Assembly (NCBI GenBank): GCA_033442325.1
Contig: JAWQFM010000009.1
Location: forward strand, 1,879,790 to 1,943,789
DNA: 64,000 bases
Origin: Salpingoeca rosetta
Taxonomy: Eukaryota > Protista > Choanoflagellata
Reading direction: 5' to 3'
The translations under genes and the position numbers were made by a program. Of this stretch, positions 1-64,000 are shown piece by piece (within the stretch, counting starts at the first letter, position 1; each line of letters starts with the position of its first letter). A model generated the notes under the pieces. The model was not told the origin of the DNA. It saw only the letters and a program-made list of their open reading frames with translations, and did not search any database.

Positions 1-857
1 AAGTGTGAGATGATGACCCGCGCACTGTGAACAGGAACCGTGAATGCACGTGGTGCTGCGGTGACGGCACAGAAGGATTGCCATTCAGTGCAAGCCGTGT
101 CAAATGGGCACTGACAATGATGATGACGATAGTGATGAGCAGCATAAACACGGGTGGGGGCCAGAACTTGTACTGGTCGAGGTAGTCCTCTTGTTTGGCT
201 TGCTCGGACTTCTTGACGTACGCAAGCGCCACTTTCTTCACCAGCGACCTGAACCCGGTGGTGCTCTGGCCCTGCGGGTTGGTGCGGTACACAATGGAGT
301 TGACAAACTCCTGGAACGTCACTCCTTTGTCCTTGTCCTCATCCGACAGCGACAGCATCTCCATGGCCACGGCTGCGTGTGTGTGAGTGTGTGAGTGTGT
401 GAGTGTGTGTGTGTGAGTGAGTGAGTGAGTGTGTGTGTGTGTGTGTGTCTGCGGCAAACGAGCGCGCTTTGCGAGCTTGTGTGATGGCGAGCTGTATTGT
501 GGCAAAACAGCGCGCTTACCCTCTGGGTCCTGTGACCTGCGGTAGGAGACGCTGGCGATGGCTTGCTTGAGCTCCTCAAGTGTGATCACGCCATTGCCAT
601 TCGCGTCAAACTGATGCAGTGCACGCAAGAGAGCGAGTTGGTGTGGTGTGAGAGAGTGAATACATGTTCGTGTGTGTGTGTGAGAGTGAGAGAGAGAGAG
701 AGAGAAAGTTCATGTGCATGTTAGCTTGTGTGTGTGCGCGCGCAGAGCGGTGCAGCGTCGAAATACCTTGCGGAATGTTGTCTTCAGATCTTCCATCTGC
801 CTCTCTGTCAGCTGTGTACGGGTGCGTGAGAGAGGGAGGAGGGGACAGGGAGAAGTG

Positions 858-910
<53 letters not shown>

Positions 911-1109
911 TACAAGTGGCAGGGATGGCAGTGAAACAAGCGGCAGGTTGGATGTGTGTGGTCAGCACGTGTACACACACATGCACAAACACACATACAT
1001 ACACACACCACACAACACACACACACACACACACAAACATACATGCACACACACACAGCACAGCACATACATGGCTGCCTGGAGGCACTTCTGCGTGGAG
1101 TTCCGCCAT
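1..1109 (-). CDS. EF-hand-containing rhomboid protease (RHBDL1/RHBDL3/Rhomboid-4-like), 5' part; continues beyond the window start
   Basis: Joined exons give MAELHAEVPPGSH|LTERQMEDLKTTFRK|FDANGNGVITLEELKQAI...|...SDEDKDKGVTFQEFVNSI...EDYLDQYKFWPPPVFMLLITIVIII. This is two EF-hand loops followed by the Y-x3-PPP-x-F start of TM1 typical of RHBDL proteins. The catalytic GxSG motif is not in the window. Confidence 0.75.
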
Positions 1110-1403
1110 GGTGAGCAAACAATCGAAGCACGCGAGCGACGCAAGGCAGCAAGGTTCAGGGTTGAAGTCGTGCTGATGTGGGAGGAGTGGTAAAACAGGG
1201 AGGGCGTGTCCGTGCTATCCACCATGGCAGCGAAATCCACACAATTTACAGCAAAGAAACTTACATACAGTGCGCATTGTGAACGCCTACTCATCGCCAC
1301 CACCAAACTGCACACACAAACCACCTTCTTGCTTGCTTCGTCTTTGTCATCGCTCCCTGCCTCTCGCCCATCACAACAACAACAGCTGCTACGCATCATC
1401 AAT

Positions 1404-2676
<1,273 letters not shown>

Positions 2677-3129
2677 GCCGGGTGATGCAACACACGCTCT
2701 CCGTGCAATGCCGTGTTGTGCAGCAGTCTTGTGCTGTGACAAAGTGTGGCGTGGTGTTGTGGCTCGGCTGGTACTGCACACCAAACATAACACAACACCA
2801 GCATGCACGGCACCTTGCTCTGGAGCACAAGCTTCCATATTCTTTTGTTGTTTGGTTAGATTACCACCACCCCCTCTCCTTCCTCCTCCTCGTCATGCAC
2901 CGTGATAACGCGTGTTCATGGCCACTTGCATATCTGGCCCTTCACTCCCCTGTTTCTGCTTGTGGTTCCGCTCGTATTGCTGTTGTGTTGTTGTGTGTGT
3001 GTGTGTGTGTGTTTTTCATCGGTTGCTATCATGGTTTCTCCTCTCCTGTACATGCACACTCCTCTTCGTCGTCGTCCTTGTTGCTCTGATTCACTCTCTA
3101 AACCGATGCAATGACAGACCCACACATCA

Positions 3130-3195
<66 letters not shown>

Positions 3196-3590
3196 AAGGA
3201 TTGCAGCCGGGGGAGGGGGTTAGGGTTGTGTGTGACACGACTGCGATTGAAGTCAAAGGCGAAGGCGCTATTTGATTGGGAGTGACGGAGAAGCAGTGAC
3301 GAGCGAGGAAGCAGGGAGGGAAGCAGGAAGGAAAGAAAGAAAGGAGGGAAGCCTGGGCATCGGAGGAGGAGAGAAGGAGATAACGGAGATGCATTGCAAC
3401 ACGGCACCAACAGCGAAATTAGGAGAGAAAAGGGAAACAGACAACACCCCCCCCCCCCAGGCGAAGGATGGGAAGAACGACAACTCTCGTATAGGGAGGA
3501 GGAGCGGAACAGCGGGCACAAAAAGATCATCTGCTGCTCTGAAGAAACACGTGCACGCTCGCATGCACTTGAAAACCAGAAACGTGTGCT

Positions 3591-3626
<36 letters not shown>

Positions 3627-3633
3627 CGCTGGT

Positions 3634-7471
<3,838 letters not shown>

Positions 7472-7706
7472 GGTGGCAGACCAGACAAAACAAAGGGCGG
7501 GAAGGAAGGAGCACGAGAGCAGAGTAGAGCAGAGCAGAGCAGAGCAGGTGGTGGATGCGAGCAGCAGCAGCAGCGACTGGGAAAGTGCTCAGCGCAGAAA
7601 AAGCGGAGGGTGATATGGACTGATTTCATGGTGTCGTGGACAGTTTTATCCTGTTGCTGGTTCCGCCGCGCCATCACACTGCTTGCACCACACACGCACT
7701 CGTACC

Positions 7707-8386
7707 ATGCACCCGCAGCTGAGCGAAGAGCTGCGCCCCGAGTGCGCGCACCTCATCAAGGCACTGCGCCAGTGTCACGAGGAGGTGAGGCTCGAGCCCA
7801 CGCGCAAGGGAGGCGGGATGTCTATCCTCTCTGTTTAGTGTGCTTGTGGACCTGTTGCTTGCAACCGGAATTGCCATCTGCTTTCATCTTGCGTTGCGTG
7901 TGCATTGTGTGGATTTTGTTTGACATTTTGACGTGTGTGCGCTGGTGCACTTTGCTTGCTTGGCTTTGCCTCTTGTTAGAACCCAAAAGCCAAGCTGATG
8001 GGCGCCTGCAACGAAATCAACAGTGCCTTGGACAAGTGCCTGAAGGAAGCAGTACGTTTTGGATTGTGTGTGTGTGTATGTGTGTGCGTATGTGTATGTG
8101 TGTGTGTATGTGTGTGTGTGTGTGTGTGCTGACGTGCTTTGAGCTGGTGGCGCGGAGGTGCTTGCCCTCCCCTCCTCAACCTGCCCCATCGTACGTGACA
8201 CGTACGCATACAGCACGAGTGTTGCTGTCATTCACACTTTTGTTTGCCGCCCCCCCCCCCCAAAAAAAAAAAAAAAACACACACACACACGCAACCTGAC
8301 AGCGGGAAGCGCAGCGACAAAAGAACTTGGCCAAGGCGCGCAAGCGCAAGGAGGCATTGCGGAAGCAGCGCGAGCACCAGCAATGA
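7707..8386 (+). CDS. CMC2: COX assembly mitochondrial protein 2 (twin CX9C), 3 exons
   Basis: MHPQLSEELRPECAHLIKALRQCHEE|NPKAKLMGACNEINSALDKCLKEA|REAQRQKNLAKARKRKEALRKQREHQQ*. The MHPxL start and two CX9C motifs are diagnostic. Confidence 0.88.
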
Positions 8387-9709
8387 CTGGCTTGCTGTGA
8401 CATGCGTCTGACATGACTGTGTGCGCTTGCACGCATGGCGCTTGTTCACATCAGTCCTTTCAGTGCCTTTGCCAGTAGTTGCACTGCTTGCCTATCTCTC
8501 GCTCTTAACTCCTTCCAGTTTTGTTTCTTCTTGGTGCTCCCGCCTCTTCTCCTTTGTTGTACATAAATCACCAGTAAACAACCAGCCCACTGTTCAACAC
8601 CACGTGCCGTGCACGTGTGTGTGTGTGTGTGTGTGTGTGCGTGTGTGAGTGTGAGTGTGTGTGTCTGTGTGTGTGTGTGTCTGTGTGTGTGTGTGTGTGT
8701 TTGCACCTTTCTCACGTTCCTTGGCAAAGCGAAGGTTTTGAGTTGGTGTGTGGCGAGGCAGCCAATCAGTAGGCGGTTTCAAGTGTTGGCAAGCAGGCAT
8801 GGGGGGGGCGTAGTTTAATGTTTCAGAAAAGAACAACACGGAAGCGACGATTCAGTAGGCTCAAACACGCACACGACAAACGACAAACGACCCTGCGACA
8901 TGCACGTGACGGCAGCAATGCATGGTGCATGTGATCATGAACACAACATGCAGCGGGGCAAAGGAAGGAGGGAGAAGAGGGAGGGTAGAGTGACTGTCAC
9001 ATCACACGCCATTGTTTCATGTGCACTGCCAAGTGTGCACGAGCACCAGTGGCAGCGTAGAAACCAAAGGAAAAAAAAAGGGCGCGCAAATGCGTGCATG
9101 CGTGTGTGTGGTGAAGGCGCAGCTGTGGGAAGCGCGTCACACCAGAAGCACGAGGAGCACGCATGCCCAGTCGCAGCAGTGCATGGGGAGCGAGAGGGCG
9201 CGAGGTTGCCGTGTGGGCGAGCACAAAAATAACACGGGGACAGGCAAGGCACTATGTACCAACAGCAGCAACAATAAACATCAAACAACATTTAACAGCA
9301 AAGCAGCAGCAGGAGGAAGCCAGCCGCACATATCTTCAGTTAGGTCATCAAGCAGGTCAGTCACAATGTCACATTGTGGGCACGAAATGGTGGTGGAAAA
9401 TAAAAGACACCATACAACAAAGTGCCAAGCAGCAGAGAGAACAGCAAAGCAGTTAGAACAGCGCGGCGCATGCGCAAAGACAACGCACCGAAACGCGCGC
9501 AAACACAGACACGCGCACATACACGAAGCAACGGAGAACGCCCAGCGCTCTGTGTGCCACAGGGAGAAAAACAAACGCGTGTGTGTCTGCAGGACAGGCA
9601 CACGGGGATGGCCATTGCACAGGAGATGATACAAAGGAGAAATAGAGAGAGACAGACAGAGAGACAGACAGAGAGAGAACGTGAGCGGGTGTCATCGCGG
9701 TGGGATAGG

Positions 9710-11233
<1,524 letters not shown>

Positions 11234-13339
11234 CGTCGTCGTCGTCGTGTGTGGAAGCAAGGAAGGAAAGAAGGTGGGGAGAAAAGGCAAGGAAGCAAGG
11301 GAAGCAAGGGAAGCAAAAGGCGAGGGAAGGGAAGCGAGGGTGATTGCTGTATCAGAGAGGGGGGGGGGGAGGGAAATGGTTCAGACGTGCTTGAGCGAGA
11401 AGCAGCGCAAAAGTATTGTGGGGAAGGAAGGGGTTGCTCCAACAAAAGCAAAGGCGCTCATCAATTCTCACTGCCTGGCACGAACACGCTCAAACGTGTC
11501 AGAGAAGAAGGGTGTGCTCGAAACAATAAATGTCACATCAATGAACAACAAACACAAACAACAGCACCAAACAAGCTTCAACACGCTCGGAGGGAGGAGG
11601 CGGGGTGGTGTTTGCGTTGGCGAAGGAGGAGGTGAAAATGCAAACAACACAAACACGACAAACACTGTCACCTGCTGAAGCAAAAGCAAAAGGCAAAGCC
11701 AACCAAAAGGCACGACCAAGCCAACTGTAAGGATATGGAAGAGAGAGGGAATGGAATGAGAAACAGGTGCGTTTCTGGCGCGCTCTTTTTGTCTGTGCGT
11801 CCCTCGCTGCTGTTGTTGTTGTTGTTGGTGTTGTTGTTTGTTGGTTGCAAGTGTTGACGCGAGTGCTGATGGAAGATGCGAGGTTGCTGAATGAATGGGC
11901 GGGGGGAGGGGGTGCTATGCATGCGCTTCGGTTATTGTGTCATCGCGCACACAACCAAAGCAACACCCGCCGTCGTCTTGCTGCTGTTTGCTTGCGTTGT
12001 TGTGCGCGTTTGTGACTTTCTGCACGTCTTGGCGAAACCCGCACGTTTCACCGCAACGAACCACCGATCTCGGGTGTCTCGCAATCGCTCACGCGCCACC
12101 GCGCTGTTCCCCAAGCACGCAGAATGGTCTGCTCTTGTCCAACCAACCAACCACACCAGCAGAAGAACCGCAAACGAAACATTTCTCCCACACAGCACCA
12201 CTGCACCGCTGCTGATAAGCGCCCTCTCGTTGCTTGCTTGAGCGAACAACAACAACGAAAATTTCAGTGCGCCACGACTACAAAACATGGGGTCGGGTCA
12301 GATTTCACGGTGCCGGTCGATACGTGCGCTTCGTGCGCATTGGAGCATCTGCGCTTGTGATGTGTGGGCACGAGACGTGGATGTTTTGGCGCCAAAATGG
12401 GCACAACAGCGCGAGCAAGACAAAGCACGCAAGCGCGAGTCGTATGTATGGACGCGTGAGCAAGCATTGCTGCTGTTGGTCGTGGTATCGTCTGCAGAAA
12501 ACGTGTGGCAAACGCACAAACCAAACAAACAACGAATGGAGGAGAAGAAGGTGGTGGAAGTCGTGTCCAACACACGCAGACACATGAAGGTGAGAAGGAG
12601 AAGGTTCGGTTTGGCTGTCGACCTCGCAAACAGTAAAAGAGCAAAACACGTCGACACTTCAGCTAGGTCGCTCAGGTTGAGAGGGTCAACAGCTAACATA
12701 GTAACATGGACATGTTTGCGGACGTTGCTGATGTGGTTTGTGGGTGCTCTTGTTTCAGCTTTGTTGGTTGCATTGGGTGTCATGTAGGCTTGCTGACTAA
12801 TGCGACTTGCAAAAGTTGTGTGCGTGGGAAACCCTCTCGTGCAGTGGAAGTGGTGTGCAGCGCACGTCGTCTTGCAAATGGCCGTCATAGCGTCATGCGA
12901 ATTGCGTGACAACGCGTCGTTGTTGTGCTGGGACCATGCCACAAACAAAGACACTGCACAAGACATGCAGCCACGAACAAAAGGCAAGTCGTGAGTGCGT
13001 GCACAACCTCCAAAACAAAACATCAAAACGTCGCCAGCACCAACAGAGACAAAGGCAATGCAACCGTTTTTCAAACGCACATGCACACAACACGCCACAA
13101 ACCTTTCAAATGGCTTGCCAACAAAGACAACGTGCATCGATATGTGGATGTTCATTTTGTTGTGGCTGTGTTTATTGTTGTTGGTCACGCTCTCACACGA
13201 CAAGGTTGGAGGGAGGAGGTTGAACACGGTGGCTTGCACCTCCGCTGTGCACAACAAATGTGTGTGTGTGTGCGTGTGTGTGTGTGCGTGCGTGTGTGTG
13301 TGTGTGTGTGTATGTGTGTGTGTGTTGGTAACGCTTGTC

Positions 13340-20048
<6,709 letters not shown>

Positions 20049-20214
20049 GCTGTTGCTGTGGTGCTGTGCGTTGGTGCTGTGCGTTGGTGCTTGGTTGTCG
20101 TGTTTGTTTGTTCGTGTTGTTCGTCGTTTGCGTCGTTTGTCACTGCTGCTGATATCCGTTGTGTTGGTTGACGTGAAAAGTCGAATTTTCCCTTCCGCCC
20201 AAAGGCAAATTTGC

Positions 20215-20269
<55 letters not shown>

Positions 20270-20348
20270 ACTGACGACAAGCAACGTCGCTCCTCACGCA
20301 CTCTCATCACTTTCACACACCACCACCCACCACCACCCACCAAGCGAC

Positions 20349-21272
20349 ATGTCCGACAAGCCCTCCGACTTTCTCAAGAAGATCCACCGCCAGAAGGTGG
20401 TTGTCAAACTCAACTCCGGCATCACATTCACAGGTGCGTGTGTCTGTGTTGTGTTGTGTTGTGTTGTGTTGTGTTGTGTTGTGTTGTGTTGTGTTGTGCT
20501 GTGCTGTGTTGTGTTGTGTTGTGTTGTGTTGTGTTGTGTTGTGTTGTGCTGTGTGTGTGTCTGTGTGTCTGTGTGCCTGTGTATCTGTCTAGCTGTGTCT
20601 GTCTAGCTGTCTGTTTGTCTAGCTGTGTGTCTGTGTGTCTGCCTGGCTGTATGTTTCTGTCTTTTGAAGCACGGAGTTCTTGTCGGCGAAATGCGCGCCC
20701 CTTTGTGTTCCCTTCCCTTTTCACCCCCTCACACCTCGTCCTTGTTGGAACCTTGCTCTTTGCTGATGGGGGTTTGTTGCTGTGCAGGCCGATTGGCAGC
20801 GTTGGATGCGTTCATGAACGTCGCGCTGGAAGATACAGAGGAATATGTGAACGGCAAGGTGAGCGATGGTGACAAGGGGTGTGTGGCTGCTCTGCCCAAG
20901 TGGAAGGCTGTCCTTTGCTTCTGAATGCGATTGCCTTGCATCGTTTTCACCAACTTATGTGCGCGCGTACCCCTTGCAGCAAACGGCAAAGTACGGAGAC
21001 GCCTTCGTTCGCGGCAACAACGGTGAGCTGCACGTGCATGCGCAAGCAAGGGAGAAGGTTTGTGCAGAAGGTAGAGAGGATGGAGGGTGTGCAAGCACAA
21101 GCCAGCGCTGCTGTTCCATCCACCGAGACTGGCATTGTTTGTCCCTCCCCCCCCACACACCCACGCACGCACGCTGAGTGAGACTGGCATCGTTTATTCA
21201 CATGAGCACACAACAAACCACGTCACACATTATCCAGTGCTGTACATCAGCCCGGCGGAAGAAGAGGAATGA
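20349..21272 (+). CDS. LSM6: U6 snRNA-associated Sm-like protein LSm6, 4 exons
   Basis: MSDKPSDFLKKIHRQKVVVKLNSGITFTG|RLAALDAFMNVALEDTEEYVNGK|QTAKYGDAFVRGNN|VLYISPAEEEE*. Confidence 0.94.
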
Positions 21273-21409
21273 AGGAGGACGTGGAGCACGCAAGGAAGCG
21301 AGGACAAGCAAGAGAAAGAGAAACGAAGGGCAACGAGACGAGAGGCGATGGAAGATGGGAGAGAGAAGGAGGAAGAGGAATGGGTCGAGTACAATGGATC
21401 GACAGCAAC

Positions 21410-21668
21410 TCATCTGCGCCGCTCCATGCTTGGTCGGCACTCGGGACAGAACCTGCAGTTGGTGATGTGGGGTGCGGTTGGTGGATGGTTGGTTGTATGG
21501 GGTGTACACATGTTGTTGACGTGAAGACGAGAGGGACAGCACCACGCGCGCACAGAACAAGTTTCACCCATCGTGAGTAAACGGAACCAAACCCCCCAAG
21601 CCCAAGACAAGCACCAAGTGTGTGTGTATGTGTGTGTGTGTCATTGTGTGTGTATGTGTGTGTGTGTC

Positions 21669-21737
<69 letters not shown>

Positions 21738-22607
21738 ATGCGTCGCTGAACATCCACGGCAAGTTAGGAAGGGAGCAAATGGGATGCGCATGGGGGCGAG
21801 GGCTGAAGTGTTTCGGGTGGAACGCAACGTGGCACAAACAACAAACAAGTGCATCAGACACAAAGGCGCGCACGCACCACTTCTTTGACGTTGGGGCCGC
21901 GGTGAGGCCGACGCACTGGTAGTGGAACCATTCCCCGGGGCAGTCATCGTTGTCGCAGGCCACCATATCGCCCGTGGTCTCCGTGCAGTTGGGCACGCAG
22001 TAGTGCTGCTCCTGCTCCTTCTCTTTCTTCCGCCTGGCACACGGCAGCGGATTTGGGAGGGGGGGGGGATGGAATGGATTGAGCAAGATGTGAGGTGGTG
22101 AATGCGAGGCAAGGTGAAGGAACGCGCAGACAAACAGACAGACAGACAGACAGATAGACACACAGACACACAGACACACACACACAGACACACACACGCA
22201 TGGACACCGCAGCACGTACGATTTCCTGGAGGCCTTCTTGCTGCTGCGTTTCTTTGCCTCTGCCTGTGCTGCCGGCGTGGGCGCGCTTGTCTCCACTGCT
22301 GGCGCCGGGACGGCTGCCGTCTTGTTCGCGCCGCCACCGGACGATGACGCCGCCCCGCCACTCGCAGACGCACGTGAGCTGCTTGCTGCTGCCGTTGCCG
22401 GTGCTGCGTTGCCGGTGCTGCTGCTTGCTGTGTCCTTGGTCTTGCCCTGCTTTGACCGTCGCGATTCCTGCCGCGCCCGCCGCTTTGCTGATGTTCCGCT
22501 GGCGCCACTGCTGCTTCCCTGAGTTGTCGACGCGCGAGGCCCGTTCTCCTCCCGCGCTGCGCGCGCGCGTGTGTGTGAGAGAGTGTGCGTGTGTGTGTGG
22601 GGTGGGT

Positions 22608-22661
<54 letters not shown>

Positions 22662-23515
22662 CGCGTGCACAAGCAAACACACAAGCAAACACACACACCA
22701 ACACACACACACACACACCAACACACACGCACGCACGTCATGCGACAGTGTGATTGTGCAAGAACGTGTGCCCCTGTATTCATGCAGCAAGAACCACACC
22801 ATCCATGCACGCATGCTCCCCTCCCCTTCTTCAACGAACGTTTTGCGTAGTTGCCTGAGAGATATTTTTGTTTCTCTTGTTGCAGCAGCTTGTTGTGTTG
22901 GTCAAGGAGTTCCTGGATGTCATCGATGATCACTTGCTTGCTTGCGTTGAGCTCCTTCAACCGTTGCACGCAACCCTGTTGTTGTGTTCAAGTGTACACA
23001 TGTCACACGTACACAAACACGCGCCAGGACAGCAACACGAACAACGACAGTATGAACAACAACACCTGTGGATCAAGCACTCGCCAGCTTGTAGACGCCA
23101 GGTGCCCTCCTCGCACGGCACAAGCACAACAGACTGGCAAAGGCCACACACACACACACACGCACACAGACACACATACATACACACCTGGAATTTGGCG
23201 ATGGTGGTTGGCTCACTGAGCTTCTGCTTCAAGGATTCGACCTCACGCAAGACACCTTTCGCAGCAACGATCAAACAAACAGAAGGGGTGCGTTGGTGAG
23301 AGAGCGCACGGCCAGGTTGCAGGTGCATCATCGCACCGCTCCACAAGGCAAGAGCCAAAGGTGAACCATCACCACCACTACTGCAACAACGCAGCCAACC
23401 CCCATCCACCTTGAATGTCCATGTCTTGTTGACGGATCAGCGAGAGATGCCGCTGCACATCCCCAGGAATCACCTCAAAGGTGGCCAGGTACTGGGTCAG
23501 ATACGTGGCGCTCAT
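21410..23515 (-). CDS. Inhibitor-of-growth (ING) family PHD-finger protein
   Basis: N-terminal [31 protein letters not shown] (ING N-domain), a basic linker, and [46 protein letters not shown]|FCPEC. Confidence 0.9.
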
Positions 23516-23521
23516 CTCACC

Positions 23522-23566
<45 letters not shown>

Positions 23567-23568
<2 letters not shown>

Positions 23569-23705
23569 CGAAGTGAGGGGGTGGAAGAGACACAGAGACA
23601 GGCAGAGACAGACGGGGAGTGTGTGCGTGAGTGCGTGCGTATGAGAGAGAGAGACGAAGTGAGGGGGTGGAAGAGACACAGAGACAGGCAGAGACGGGGA
23701 GTGTG
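23567..23705. repeat. ~55-bp direct repeat (2 copies) upstream of the ING start codon
   Basis: GACGAAGTGAGGGGGTGGAAGAGACACAGAGACAGGCAGAGAC...GGGGAGTGTG at 23567 and 23653. Confidence 0.85.
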
Positions 23706-24002
23706 AGCGTCGTCGTTGGGATAACTGTGCAGCCAGTTGCGTGGAAAATTGGCTGATGTTGTTATTTTCAAACTTTCAGCAACGCAGCGAACAGATATGA
23801 GCCAAGCGCAGCGAGACAGCCAAGGTGCGTTGGTGCGGGATGGTGGTATGATGGGAAGGGCGGACAAAGACAAGCGAGAAGGAGAAGGGGCAGTGAGGGA
23901 AGAGCACGCTCTTTTTCTCAACACCCAGCTCACGGAGACCCTTGTTCACAAACGCATCCATGCACGCACGACGTGCACAACGCAACAGGCGGGCCGGCCC
24001 CG

Positions 24003-24971
24003 ATGGACGTGGCCGAGGAGCGCATGATCATCCCCAACTGCACACTGGTGCGTGTGGGTGTGTGGGTGTGTGTGTGCATCTGTGCTCTGTGTGCATGTGC
24101 GTACGTACTTTGTATGCGTGCGTGTGTGCGTGTCTCTCTCTGTGTCTGCGCGTTTGTGTGTGTGTGCTTGTGTGCTTTGTGTGCTTGAATGGAAATGAGC
24201 GTGCCTCACAGCGACCGCCAAATGCCCTACTGGTATGCAGGCTGTTGAGGAGTTCCCAGAACAGTACATAGAGTCACAATGCTTGGCTCGTCTACTTCAC
24301 ATTGCGGAACACTGCCCACAAGCAAGACTCAAGGCGCTCAAGTAAAACGGAGACACTTGTGTGTCTGTGTCTCTGTGTCTGTGCGGCTGTGTGTTTGTGT
24401 TTGTGTCTGTGTGGACATGTCTTTCTTTCTTTCTCTCTCTCTCTCTCCCCATCTCACACGCTCACACCTCTCACTCACCCATTCGCTCACACACTCTGCC
24501 CACTCACGCACTCTTCTCCCCCCTCCTCCCCCCCCACACACACACACTCTCTCTCTTCGTGGCGCTGCTTCCAACGCCAAATTCATGGTTGCACCGCGCA
24601 TGACTTATGTCATGTCCCATCGACAGAGTGGCAGAGAAGGTTTCGCGCCAATGCATGGACGTTGGCATGCAGCGACAGATTGTCAAACTCCTTCGTGCTG
24701 CTTGGTGCGTGCTGTGTTTGCGTTCATGCACATGTGTGTGTGTGTGTGTGTGTCTGTCGACAAGTGTGCGTGCGTTCTTTGTCCGTTGACGAGCCAGTGC
24801 AGCACTCGCACACCCATGCACCATTTTGCACGTGAAATCGCCTTCTCACCCGTTCATCCTCCACCTCCCGGCTGCAGCGTGGACCACAACGAACCATATC
24901 CCAGCGGCATGCCCAGCGAGGCGCTCATCGACGCAAAGTCCCTTCGCGTCAAGGAAAAGGCACGCATGTGC

Positions 24972-25034
<63 letters not shown>

Positions 25035-25442
25035 GCATGCCGAGCCATCTCTCGGGGCCGCTCCCAGCTAGAGGGTAGGCGTATGGCATGGCGAGTAAAT
25101 AGTGACCATACCTGACACCAAACGATCATCTTTGCTTGAGGCAGTATAGCAGCCACACCTGAGCGTACCATAGTGCACCGGCATGAAGCCCTCTATGAAA
25201 CAATTGATTGCGTCCGCGAGTGCCCCAAGCATCAGAGGACACTATCGATGTGAATGGAGACGTGGCGATGCAACATGGTCAGTCTTTCTCCATAGCCACA
25301 TGATTAGCGCGTAGATCTAAACATCGAGGCGCTTATTGAGATCACCTGATGAAGTCATTGACATAAGATTGTGTTTAGCACTACCTGCGCTGGTCTAATT
25401 TCGCACAATCAAAACCTTGCACTGCACCAAATCGACTACGCC

Positions 25443-25503
<61 letters not shown>

Positions 25504-25641
25504 GTGACTACTTCTGCCACCGTGACCGCTGCCGCTTTTGTTGTGATTCGATGCCAGTCATGTACGCCCTGCTGAGATGCATGCCCGCATGTGTGAGTCC
25601 CGTCACCTCACATCCCCACTCCCCTTCCAAATGTGCGTGTG

Positions 25642-25728
<87 letters not shown>

Positions 25729-26061
25729 AGGGAGGCGCGACGGGCGCTGCTGTATGCGCGCAACTATTTGCCGCACTCAGACTCGCTGTCGTTTGTGCTG
25801 AGTCGCCTCCTGCTTGTTCTTCTCGCTGACGGCGATTTTGATGGCATCCTCGCATACGCCCCGCGCCACCGCGAGCTCCTCAGCACACAGTTCAACGTGT
25901 GTGTGTTTGTTTGTTTGTGTTTGTTTGTTTGTGTTTGTTTGTTTGTTTGTTTGTTTGTTTGTTTGTTTGTTTGTTTGTTTGTTTGTTTGTTTGTTTGTTT
26001 GTTTGTTTGTTTGTTTGTTTGTTTGTTTGTTTGTTTGTTTGTTTGCTTGTGTGTGTGTGTG

Positions 26062-26123
<62 letters not shown>

Positions 26124-28162
26124 CCGTCTCCGTCTCTGTCTCCGTGTGGCTCTCTGTCTCTGCGCTTGTCTGCTGTCAGCTGTCCATGTGCATGCCTGGG
26201 CAGATGTGCTCTGGGGTTCATTCTGCCCCTTTGGTCCTCTCACAAACGTGCGCACGTGTCCCTACCTCCACCATGACAGGAGAGTGCGAATGTCACTATG
26301 CTGTGCTGTACAGGTGCGTCTTCGTCGCGTGCACCATCGACACACCCTCCCTCCTGCGCCACTGCCGTGATGTTCCCCCCCCGCTCACATGCTGCTCCAC
26401 ACCATCAGCACCTCACCCCCTTCCCCTTGTCGTTTTATATATATGTGGTTATATATGTGTGTGTGCGTGCGTGTGTGTGTGTGGTGTGTGTGTGTGCGTT
26501 TTAGGGCTGGCGTACATGCACAGGAAGCAGTACAGGGACGCTGCAAACGCCTTTTTGAAGCTCACCCTCAACGACCAGTTTGAGGAAGTCATGGTGCGCT
26601 GCACCTTCCCAAACCTTTGCCCATTGTGTGTGTGTGTGTGCGGGTGTCTGTGTGTGTGTGTCTTGTTTACTGCGCCCTTGGCTTACCTCACATCGCCACC
26701 CATATGCCCACCACCTGCTCACCGTGCACACACACACACACATATCCCGCGCTGCGCCTGCCATGTGCACAGCTGCTGAGTCCGAGCAACGTGGCGACGT
26801 ACGCGACCCTGTGCTGTCTTGCGTCCATGAGCCGTGACGACATCAAGGACAACCTCATCCTCAACGCGTGCGTGTCACACATTGCGCAGCGCGCACACTT
26901 AGTCTCCCCTTGCTGCTGTTGGCTGCGCGTATTGGTACGGTGGAAGAGGCGGCGCGCCTCCGTGTCAATCCGCACACCAGCTGCTCACTCGCGTTCTGGT
27001 GTCTCTGTGCCTGCTTTGGCTGTGTGCGTGCGGCGGTGGTGATGGTGGTGGTTGGCGCTGCTCTTGCGTGTGCCGTGTGTTTGTGTGTGTGTGTGATGGG
27101 TGCAGGGAGTTTCAGTCGTTTTTGGAGGCGAGCGGGCTCGTGCGCACGCTTGCGCAGTGCTTCCACGCATCCAAGTTCAAGAAGTGCCAAGAGCTCATCA
27201 CAAACTTGAAGGTGCGCTCTGCAGTGTTGATGTTTCAGATGAACCCTGAACACACCCAGCGACCCTGATACGCACATCCTCACCCCAAGACATCTGTGGG
27301 GCATTGCGTGCACATGTATGCGTGCGTGTGTCTGTGATGTGTGCGTGTACGAACTTCAGAACGACTTGTATGCGGACTTGTATCTGTTTCCGTGCGTGGA
27401 TCATCTCCTCGGCCAGATCAGGATCCGCGCCTTCAACCAGGTGCTGGTGCTCTTGGTCTTGTTGTGGTTTTGTTTTTATTTGTGTGCGTGCGCTTACGCT
27501 TGACTTTGTGGTTTTTGGAGCTCTTGTCTGCTCTTTCGTGCTTGTTCTTGTTCTTGTTTTTATTTGTCTTGCTCACGGCTATCATCGTTGTTCGCCTCAC
27601 ACGCTCTCTCACGCATTGTGGCCTGCACGTTCTCCCCCCCCCCCCAACTCATCGTCTATTTTTGCAGTATTTCTCGCCATTCAAGAACGTGACACTGTCT
27701 GCCATGGCCGCTGCTTTCGACACCACCACGGAGGTGAGGCCACAACGCCCAATGCTATGACAACACAATCACACACACGCACGCATGTGCACACGCACAA
27801 TAGCTCGCACATACACATACACACTCACACTCACTCACTCACTCACTCACTCACTCACTAACTCACTCACTCACTCACTCACTCACTCACTCACTCACTC
27901 ACTCACTCACTCACTCACTCACTCACACACACACACACATACATATTCACGCACATACACACACGTGCACGCGTCTGTGTGCCGTTGGCCTTTTGTGATG
28001 ATGTTGCCCACCGCTCCATTCTGTCGTCATTGCACTTGGTTCCCTTCCCCTTCCGCAATGATTTGCTTGCTTGCAGGCATTGGAAGACGAGCTTGCGCGC
28101 GTCATTGCTGACGACCAGCTGAGCGCCCGCATCGACAGCGACCGCAAGGTTCAGCCGTACTT

Positions 28163-28220
<58 letters not shown>

Positions 28221-28750
28221 GTGCTGGCGCAATGTGCCTGATGATCACTGTTTGTTCTTTGTGTACGTCGTGTACGTCCGCATTCACCCCGCATGTGTGT
28301 GTGTGCAGGTGCTGTGTGCTGTTGAGAGAGATCCTCGCCAGCACGCTGTTGATCGTGGCATCCAAGTGATGCAGCGCTTCCAACGCACAGCGGAGGTAAC
28401 CAACCGCCCGCGTTCCTTTTCGCCTCGCCACAACACTCGTGCACATGACGCACACACTGTGCCTCTTGATGCCTTGATACCCCGCACGCCTTCACCACAC
28501 ACACACACACACACACGCACACACACACACACGCGCGCGCGCGCAGGCGCTGCTGCTGAATGCAGCTGTGTTGCAGAACAAGCTGCATAACGCCAACCCC
28601 AGCAACAGCTCGGCCACCGCGGCAACAGCGACACACGGCGGTGCTTCAAGGGTGGCGCGGGCACGCGCGCGGGACGCATCTGATGGCTATTGACACACGC
28701 GCATGCGCGTGCAGGGCGGCGGCGGCGGTGATGATGACGTTGCGGTTTGA
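24003..28750 (+). CDS. CSN1: COP9 signalosome subunit 1; one expected internal exon not found; stop at 28693 or 28750
   Basis: RLLHIAEHCP; GLAYMHRKQYRDAANAFL; LLSPSNVATYATLCCLAS; LGQIRIRAFNQ|YFSPF...MAAAFDTT; ALEDELARVIADDQLSARIDSDRK|VLCA (PCI domain). All are collinear with GPS1/CSN1. Confidence 0.9.
25034..25443. other. ~410-bp non-repetitive, compositionally atypical island inside CSN1
   Basis: Near-uniform base use, about 22 TpA dinucleotides by manual count, no microsatellites, frequent stops in the frames read, and (TG)n tracts on both sides. Confidence 0.7.
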
Positions 28751-28920
28751 TGCGTGGTGGTCGATATGCTGGGCGCCGACCTCACGCGTCGACACTGCCT
28801 GTGTTGTTGTTGTTGTTGTTGGTGTTCTTCAACGAGCAAGTAAATGATTGGTTGATTGGTGTGGTTGCAAGGAGGGGAGCATGTGGGCGTTGGGATTTTG
28901 ACTGCTGTCAGAGCAGACAA

Positions 28921-29068
<148 letters not shown>

Positions 29069-29520
29069 AACACAGACAGACAAACACAGACAGACAGACA
29101 CACACACACACACAGACAGACACACACACACACACAGACAGGCAGGCAGACAGACAGACACACACACACACTATTGATTCACTTTTCTTTCTGTCTATGA
29201 GGCGCGTGCTCTCACACACATTCACCCATACGCACCGCTGCCCTTTGTTTTGCCGCGATTGCCTTCCCCATCTTTGAGCGCCGGGAGCAGTGTAAGATTT
29301 CAGCGAGTTTTCCCCAATAAACACTCAAAACACACACACACAAACACACACACACACACACACACTGAATTCAGTGAATGCCTTGCAGCACACATTTCTG
29401 ATGTTGTTGCGATGCGTTTGAAGGTGTGTGTCCATTATTTCTCCTCCAACGCTGCTCCTTGCGCCTTGCCTGCCATCCCACTGCAACACGGGGTAACAGC
29501 AGGCACCAGATGAACACAAG

Positions 29521-31572
29521 ATGAGCGTGTCCTTGGTGGCGTGGGTGCGCGGTGTCGTGCGGCAGACGCAGGCGCGCCTCAACGGGCTGCACTGGGCGCT
29601 GTTGATGGTGTACATCCTGAACGGGCTTGTGGAGGCCTTCCCACTGACCGCGTTTGAGTCGTGGCTGCAGAACGACATCCACGTGTCGCCCAGCGCACAG
29701 TCCACCTTCTACGCCACCATCTTCATTCCGTGGTCGCTCAAGCCGCTGTATGCGTGGATCTCGGAGTCGTTCCCCATCCACGGGCGCCGGCGAAAGCCGT
29801 ACATGGTCATCAGCGGCATCATCAGCGCGTGCACGTACCTGATGGTCGCCTTTGTCGTGCGTTCGCAAACCGGTGCGCTTGCCGTCACGCTCGCCCGCAC
29901 CGCCGCCAACGCCTGCACGGAGATCATCGCAGACTTGACCATGCTGGACTACGCGGGTCGAAACGGCGCCAACGTCGGCCACATCCAGAGCGCAGTTGCT
30001 GGCGTGCGAGCCGTCTCCTCCATCCTCGCGCTCCTCATTGGCATGCCGCTCTACCCGTGCACCCGCCACGGCGCCGCCACCGCCAGCACCAGAAACGTGC
30101 TGGCAGCGACTGCCGCGTTCCCGCTCGCCATAGTGCTGTGCGCCCTGTTTCTGCCAGAGCCGTCCCCAAAGCGAGACCGGCGACCCTCGTCGCCGCACAC
30201 GCCGCGCCGCACATCACCAGCACCTGCGCTGCCAGCACCCCTGGGCTCCCTCAACTCTGGGGAGGGCAAGCTGTGGTCGCCCCAGCCGGCCGTTGCAAGC
30301 ATTGGGCTGCAGGAAGAGGGGGAGGAAGAGAGGGAGGAGGAGGAGATCGACGGTGGGCAGGATGATCGAGTGCCGCTGTTGCATCGCCATCATCAGCGAC
30401 AGCTCCACGACCATCAGCTCCATCACGCTGGGCACACGACATCAACCCCGTCCACACCAACCGCGCCTACTGCCACGCATGCTCACACCCCGGCTGCCAC
30501 TGACCACGGCGGCGGCGGCCGGCGGTTCCCCATCTTCCAGCTGGCCATCCCGGGCGTGCTGCTCCTCCTCACGTGGAGCGCCCTGAAAGACATCATGTCC
30601 CATCGTCGCTGGCTCGACATGCTTGCCGGGGTGCTTGCCGTGGATGTTGTCATTGCCGCCGCCATTGTGTATGCCGCCATCACCCGCCCATCTGTGCGGC
30701 TCCTCAGCGGCATCAGCGGCGTGTGGCCCGCGCTCGTCCTGTTTGCCGTGTACGCAACACCAACCTCCTCCACCCAGATCACCTCCTGGTACTATGCGCA
30801 GTGGGCCGACCACCCCTGCTATCCACAGGCCATCAACATTGTTGCCTCGGGCAGCCGCCTTGTTGGCAGCGCCCTGTACTTCAAGCTGTTTGGCACCACG
30901 CGCGGCCGGCCGCTGCTGGTTACGCTGGTGGGCTCGCTCGTCGCCGCGGCCCTTGCCCAGCTCCTGTTTGTGCCCCTCGTGCAGGGCTCCATCCCTGCAC
31001 GCACGGCCCCGGAGCTCGCGTACGCGTGCGCGTGCACCCTCATCACGGGCACGGCCAGCCAGGTGGCCATGCTTGCGTTCCTGACTGTTGCCACGCGCGC
31101 ATGTCCGCACCCGACGCGCGCCGACGGCGGGCTCATCTACGCACTCGTGCTCTCGTTCCTGGACTTTGGCGACTCTGTGAGTGGGTGGATCACGGCGCCC
31201 ATCGCGCACGCGCTGAACATCACGCTCACAGACTACAGCCGGCTGCCCACGCTCATCTACATTGACAGCGGGACCTCTGTTGGGGTTGCGCCCGTGACGT
31301 TAGTGCTGGCGCTGAGCCCAGCCATCTATGCTGCTGCAACAACGCGAGGACAGGACGAGCGGGAGGGAGGGGAGCCGAGGGACGAGAGGGCGTTGCATGC
31401 GGGGATTGTTGCCCCTGGTAGCGATGGTGATGGTGGCAGCGACAGTGACAGTGGTAGTGGTGGTGGTGGTAGGTCGTGGGATGAAAGAGCCTTGATTGTG
31501 GATTGGGGACTTGGAGACGTGAGAAGAGATGACGAAGAAGCAGCAGAGGCAACAGCGAGAGGCAGGAGATAA
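29521..31572 (+). CDS. Folate-biopterin transporter (BT1/FBT family, MFS), intronless, 683 aa
   Basis: Signature IPWSLKPLYAWISESFPIHGRRRKPY, multiple hydrophobic helices in two halves around a long loop, and C-terminal YALVLSFLDFGDSVSGW...LNITLTDYSRL. Confidence 0.85.
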   Translation: MSVSLVAWVRGVVRQTQARLNGLHWALLMVYILNGLVEAFPLTAFESWLQNDIHVSPSAQSTFYATIFIPWSLKPLYAWISESFPIHGRRRKPYMVISGIISACTYLMVAFVVRSQTGALAVTLARTAANACTEIIADLTMLDYAGRNGANVGHIQSAVAGVRAVSSILALLIGMPLYPCTRHGAATASTRNVLAATAAFPLAIVLCALFLPEPSPKRDRRPSSPHTPRRTSPAPALPAPLGSLNSGEGKLWSPQPAVASIGLQEEGEEEREEEEIDGGQDDRVPLLHRHHQRQLHDHQLHHAGHTTSTPSTPTAPTATHAHTPAATDHGGGGRRFPIFQLAIPGVLLLLTWSALKDIMSHRRWLDMLAGVLAVDVVIAAAIVYAAITRPSVRLLSGISGVWPALVLFAVYATPTSSTQITSWYYAQWADHPCYPQAINIVASGSRLVGSALYFKLFGTTRGRPLLVTLVGSLVAAALAQLLFVPLVQGSIPARTAPELAYACACTLITGTASQVAMLAFLTVATRACPHPTRADGGLIYALVLSFLDFGDSVSGWITAPIAHALNITLTDYSRLPTLIYIDSGTSVGVAPVTLVLALSPAIYAAATTRGQDEREGGEPRDERALHAGIVAPGSDGDGGSDSDSGSGGGGRSWDERALIVDWGLGDVRRDDEEAAEATARGRR

Positions 31573-31749
31573 CGAATCTCATTTGTGGACGTGTGTGTGC
31601 GTGTGCGTGTGTGTGCGTTGACATAAGCAATCCCCTCTTGCCTACCCCCTTCTTCCATCTTGCCTGAAGATTCTTCGAGTGCTGTGTTGTCGTTCATCAT
31701 CGGCACACACTCAGCATCGTTACATTGTTACAACAACAACAACAACAAC

Positions 31750-31866
31750 AACACAAAGTAAGTAGCATGGAACACAAAGTAAGTAGCATGGAACACAAAG
31801 TAAGCAGCATGGAAGAGCACAGACGGAAGAAGTGGAAGCTCACGGATGGAAGCAGTGGAAACTCAC
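31750..31866 (+). repeat. 21-bp tandem repeat x3 (AACACAAAGTAAGTAGCATGG) followed by a ~23-bp imperfect duplication
   Basis: Copies at 31750, 31771 and 31792, then CACAGACGGAAGAAGTGGAAGCT / CACGGATGGAAGCAGTGGAAACT. Confidence 0.9.
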
Positions 31867-31952
31867 ATCATCGAAGAGCATCACAATAAATCCAACAACC
31901 AACCACGTGCAAACAAGAAGGAAGGACCACGAACAACAGCACACAGCACGTG

Positions 31953-32453
31953 ATGAGCGGTGAAGCGAGGTTTGCGTCGCGGGCATGGGGCTCGGACGTG
32001 GCTGACCCAGGCAAAGAGGAGCTGGGGCACGCGTCCACCGCCTCTGACTTTGACGCTTTTGCTGAGTTTGTGCGCAATGACATGGTCGGCTCCGACTACC
32101 GCATCACCACGCCATATGGGGAGAGGAAACTCGTGTATGCGGACAGCACTGCTTCTGGCCGCAGCCTTCGCAGCATTGAGGACACGATCATGTCCCACGT
32201 TATGCCCCTCTACGGCAACACACACTCGGGCGCCTCGGCGTGTGGGCGCCAGACCACCCAGTTTGTTGAGGAGGCCAGGCAGCTCATCAAGAATTGCACC
32301 AACGCAACAGACGCAGGTGTGTGCATGTGTGCGCGTGCATGTGTGTGTGTCTGTGTGTGCGTCTGTGTGTGTAGCTGTATCTGTGTGCATCTACGTGTGC
32401 ATGTATGTGCATGTGTGTGTGTGCATGTATGTGCATGTGTGTCTGTGTTAGTT

Positions 32454-32527
<74 letters not shown>

Positions 32528-32891
32528 CACATCGTTTGCGTGTGCCAATGCAGATGCTGGCCATCAGCGTTCTTTGACGGCCCATCTTATCTTGCACTCG
32601 CACCTCTGCTGCTGCACGCTCAGATGTTCTCATCTTCGCTGGGACGGGGTGTACTGGCGCCGTTCACAAGCTGGCCTCCATTCTCGCCAAGACCATGGCT
32701 GAGCAACACAGCAGCAAGGATGGAGAGGCCCCAGCGTTCAAGTGCTCGTTCCCCGGCTGCTCTCGAGTATTCCGGGACCAGCAGTCCGTCCTGGTGCGCT
32801 GGTTGCTTGTGTCAGTGTGTGTGTGTGTGTGTGCATGTGTGTGCATGTGTGTGCGTGTGCGTGTGTGTGTGTGCATGTGTGTGCATGTGTG

Positions 32892-32974
<83 letters not shown>

Positions 32975-35854
32975 TCGCCCATGTCAGACTGCGCATAGTC
33001 TGGTCAACCTCCATCAACACGCCACCTTCATGCTTCAAGTTCATCGAGTTTCCCTCCCCCTCCGGCCGTGTGTTGTTCTCATGACCATACGCTCTTGCAG
33101 CTGCACAGCAGAACACATACGGATGGCGAAGCAAGTGGGTTTGCAGCAGAGACCGTCACGCCAGCGTCCGAGTCAACCGAGAGGCAAGAACAACGACCCC
33201 ATAGTGTGGACGCCGGTGATGACGTGCATGGCGTCGTGTTTGTTGGTCCGATGGAGCACCACTCAAACATCCTGCCCTGGACTGAGCTGCCACATGGTGC
33301 GTCATGTGTTGTGTGTGTAGGGGGGGGGTGTCATGCGACGTGTAATGTACCACCTGCTGATGACATGCACATTGTGTTTGCTGATGTACATACCCTCACA
33401 GAACACACACGCGCACACACGCGCGCGCACACGCAATATCACATTCACACACACACACACATTCACACACATACATTCCCACCCACACAACCACCATCAC
33501 CACCATCACCAGTGCGCGTGGTGCGCATCCGGGCGGGTGCTGATGGCCGGACGGACCAGGACGACCTCAGGTCCGCAATTGCCCGATTCGCGCACGTGCG
33601 CATGAAGGTGGGCTCCTTCTCTGCGGCGTCAAACGTGACTGGGATCATGGAGGATGTGGACGGCATCACTGTATTGCTGCACCAGCACGGCTGTCTTGCG
33701 TGCTGGGACTACGCTGCTGCTGGGCCCCACGTCCAAGGTGTGCGCAATACGTGTGAGGCCGCGTGTGTGATGCAGAAGGGAGCGAGAGTGGGAGGGAGAC
33801 ATCATCAGAACTGTACAGATGGACTTGATGATACATGCTGCCCATTCTGTGTGCATGCATGGATGCGTGCATGTGCATGGATGCGTTCATGTGCATGTAT
33901 GTATGCATGTGCATGTATGCGTGCATGTGCATGTCTGCGTGTGTATGTGTGTGCGTTGTTCCAAACAGGTTGCCTCTCGATCAGTCGTCGCACTGACGCC
34001 TGCCATCCCTCATTGTGCCCTCTCCCGCCCCCTGTTTGTTTTCACCCTTCCTTCTTTCATGTGTCCAGTGGACATGAACCCGAAAGTGCCTGGCCTTGCG
34101 CCGCACCTCATTGCCAAAGACGCGGTGTTCCTGTCGCCGCACAAGTTCCCCGGTGGCCCCTCAACCCCCGGCATCCTCATTGCCAAGCGCGACCTCATCG
34201 CCGCCTCCGCCCCGGCCGTTCCTGGCGGCGGCACCGTCTTCTACGTCTCCCGCACCAAACACAGGTTGGTGCGTGTGTAATGTGATGTGATGTGTGATGT
34301 GTGTTGTGTGTTGCGCTGCGTGTGTCTCTGGTGTGCGTTTGTTTGCTGGCATGTTTGTTTGTTTGTTTGTTTGTTTGTTTGTTTGTTCATTGCTCGTGAT
34401 GCTTCCCCACTCCCGCCCGCAACCCCCCCCCCACCATCAATCATCAACCCCGCCACCGCCACCATCATGTAGGTACCTCGAGTCGCCCGAGGAGCGGGAG
34501 GAGGGCGGGACCCCGAATATCATCGGTGCCGTCAGGGCAGGGCTCGTCTTCCAATACCAGGCCGCTGCTGCCACACCGCGCATTCGGGAGCGGGAGCAGG
34601 CCATTGCTCAGCGCGTGCAGTCTGCACTTGGATCCCATCCCCGCATCCACGTCCTCGGCCATCCACACGCACAACGCCTGCCCGTGAGTTGTCTGTTTTT
34701 GCACATGTATGTTGTTGTTGTGTGTGCGTGTGTGTGTGTGTGCGTGCGTGCGTACTTGTCTGTCTCGCACTCACTCCCTCACTCTCTCACTCACTTTCTC
34801 GCTCACTTTCTCACTCACTCACACACACACACACACACCCTTCCTTCTGTCTTATTGAAATACCGTGCGCTCACTTCGCTGACCACGCCATCATCCGTGC
34901 GTGTGGTGTTGCAACTCCAGGTGTTTTCGTTCATGATCCGCTATCCGCAGTCCCCCAAATTCCTGCATTGGTCTTTCGTCACAGTCCTCCTCAACGACTT
35001 GTTCGGCATTCAGTGCCGGGGCGGGTGCGTTCGCATTGGTGTCTGTGCGTGCGCTGCTGACCATGTTCGTTCGTACATGCCCTGTGTTTGCACGCCTTCT
35101 CCTGCATGTCTCTGTGTCCGCACACAAACACACACTCTCTCTGTCACACATGTTCCTTGCGGGTCTGACTTATCCCACCACTGCCACTGGCACCACCCTG
35201 CTGCCGCTGCCACCGCAGGTGCCTGTGCGCGGGTCCATATGGCCACGACCTGCTTCACATCAGCGAGAACGATGCCGAGGCGATTGAGTCGGCCCTCATC
35301 GCCAAACGCGAGATCCTTCGCCCGGGGTTTGTCCGCGTCTCCGTCCCGTATTACTGGACCGATGCGCAGACGGATGGGCTCATATCTGCCATCCGCTTCG
35401 TTGCGGACCACGGCCACCTCTTCCTGCAGGACTACACATTCTACGTCGACTCGGGTGCGCCTTCAACACCGCAGTGCATGTGGCTGCACGCTTTGTTGTT
35501 GTTGTTGTTGTTGTATTAAGTTGTTGTTGTTGTTGTTTAAGTTGTTGTTGTTTAAGTTGTTGTTGTTTAAGTTGTTGTTTAAGTTGTTGTTGTTGTTGTT
35601 GTTTAAGTTGTTGTTGTTGTTGTTGTTTAAGTTGTTGTTGTTGTTGTTGTTGTTTAAGTTATTGTTTAGTTGTTGTTGTTGTTGTTGTTGTTGTTTAAGT
35701 TGTTGTTGTTGTTGTTGTTGTTTAAGTTGTTGTTGTTGTTTAAGTTGTTGTTTAAGTTGTTGTTGCTGTTGTTGTTGTTTAAGTTGTTGTTGTTTAAGTT
35801 GTTGTTGTTGTTGCTGTTGTTGTTGTTTAAGTTTTGTTGTTGTTGTTGTTTAAG

Positions 35855-35915
<61 letters not shown>

Positions 35916-35929
35916 AGTTGTTGTTTAAG

Positions 35930-35984
<55 letters not shown>

Positions 35985-36007
35985 AGTTGTTGTTGTTGTT
36001 GTTTAAG

Positions 36008-36042
<35 letters not shown>

Positions 36043-37327
36043 GGCATGGACAAGTGTGCTGTTCTGTGACACATCTACACGAATGTCAATTGGTTTCCGT
36101 TCCGTGTCATTGCTGCGAGCAAGCTACTGTGCTCCTGTTCCATTTCTCCTACCAGCCCTCATTGCTCATCTGTGCCTGCATACATACCGCGTGCGTGTGT
36201 AGGCGAGTATCGCCACAAGTCGCTGCGCAAGACGTCGCCGCACCGGCTCTGGCTGCACGACCTCTCCTTCACCACGGGCAGCAAGGTCGAGGTGGGCTCC
36301 CTCAAGCGGAACACAGACAGGATGGCACAGCGGTTGCCCCACACCAAGGTGTGTGCGTGTGCCTCGAGGGGGGCAATGAGTTGTCGAGTCTGATCGTGGT
36401 CGTTGCTGTAGCTGCAGTTGTGGGCGCGGCTGTGGCTGTGGTCGTGGCTGTGGCTGTGCCTGCGTTTGGAGCTGGTCAATATTCATGCGTGTCCTCATCA
36501 CCATTCTCTGCCTGCGCAGTCGCTGCAAGAGCTCGTCGATGATGCGGCGCAACTCTGCAAAGGAAGGAAGCAGCCCATCACGGTGAGCACGACCGAGAAT
36601 CGAGGTGGCTCTTGCATGTGGTACATACTTGAACATCGTGTCGGCTTGTCACTGACGTTCATGTGCCGGCAAGCGCACGGACGCGCAAGAATTCGCTCAC
36701 ACATTCACACACGGTCACACACATTCACACACGGTCACACACATGCACGCACATGCATGCACATGCACGCACATTCACACAGCCGGATCTTGACCCAGAC
36801 ATGGTGGTTGGCCTGGGACCCGAGCAGTCACACCTCCGCTGGTTTGCCTGCGAAGGAGAGGAGCAGAGCGCTGTAAACAGCAGTGGCGATGAGGATGATG
36901 GAGATGATGGAGATGATGGAACGATTCATCTCTTGGGGAAGAGAGTCGGGGATACAGCAGCAGACGTGTGCCCGCTGGTCTCCTTCGCGCGCAACGCAGC
37001 AGCATCAGCAGGGGAGGAGTCGACGGCCCGTGATGATGGCGCTGATGGTGCTGGCGATCGTGTCCACACTGACAACGGCACTGCGTCGAAGGAGGCAGCG
37101 GAAGACCACAGGAACCCAAGCAGTGCGCCACCAGCACCTACACCACCAGCAGATGGCAAGAAGGCCAAAGGCACGGATATGACATTGACCCACGATGACG
37201 GCCACGAGAGATCGGAGGATGAACCAAAGACGAAGCGCAGCAAACTCGCCCGCCCCGACCCAAAACTCTGGCCAAAAGTCCCAAAGAGCCTCCTCAGGCC
37301 CATTGGTACGTGAAGCGATGTGCTGCG

Positions 37328-37404
<77 letters not shown>

Positions 37405-38688
37405 CGTGCGTGTGTGCCGTGTGCCGTGTGCTTGCGTATCAGTGTGCTTTTGTTAGACCCAGCTTGTTCCCACTCTCCCACTCTCCCCTCGTCTCTCCTC
37501 CCTGCTTCATCTTCGTCAGGCGAGGCCATCCGCCAGTTCTCGATGATCACCGACGGCGATCGCGTCCTGATCGGACTCTCTGGAGGGAAAGACTCCCTGA
37601 CGCTGCTCCATTGCCTGCATGCACTCCAGCGCCGCGCCCCCATCTCCTTCAAGCTCGCCGCCGTCACCATGAACCCAAACTTCCCTGGCTTTGACCCGGC
37701 CCCGCTCAAGGCGTACCTGGCGAAGCTTGGCGTCGAGTACTTCTTTGAGACGCAGGACCTGCTGCAGCTCGCCAAGGACACCAAGCCGTCCTCCATCTGC
37801 TCCTGGTGCTCCCGTATGAAACGTGAGTCACGCCCGCTGTGTGTGTGTGTGTGTGTCTAGGACCGCGGTCGTTTGAACCCATAGCTGCGTCCTGCTTCCT
37901 CGCTCCGCTTCGTCAAAGTTGTCTTGCTCGTTACTAAATGACGTGGTCTCGTGTTGTTGAACACAGGCGGGATTCTGTACACTGTGGCGCGACGCGAGGG
38001 GTACAACGTGCTTGCACTTGGGCAGCACCTTGACGACCTTGCAGAGAGTTTCATCATGACTGCGTTTCACAACGGCAAGCTACGCACAATGAACGCGCAC
38101 TACTTGAACGACAAGGGGGATTTGCGGATCATTCGTCCGCTTGCATTTGTGCGCGAGCGCCAAACGCGCGCATTTGCTGTTGCCAATGGCCTGCCGGTGA
38201 TTCAGGAGAACTGCCCAGCGTGCTTTGAGGAACCACAGGAACGATACCGCATCAAGACCATGCTCGCACAACAGGTGTTGTGTATATCTGTGTATCTGTG
38301 TGTGTGTGTCTGTGTGTGTGTGTCTGTTTATGTGAGAGTGTATATGTGTGTGTGTGAGGGTATATGTGTATCTGTATGTGCGTGCGCACGTTCATATGTG
38401 TTTATGTGTGTTTGTGCTCTAGTTATGGTGCACCGTTTGTGTTGTTGTTCTGCCGTGTGCTTCCAAGTGGTTTCCCCTGGTACACCTCAAGCCCCAACCT
38501 CACCCAAACACAAACACCCCCCCCCCCCTCCTTTCTCGACTCACCACCACCAGGAACACCTGTTCCCGAACCTGCTCTCCAACATGCGCAAAGCGCTGCT
38601 GCCGCTGATGCGTGAAGGGTACGACGCTGCCATGACGGCGGTTGCATCCGGGGCCAGCACAGGTGGTGATGGCGCATCAACGGAGTGA
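31953..38688 (+). CDS. Fusion protein: class-V PLP cysteine-desulfurase-like domain (with inserted C2H2 finger) + TtcA-like PP-loop tRNA thiolase
   Basis: VYADSTASG, YGNTHS, EHHSNILPW, SAASNVTG, WDYAAAGP, SPHKF (PLP Lys), REEGGTPNI, QCRGG|CLCAGPYG (putative persulfide Cys). After an acidic linker come GLSGGKDS, ICSWCSRMKR|GILY, LGQHLDDLAE, IIRPL and NCPAC. The frame is continuous across GT-AG joins. Confidence 0.88.
35493..36042. repeat. Compound (TTG)n/TTTAAG satellite, ~550 bp, intronic
   Basis: TTG runs of variable length punctuated by TAAG; the source of the poly-L/C/N ORFs. Confidence 0.95.
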
Positions 38689-38742
38689 ATGAGATCAAGC
38701 AAGTGGTTGTGTGTGTGTGTGTGTGCGTGTGTGTGTGTGTGT

Positions 38743-38775
<33 letters not shown>

Positions 38776-38980
38776 TATTTGTTTGGTTGTTGCTGCTGCT
38801 GTACACAAAAGTGGGGCGCGTGTTGCGCTGTGTAAGGAGGTACCGTCAACATCAGTCAAAGGTTGGAATCCGTTTATCAAGTGCCACTCCGTTCCATGCA
38901 ACACAAGGGATCGATTGTTAGGGGCGAGTGGTGAGTGTAAAATTGGGGGGGGGGGGCATTGCGCGCGTGCGCGTGTGTGT

Positions 38981-40457
38981 TCACGAGAGGGCGATGAGGC
39001 GGTTGGAGTTCTCGACGAGTTCTTCGATGGCAACACGGCCGCGCTGCTTCAAAAACTTGGCCACCCCCTCCAGCTCCTGCCAATGCGGTGTTGGGGCAAT
39101 GTGCGGTGTGAACATTGTGCTGTTGGGCGGCGGGGAGGAGGACACGGGTGCAGGGGTGTGCAGGATCCCGAGATTGCATGTGCGCACGAGGGCGCACGAA
39201 AACGCACACAAACTCGCTCACTGACGAACTAACTAACAAACAAACAAAGAAACAAACGAGCGAGGGAACGAACGAGCGAGCGAACGAACGAACGAACGAA
39301 CGAACGAACGAACGAACAGACACACACACACACACAGACGCACACACACACACACACACAGACAGACGCACACACACACACACGACGCACCTCCTTTGAG
39401 ACGTAGATGTACTTTCCCCTGTCGTCTGTGACGCCCGTGAGCCAGCCCATGCTCTCAAGCGCATTGACGCGGTTGATTGCCTCCTGTGTGCGCAGGTCAA
39501 AGTGCGTGGCCAGGTCCTCCAGCGACACGACCTTCTTCTCCTTGATGAAGTTGACAAAGTCCGTGAGCAGACTCTGTGACTCGTCCTGGATCTCCGTTGC
39601 CTGCGATCCCTCTGTCTCCATCACAAACATGCCCTTGATGGCCTCGTATTCCTCTTGCTCCTTCCTCTTCTGCTCCTCCAGTTGCTGTTGTTCTTCGGCC
39701 TTTCTCTCCTCCTCCTCCCTCGTCTCGGCCTCCCTCATATCCGCTGCCGCCTTTTCCTCTTCCTCTCGTCGTCGCCGCTCCTCCTCTTGCCGCCGCCGCG
39801 CAGCCTGGACGCGTGCGTGCATGTGTACGTGTGTGCATGTGTACGTGTGTGCGTGTGCGTGTGTGCGTGTGCGTGTGGATGCGCGTGTGCATGTGTACGT
39901 GTGTGTGTGTGTGTTTGTGTGTGCGTTTGCGTGTGTGTATGTGTGTGTGTGTGCGCGCGGGTGTGATACATGGGCGGTGAGACATGGGCACGATGTATGC
40001 CGTGTGCTGCATGTGCAGAGGGCGCGTGTTGCTGCAGGTGACCACGCTTGGCAGCACGCATCGCGTGGATGAATGGCTTCACCTCTGTCGCGAGGCGGCG
40101 CTGGCGCTTTTCCTGCATCTTCTTCCACTTCTTCAAGCCAATGTGTGGGGGCCGTTGGCCTGCAATACCAGTACATGCAGGCACAGCATGGCGTTGAGAG
40201 GATGCACACAGACAAGCGCAGAGCAGGAAGGAGAGAGAGAGACAGAGAGAGGGGGGGAGAGAGGGAGACACAGACACAGACAGAGAGAGGCAGGGAGGGA
40301 GACGGAGAGAGACAGAAACAGAAAGCCCCGAGTGTTTCGACCGCAAGGCACACACACNNNNNNNNNNNNNNNNNNNNNNNNNNNNNNNNNNNNNNNNNNN
40401 NNNNNNNNNNNNNNNNNNNNNNNNNNNNNNNNNNNNNNNNNNNNNNNNNNNNNNNNN

Positions 40458-40544
<87 letters not shown>

Positions 40545-41041
40545 TTGGCGGCAAGCACAACGTGCGTACCTTTGGCGAGCATCTTGTCCAGGTCGTCACC
40601 TTCCTCGTCGTCCTCGTCGTCCGTGCTGCTTCCTTCGCTGTGATCGCCTGTTTGCTGCTGTTGAGGCGCTGCACGCGCAGCCGCTGCACCTTGCTGCCGG
40701 GTACTGGTGGCGTCGGCATTGTTCTCCTCCTCATCATCGTCCTCAGTGTCCTGCTGGCGTCCTCGCCTCCTGCGCATGACCTGGCGGCGGCCCTGCTGTC
40801 GGCCTGCTGCTGTGTTGCCCTTCTTCTGGTTCTTCTTATTCTTCTTCTTGTCATCCTCTTCGTTCTCAACGGCGTGGCCTTCGCTGTCGACTGCACGGAT
40901 CAGGGACGTAGGCGCGTGGGAACAGCGTTTGGTGAGCAAGTGGTGGTTGTGGAGAACGTGGAGTGGGACCACAACATGGGAATGTGGAGGGCTGGAAGCA
41001 GCAGGGAGCGCCACCACGAACGCCAGAAGACATACACCAGC

Positions 41042-41072
<31 letters not shown>

Positions 41073-41252
41073 TGTGTGTGTCTACACGTGTGTATTCACT
41101 CGTTCACACGCACATACACGCACACACATCGACGCAAGCAATCGACACTGCTGACCTTTGACCGCCTTTGTGTTGTACTTGTTCCTGATGAGGATCACGG
41201 CCACGATGACAAGCGCCACCACCACCGCACCAACAACCACGGCATCAACCAT
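38981..41252 (-). CDS. DDRGK1: DDRGK domain-containing protein 1 (UFBP1)
   Basis: N-terminal TM anchor [22 protein letters not shown], then [16 protein letters not shown], a charged coiled coil, and [14 protein letters not shown]...[15 protein letters not shown]|[29 protein letters not shown] scaffold gap lies in an intron. Confidence 0.95.
40358..40457. other. Assembly gap (100 N)
   Basis: N run. Confidence 1.
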
Positions 41253-41282
41253 CTTTGCTTGTGCTGCTTGTGTGCCGCACGA

Positions 41283-41301
41283 AATTGCTGACTCAGCAAT
41301 T
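41283..41301. promoter_or_regulatory. Perfect 19-bp palindrome containing a T-MARE/AP-1 site in the DDRGK1/SPAG8 divergent promoter
   Basis: AATTGCTGA-C-TCAGCAATT, whose core is TGCTGACTCAGCA. The palindrome is directly visible; its function is inferred. Confidence 0.5.
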
Positions 41302-41371
41302 CCCAGCTCGTCCTCACAACCAACAAACAAACCAAGAAGAAAGAAGCACCACGACAACAGCGACGACGAAG

Positions 41372-43107
<1,736 letters not shown>

Positions 43108-43265
43108 CGCAACGCAAAAGGGGAAGAGTGGGGGGAGGGCTGGCGTGTCATAACTGTCCCATGTCACAGGCAATCAATAAAGAACAACACACACAAAGCA
43201 AGGAACACTCTGTGTAACCGCGCACTTTCCACGCGATCACAACACAACCACACAAGCACAACATC

Positions 43266-44105
43266 ATGACTGAGGTGTTGGATGGACTGGAGATCACGTC
43301 TCACTCCAGCGCTGGGCATGGAACGTGCATCACAGTCACAACCAGCAACCCGCTTCCGCGTCTCTCCATCTGCTTTGACATTGGGTGCGTCCGAGAACAT
43401 CACTACTGCCCCGCGTGCATCAACTAAGCGCACCCACTCGTCATGTGCTCACAACAATGATGGCGTGATTGTAGGGCTTGCTTGACAGAGAGTGTGCAGG
43501 CACAACACGTCTTTGTCTCGCATTGCCACACGGTAAGCTTGTGCGTGCGTGACTGTCTGTGTATGTGTCTGTGTCTGTGGCTGTGCGTGTGAGTGTGTGT
43601 GTGTGTATGTGTGTGTGTATGTGTCTGTGTCTGTGTCTGTGTCTGTGTCTGTGGCTGTGCGTGTGTGTGTCTGTGTGTCTGTGTGTCTGTGTGTGTGTGT
43701 GTCTGTTCATTTGTGCGTGCCTGTGTGTCTGTGTGTCTGTGTGTCTGTGTGTGTCTGTTCATTTGTGCGTGCCTGTGTGTGGTCACGTGAAGTCACCATT
43801 TCAGCTCCTTCGCCCTCTGAGGACCCTACTACCTCTTGATTCACATGTCCTGTCCATATCTGTTCGAATGCTGCCACATCACCCCGTCCTGTTCCAAACA
43901 GGATCATGTTGGGTCCCTCATGCTGCACGCCCGAGCACGTGAAATGTGCTCTGGCCCAGCCACCTACTATGTCCCCGAGCCCGTGATTCCACATCTCCGA
44001 CGCATGCAGCAGGTCAGCCGCTGCGCGCGCGCGTGTCTGTGTCTGTGTGTCTGTGTCTGCGAGTGTGTCTGTCTGTGTCTGTCTGTGTCTGTGTGTCTGT
44101 GACTG

Positions 44106-44136
<31 letters not shown>

Positions 44137-47100
44137 TTGCCTACCTGTCTGTTTGCCTGCCTGTCTGTGTCTGCGTGGTCCTTTCCCTGTGCACCTCCAT
44201 GTGTTCCCTCAACGCGAGCATTTTGTCACCGACCACACATCATCGTCACGCCAGCTGTTTGCAGACCTCGACAGCGATGGTGTTCCAAAGGTGCCTCCCG
44301 CTCGCTTCGAACCCATCTGGCCCGGTCGTGTTGTTCCCGTCGGCAAAGGCTTTGCTGTCAAAGTCCTTGCTGTTGAGCACCGCGTCCACAATGCATTTGC
44401 TTTCGTCCTCCAGCGCCGTGACCGCCTCGTACGTGTGTGTGTGTGTCTGTGTGTCTGTGTGTCTGTGTGTCTGTGTGTCTGTGTGTCTGTGTGTCTGTGT
44501 GTCTGTGTGTCTGTGTCTGTGTGTCTGTAAGTCAGTCGGCGTCTGTGCCTGTCTGTCTGTCTGTCTGTGACTGTGCGTTGTGTCTCTGCACAAATGTACT
44601 GCCCAACTTGCTCCCCCACCCCGTTGCTCTCCCATTGCTCGCCCCGTTGCTTTTTCTGCCCCTGTGCAAGTACTCAAGCCCGCATGCTTACGTGTGTGCA
44701 TCCTCTCGCCTCCCTTCACCCACGCACTTGCCCCCTCCCCCCGTTCCGCTTGCAGCCGCTCCCGCCAGAGTTTCGCGGTCTTCCCCCGATGGAGATCAAA
44801 GCCCTCTACGACGAGAATGTACGCCGTAGCTTGTACTGCATTGCTGCAATATGTCTGTGTGCATGTGTGTATGCCTGTGCATGTGTATGTATGTCTATGT
44901 CTGTGTCTGCGCAAATATCTCCCTGTGTGTGTATGTGTGCATGTGTGTGCGCATTGCTACTGAGGTTAACTCGAATGCGTCTTGCTCACGGCCTCACCCC
45001 AACCCTGATCCCTGCACCTGCTCTCCTCATCACCCCACAGGTTGTGCAGAAGTTTGGGCCACCAAAGGCGCTTCTCACCTATTCCGGTACACCGCGCACT
45101 GGCGTTTGGTTGTTGGCGATTGCGTTCCTCTTCCTCCCTCACCATGCAACCCCACACATGTGCGTCGTGCAGGCGACTGCGTGCTACGATCGCTCCTGAA
45201 ACATGCATTTGTTCTCTCGACACGTGTCCTCATCTGCGAGCTGACCTACCTTGACGACGTGCGCGTGTGTGTGTGTGTGTGTGTGTGTCTGTGTGTCTGT
45301 GTGTGTGTCTGTGTGTCTGTGTGTGTGTCTGTGTGTGTCTGTGTGTGTGTCTGTGTGTGTGTCTGTGTGCGTGTATGTGTCTGTGCGTATGTTTCTGCTC
45401 TTTTGCCATCGATCGCCTCTCATTGCACCTTGCGTGGACACTCACCCTCCTGCACTGTCGCGTCTGCTTCTCCATTCACACACACATACGCGCGCGCACA
45501 CACATACACATGCACACACGCACACACACACACCCACACACACACAGCGAACAGAGTCAAAGGCTGAAAAGTACATGCACGTCCACTTGAAAGAGGTGGG
45601 ATGATCCATCCTGTGTGATGCCAATCAGATGCCACCACCATTCTTCCCCCAAGCACGATCCTGATACCTTGTCCGTATTGCTGTTCGCTGTGTGTTGTGC
45701 TCATTTGTGGCTGCAGCTCGTGCCAGCGCTCCATCGCTTTAGGAATCTGTCCCATCTTCACCTCGTGCACTTCTCAACACGGTTCGAACACATCACTGCT
45801 GGTGGTGCTGGTGGTGCTGGTGCTGGTGCTGGTGCTGGTGCCACTTTGACGTCGACATGTCTGTTACCTGCTCCATCGTCAAGTCAGTCCTCCCTCCCCC
45901 CGTCACTCACCCGCTCACCCGCTCAAGTGCATGCACACACACACACGCACACACACACACGCGCGCACGCGCGCGCGCACGCACGCACGCACACAGGTAC
46001 TGTGCTGAATCGATTTGCGGACACCTAATGGCCCTACCGACAAGAATGCAGGGTCAGTGCTCGCATTGCCTGAACTGACACGCATGCGATGTGACTGCGC
46101 TGGTGGCGACGCGTGGCAACGCCTCACAAAGACCCACCGCCTCTTTCCAATACTCCATGTGTTTCTTCTGTTCAGACCGGACGTCCGTTGGCTTGATGGC
46201 CTTTGGCGAGAGCAGTGCTGCCTTGAGATGGGCGCTGAAACGCGTCTTCTACGTGCAGGTCAGTGAGCAGAGCTCTGCTGGAACGTTGCTGGTGGTTCTG
46301 CTAGTTGCTCGGTGATGCTGAGTCTGGGTGCCAAGACACTGTTTTGTGACATGGATGACAATGCAACGTCGTTCTGTTGTCTTCAAAGGGACCTGGTGGC
46401 TGCGCCATCCCCGCCGTTGTCACATCCACACGGCACGACCACACACTTCGCGCGCTCTGCAGAGTGAGAAGTTGCAGATGCTCTGGCGTATTGGTTTGGA
46501 TTTTGGTGGGCTCGAGCCCTCTTCACTCCCTCATAATTCATGTGCACTTTGTTTTCTTCGCTCACATTGCACGCAATCGCACATGCGCGCGCGCACACAC
46601 TCACTCACATACGCCCTCGCTCACTCACACACACACTCACTCACATACGCCCTCGCTCACTCACAAACACTCACATATGCCCTCGCTCACTCACTGTCCC
46701 ACTGTCCCTCACTCACTTCGTCCCCGTGTCCCGTCTCGCAACACACGCCTACCAGACGTTGGTGGTGCGGGACATGGAGGATCAGCCGGGCGACTGTGCG
46801 GGAGTGTCGTGCGTCATCTCTGTGCCCACCCTCAACCGGTCAACAGCGATGCACATCTACTCCCTCGGGGACGCAGGGAAGGCGACTGTTGACGGCATTG
46901 TCAGCGGGGTCAGGGAGGCCGGCGGCGGTGCTCCTGCACGTGCACACGGCATTGCAAAGGGCGCCCTCAAATATGTTCTTGACATTGAGCGAGGAGCAGA
47001 TGCACATGCGCACGCGGATGAAGTTGTTGCCACCCTGCGTAGCGGTGAGCCGCTGGTGGCGCTGCTTGCGGCACAGACAGCGCCGCATCACCAGCCACCG

Positions 47101-47232
47101 CCGCACCTGCCGACGAAGCGAACGACAACACCAGAAGGTCCAGCTGGAGGACACGCGCAGCTGTCGCACCACCACTCCAAACAGTCAAAACAGTCCACGC
47201 CGTCAAACCACACCAGGCCACCGCCAGGCTAG
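43266..47232 (+). CDS. Short-form tRNase Z, TM (Thermotoga/plant TRZ1) type, with a probable C-terminal extension
   Basis: [15 protein letters not shown]...ICFDIG|...HVFVSHCHT|DHVG (HxHxDH), VEHRV, the short arm [19 protein letters not shown]|[17 protein letters not shown] and LVHFSTR|Y. The nuclease core ends near 46205; the joins to the last exons up to 47232 are less certain. Confidence 0.8.
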
Positions 47233-47756
47233 CACCAGTGCGTCGTCAGTCACCGTATATTTCGTTCTCTTTCTTCAACAATTCCATCGCCTTTCGTTTG
47301 ACCTTGAGCGCCTGCACACGTGTTTTGTGTATGTCGTTGCTGTTGTCGGTGGTGTACACACTGTTGTAATAAAATGGTCCAGCTACTGCAATTCGCAACC
47401 TGCATGTGACAGCAGTTGCGCGTGGCCTGGACACTTATGGTTGCGCTTCAACCAGTGTTGTCGCTGATACATACGAGTCGATCGTTTACAGCGTGGGTGA
47501 TGAAGGCGCTCAAGCAGCCAACACATGCCACACAAAAAGGCACAAGCAATACAAACAACTCGCTCATGGCAAGCATGCATCCGGGACAAGCCAAACCACA
47601 CACGCAGACCAGTAACAAAGCAGTGGCGTTCGCGGCCAAGCGACATGGGAACAACGCAAAAGTATAACGGGGCCGCAAGGAACAACACGGGTCGGAATAG
47701 CATTGGCGCCAACGCAATGACACGAACAGGGTGGCGAAGGCACAAACACGCACATG

Positions 47757-47869
<113 letters not shown>

Positions 47870-47899
47870 GTCATCGTCATCGTCATCTGCCGCCACGCG

Positions 47900-49447
47900 C
47901 CAGGCGCGCAGGGACCAGGTGAAGGAGGAGCTTGCACGCTGAAGGGCCCAACGGCGTACACAACGAAAAACACGGGCGCCTCAAACGGAGGCGCAACAAC
48001 GTTCAGGTGCTCGTCGTCGGTTTCGCTCTCTGCAGCGCCGAGCAAGTTGCCCCCAAAGTCAAACGCGGCAACGTCAAGGTCAGCCGCCTCGTGGTCAAAG
48101 TACACGTCGATGCTGATGAGGCCAAGCTCGCAGGACGCAAAGGCGAACCAGTCGTCCTCCCCAAAGCACACCGTTGCGTTGAAGTTGGCGCTTGAGGAGA
48201 CGAATGCGACCTCATCCGGGGCGCTGTCGTTGGGCTCAAAGCCGTCGTTGGTGCAGCTGACGTTGCACGTAATCGACACCTCCAGCTTGTACGGAGCCTC
48301 GTCGCCATCAAACCCAAACACGAGAATGTAGTACGTGGCAGCGTGGGTAGTGTTGGAGTTGACGGTGAAGGCGAGCTCTGGCCGCTCCTCTGTCTCCGAG
48401 GCGGTCACCACTGCCCCGCTCTCGTCGTAGATGATGAGGTCCAGGTCGCCAATGTCGTCGTCAAACACCACCGCAACGTCGAGCAGGCCACTCGCGCACA
48501 CGGTCACCTCGTAGTAGTCGTCGTTATCTGTACAGGCCGTGGCGAACAGCTCGGTGGTCTCGTTGCCAATGAAGGCCGCGGTCTCGGGGGTGTCGTTGGG
48601 CTCAGAATCGTCTGTCAGGCACGCCAGCTCACTGCAGAGCACCGTGGTCTGCATGGTGTAAGGGGCAGACTCGTTCCCAAAGCCGAAGACGTCAATGTAC
48701 AGGGTGGTGTTGTCACCGTCGTGGACGAACACAATCCGTTCATCGTCGGTGATGCTGTCCGCGTACGTCAGCAGGCTGCCGCCATCATCATACAGGTCCA
48801 TGTCCACGTCTGCTTTGTCATTGTTGAAGTACAGGTCAATGATGACGGTGCCGTTGCACACTGGAATGCTGAACCAGTCGTCCTCGCCGTCGCAAATGCT
48901 GGCGGAGATGCTGTTCATCGCTTCCGACAGTGTAGCAACTTCACCAGGCGGACTGTCGTTTGGTTCGTACATGTCAACCATGCAGCCAGTCGTGGTTGTT
49001 GTTGTGGTTGTTGTGGTTGTTGTGGTTGTTGTGGTTGTACTTGTTGTTGTCGTGGTGGTGGACGTGGTAGTTGTTGTCACTGTGATGTTGCAGTTCATGT
49101 CCGCAGTGGAGAAGGCACAGAAGCGGCTGGGGATGCGCAGCACAGACAAGGGAACCGAGGAGTGATGAGCTAACTGACAGGCTACGATCAGAACCAGCAG
49201 CTGAGTCCATTACAGACATACGAGCGTCACAAAGCAGTGTTCACGTGTCCATTCATCCCCAACGCAACTCACTAGCAGCTGGCGCTCCGCTTGAAATCTT
49301 CCAATGTGGAGGAAGCGTCCACTTCGTCGCAATCAGAGAGGCAGACGCCGAGCTGAACAAAGGCGAGAGTGGTGTGCCGGCCCGCGAGTGCCATGCAGTC
49401 CGCAAACACATCACGGATATCATTCCCATACAGGCTCTGTGGTACAA

Positions 49448-49486
<39 letters not shown>

Positions 49487-50535
49487 CGTGTGTGTGTGCG
49501 TGTGTGTGTGTGTGTGTGTGTGCGTGCGTGTGTGTGTGTGTGTGTGTGTGCGTGTGTGCGGGTGCGTGTGTGTGTGTGTGCGTGTGCGTGTGCGTGCGTG
49601 CGTGTGTGTGAGTACGTGAGAGCATGCGTACATGCGTGCACGTCCGTGAACATGACGGTGAAGAAGAACAGAAGAGCAGACAGAGGCATTGATACAAGAG
49701 CGTGCTTGATGAAAGGTGCAGCAACAACAGAAATGCATGCGCTGCCCAACCTCGCCGACGCAGTTGGACACGGCTTTGGAGCATGGTGACTCGCACTCCC
49801 CAAGAGGAGTCGTGCTTGAGGTTGTGGTTGTGGTGGTTGTAGTGATCGTGGTTGTGGTTGTTGCTGTGGTGGTCGTGGTTGTCACTTCGATCTCACGCAC
49901 GTCCAAGACGGTGCAATGGTTGAAGCGGAACTTGGTGGTGGCGGCGCACTCCTGCAGCGTGTCGACGTGCGCCGAGTTGAGAGTGGTGGTGCGGAAGGTG
50001 GTGCCGTTGATGACCTCGATCGTCGCAGCCGTGTCGCCGTTGTACCGGCACACCTGTGGTGTGTTGGGGTGTGTTGGGGGGGGGGGTGGAGAAAAGGGAG
50101 CGTTGAGGAGATAGGGAGAGATGGGGAGAAGGGAGAGAAAGGGATGTCGTGAGATATTCCGCATCGTGGGATGGCGTGTGTTTGGAGTGGGGAGCAGAGG
50201 GAGACAAAGAACAAATACACATACACATACACAGACAGACAGACAGACAGACAGACACATACGCACACATACAAACACACACACACACACACACACACAC
50301 AATGGGACGAATGACATCACGGTACAGTGCAACTCACGCGTCCAATGTTGCAGTCCTCCTCGAGTGCCTGCTTCCAGCGCATGCCGAAGAAGTTGATGCC
50401 GTCCTCGTCGCGCTCGTCGAGCGGATCGCGGCAGTTCACGTCCACCTGATCATGCAGGGGAGGTGGTGGTGAGTTGACAATCACGTGTGTATGTTTGTTG
50501 GTGTGTGTGTTTGTTGTGTGTTTGTTTGGTTTTGC

Positions 50536-50583
<48 letters not shown>

Positions 50584-51392
50584 CGATGACACCTTGCGCA
50601 TGAGGTACAAAACACACTCACACACGCGCGAACGCACCTCCATGACGGTGGTGAAAACGGTCTGCGTGCAGTTTGAGACGGCGAAGCAGCCATCAGCGGC
50701 GGTGTCATTGCAACGGTACACTTTGTAGCAATCTGAAGGACAAGCAATGTGTGCGTGTGTGTGTGCGTGCGTGTGTGTGTGTTCGTGCGTGTGTGTGTGA
50801 GCAAGTGAGTGTGGGCAGGTTGATGAGGTTGACGGTTTTGGTCGAATGCGGGTGGATGGCAAGCGTGGGAGTTCTCAACAAACACTCAAAACCAAGCACC
50901 GTGGCCGGTGGGTCTCACCTCCGCTATCGCAGGAATCGCTGAAGCTCTTGCACTGGCACATTCCGCCTGTCGCAGCGTTGGCGGCCACGGCGATGATGAG
51001 GAAGAAGTGGCGCGTATTGGGTGGCACTGCCAAGAAGCACAAGACACGCCCCCCCCCCACACACACACGCACACACACACACACGCACGCACGCACACGC
51101 ACACACACGCACGCACGCAGACACACGCACACGCACACGCACACGCACACACGCACACATGACAGCCAGGTGTACCTGTGGTGCAGCGGTCCTGGGAGAG
51201 ACCAGACGCCTGGCCTCCTTCAAAGTGGTAGCCTTCTGAAGCAGCTGTCAAGCTGGCGCAGCCATCGATTGCCTTTTGGACATCAAGAACATGGAGGACA
51301 AGTGTGATTTGCTGGGTGAGGCAGAGGTGTTGTTGTGGTGCACGAAGAGGGGGGGAGGAAGAGGAAGGCCGTTGACAACAGCAGGTGCACAC

Positions 51393-51445
<53 letters not shown>

Positions 51446-51845
51446 CACACACACACACAGAGCGCATCCGTTGTTGTCGAATGGGCTCACCACTTCTGCA
51501 AGGAATTCGGATGGGCTGAGTTCATCTCCAAGAACGACAGTCTGCAGTAGTACATTCGTGGGTGTTGGGGGTGAGTACGATGTAGAGTCGTAGAAGCTGA
51601 GCCAGTTGAATGCGCCAAACACGACAAGGGAAGGCGCACAGGGAAAACAGTCGGGAGAGGGTCCAAGTCTTCAAGACCACTAGGGCTCGTGCTCCTCTTG
51701 CTTCCAAGCAGAGCAAGCATGCCACCGTCTCAATCATTTGTATCCGCGCACTCACGTCGTTGACGATGGCGTGTGTCGATGAAGGAGCGAGCACGCTGAA
51801 AGCGAGCACCACTAGGAGGGTGCCCGTGAAGGCGGAAGCACGCAT
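47900..51845 (-). CDS. Secreted Cys-rich protein with two Thr-rich mucin-like stalks and three tandem PPC-like (pre-peptidase C-terminal) repeats; 3' end unresolved (may extend to 47246)
   Basis: Signal peptide [26 protein letters not shown]; poly-Thr tracts; three repeats of C-x2-D-x2-EPND...C-x3-DD[WY]...D[LV]D[LMV]-x3-D-x2-G within one ~1.2-kb exon, the first two ending in APY. Confidence 0.75.
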
Positions 51846-52191
51846 CGTGGATGGGGAGGCTCAGGAGGGGACGGGGGAAATGAGGCATCCCTCATGGCAT
51901 GTACGCCTCCTTCTGGCAGTCGCCATGCGCCTTGCACCTCAACCGCGCGTGGCTCGTCTCAACCGCTCTTGCATGGCATGTTTGTGGCGACAGCGCCGCT
52001 CGGTGGGCCGTCTTCACCTGCAACATGGGCGTGCCTGGGTGCCTGCATGCCGATGCTGCACACTCCCTCCTCCACCGCTGTCCTTCCACAGCAACCGCTG
52101 TCCTTCACCAACATTCCCAGCGAGCCATGCTTTGCACGAACGAAATTGCACCTCCGAGACATTTGCAAATTGCAGTGGACGAGATGAAGGC

Positions 52192-52318
<127 letters not shown>

Positions 52319-52418
52319 NNNNNNNNNNNNNNNNNNNNNNNNNNNNNNNNNNNNNNNNNNNNNNNNNNNNNNNNNNNNNNNNNNNNNNNNNNNNNNNNNN
52401 NNNNNNNNNNNNNNNNNN
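52319..52418. other. Assembly gap (100 N)
   Basis: N run. Confidence 1.
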
Positions 52419-53042
52419 CAACACCTTCATGCGCACACACACACGCAAATGCTCGCAGGGGGAAGATGCAAGTGGAAGGGCTGGCGTACGACACGCCCAA
52501 TGAGACGCCACACGATGTGATGCAGGAGTCTGTATGGTGCAACACCCCCCGCCCACCGACGAAAGGCGGCCAAGGACAATGCACCCATGTGATGTGTTTG
52601 CGTGTGACGATGATGATGAGGTGGAGGAGGAGGAGAGGACGAAGATGTCTAACAGCGTAACCAAGATCAGCTTTGTCACGAGTTCAATAGTTCAGCCTAC
52701 CTTTGTGTGTGGTTACCTCTGCGTCTGTGCATGGAAGTAAACGCGTTGAGATCACACGACGTCAGGGAGGCTGCGTGTGTGTGTGTGCGTGTGAAGCAAA
52801 GCAACGCTGAAGACAAGCAACAAGAGAGGGGGAGATGAGCCAACACACGCCACCACCTCTTCACCCCACGAAGTGGAAGCAAGCAAGTCAGCAAGCAAAG
52901 AAGAAGAAGAAGAAGTAAACCGAACCAAGCCAAGCTAAGACAAGAGAGAAGAGGGAAGTGAGATAGCAACCACAGCAGCACAACAGCACCACAGCAGCTA
53001 CAGCAACAGCAACCACAGCAGCTACACCCCATATGAAGAGGG

Positions 53043-53053
53043 AAAAAAAAAAA
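53043..53053 (-). terminator. RNA polymerase III oligo-T terminator of the 5S gene
   Basis: T11 on the minus strand, about 7 nt after the 5S 3' end. Confidence 0.85.
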
Positions 53054-53059
53054 GGAGGA

Positions 53060-53178
53060 GAGCAACATCACCCGTGATTCCCGCCTGGTCACCCACGGCA
53101 GTACTGAACGGGCCCAAACGGGCTTAGCTTCCGCGATCGGACGAGAGCGGGCGTGATCCCGTTGGTATGAACGTTGCC
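53060..53178 (-). rRNA. 5S ribosomal RNA gene (solitary copy)
   Basis: Minus strand GGCAACGTTCATACCAACGGGATCACGCCCGCTCTCGTCCGATCGCGGAAGCTAAGCCCGTTTGGGCCCGTTCAGTACTGCCGTGGGTGACCAGGCGGGAATCACGGGTGATGTTGCT. It is ~119 nt, has the conserved CATACC, CGATC, GAAGCTAAGC, AGTACT and GGGAA motifs, and the main helices pair. Confidence 0.95.
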
Positions 53179-54176
53179 GACAGAGAAGCAAGACAAGCAA
53201 TTTATCAAGGCAGGGCCAGCAAGCAGTAAGCAAGAAGAGGAAGAGGAAAATCGCACACACACCAAAAACCAGCAGCAAGCAGAAACGAGCAAACAACCGA
53301 TTCTGCTTTCCAACCAACCAACCAACCAACCAATCCACTCGCCGTTGCTTCATTCTTCTTCTTCTTCTGCGCAGCAGCTGGTGTGTGTGTGATGGTGGTG
53401 GTGGGAATGGTGATGGTGACCATGGTCGTCGTCGCTGCTGACAGGCAGGTGGGATGAGTTGAGGTGGGGTGAGGTGAGGTGGGGATGTGTCTTTGGTTCG
53501 TGCCCACACACACACACACACACACAAATTGGGGGTTGTGCGTGCCACGTTCCTTCCTTCTTCCTTCCTTCTCTTCCCTTCGTCGTCCTCGCTGACACAT
53601 TCACACACACACACATGTGCAGGGAGGGTGTGCGCACCGTCTCTCCCCTTTCTCCCATCCATCCATCCTTCCTTCCTTCCACCGTTGTGCATTTCCTCCT
53701 CCCGTGATGAACCACTCACCTTCTCCCTTCCTTCCTTTCCATCCATCCATCCATTCATCCATCGTTGTCCATTTCCTTCTCCTGTGATGAACCACGCACA
53801 ACCAACCAACCAACCAACCAACCAACGACCACATGAATGACCCATCCATCGACAGGTGAGGGTGAGATTGAGTGCTCCCACTTCTTCCTCCCACTTTGTG
53901 CTCCTCCTCCCCTTCTTCCCCTTGCACACTGCGCACAGCAACAACAACCACCACCATAAACAACAACAACAACACAGCGCACGCTGTCATCGTGCACACA
54001 CACACACACACAGGTGGACCACCATCAATCCGTGCATGGGTGGTTGGATCACATACCAACACACACCACTGCGTGGTACACACCAATACACACACATACG
54101 CACTCACACTCACACACTCACTTGCTCACCGTTGTGTGGTGACAGAACAGTTGCCATCACCCACCGTCATACAGCA

Positions 54177-57100
54177 GGCGACCCTGAGAATGGATTATGC
54201 AACCTCTCAACCAGTGAGCAGCACAGACATGAGAGAGAGGGGGAAATGGCATCAACCAACATCGCAGCCAATGTGTGTGCGTGTGTGTGTGCACGGGGTT
54301 GTGTTTCTTCTCATCCTCCTCCTTCCTGTCTTTCTTCTTTCTGTCTGTCTGTGACAGGCTACTCACTGCCGTTGTTGCTTGCTTGTTTGTGGTGGTGCGT
54401 GCAGATGGATGTATTCCATCATCATCATCAGCAGCAGCAGCAGCAGCAGGTGCTGGCTGATGCGTGAGGCAGTGGGCAACCCTCCACCAACCAACCCACA
54501 AATGACTGCATGCTGACGGACTATTGGTGATCAAACCACTGCATCACCCAGACAGTTGTGCATGTGTGTGTGTGTGTGTGTGCGTCGACGTGCACGTTCT
54601 CTTCTCTGCCCACTCACACGCCATCATCACCCCCTCTCATGTTCTTGTGTGGTTGCTCACATCCTTCCCTCCTTCCCACTCTCAACACCAACACCACCAC
54701 CCTTCCACGCTTGTTTCTCCTTCCTTCTGCTGTCGCCACAGAGGGCCTTGAGCCAGCACCTGTCACCCCCACCCTCCACCAACCACCACTGCTCTGGTGG
54801 GATGAACAGACGGGCGCTGCCATGTGATGACCATCCAGCCACGCTTGTGCGGCTGTGGAAACAGCAACACCAACTCACACCGCAAAGCAAGCAAGCAAGC
54901 GATGAGCAACGTGAGTGCACCACTGCACGTGTGTGTGTGTGTGTATGATGCGCACAGCACCAGTGTGCGTGTTTTGTGGTCGCTGTCTCTGCTGCTCCTG
55001 CCTCCCCTTGTTGTCCCACATCAATGTGCATGCATGTGTGTGGTGCGGCTGCCTGTTTTGCCTTGCTTGATGTGCTGTCTCATTCGTCGTTCTCACACAC
55101 GACTGCTTGCATCCCTGCACATTCTCCACCTTGCAGTCGCTGCTCGTCTTTCCCTCTCTTTCTCGCCCTCCCTGACGGCCATCACAACAACAACAACAAC
55201 AACAGCAGCCAACACACCCTCCACCGCCAATGCAGCAGCAGCAGCACCACCACCACCACCACCACTTGCTGCTGAGCCCATCCCCCAACCAACCAACCAA
55301 CCAACCCATCGCCCACTGCTGCTGGCAGAAGCTGGCTGCCCGCTGCTGGGAACAGGTAGCGACAGCACAAGTTGCGTTTTCGGCAGCCGCAGCAGAGGTG
55401 AGGGCGTGAGGAAGAGGGAAAAGGGAGAGGAGGTTGGATGGATGGATGGATGGATTTATGGATGAGGTGGGGTGGGGGATGCTGGGTGTGGTGTGGTGCG
55501 GTGTGGCTGGTGACGGGGATGGCGGTGTGGTGGTGTGAGGAAGATGGATGGGTGGATGGATGGGGTGCCGCATGTCTTGTTCCTTCCCTTCTGTTTTCTG
55601 TTTCCTCTCTCTCTCTCTCTCTTCCCTTTCTCCTCCTTCACACACATGCATGCACAACACCAGCAGTGACAGCAGCAGTGTGACTGCGCACACATCAATG
55701 CTTTCTCTTCCCTCCCACTCACTCACCATGCTGGTGCTCGCACACAAACACATTCACAGGCGATGCGCACGCACAGGCAGCAGGATGAGGGAACTGTCGA
55801 GGATACTTGCCACGCGTGCCAAGTGCACTCGCCTCACACATGGTATGTGGGTGGTGATGAGTGGTTGGTTGGTTGTGTGATGGGCTGGCGGCGGTGATGG
55901 TGATGTGGTGAAGCGAACACGAGGGAAGGGGGTTGATGGGGGATGATGGTCACACACATACACACACGCACGCACACACACACACGTGGTGCGTGTGACG
56001 TCAATCACACTTCTTGCTGTGCTGACGTGATGGCTTGCTCTGTGCCTATTGTGTTCTGTTCCCATTCACATTCCCTGCAACCACGCACAAACACGCACAC
56101 ATGCACAGGTAGTGAGGTACCAGCACACATCAGGATGTTGATGGAAGCGGGCTCGCATGCCGGCTGCTGCTGCTGCAACTCCCCTGATTCAGCTGCCGTT
56201 GCTGTGTTCATGCAGTGTTCCCATATGCGTGAGCAAGGTGAGCCCATCATGGATGCTTTGGTTGGCACATGGTGCATGTGTTGCTGTTGTTGCTGAGGGT
56301 GTTTGGTGTTGCTGCTGTTGTACCTCGTGCAGCAGCGTAGCTGTGCAGCTCACATGCCATGTGTGTGTGTGTGTGTTTGCGGCTGCAGGGGGCGACTACC
56401 TGAGGATCGTTGGAGGATGATGGGCGGTGCACACATGATGGGTTGGGAGGAGCAGCTGTGGATACACACGCCCATGGTCATGGTGGGCACATCCAACCAC
56501 AGCGACGCAGCTATGCGCAGCAGGTGTGTGTGTGTGTGTGTGTCGTGGGCGAGGAGGAGGAAAGCAGAGAGGGGGCAGGAAGGTGAACACGCCTGCCGTG
56601 CTCACATGTCATGCCTGTGCCTTTGTGTGATGATATCGTTGTGTCTTGTCGTTGTGTGTTGGTTGCATGGGCACCAGGCCCACGTCAGAGGAGGGGAAAG
56701 CAGCCGCCACGAACGACCCCATCATCATCATCAACCTTCCCCATTTCTCTCTCCCTTTCTCCTCTCTTCCACCTCAGCTCCGCTGCCACCGTCATCGCCA
56801 TCATCGCCATCACACTCCGGCCGACACCAGCCCCAATCTCACTCCGGCTCACACCAGCCCCAATCTGGCGTGATGCAGACATTGCACATGTCACTCGCTC
56901 TGACGAAGAGGTGAGCAATGTGTGTGTGTGTGTGCGTGTGATTGTGTGTCAGTGCGGGTGGTTGGATGGGGCTGGCGTGTGGTTAATGATGCTTCGCTGT
57001 CAACCTCACTCCCTCCATTCTCCTCTTCGTGTGTCCGTGCACACACGTTTCACAGCGTTGAGGAGGCACATGAAGCGGTGGAACCAACGACGATGACGAT

Positions 57101-59747
57101 GATGACGAGTGATGAAGGTGAGAGGGGCGACTTAGATGTGTGTGTGTGTGCGTGTGTGTTGGTTGACATGTTGTGTTTCTTTCTTCGCCTCCCTCTTTCC
57201 TTGTCTGTTCTGTCCACTCATGTGTCTTTTCTTCTTCTTCTCCCCCCTTTTTTTTTCGATTGATTTGGACACAGGGCCATGCATCCCGTCTCCATCCAAC
57301 CAACCGACCAAGCAGCCGAGCGAGCGAGCAAAGGACACGGCGTGGCAAGGGGCCGTTTGTTTTCACCGTTCCCACCATCAACAGCAACAACAACAGCAAC
57401 AGCTGATGTCTGGCTGCATTTTGGATGAGCTGACCCTATGGCTCTGGTCCATCTCCACCTGCTCCTCGTCGTCATTGGTCACCAACGGCAGCGGCTGTGG
57501 CCGTGGATGTGGAGGTGAGATAAATGGCGGTGGTGGTGGTGATGGTGTGGGTGGTGTGTGATGTGTTGGGTGTGAACATCAGCATGTAATTGTGTGTGAT
57601 TGTGAAGTGCTGGTCGGATGTCGTTGGGTCTGTTGGTGGTGGCAATGGGTTTTGTTGTCGTTGACAGCCTGATTCTGCGACAACTCACCTCTTTCTCCAC
57701 ACGCACACACAGGGTGTAATGTGCGTCGATGTGCCGTTGCCTCACATGACGATGATGATGATGATGGTGGTGAGTGATTTGTGGTGGATGTGGACTTGCG
57801 TACGCACACGCATGCGCAGGCGTGATGCATGTGGCGGTGGTGGTGGTGTTTGTGGTGGGATGTGACATGCGCGTGCACAGGTGATGATGTGGGTGATGTG
57901 AACGTAACAAAGGAGGTGGATGTGGTTTGTTTCTGCCATGCTGGCTCGCTGCGTGGTGTCATTCTTGCTGATTTGGTTCTTTGTGCTTGCGCATGTGTGC
58001 ATGTGTGTGATTTTGCACAGGACGGTGGCCGTTCTCTTCCCAAGCCCCCCATGACACGAGCAGGGCGATACACGCACACACAAATGTGCAAGAAAAGAAG
58101 GCACCAGGTGAGACGCTGGGGCTGTGTGTGTGTGTGTGTGTGTGTGTGGTGATGGGTAGAGTGGTGGCACACACACAAACGCACGCATGTACGCGCACGC
58201 ATGTACACGTGGATGCCAACACACCAGAGCTGACATTGGCTGTGGGGTGGTTGCACTGACGTGTGTCTCACATGAATCAATCACACAACACATGTGTGTG
58301 CGTGTGTGCGTGGCTGCAGGCGGACGTGTGCAGGGTTTCCCCAGCGGATTTCCTTCCTTCTTTTCCCAACCAATCGCCTCTACTCTGTGTCATCATCATC
58401 ATCAGCCTTCCCCATGCGATGTGCAGCTGTTGAGGCATGATCGAGACAGCGGCCAACACAGGTATTTCAGCAGTGGTGGATGTGGTGGTGGTGGTGTGCC
58501 TGCTTGGTTGCTTGCTTGTTGGGTGCTTGCTTCGTTGTTCTTGTGTGTAGGTGATGCACCCGCCCACATCATGCTGCATATTCCCATGCGTGGTCCCTTG
58601 TGTCCCTCCTTTCATGTCCTCACCATCGCCGGTCATTGTTGTTCGTCTCTGGTTGGTTTCTCCTTGCTTCACAGGCACGCAGGGCAGGCTGGCTCGCTGC
58701 TGCTGGTGGCTGCTGTGATGATGGCCGGGCGTGTGCGTGTGCGCTGTGCACCGTGTTTGGGGCTGCACGGATGAAGACAAGGAAGGACACGGCCCGTGCC
58801 CACCACTCTTCCCTCTTCATCTCCTCTTTCTGCTCCATCAGCGATGACGATGGTGGCCATGACATGTGATTGCGGTTCCTTTTTCTAACTTTCGCTGTGG
58901 CCCATCCGCTGGCTGGCTGGCTGCATCAAGCACAGGTGAGGATGATTATTGGCGGTTGGTTGGCTGGTTGGGGGGCTGGGTTGTGTGGAGTGGTGCAGGG
59001 GGAGGAGGGAAGTGACACGGCGGTGGTGGTGATTGGGCGACGTGGGAGTGCAGAGCGAAAGGAGGGAGAGGGAAGGTAAGTGATGGAAGGGCGATGATGT
59101 TGGTTGGGGGATGGGGAGTGCGTGTGCACATGCACGTGATGTCCTTGGTGGTATCACATGACAATGACACATATATCAGTGGCTCATTCCTTTTGCTTGC
59201 ACCTGTGATTGTGTGATTGTGGTGATGACTGCAGCAGGCAACACACGGCGGTGATGCTGGATTGGATTGGCTGGGGTTGACTGGCCAATCATGTCATGTC
59301 GCCCATTTCTCTCTCTTCGTTGCTCATCTCAACTGGGAACATACACGGCGATGTGTGCGTGTGTGCGTGTGTGCGTGTACATGTGTGTGCGTCGCCATCA
59401 ACCACGCCGACAGCGACACGATGCACGAGGTGAGGGCATGCAATGGTGTGCGTGTGTTTGGTGGAAGAGGTTGAGGGGAAGTGGGGGAGGAAGGCGTTCA
59501 TCATGGCCATCATCACCACCATGGCTGTGCACCGTGTCATGTGACCGTGCATTTGGGGGATGGAGATGAGGGGAGAGATGTTGTCGTTGTAATGCTTGTG
59601 GTGGTTGTGTTTTGCATTGTTATGTATGCGTGTGCATGGTGCATCGTCTCACTCTGCAATGCCATGTGTGACTGTGTGTGTGTGTGTGTGTGACTGCAGA
59701 TGTGCGTGTGCGCATATGTCGGGCAGATGCGTTGATCGACGACGAGG
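54177..59747 (+). other. Scattered probable + strand exons of an unresolved gene (possibly the phosphatase N-terminus)
   Basis: Several CAG...GT-bounded non-repetitive segments (e.g. ~54742-54910, 56388-56523, 56678-56910, 57056-57117, 57275-57515). No confident domain or reading frame. Confidence 0.3.
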
Positions 59748-61017
59748 TGTGTGTGATTGCGTGTGTGGTTGACCTTCGTGTCCTTGTGTCCTTGTGCCAT
59801 CACATACAACGCACAACACCAAGCACACATCATCACCATTGCACGCCCATGTGTTGTTGTTGTCCACTCATGCATGGCATGCTCACATCCACCGCCCTTC
59901 CCTTGCTTCTTCTCCTTCCTCTCTGCTGCTGCTGCCACCCCTTCCACTGTTTCCCTCCAACCCCCTTTGCACACACACAGTGAGGAACCCATCTGCATCC
60001 AAGACCCATGCCCACACCCACATCCAGGCATGACAAGCCATGGCGAGCTGTGCCACCTCAACCAACACAACTCAACCCAGGCCGAGGAAAGGAAGAGGGG
60101 AAGCAAGGACAGAAGACGTGGGGGCTCCCAATAGATGTGTGTGTGTGTTGATGGACGGTGTTCTCCTTCCCCCCCTCTCCATCGCCTCGCCTCTTTCTTC
60201 CATGGCGGTCTGGCTGGGTGGCCGTTGCCTTGTTTGTTTTCTCTTCCAGCCCTTTGTGGCTGTTGGTTGTCTGTTGTGACTGTGAGAAGGAGGGGGAGGA
60301 GGAGGAGGAAGCGAAGAAGAGATAAGGGGAGGGGATGCATGCTGTGCACAGCTGTGTGTGTGTTTGTTTCTTCTCCTTTTCCATTCCCCCTTCTCTTCTC
60401 CCCTTCTCTTCTCCCTCCTCAGCCTGCAAGGCCTGTGAGCCTGCGTTGCATTCACACACAGTGCTGTTCCCCCTTCCTCTTCTCCTTCTTCTGCTTCTTG
60501 TCTCATTGAAACCAACCAACCAAGCAAGCAAGCAAGCAACCAAGCAAGCAAGTCCGCCCTTCAACAAGCAAAAGCAAACAGCAGTTGCCGCACAAACGCA
60601 GCAGTGGGCGATTATTTGTGGCATCTTCGACAAATCGCCCAAACACGAATCAACAAGACCAAACACACACAAACAAGCAACAAGCGACAGGCGAAACGCG
60701 AATCAAGGTGCATGTGTGTGTGTGTTGAGTGGGAGTGAGAGGTGGTGGCTTGCGTTGTTCGTGTGCGTGGCTGGCGCAGGGTTGGTGGAGAGGGGGGAGA
60801 GGGTGCGCGTTGTGACGGGCACTCACTGGCGGTCCTGTTGTGGGTGGTCTCGTTTGGTTCCATGGACTGTGTGGGGCGTGGTGGGTGATGGTGTGATGGT
60901 GAACAGGTGCAAGCAGAGAACACGCACAACAGCGCCAAACCATGGATGTGTGCAGGGCCAACGGCATGCAAGGCGTTGCCCACGGTCCGTGAGGCTGACA
61001 TATGTGCTGCACAGGCC

Positions 61018-61117
61018 NNNNNNNNNNNNNNNNNNNNNNNNNNNNNNNNNNNNNNNNNNNNNNNNNNNNNNNNNNNNNNNNNNNNNNNNNNNNNNNNNNN
61101 NNNNNNNNNNNNNNNNN
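61018..61117. other. Assembly gap (100 N)
   Basis: N run; it probably hides the GDxHG and GDxVDRG exons of the phosphatase. Confidence 1.
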
Positions 61118-61156
61118 AAAGTTGTTGTTGTGTTGTTGTGTGATGTAGTTGTGTAG

Positions 61157-61189
<33 letters not shown>

Positions 61190-61302
61190 CTGTGTGTCCA
61201 CTGCTGTGTATGATGGTATCACCAATGCGTTAGCATTGATGTCGTGTATGCTTGGTCACGACTCTCGTGCGTGTACACTGCTGCTGTTGCCTGTGGTTGC
61301 AG

Positions 61303-62720
61303 GTCATCACGCTGCTCATGTGTCTAAAGCTGCGGTACCCCAAGCGTGTGTTTCTCGCTCGAGGTGAGCATGCGCACGTGCAAAGAGAGCTCGCAACGCC
61401 GCCCGCTGTGTGTGCCGCTGCTCAGCGTCACGTTGCTGTCTTCGTGGCCATCTTGGCATGTTTCTATCCGCCCACCCATGCCGTCACCGCTCTTCTTACA
61501 CATGTGCATGTGTGTGCATGCAGACAATCACGAGGACTCGTGGGTGAACAAGTTCTTTGGGTTCAGGGACGAGTGTTTGCAGCGGCTGCCTGATGGCGTC
61601 ATTGTGTGGCAGATGATCAACAAGGTTTGAAGCCATGGAATGACTCTTGTGTGTGTTCGTGTACGTGTGTGTGCATGCGTGTGCATGTGCGTGTGCATGT
61701 GCGTGTGCCGCTTGTGCGTAAGAGTTGCATTGTCATCGTCCTCTGCTCACAACTTGATGAACCCTGACGATGATTGCTTGCATGCGTGCATGTTGGCAGT
61801 TGTTTGAGTACCTGCCGCTTGGCACAGTTGTGGACGACTCCATCCTGTGCATTCACGGTGGCATTGGAAGGGTGCGCTCACACCACACTTGCGTGCCTGT
61901 GTGTTGTTGCAAGCGAGGGTGCGGTGTTTACCGCGTCTCGATGATCAGTGCTCGTGTACTCTCGCCCAGCATGACCTGAATGCATACACACGCACCCCCA
62001 TATCCACACGCGCCCCATACCCACACGCACACCCGCAGGATTTTCGGTCTTTGGAGGACCTGCGCCGGATCAAGCGTCCATTCCGCCCATCTGAGGGCGA
62101 TGACACACACGAAATCCGCGTTGCGCGAGACGCACTCTGGTCCGACCCAACCGAGAGCGACGAGCACCTAGGTGTGGGTTTGTTTGCGTGTGTATGTGTG
62201 TGTGTGTGCATGGAGGTTTGTTTGCGCATTCTTGCATGCAAGTACGGTGCGTGTCCTCGCAGTCTTGGAGCCGTTTTGTTATCTCTCATCCCTGACACAC
62301 GCACACACACACACACGTGTGACATTTGGTGTCATTGCAGGGCTGCACGCAAGCGCGACACGCGGTGCCACCATTGTGCAGCTTGGTCCAGACATGGTTC
62401 GCACCTTCCTTCGCGAAAACAGTCAGTTGCGGGGAGGGGGGGGGAGTATGGCGAGATGGCACACATCACTTGGCCGGTTTCATTCTTTCATCTGCCATGT
62501 TTTAAATTCATATGCGCCCCACTCCCTGTCTGCTGCAGCCATGGTTGCATGTGCGTAGCGTCGCTCGTGCTTTCTGTCATTGTTAATATGAGCCCTTGTG
62601 TGCCCGGTGTGTACAGACCTGCAGATGATTGTGCGGGCGCACCAGTGTGTCAAGGATGGCTATGAGTTCTTTGCCGGGCAGCAGCTGGTGACTGTCTTCT
62701 CCGCAACAGACTACTGCGGC

Positions 62721-62760
<40 letters not shown>

Positions 62761-62940
62761 ATGTGCGCGCTCTTTGTCAGGTGCCTGAAACTTTTGATAC
62801 CCGTGTGCTACCCCACCCACGTCCCCTCACGGTCGTTCATTTGTTTTCGTGCATTTTACCTCTCAGGTTCGGGAACGATGCTGCCATGCTCGTTATCAAC
62901 CGTGAGCTCAGCGTCGCTGTGCACGTCATCAAGCCAGACG

Positions 62941-63009
<69 letters not shown>

Positions 63010-63278
63010 CCGCGTGTACCTTTGTGTGCAGCCTTGCAGTCGTGCCCAGTGCAATGTTTCCCTGTCTGCGTGTCTGATACGCTGTTTGTGCGCTGTCTTC
63101 TCACACATCTCGTGTGAATGTGCGCGGCGTGTGCGGCTTACAGAGCTATCTTGGTCTGTCATCGTGGCAGCCACGCCAGCCCAGCAGTCCCCTGCCCCCA
63201 TCACTTGGTGGCGGCGATGAAGATGAAACTCCACACACCGTCACAGGCGAATACCCTCCCTTCAGTCTCGACGACTGA
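61303..63278 (+). CDS. PPP-family Ser/Thr phosphatase catalytic domain, PPKL/BSU1-like (3' part)
   Basis: [20 protein letters not shown]|DNHED...GFRDEC...LFEYLPLG...[10 protein letters not shown]...[15 protein letters not shown]|[26 protein letters not shown]|[36 protein letters not shown]|FGNDAAML. The last exon and stop are tentative. Confidence 0.85.
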
Positions 63279-64000
63279 TCTGCCGTGTGTAGCTTGTTTG
63301 CTTGTTTGTTGGTGGTGATGCTGGTGCACGCTTGCGTGCACGTGTGTTGGATGAGCGCTTGCATGCTTGATGCGCTGTGGTGCGTGCATTTGTTTGTGTG
63401 AGGTGTGCGTTGTTGCATTCAGCTAGGTTCGGATCAGATAATGCCGTTGTAAACGGGTGCATTGGAATTGCCTGATGGTGTGCGTGTCTGTATTTTACAT
63501 AATTGCACGTGATTTTGTTGTGGTTCCTTGCTGCGTACGGCCTTGCCTGTCTTTGGCGTGGTTGATTTGTTTGCACTGTTGGTTGAAAACACAAGTCAAG
63601 CGTGCTGGGAAGCTGATGGCAAGGCAGAGAAGATCCACACAAAAGAAACGGTGTACAGTACACTACGTCGCCAAGACAGCAGTCCAACGCTGCTGAATAT
63701 TGAGCACAAACGCCCAAACACTTGCGCAAAGGGGGCGGGTTGAATTCGAGGGGAACAGTAAGAAAACTACACCACACACAAACATCCCGACGACGCGACA
63801 GCGACAGCGGCACCACTGTCTTGCCTTGCAGTCAAGCACTTTGACCCGCTCGCCCGCTGGGTTGTCAAAGCAAGCGAGCGCACTTCAATGTCGGGGGTTG
63901 TGCGCGTTTGAACGTGTGGCAATACATTCGCACACGTGCTTGCTCTACTTGCAGCAGATGTGACGGTGGCCGAGTAAACACTGTTGGTGAGCGGCGTTGT

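Follow-up and report, generated by a model that had tools for sequence, protein, structure and literature searches.

The window analysed here, a 64,000-nt stretch of the Salpingoeca rosetta genome, carries on its forward strand a gene of 14 exons extending from position 31953 to 38688. The exon chain was built by local tblastn followed by exon tracing on the letters of the window, and its exact translation was P0152, a protein of 1059 aa listed at NCBI as 'PP-loop domain-containing protein [Salpingoeca rosetta]'. All 13 introns of this gene are canonical GT-AG introns, and the limits of the coding sequence (31953–38688) coincided exactly with those given by an initial annotation, made from the letters of the window, which had read the locus as one spliced frame with a desulfurase domain and a TtcA-like domain. 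This reading held up, since the exon chain matched P0152 and contained every motif named in it. Specifically, SPHK was located at residues 341–344 (34134–34145), RGGCLCAGPY at residues 487–496 (35017–35240, with intron 7 splitting the motif), SGGKDS at residues 832–837 (37579–37596), CSWC at residues 905–908 (37798–37809) and CPAC at residues 995–998 (38212–38223). Such agreement, in motifs and in coordinates, is far beyond chance. Scanning with Pfam placed pieces of Aminotran_5 on exons 1, 4 and 6 and pieces of ATP_bind_3 on exons 12 and 13. No second S. rosetta copy of the fusion was present among the best 120 matches, and no tRNA genes were found by ARAGORN in the whole 64,000-nt window.

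A predicted class II cysteine desulfurase module in the N-terminal half

Residues 28–670 probably form a PLP-dependent cysteine desulfurase module of the SufS/CsdA type (class II), starting on exon 1 (31953–32316, + strand as for all features below; aa 1–122), which holds the start codon, a disordered N-terminus and the beginning of the desulfurase domain (Aminotran_5 profile positions 1–60). Exon 2 (32624–32793, aa 122–178) encodes a desulfurase helix together with C162 and C167, the first half of an inserted C2H2 zinc finger, while exon 3 (33101–33296, aa 179–244) contributes the second half of this finger (H180, H184), a low-confidence loop and the pair H231-H232, equivalent to H123-H124 of E. 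coli SufS. The desulfurase core, including D309 (SufS D200), continues on exon 4 (33513–33737, aa 244–319), and the S-P-H-K motif with the PLP lysine K344 (SufS K226) lies on exon 5 (34069–34264, aa 319–384). The small domain of the desulfurase begins on exon 6 (34473–34683, aa 384–454), after which exon 7 (34921–35024, aa 455–489) ends within the R-G-G of the catalytic-loop motif, whose R487 maps to SufS R359. Exon 8 (35219–35454, aa 489–568) then supplies C490-L-C492, of which C492 aligns with the catalytic C364 of SufS, and R528 (SufS R379). Across 38 homologues this class II catalytic set (H231/H232, D309, K344, R487, C492 and R528) was invariant, and so was the C-x-C pair formed by C490 and C492.

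In the AlphaFold model of the protein, a disordered linker separates two domains predicted with confidence. For residues 28–640, the mean pLDDT of 10-residue blocks was mostly 72–97, with low-confidence loops at 202–217, 364–378 and 384–396. When this model was used as a Foldseek query against the PDB, the top 50 matches were all SufS, Nfs2 or CsdB structures, with target TM values of 0.74–0.83. The module thus resembles SufS, CsdA and plastid Nfs2 in its fold (target TM ~0.8), its PLP lysine, His pair and Asp, the position of its catalytic Cys loop and both of its substrate arginines. It differs from them in that the loop reads G-C-x-C-A-G-P instead of G-H-H-C-A, and in a conserved extension of ~150 aa after the core that contains L-R-W-F-x-x-P-S-E-A. 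As for the inserted C2H2 finger, which is lineage-specific, a PDB sequence search matched fingers of ZIC3 and PRDM9 at residues 153–186, and none of the 12 named animal members of the alignment had a counterpart.

Scoring against NCBIfam models gave the N-terminal domain 137 bits with the SufS family and 19.5 bits with IscS, the IscS match and that to NifS (41.8 bits) covering only the N-terminal 70–90 residues. On these scores an IscS-type domain was rejected, and, as a correction to the initial annotation, the desulfurase is SufS/CsdA-like. Within class II, the domain stayed below the cut-offs of the SufS models (TIGR01979 / NF006791; 137 bits for a cut-off of 475 with the SufS family, 92 versus 661 with SufS) and of CsdA (NF008126; 68 versus 607), so that, judged by its sequence, it is a separate subfamily and not a SufS or CsdA orthologue. 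Class II desulfurases normally require a SufE, SufU or CsdE acceptor. Residues 497–800 revealed no SufE/SufU/CsdE acceptor domain and no Pfam family, and the lack of a SufE or SufU partner domain sets the fusion apart from SufS and CsdA, as do its scores far below the family cut-offs.

It might be argued from the distance to the SufS and CsdA cut-offs, the C-x in place of H-H in the catalytic loop and the lack of a detectable acceptor domain that the PLP domain is not the working desulfurase of the TtcA half, being instead a different PLP lyase, a sensor or a scaffold, with the sulfur coming from mitochondrial Nfs1. We consider this very improbable, as the 38 homologues that keep the whole class II catalytic set are distant ones and the fold is that of SufS structures. 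Moreover, a third domain with a thioredoxin fold has been fused repeatedly to the other two (P0174, P0337 and P0347), and this recurrence fits thiol or persulfide chemistry.

A TtcA-type PP-loop domain in the C-terminal half

Residues 797–1047 clearly have the sequence features of a TtcA-type PP-loop ATPase. Exon 12 (37520–37822, aa 812–913) encodes both the PP-loop SGGKDS (832–837), which aligns with that of E. coli TtcA, and C905-S-W-C908 (E. coli TtcA C122 and C125). The TtcA core and C995-P-A-C998 (E. coli TtcA C219 and C222) follow on exon 13 (37967–38274, aa 913–1015), and exon 14 (38554–38688, aa 1016–1059 plus the stop codon) adds the C-terminal helices of the domain. SGGKDS is the PP-loop motif named for E. 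coli TtcA, in which C122, C125 and C222 are the essential ligands of the [4Fe-4S] cluster and C219 is non-essential (PMC4081106). All four cysteines of the S. rosetta domain (C905, C908, C995 and C998) were invariant in both a 12-sequence and a 38-sequence set.

With NCBIfam models, the C-terminal domain scored 235 bits for TtcA (NF007972), 64 for TilS_N, 53 for TtuA and 39 for NcsA. A grouping with Ncs6 or TilS, which the initial annotation had named in advance as the outcome that would overturn its assignment, is ruled out by these values (39–64 versus 235 bits), and the domain falls with TtcA and not with Ncs6, TtuA or TilS. The TtuA/NcsA/Ncs6-Ctu1 enzymes ([4Fe-4S] thiolases of U54 and U34 in tRNA) have a PP-loop fold in common with the domain, as well as a cluster site of three cysteines, and among solved structures they are nearest to it in sequence. 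TtuA and Ncs6 carry CxxC zinc-finger pairs at their N- and C-terminus. On direct reading of the S. rosetta sequence, neither such terminal CxxC pairs nor a TilS C-terminal domain were seen, so that TtuA and NcsA differ from the domain in these pairs as well as in score (53 and 39 bits versus 235).

The likeness to E. coli TtcA (PMC4081106) comprises SGGKDS, the cysteines at C122/C125/C222, a similar domain length and the best NCBIfam match; the difference is that E. coli TtcA receives its sulfur from a separate IscS, whereas the S. rosetta domain is fused to a desulfurase of its own. By analogy, the predicted function of the S. rosetta domain is the ATP- and [4Fe-4S]-dependent formation of 2-thiocytidine at tRNA position 32 (s2C32). 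The score of 235 bits lies 37 under the equivalog cut-off of NF007972 (272), a cut-off built for bacteria. The domain, a member of a 'CPAC' subgroup, shares only 35% of its residues with E. coli TtcA and is nearer, at 55% identity, to bacterial proteins of the 'TtcA family' that are uncharacterised (Halothiobacillus, Thioalbus).

This modest score, the 35% identity and the membership of an uncharacterised subgroup leave some room for a thiolation target other than s2C32, be it another position, another RNA or 2-thiouridine; likewise, the PLP domain might mobilise selenium, as SufS/CsdB-type enzymes are also selenocysteine lyases according to PDB titles. Such alternatives appear unlikely given that TtcA is the best-scoring family by ~170 bits, that the zinc-finger pairs of TtuA and Ncs6 are not seen, and that s2C32 has been detected in Aplysia, an animal possessing an orthologue (10.64898/2026.09.27.754811).

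A bridging exon and a fusion found across eukaryotes

Exon 8 is followed by intron 8 (35455–36202), which contains a TTG-rich microsatellite of 551 bp (35493–36043). Exon 9 (36203–36348, aa 568–616) encodes a conserved extension at the C-terminal end of the desulfurase module (R582 and W584; pLDDT ~75–80), and exon 10 (36520–36582, aa 617–637) is modelled as an extension helix. The junction itself is encoded by exon 11 (36783–37305, aa 638–812), a single open frame with no internal splice. It carries the end of the desulfurase module, whose last conserved motif is L-R-W-F (655–658, conserved among the aligned homologues), continues via an acidic disordered linker of ~125 aa (672–796) and reaches into the TtcA domain, whose first helix (from ~797) aligns with the N-terminus of E. 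coli TtcA. AlphaFold assigned this linker a pLDDT of <50, and it is poorly conserved. When residues 560–860 of P0152, which cover the junction, served as the query of a protein search, no near-identical S. rosetta transcript fragments were recovered; a single mRNA is predicted from the annotated gene model, the bridging exon and the relatives described below.

As the initial annotation had anticipated, similar fusions are present in other eukaryotes, many of them having been recovered by homologue searches and domain scans. All eight long homologues scanned had Aminotran_5 followed by ATP_bind_3, and nearly all of the best 120 matches of each full-length search contained both domains and spanned many eukaryotic supergroups, with one partial plant-labelled match among them having Aminotran_5 only. 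The fusion occurs in choanoflagellates, sponges, molluscs, echinoderms, amphioxus and chelicerates, and also in oomycetes, ciliates, heteroloboseans, a cryptophyte and Plasmodiophora. Six members (P0010, P0151 and P0153–P0156) are fused ORFs labelled 'type:complete', each on a single transcriptome contig. Two long metagenome contigs, L007 (7156–9771) and L008 (8001–10994), carry uninterrupted, intronless fused ORFs; both were rejected as prokaryotic versions of the fusion because their neighbouring genes are eukaryotic.

The disordered and poorly conserved linker, together with two in-frame ATGs in exon 11 (M644 and M770), could be taken to mean that the two domains act as separate proteins, produced either from a promoter or ATG located inside the gene, within exon 11 or ahead of it, or by cleavage of the linker (a possibility raised in the Aplysia preprint, 10.64898/2026.09.27.754811), in which case the fusion would merely co-regulate them. 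This is improbable in our view, as the frame of exon 11 is continuous and the fused order has been kept over many eukaryotic lineages, including the complete single-contig transcript ORFs and the intronless genomic ORFs. Such long-term retention suggests that the physical linkage of the domains matters.

In a tree of fused TtcA domains and bacterial TtcA sequences, the fused domains formed one group (SH-aLRT 92) and E. coli TtcA sat on a long branch. The fusion appears, from these sequences, to have arisen once. A bacterial operon as its precursor was not supported at the Thioalbus locus, where the closest named bacterial TtcA-family gene has a rhodanese neighbour and no Aminotran_5 gene.

Relation to the Aplysia enzyme

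A bioRxiv preprint of September 2026 reported s2C32 in Aplysia tRNA-Lys(UUU) and described the same fused gene (10.64898/2026.09.27.754811). The 'IscS-TtcA' of Aplysia californica (LOC101861551) and of other molluscs has the same order as the S. rosetta protein, namely a CsdA-like PLP domain, a variable linker and a TtcA-like domain (10.64898/2026.09.27.754811), and shares with it the PLP lysine, the C-x-C, SGGKDS and the C...CSxC...CPAC cysteines. In addition, the members from Haliotis, Littorina and Gigantopelta are 42–43% identical to the S. rosetta protein and belong to the same tree group. The S. rosetta protein is therefore a eukaryotic desulfurase-TtcA fusion of the Aplysia type, encoded by a gene that had been annotated before and is in no way unusual for the family. 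The two proteins differ in their linkers (~125 aa in S. rosetta, 405 aa in Aplysia) and in the C2H2 finger inserted in the desulfurase domain of the S. rosetta protein.

The fused gene having been annotated, occurring in many eukaryotes and being preceded by the preprint, the initial observation is correct but not new, and its proposal of an unrecognised eukaryotic thio-modification is overtaken by the s2C32 already reported in Aplysia tRNA-Lys(UUU). In Aplysia, the link of the fused gene to s2C32 is one of co-occurrence only. The preprint called the PLP domain IscS-like and did not identify its catalytic cysteine, whereas in our analysis it is of the SufS/CsdA kind, with C492 at the position of SufS C364. 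Beyond the preprint, the present data thus point to a SufS-type desulfurase with a catalytic cysteine identifiable within the C-x-C loop, to a distribution of the fusion across eukaryotic supergroups with an apparently single origin, and to recurring variants with an added thioredoxin-fold domain. In the literature searched for protists by name, no paper mentioned TtcA.

Proposed mechanism and its implications

Taken together, we infer, with a probability of roughly 70%, that one 14-exon gene specifies a 1059-aa bifunctional enzyme, desulfurase and TtcA-type thiolase in one, that makes s2C32; its two activities, its tRNA target, the hand-over of sulfur and a cytosolic location are predictions. 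In such an enzyme, the PLP domain would take sulfur off L-cysteine, leaving a persulfide on C492 that the invariant neighbour C490 might relay or resolve. Transfer of the sulfur, whether in cis or inside a dimer, would end at the free iron of a [4Fe-4S] cluster that has three of the four cysteines C905, C908, C995 and C998 as its ligands. The PP-loop would adenylate C32 in a subset of tRNAs, and displacement of AMP by the cluster-bound sulfide would yield 2-thiocytidine. The initial annotation had called this system self-contained, which goes too far: judging from E. coli TtcA (PMC4081106), the TtcA domain is expected to depend on a [4Fe-4S] cluster from the cellular Fe-S assembly machinery, as well as on ATP and a reductant.

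If the enzyme works in this way, s2C32 would be produced in many eukaryotes by a dedicated enzyme able to provide the sulfur itself, and the makers of s2C32 would include the closest unicellular relatives of animals as well as sponges, molluscs, echinoderms and amphioxus. The known range of s2C32 would thereby extend to a domain of life from which it had not been reported before the 2026 preprint. Being cultured and unicellular, S. rosetta may be a handier organism than Aplysia in which to test how the gene and the modification are connected.

A more far-reaching scenario, which we regard as tentative and rather doubtful, is that the fusion occurred in an early eukaryote, with s2C32 being ancestral and subsequently lost in yeasts, land plants and vertebrates. 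The desulfurase would then be an acceptor-independent class II enzyme in which Cys490-x-Cys492 resolves its own persulfide, with sulfide passing directly to the cluster iron of TtcA and a thioredoxin-type reset of the cysteines. As a side observation on that last step, some lineages carry a thioredoxin-fold domain as the third domain of the fused protein.

Desulfurase and TtcA domains are encoded in one spliced frame

The gene at 31953-38688 (+ strand) was traced with a script that threaded its NCBI protein record P0152 ('PP-loop domain-containing protein [Salpingoeca rosetta]', 1059 aa) along the window, with introns restricted to GT/GC...AG. Several exons were 100% identical to P0152 in a tblastn search of the window, and the tracing yielded 14 exons and 13 introns (all GT-AG), whose spliced translation equalled P0152 residue for residue. 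The limits proposed in the initial annotation are therefore those of the exact coding sequence, and the fused model was already publicly annotated. Stop-free + strand segments of the gene matched Aminotran_5 (PF00266; profile positions 1-60, 114-184 and 242-312) and, further downstream, ATP_bind_3 (PF01171; profile positions 2-35 and 88-165), which together with the exon chain bears out the claim of a single spliced frame carrying a desulfurase followed by a TtcA-type domain. Moreover, exon 11 (36783-37305, aa 638-812) is a single open frame, within which lie L-R-W-F (655-658) as the final conserved motif of the desulfurase module, the entire linker and the helix that opens the TtcA domain, so that the join of the two halves is independent of any splice.

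Of the words sampled from 33000-38700, a fraction of 0.44-0.51 was present in eight S. rosetta sequencing runs (X4-X11), compared with an exon fraction of 0.46 for this interval, which fits spliced RNA without proving continuity. In close relatives, single contigs of de novo transcriptome assemblies carried the full fusion as 'type:complete' ORFs (P0010, P0151 and P0153-P0156). Two metagenome contigs (L007, 7156-9771; L008, 8001-10994) also encoded it without interruption, in ORFs of 871 and 997 codons, and the neighbouring genes there were eukaryotic (PB1/ZZ, protein kinase and Rtf2-cyclophilin domains). RNA-seq coverage of the Aplysia orthologue has been reported to be even (bioRxiv 10.64898/2026.09.27.754811).

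TG-type repeats were abundant in the introns. Specifically, a TTG-rich microsatellite of 551 bp with interspersed TTTAAG units (35493-36043; GC down to 0.29, GC skew up to 0.97) occupied most of intron 8, which separates the desulfurase core from the C-terminal extension. The upstream neighbour (29521-31572, + strand) is a single-exon ORF of 683 aa that contains long inserts of low complexity and belongs to the folate/biopterin transporter family BT1. The window has three assembly gaps of 100 N each (40358-40457, 52319-52418 and 61018-61117), all of them outside the fusion gene.

The N-terminal module resembles SufS

Ranking of the N-terminal module against NCBIfam placed a SufS family profile first (137 bits), followed by SufS, encapsulin cargo desulfurase and CsdA, with IscS at 19.5 bits; as the scores lay far under the SufS and CsdA cut-offs, the module forms a separate subfamily. 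Residues were mapped onto E. coli SufS by phmmer against PDB sequences and by BLASTP, which agreed in equating H231/H232 with H123/H124, D309 with D200, K344 with K226, R487 with R359, C492 with C364 and R528 with R379. All of these, together with C490, were identical across 38 aligned fused proteins from distant eukaryotes, and the catalytic loop can therefore be written as R-[GS]-G-C-x-C-A-G-P.

An AlphaFold model of P0152 built from the same alignment (mean pLDDT 76, pTM 0.61) was confident over approximately residues 28-670 and 797-1047 and disordered over 672-796. When the model was compared with the PDB by Foldseek, its 50 best matches were all SufS, Nfs2 or CsdB structures (target TM 0.74-0.83). 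Because of this predicted SufS-type fold and the invariant catalytic set, the N-terminal module is assigned as a class II cysteine desulfurase. This corrects the Aplysia preprint, in which the domain was called IscS-like and the catalytic cysteine, here mapped to C492, was reported as not identifiable.

No Pfam family was recognised in residues 497-800. A conserved extension of approximately 150 aa belongs to the N-terminal module, and the motif L-R-W-F-x-x-P-S-E-A (aa 655-664; 36834-36863), in a region that the preprint treated as an unconserved linker, was near-invariant, so that the folded module reaches approximately residue 670.

The C-terminal module belongs with TtcA

The C-terminal domain scored 235 bits against the TtcA equivalog NF007972 (profile positions 19-249 of 295), 37 bits below a curated cut-off of 272 that is bacterial, compared with 64 for TilS_N, 53 for TtuA and 39 for NcsA; these scores uphold the TtcA assignment of the initial annotation over a grouping with Ncs6 or TilS. 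It was 35% identical to E. coli TtcA, with the SGGKDS PP-loop aligned, C905/C908 on C122/C125 and C995/C998 on C219/C222. In E. coli TtcA, Bouvier et al. found C122, C125 and C222 to be essential and proposed them as [4Fe-4S] ligands, the fourth iron holding sulfur for transfer (PMC4081106). A sequence search of solved structures retrieved no TtcA; the closest chains were TtuA, NcsA and TilS.

Bacterial 'TtcA family' proteins of Halothiobacillus and Thioalbus were 55-56% identical to the domain. On a Thioalbus denitrificans contig (L004), a divergently oriented rhodanese-domain gene (5420-5848) adjoins the bacterial TtcA-family gene that comes closest to the eukaryotic domain in sequence, which suggests a different sulfur donor in such bacteria.

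A rapid maximum-likelihood analysis covered 38 fused domains and 54 bacterial TtcA-family proteins (including E. coli TtcA, on a long branch), with TilS of E. coli as outgroup. The fused domains occupied one side of a branch with SH-aLRT 92, although the bacterial sample was biased by being drawn from one query. Among them, choanoflagellates, animals, oomycetes and heteroloboseans each clustered by their own group. As the tree lacked Ncs6 and TtuA sequences, the separation from these families rests on the HMM scores.

The fusion is broadly distributed in eukaryotes

When the PP-loop exon was used as a query against 1.8 billion representative proteins, many of the matched proteins were approximately 900-1300 aa long and aligned close to their C-terminus, and Aminotran_5 preceded ATP_bind_3 in 8/8 scanned long homologues. 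Two full-length searches, the second yielding 5760 proteins at E 1e-50, revealed both domains throughout the best 120 matches, barring one partial plant-labelled entry. Named members among these were choanoflagellates; the sponges Corticium, Oscarella and Sycon; coral, molluscs, brachiopod, echinoderms, hemichordates, amphioxus, chelicerates, mayflies and copepod; oomycetes; the ciliate Blepharisma; the heteroloboseans Naegleria, Willaertia, Acrasis and Percolomonas; and Guillardia and Plasmodiophora. No vertebrate, fungal or clear land-plant members occurred among the matches listed, and the best 120 contained no other S. rosetta protein. The fusion is broad in eukaryotes, with an apparent single origin.

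The only land-plant label among the close relatives listed was that of P0324 (Turnera subulata), a partial entry of 1611 aa with Aminotran_5 alone, for which contamination or mis-joining of the model is a possible explanation. Unfused relatives of the N-terminal module were found in bacteria and eukaryotes. Three metagenomic proteins (P0174, P0337 and P0347) carried a third module of thioredoxin, redoxin or AhpC-TSA type, a possible sign that catalysis includes a step of disulfide reduction.

Proposed mechanism and target

We infer that cysteine would be bound by K344-PLP and its sulfur taken by C492 as a persulfide. C490 may relay this sulfur, or may form a disulfide as it resolves the persulfide to sulfide, a chemistry with which the thioredoxin-fused variants are compatible. 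The tethered TtcA domain, its [4Fe-4S] cluster loaded by the Fe-S machinery of the cell, would hold sulfur on the free iron and adenylate C32 of substrate tRNAs to yield s2C32. This predicted target follows from the TtcA family assignment and from s2C32 reported in Aplysia tRNA-Lys(UUU) (10.64898/2026.09.27.754811). The same tRNA also bears mcm5s2U, a cytosolic-type modification, which suggests that the fused enzyme may be cytosolic; residues 1-27 were disordered in the AlphaFold model. The enzyme, initially described as self-contained, would have its own sulfur supply but is not fully so, because cluster, ATP and reductant come from elsewhere.

The initial annotation also considered the modification unrecognised; its reasoning was sound, but the fused family and the first eukaryotic s2C32 have already been described in the Aplysia preprint, besides which no further treatment was found in literature searches. 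Several relatives are already named 'tRNA 2-thiocytidine biosynthesis protein TtcA' or 'tRNA-cytidine(32) 2-sulfurtransferase' in databases. The present analysis goes further in assigning the desulfurase to the SufS type with its catalytic C-x-C loop, in finding the fusion to be broad and apparently of single origin, in the argument from the bridging exon, and in recognising a conserved motif in the extension and a zinc finger restricted to choanoflagellates.

A zinc finger is inserted in the desulfurase domain

This canonical C2H2 finger (C162-x4-C167-x12-H180-x3-H184) spans the exon 2/3 junction (32743-33118, aa 162-184), where intron 2 splits it, and forms an insertion within a surface loop of the desulfurase. 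It matched ZIC3 and PRDM9 fingers in a PDB sequence search and was modelled by AlphaFold with block pLDDT means of approximately 72-89. It may serve to bind tRNA or as a structural zinc site. Within the 38-sequence alignment, the finger was limited to the choanoflagellate group and 'UC4'; none of the 12 named animal members, the oomycetes or the heteroloboseans had it, and the Blepharisma member carried a finger at a different place.
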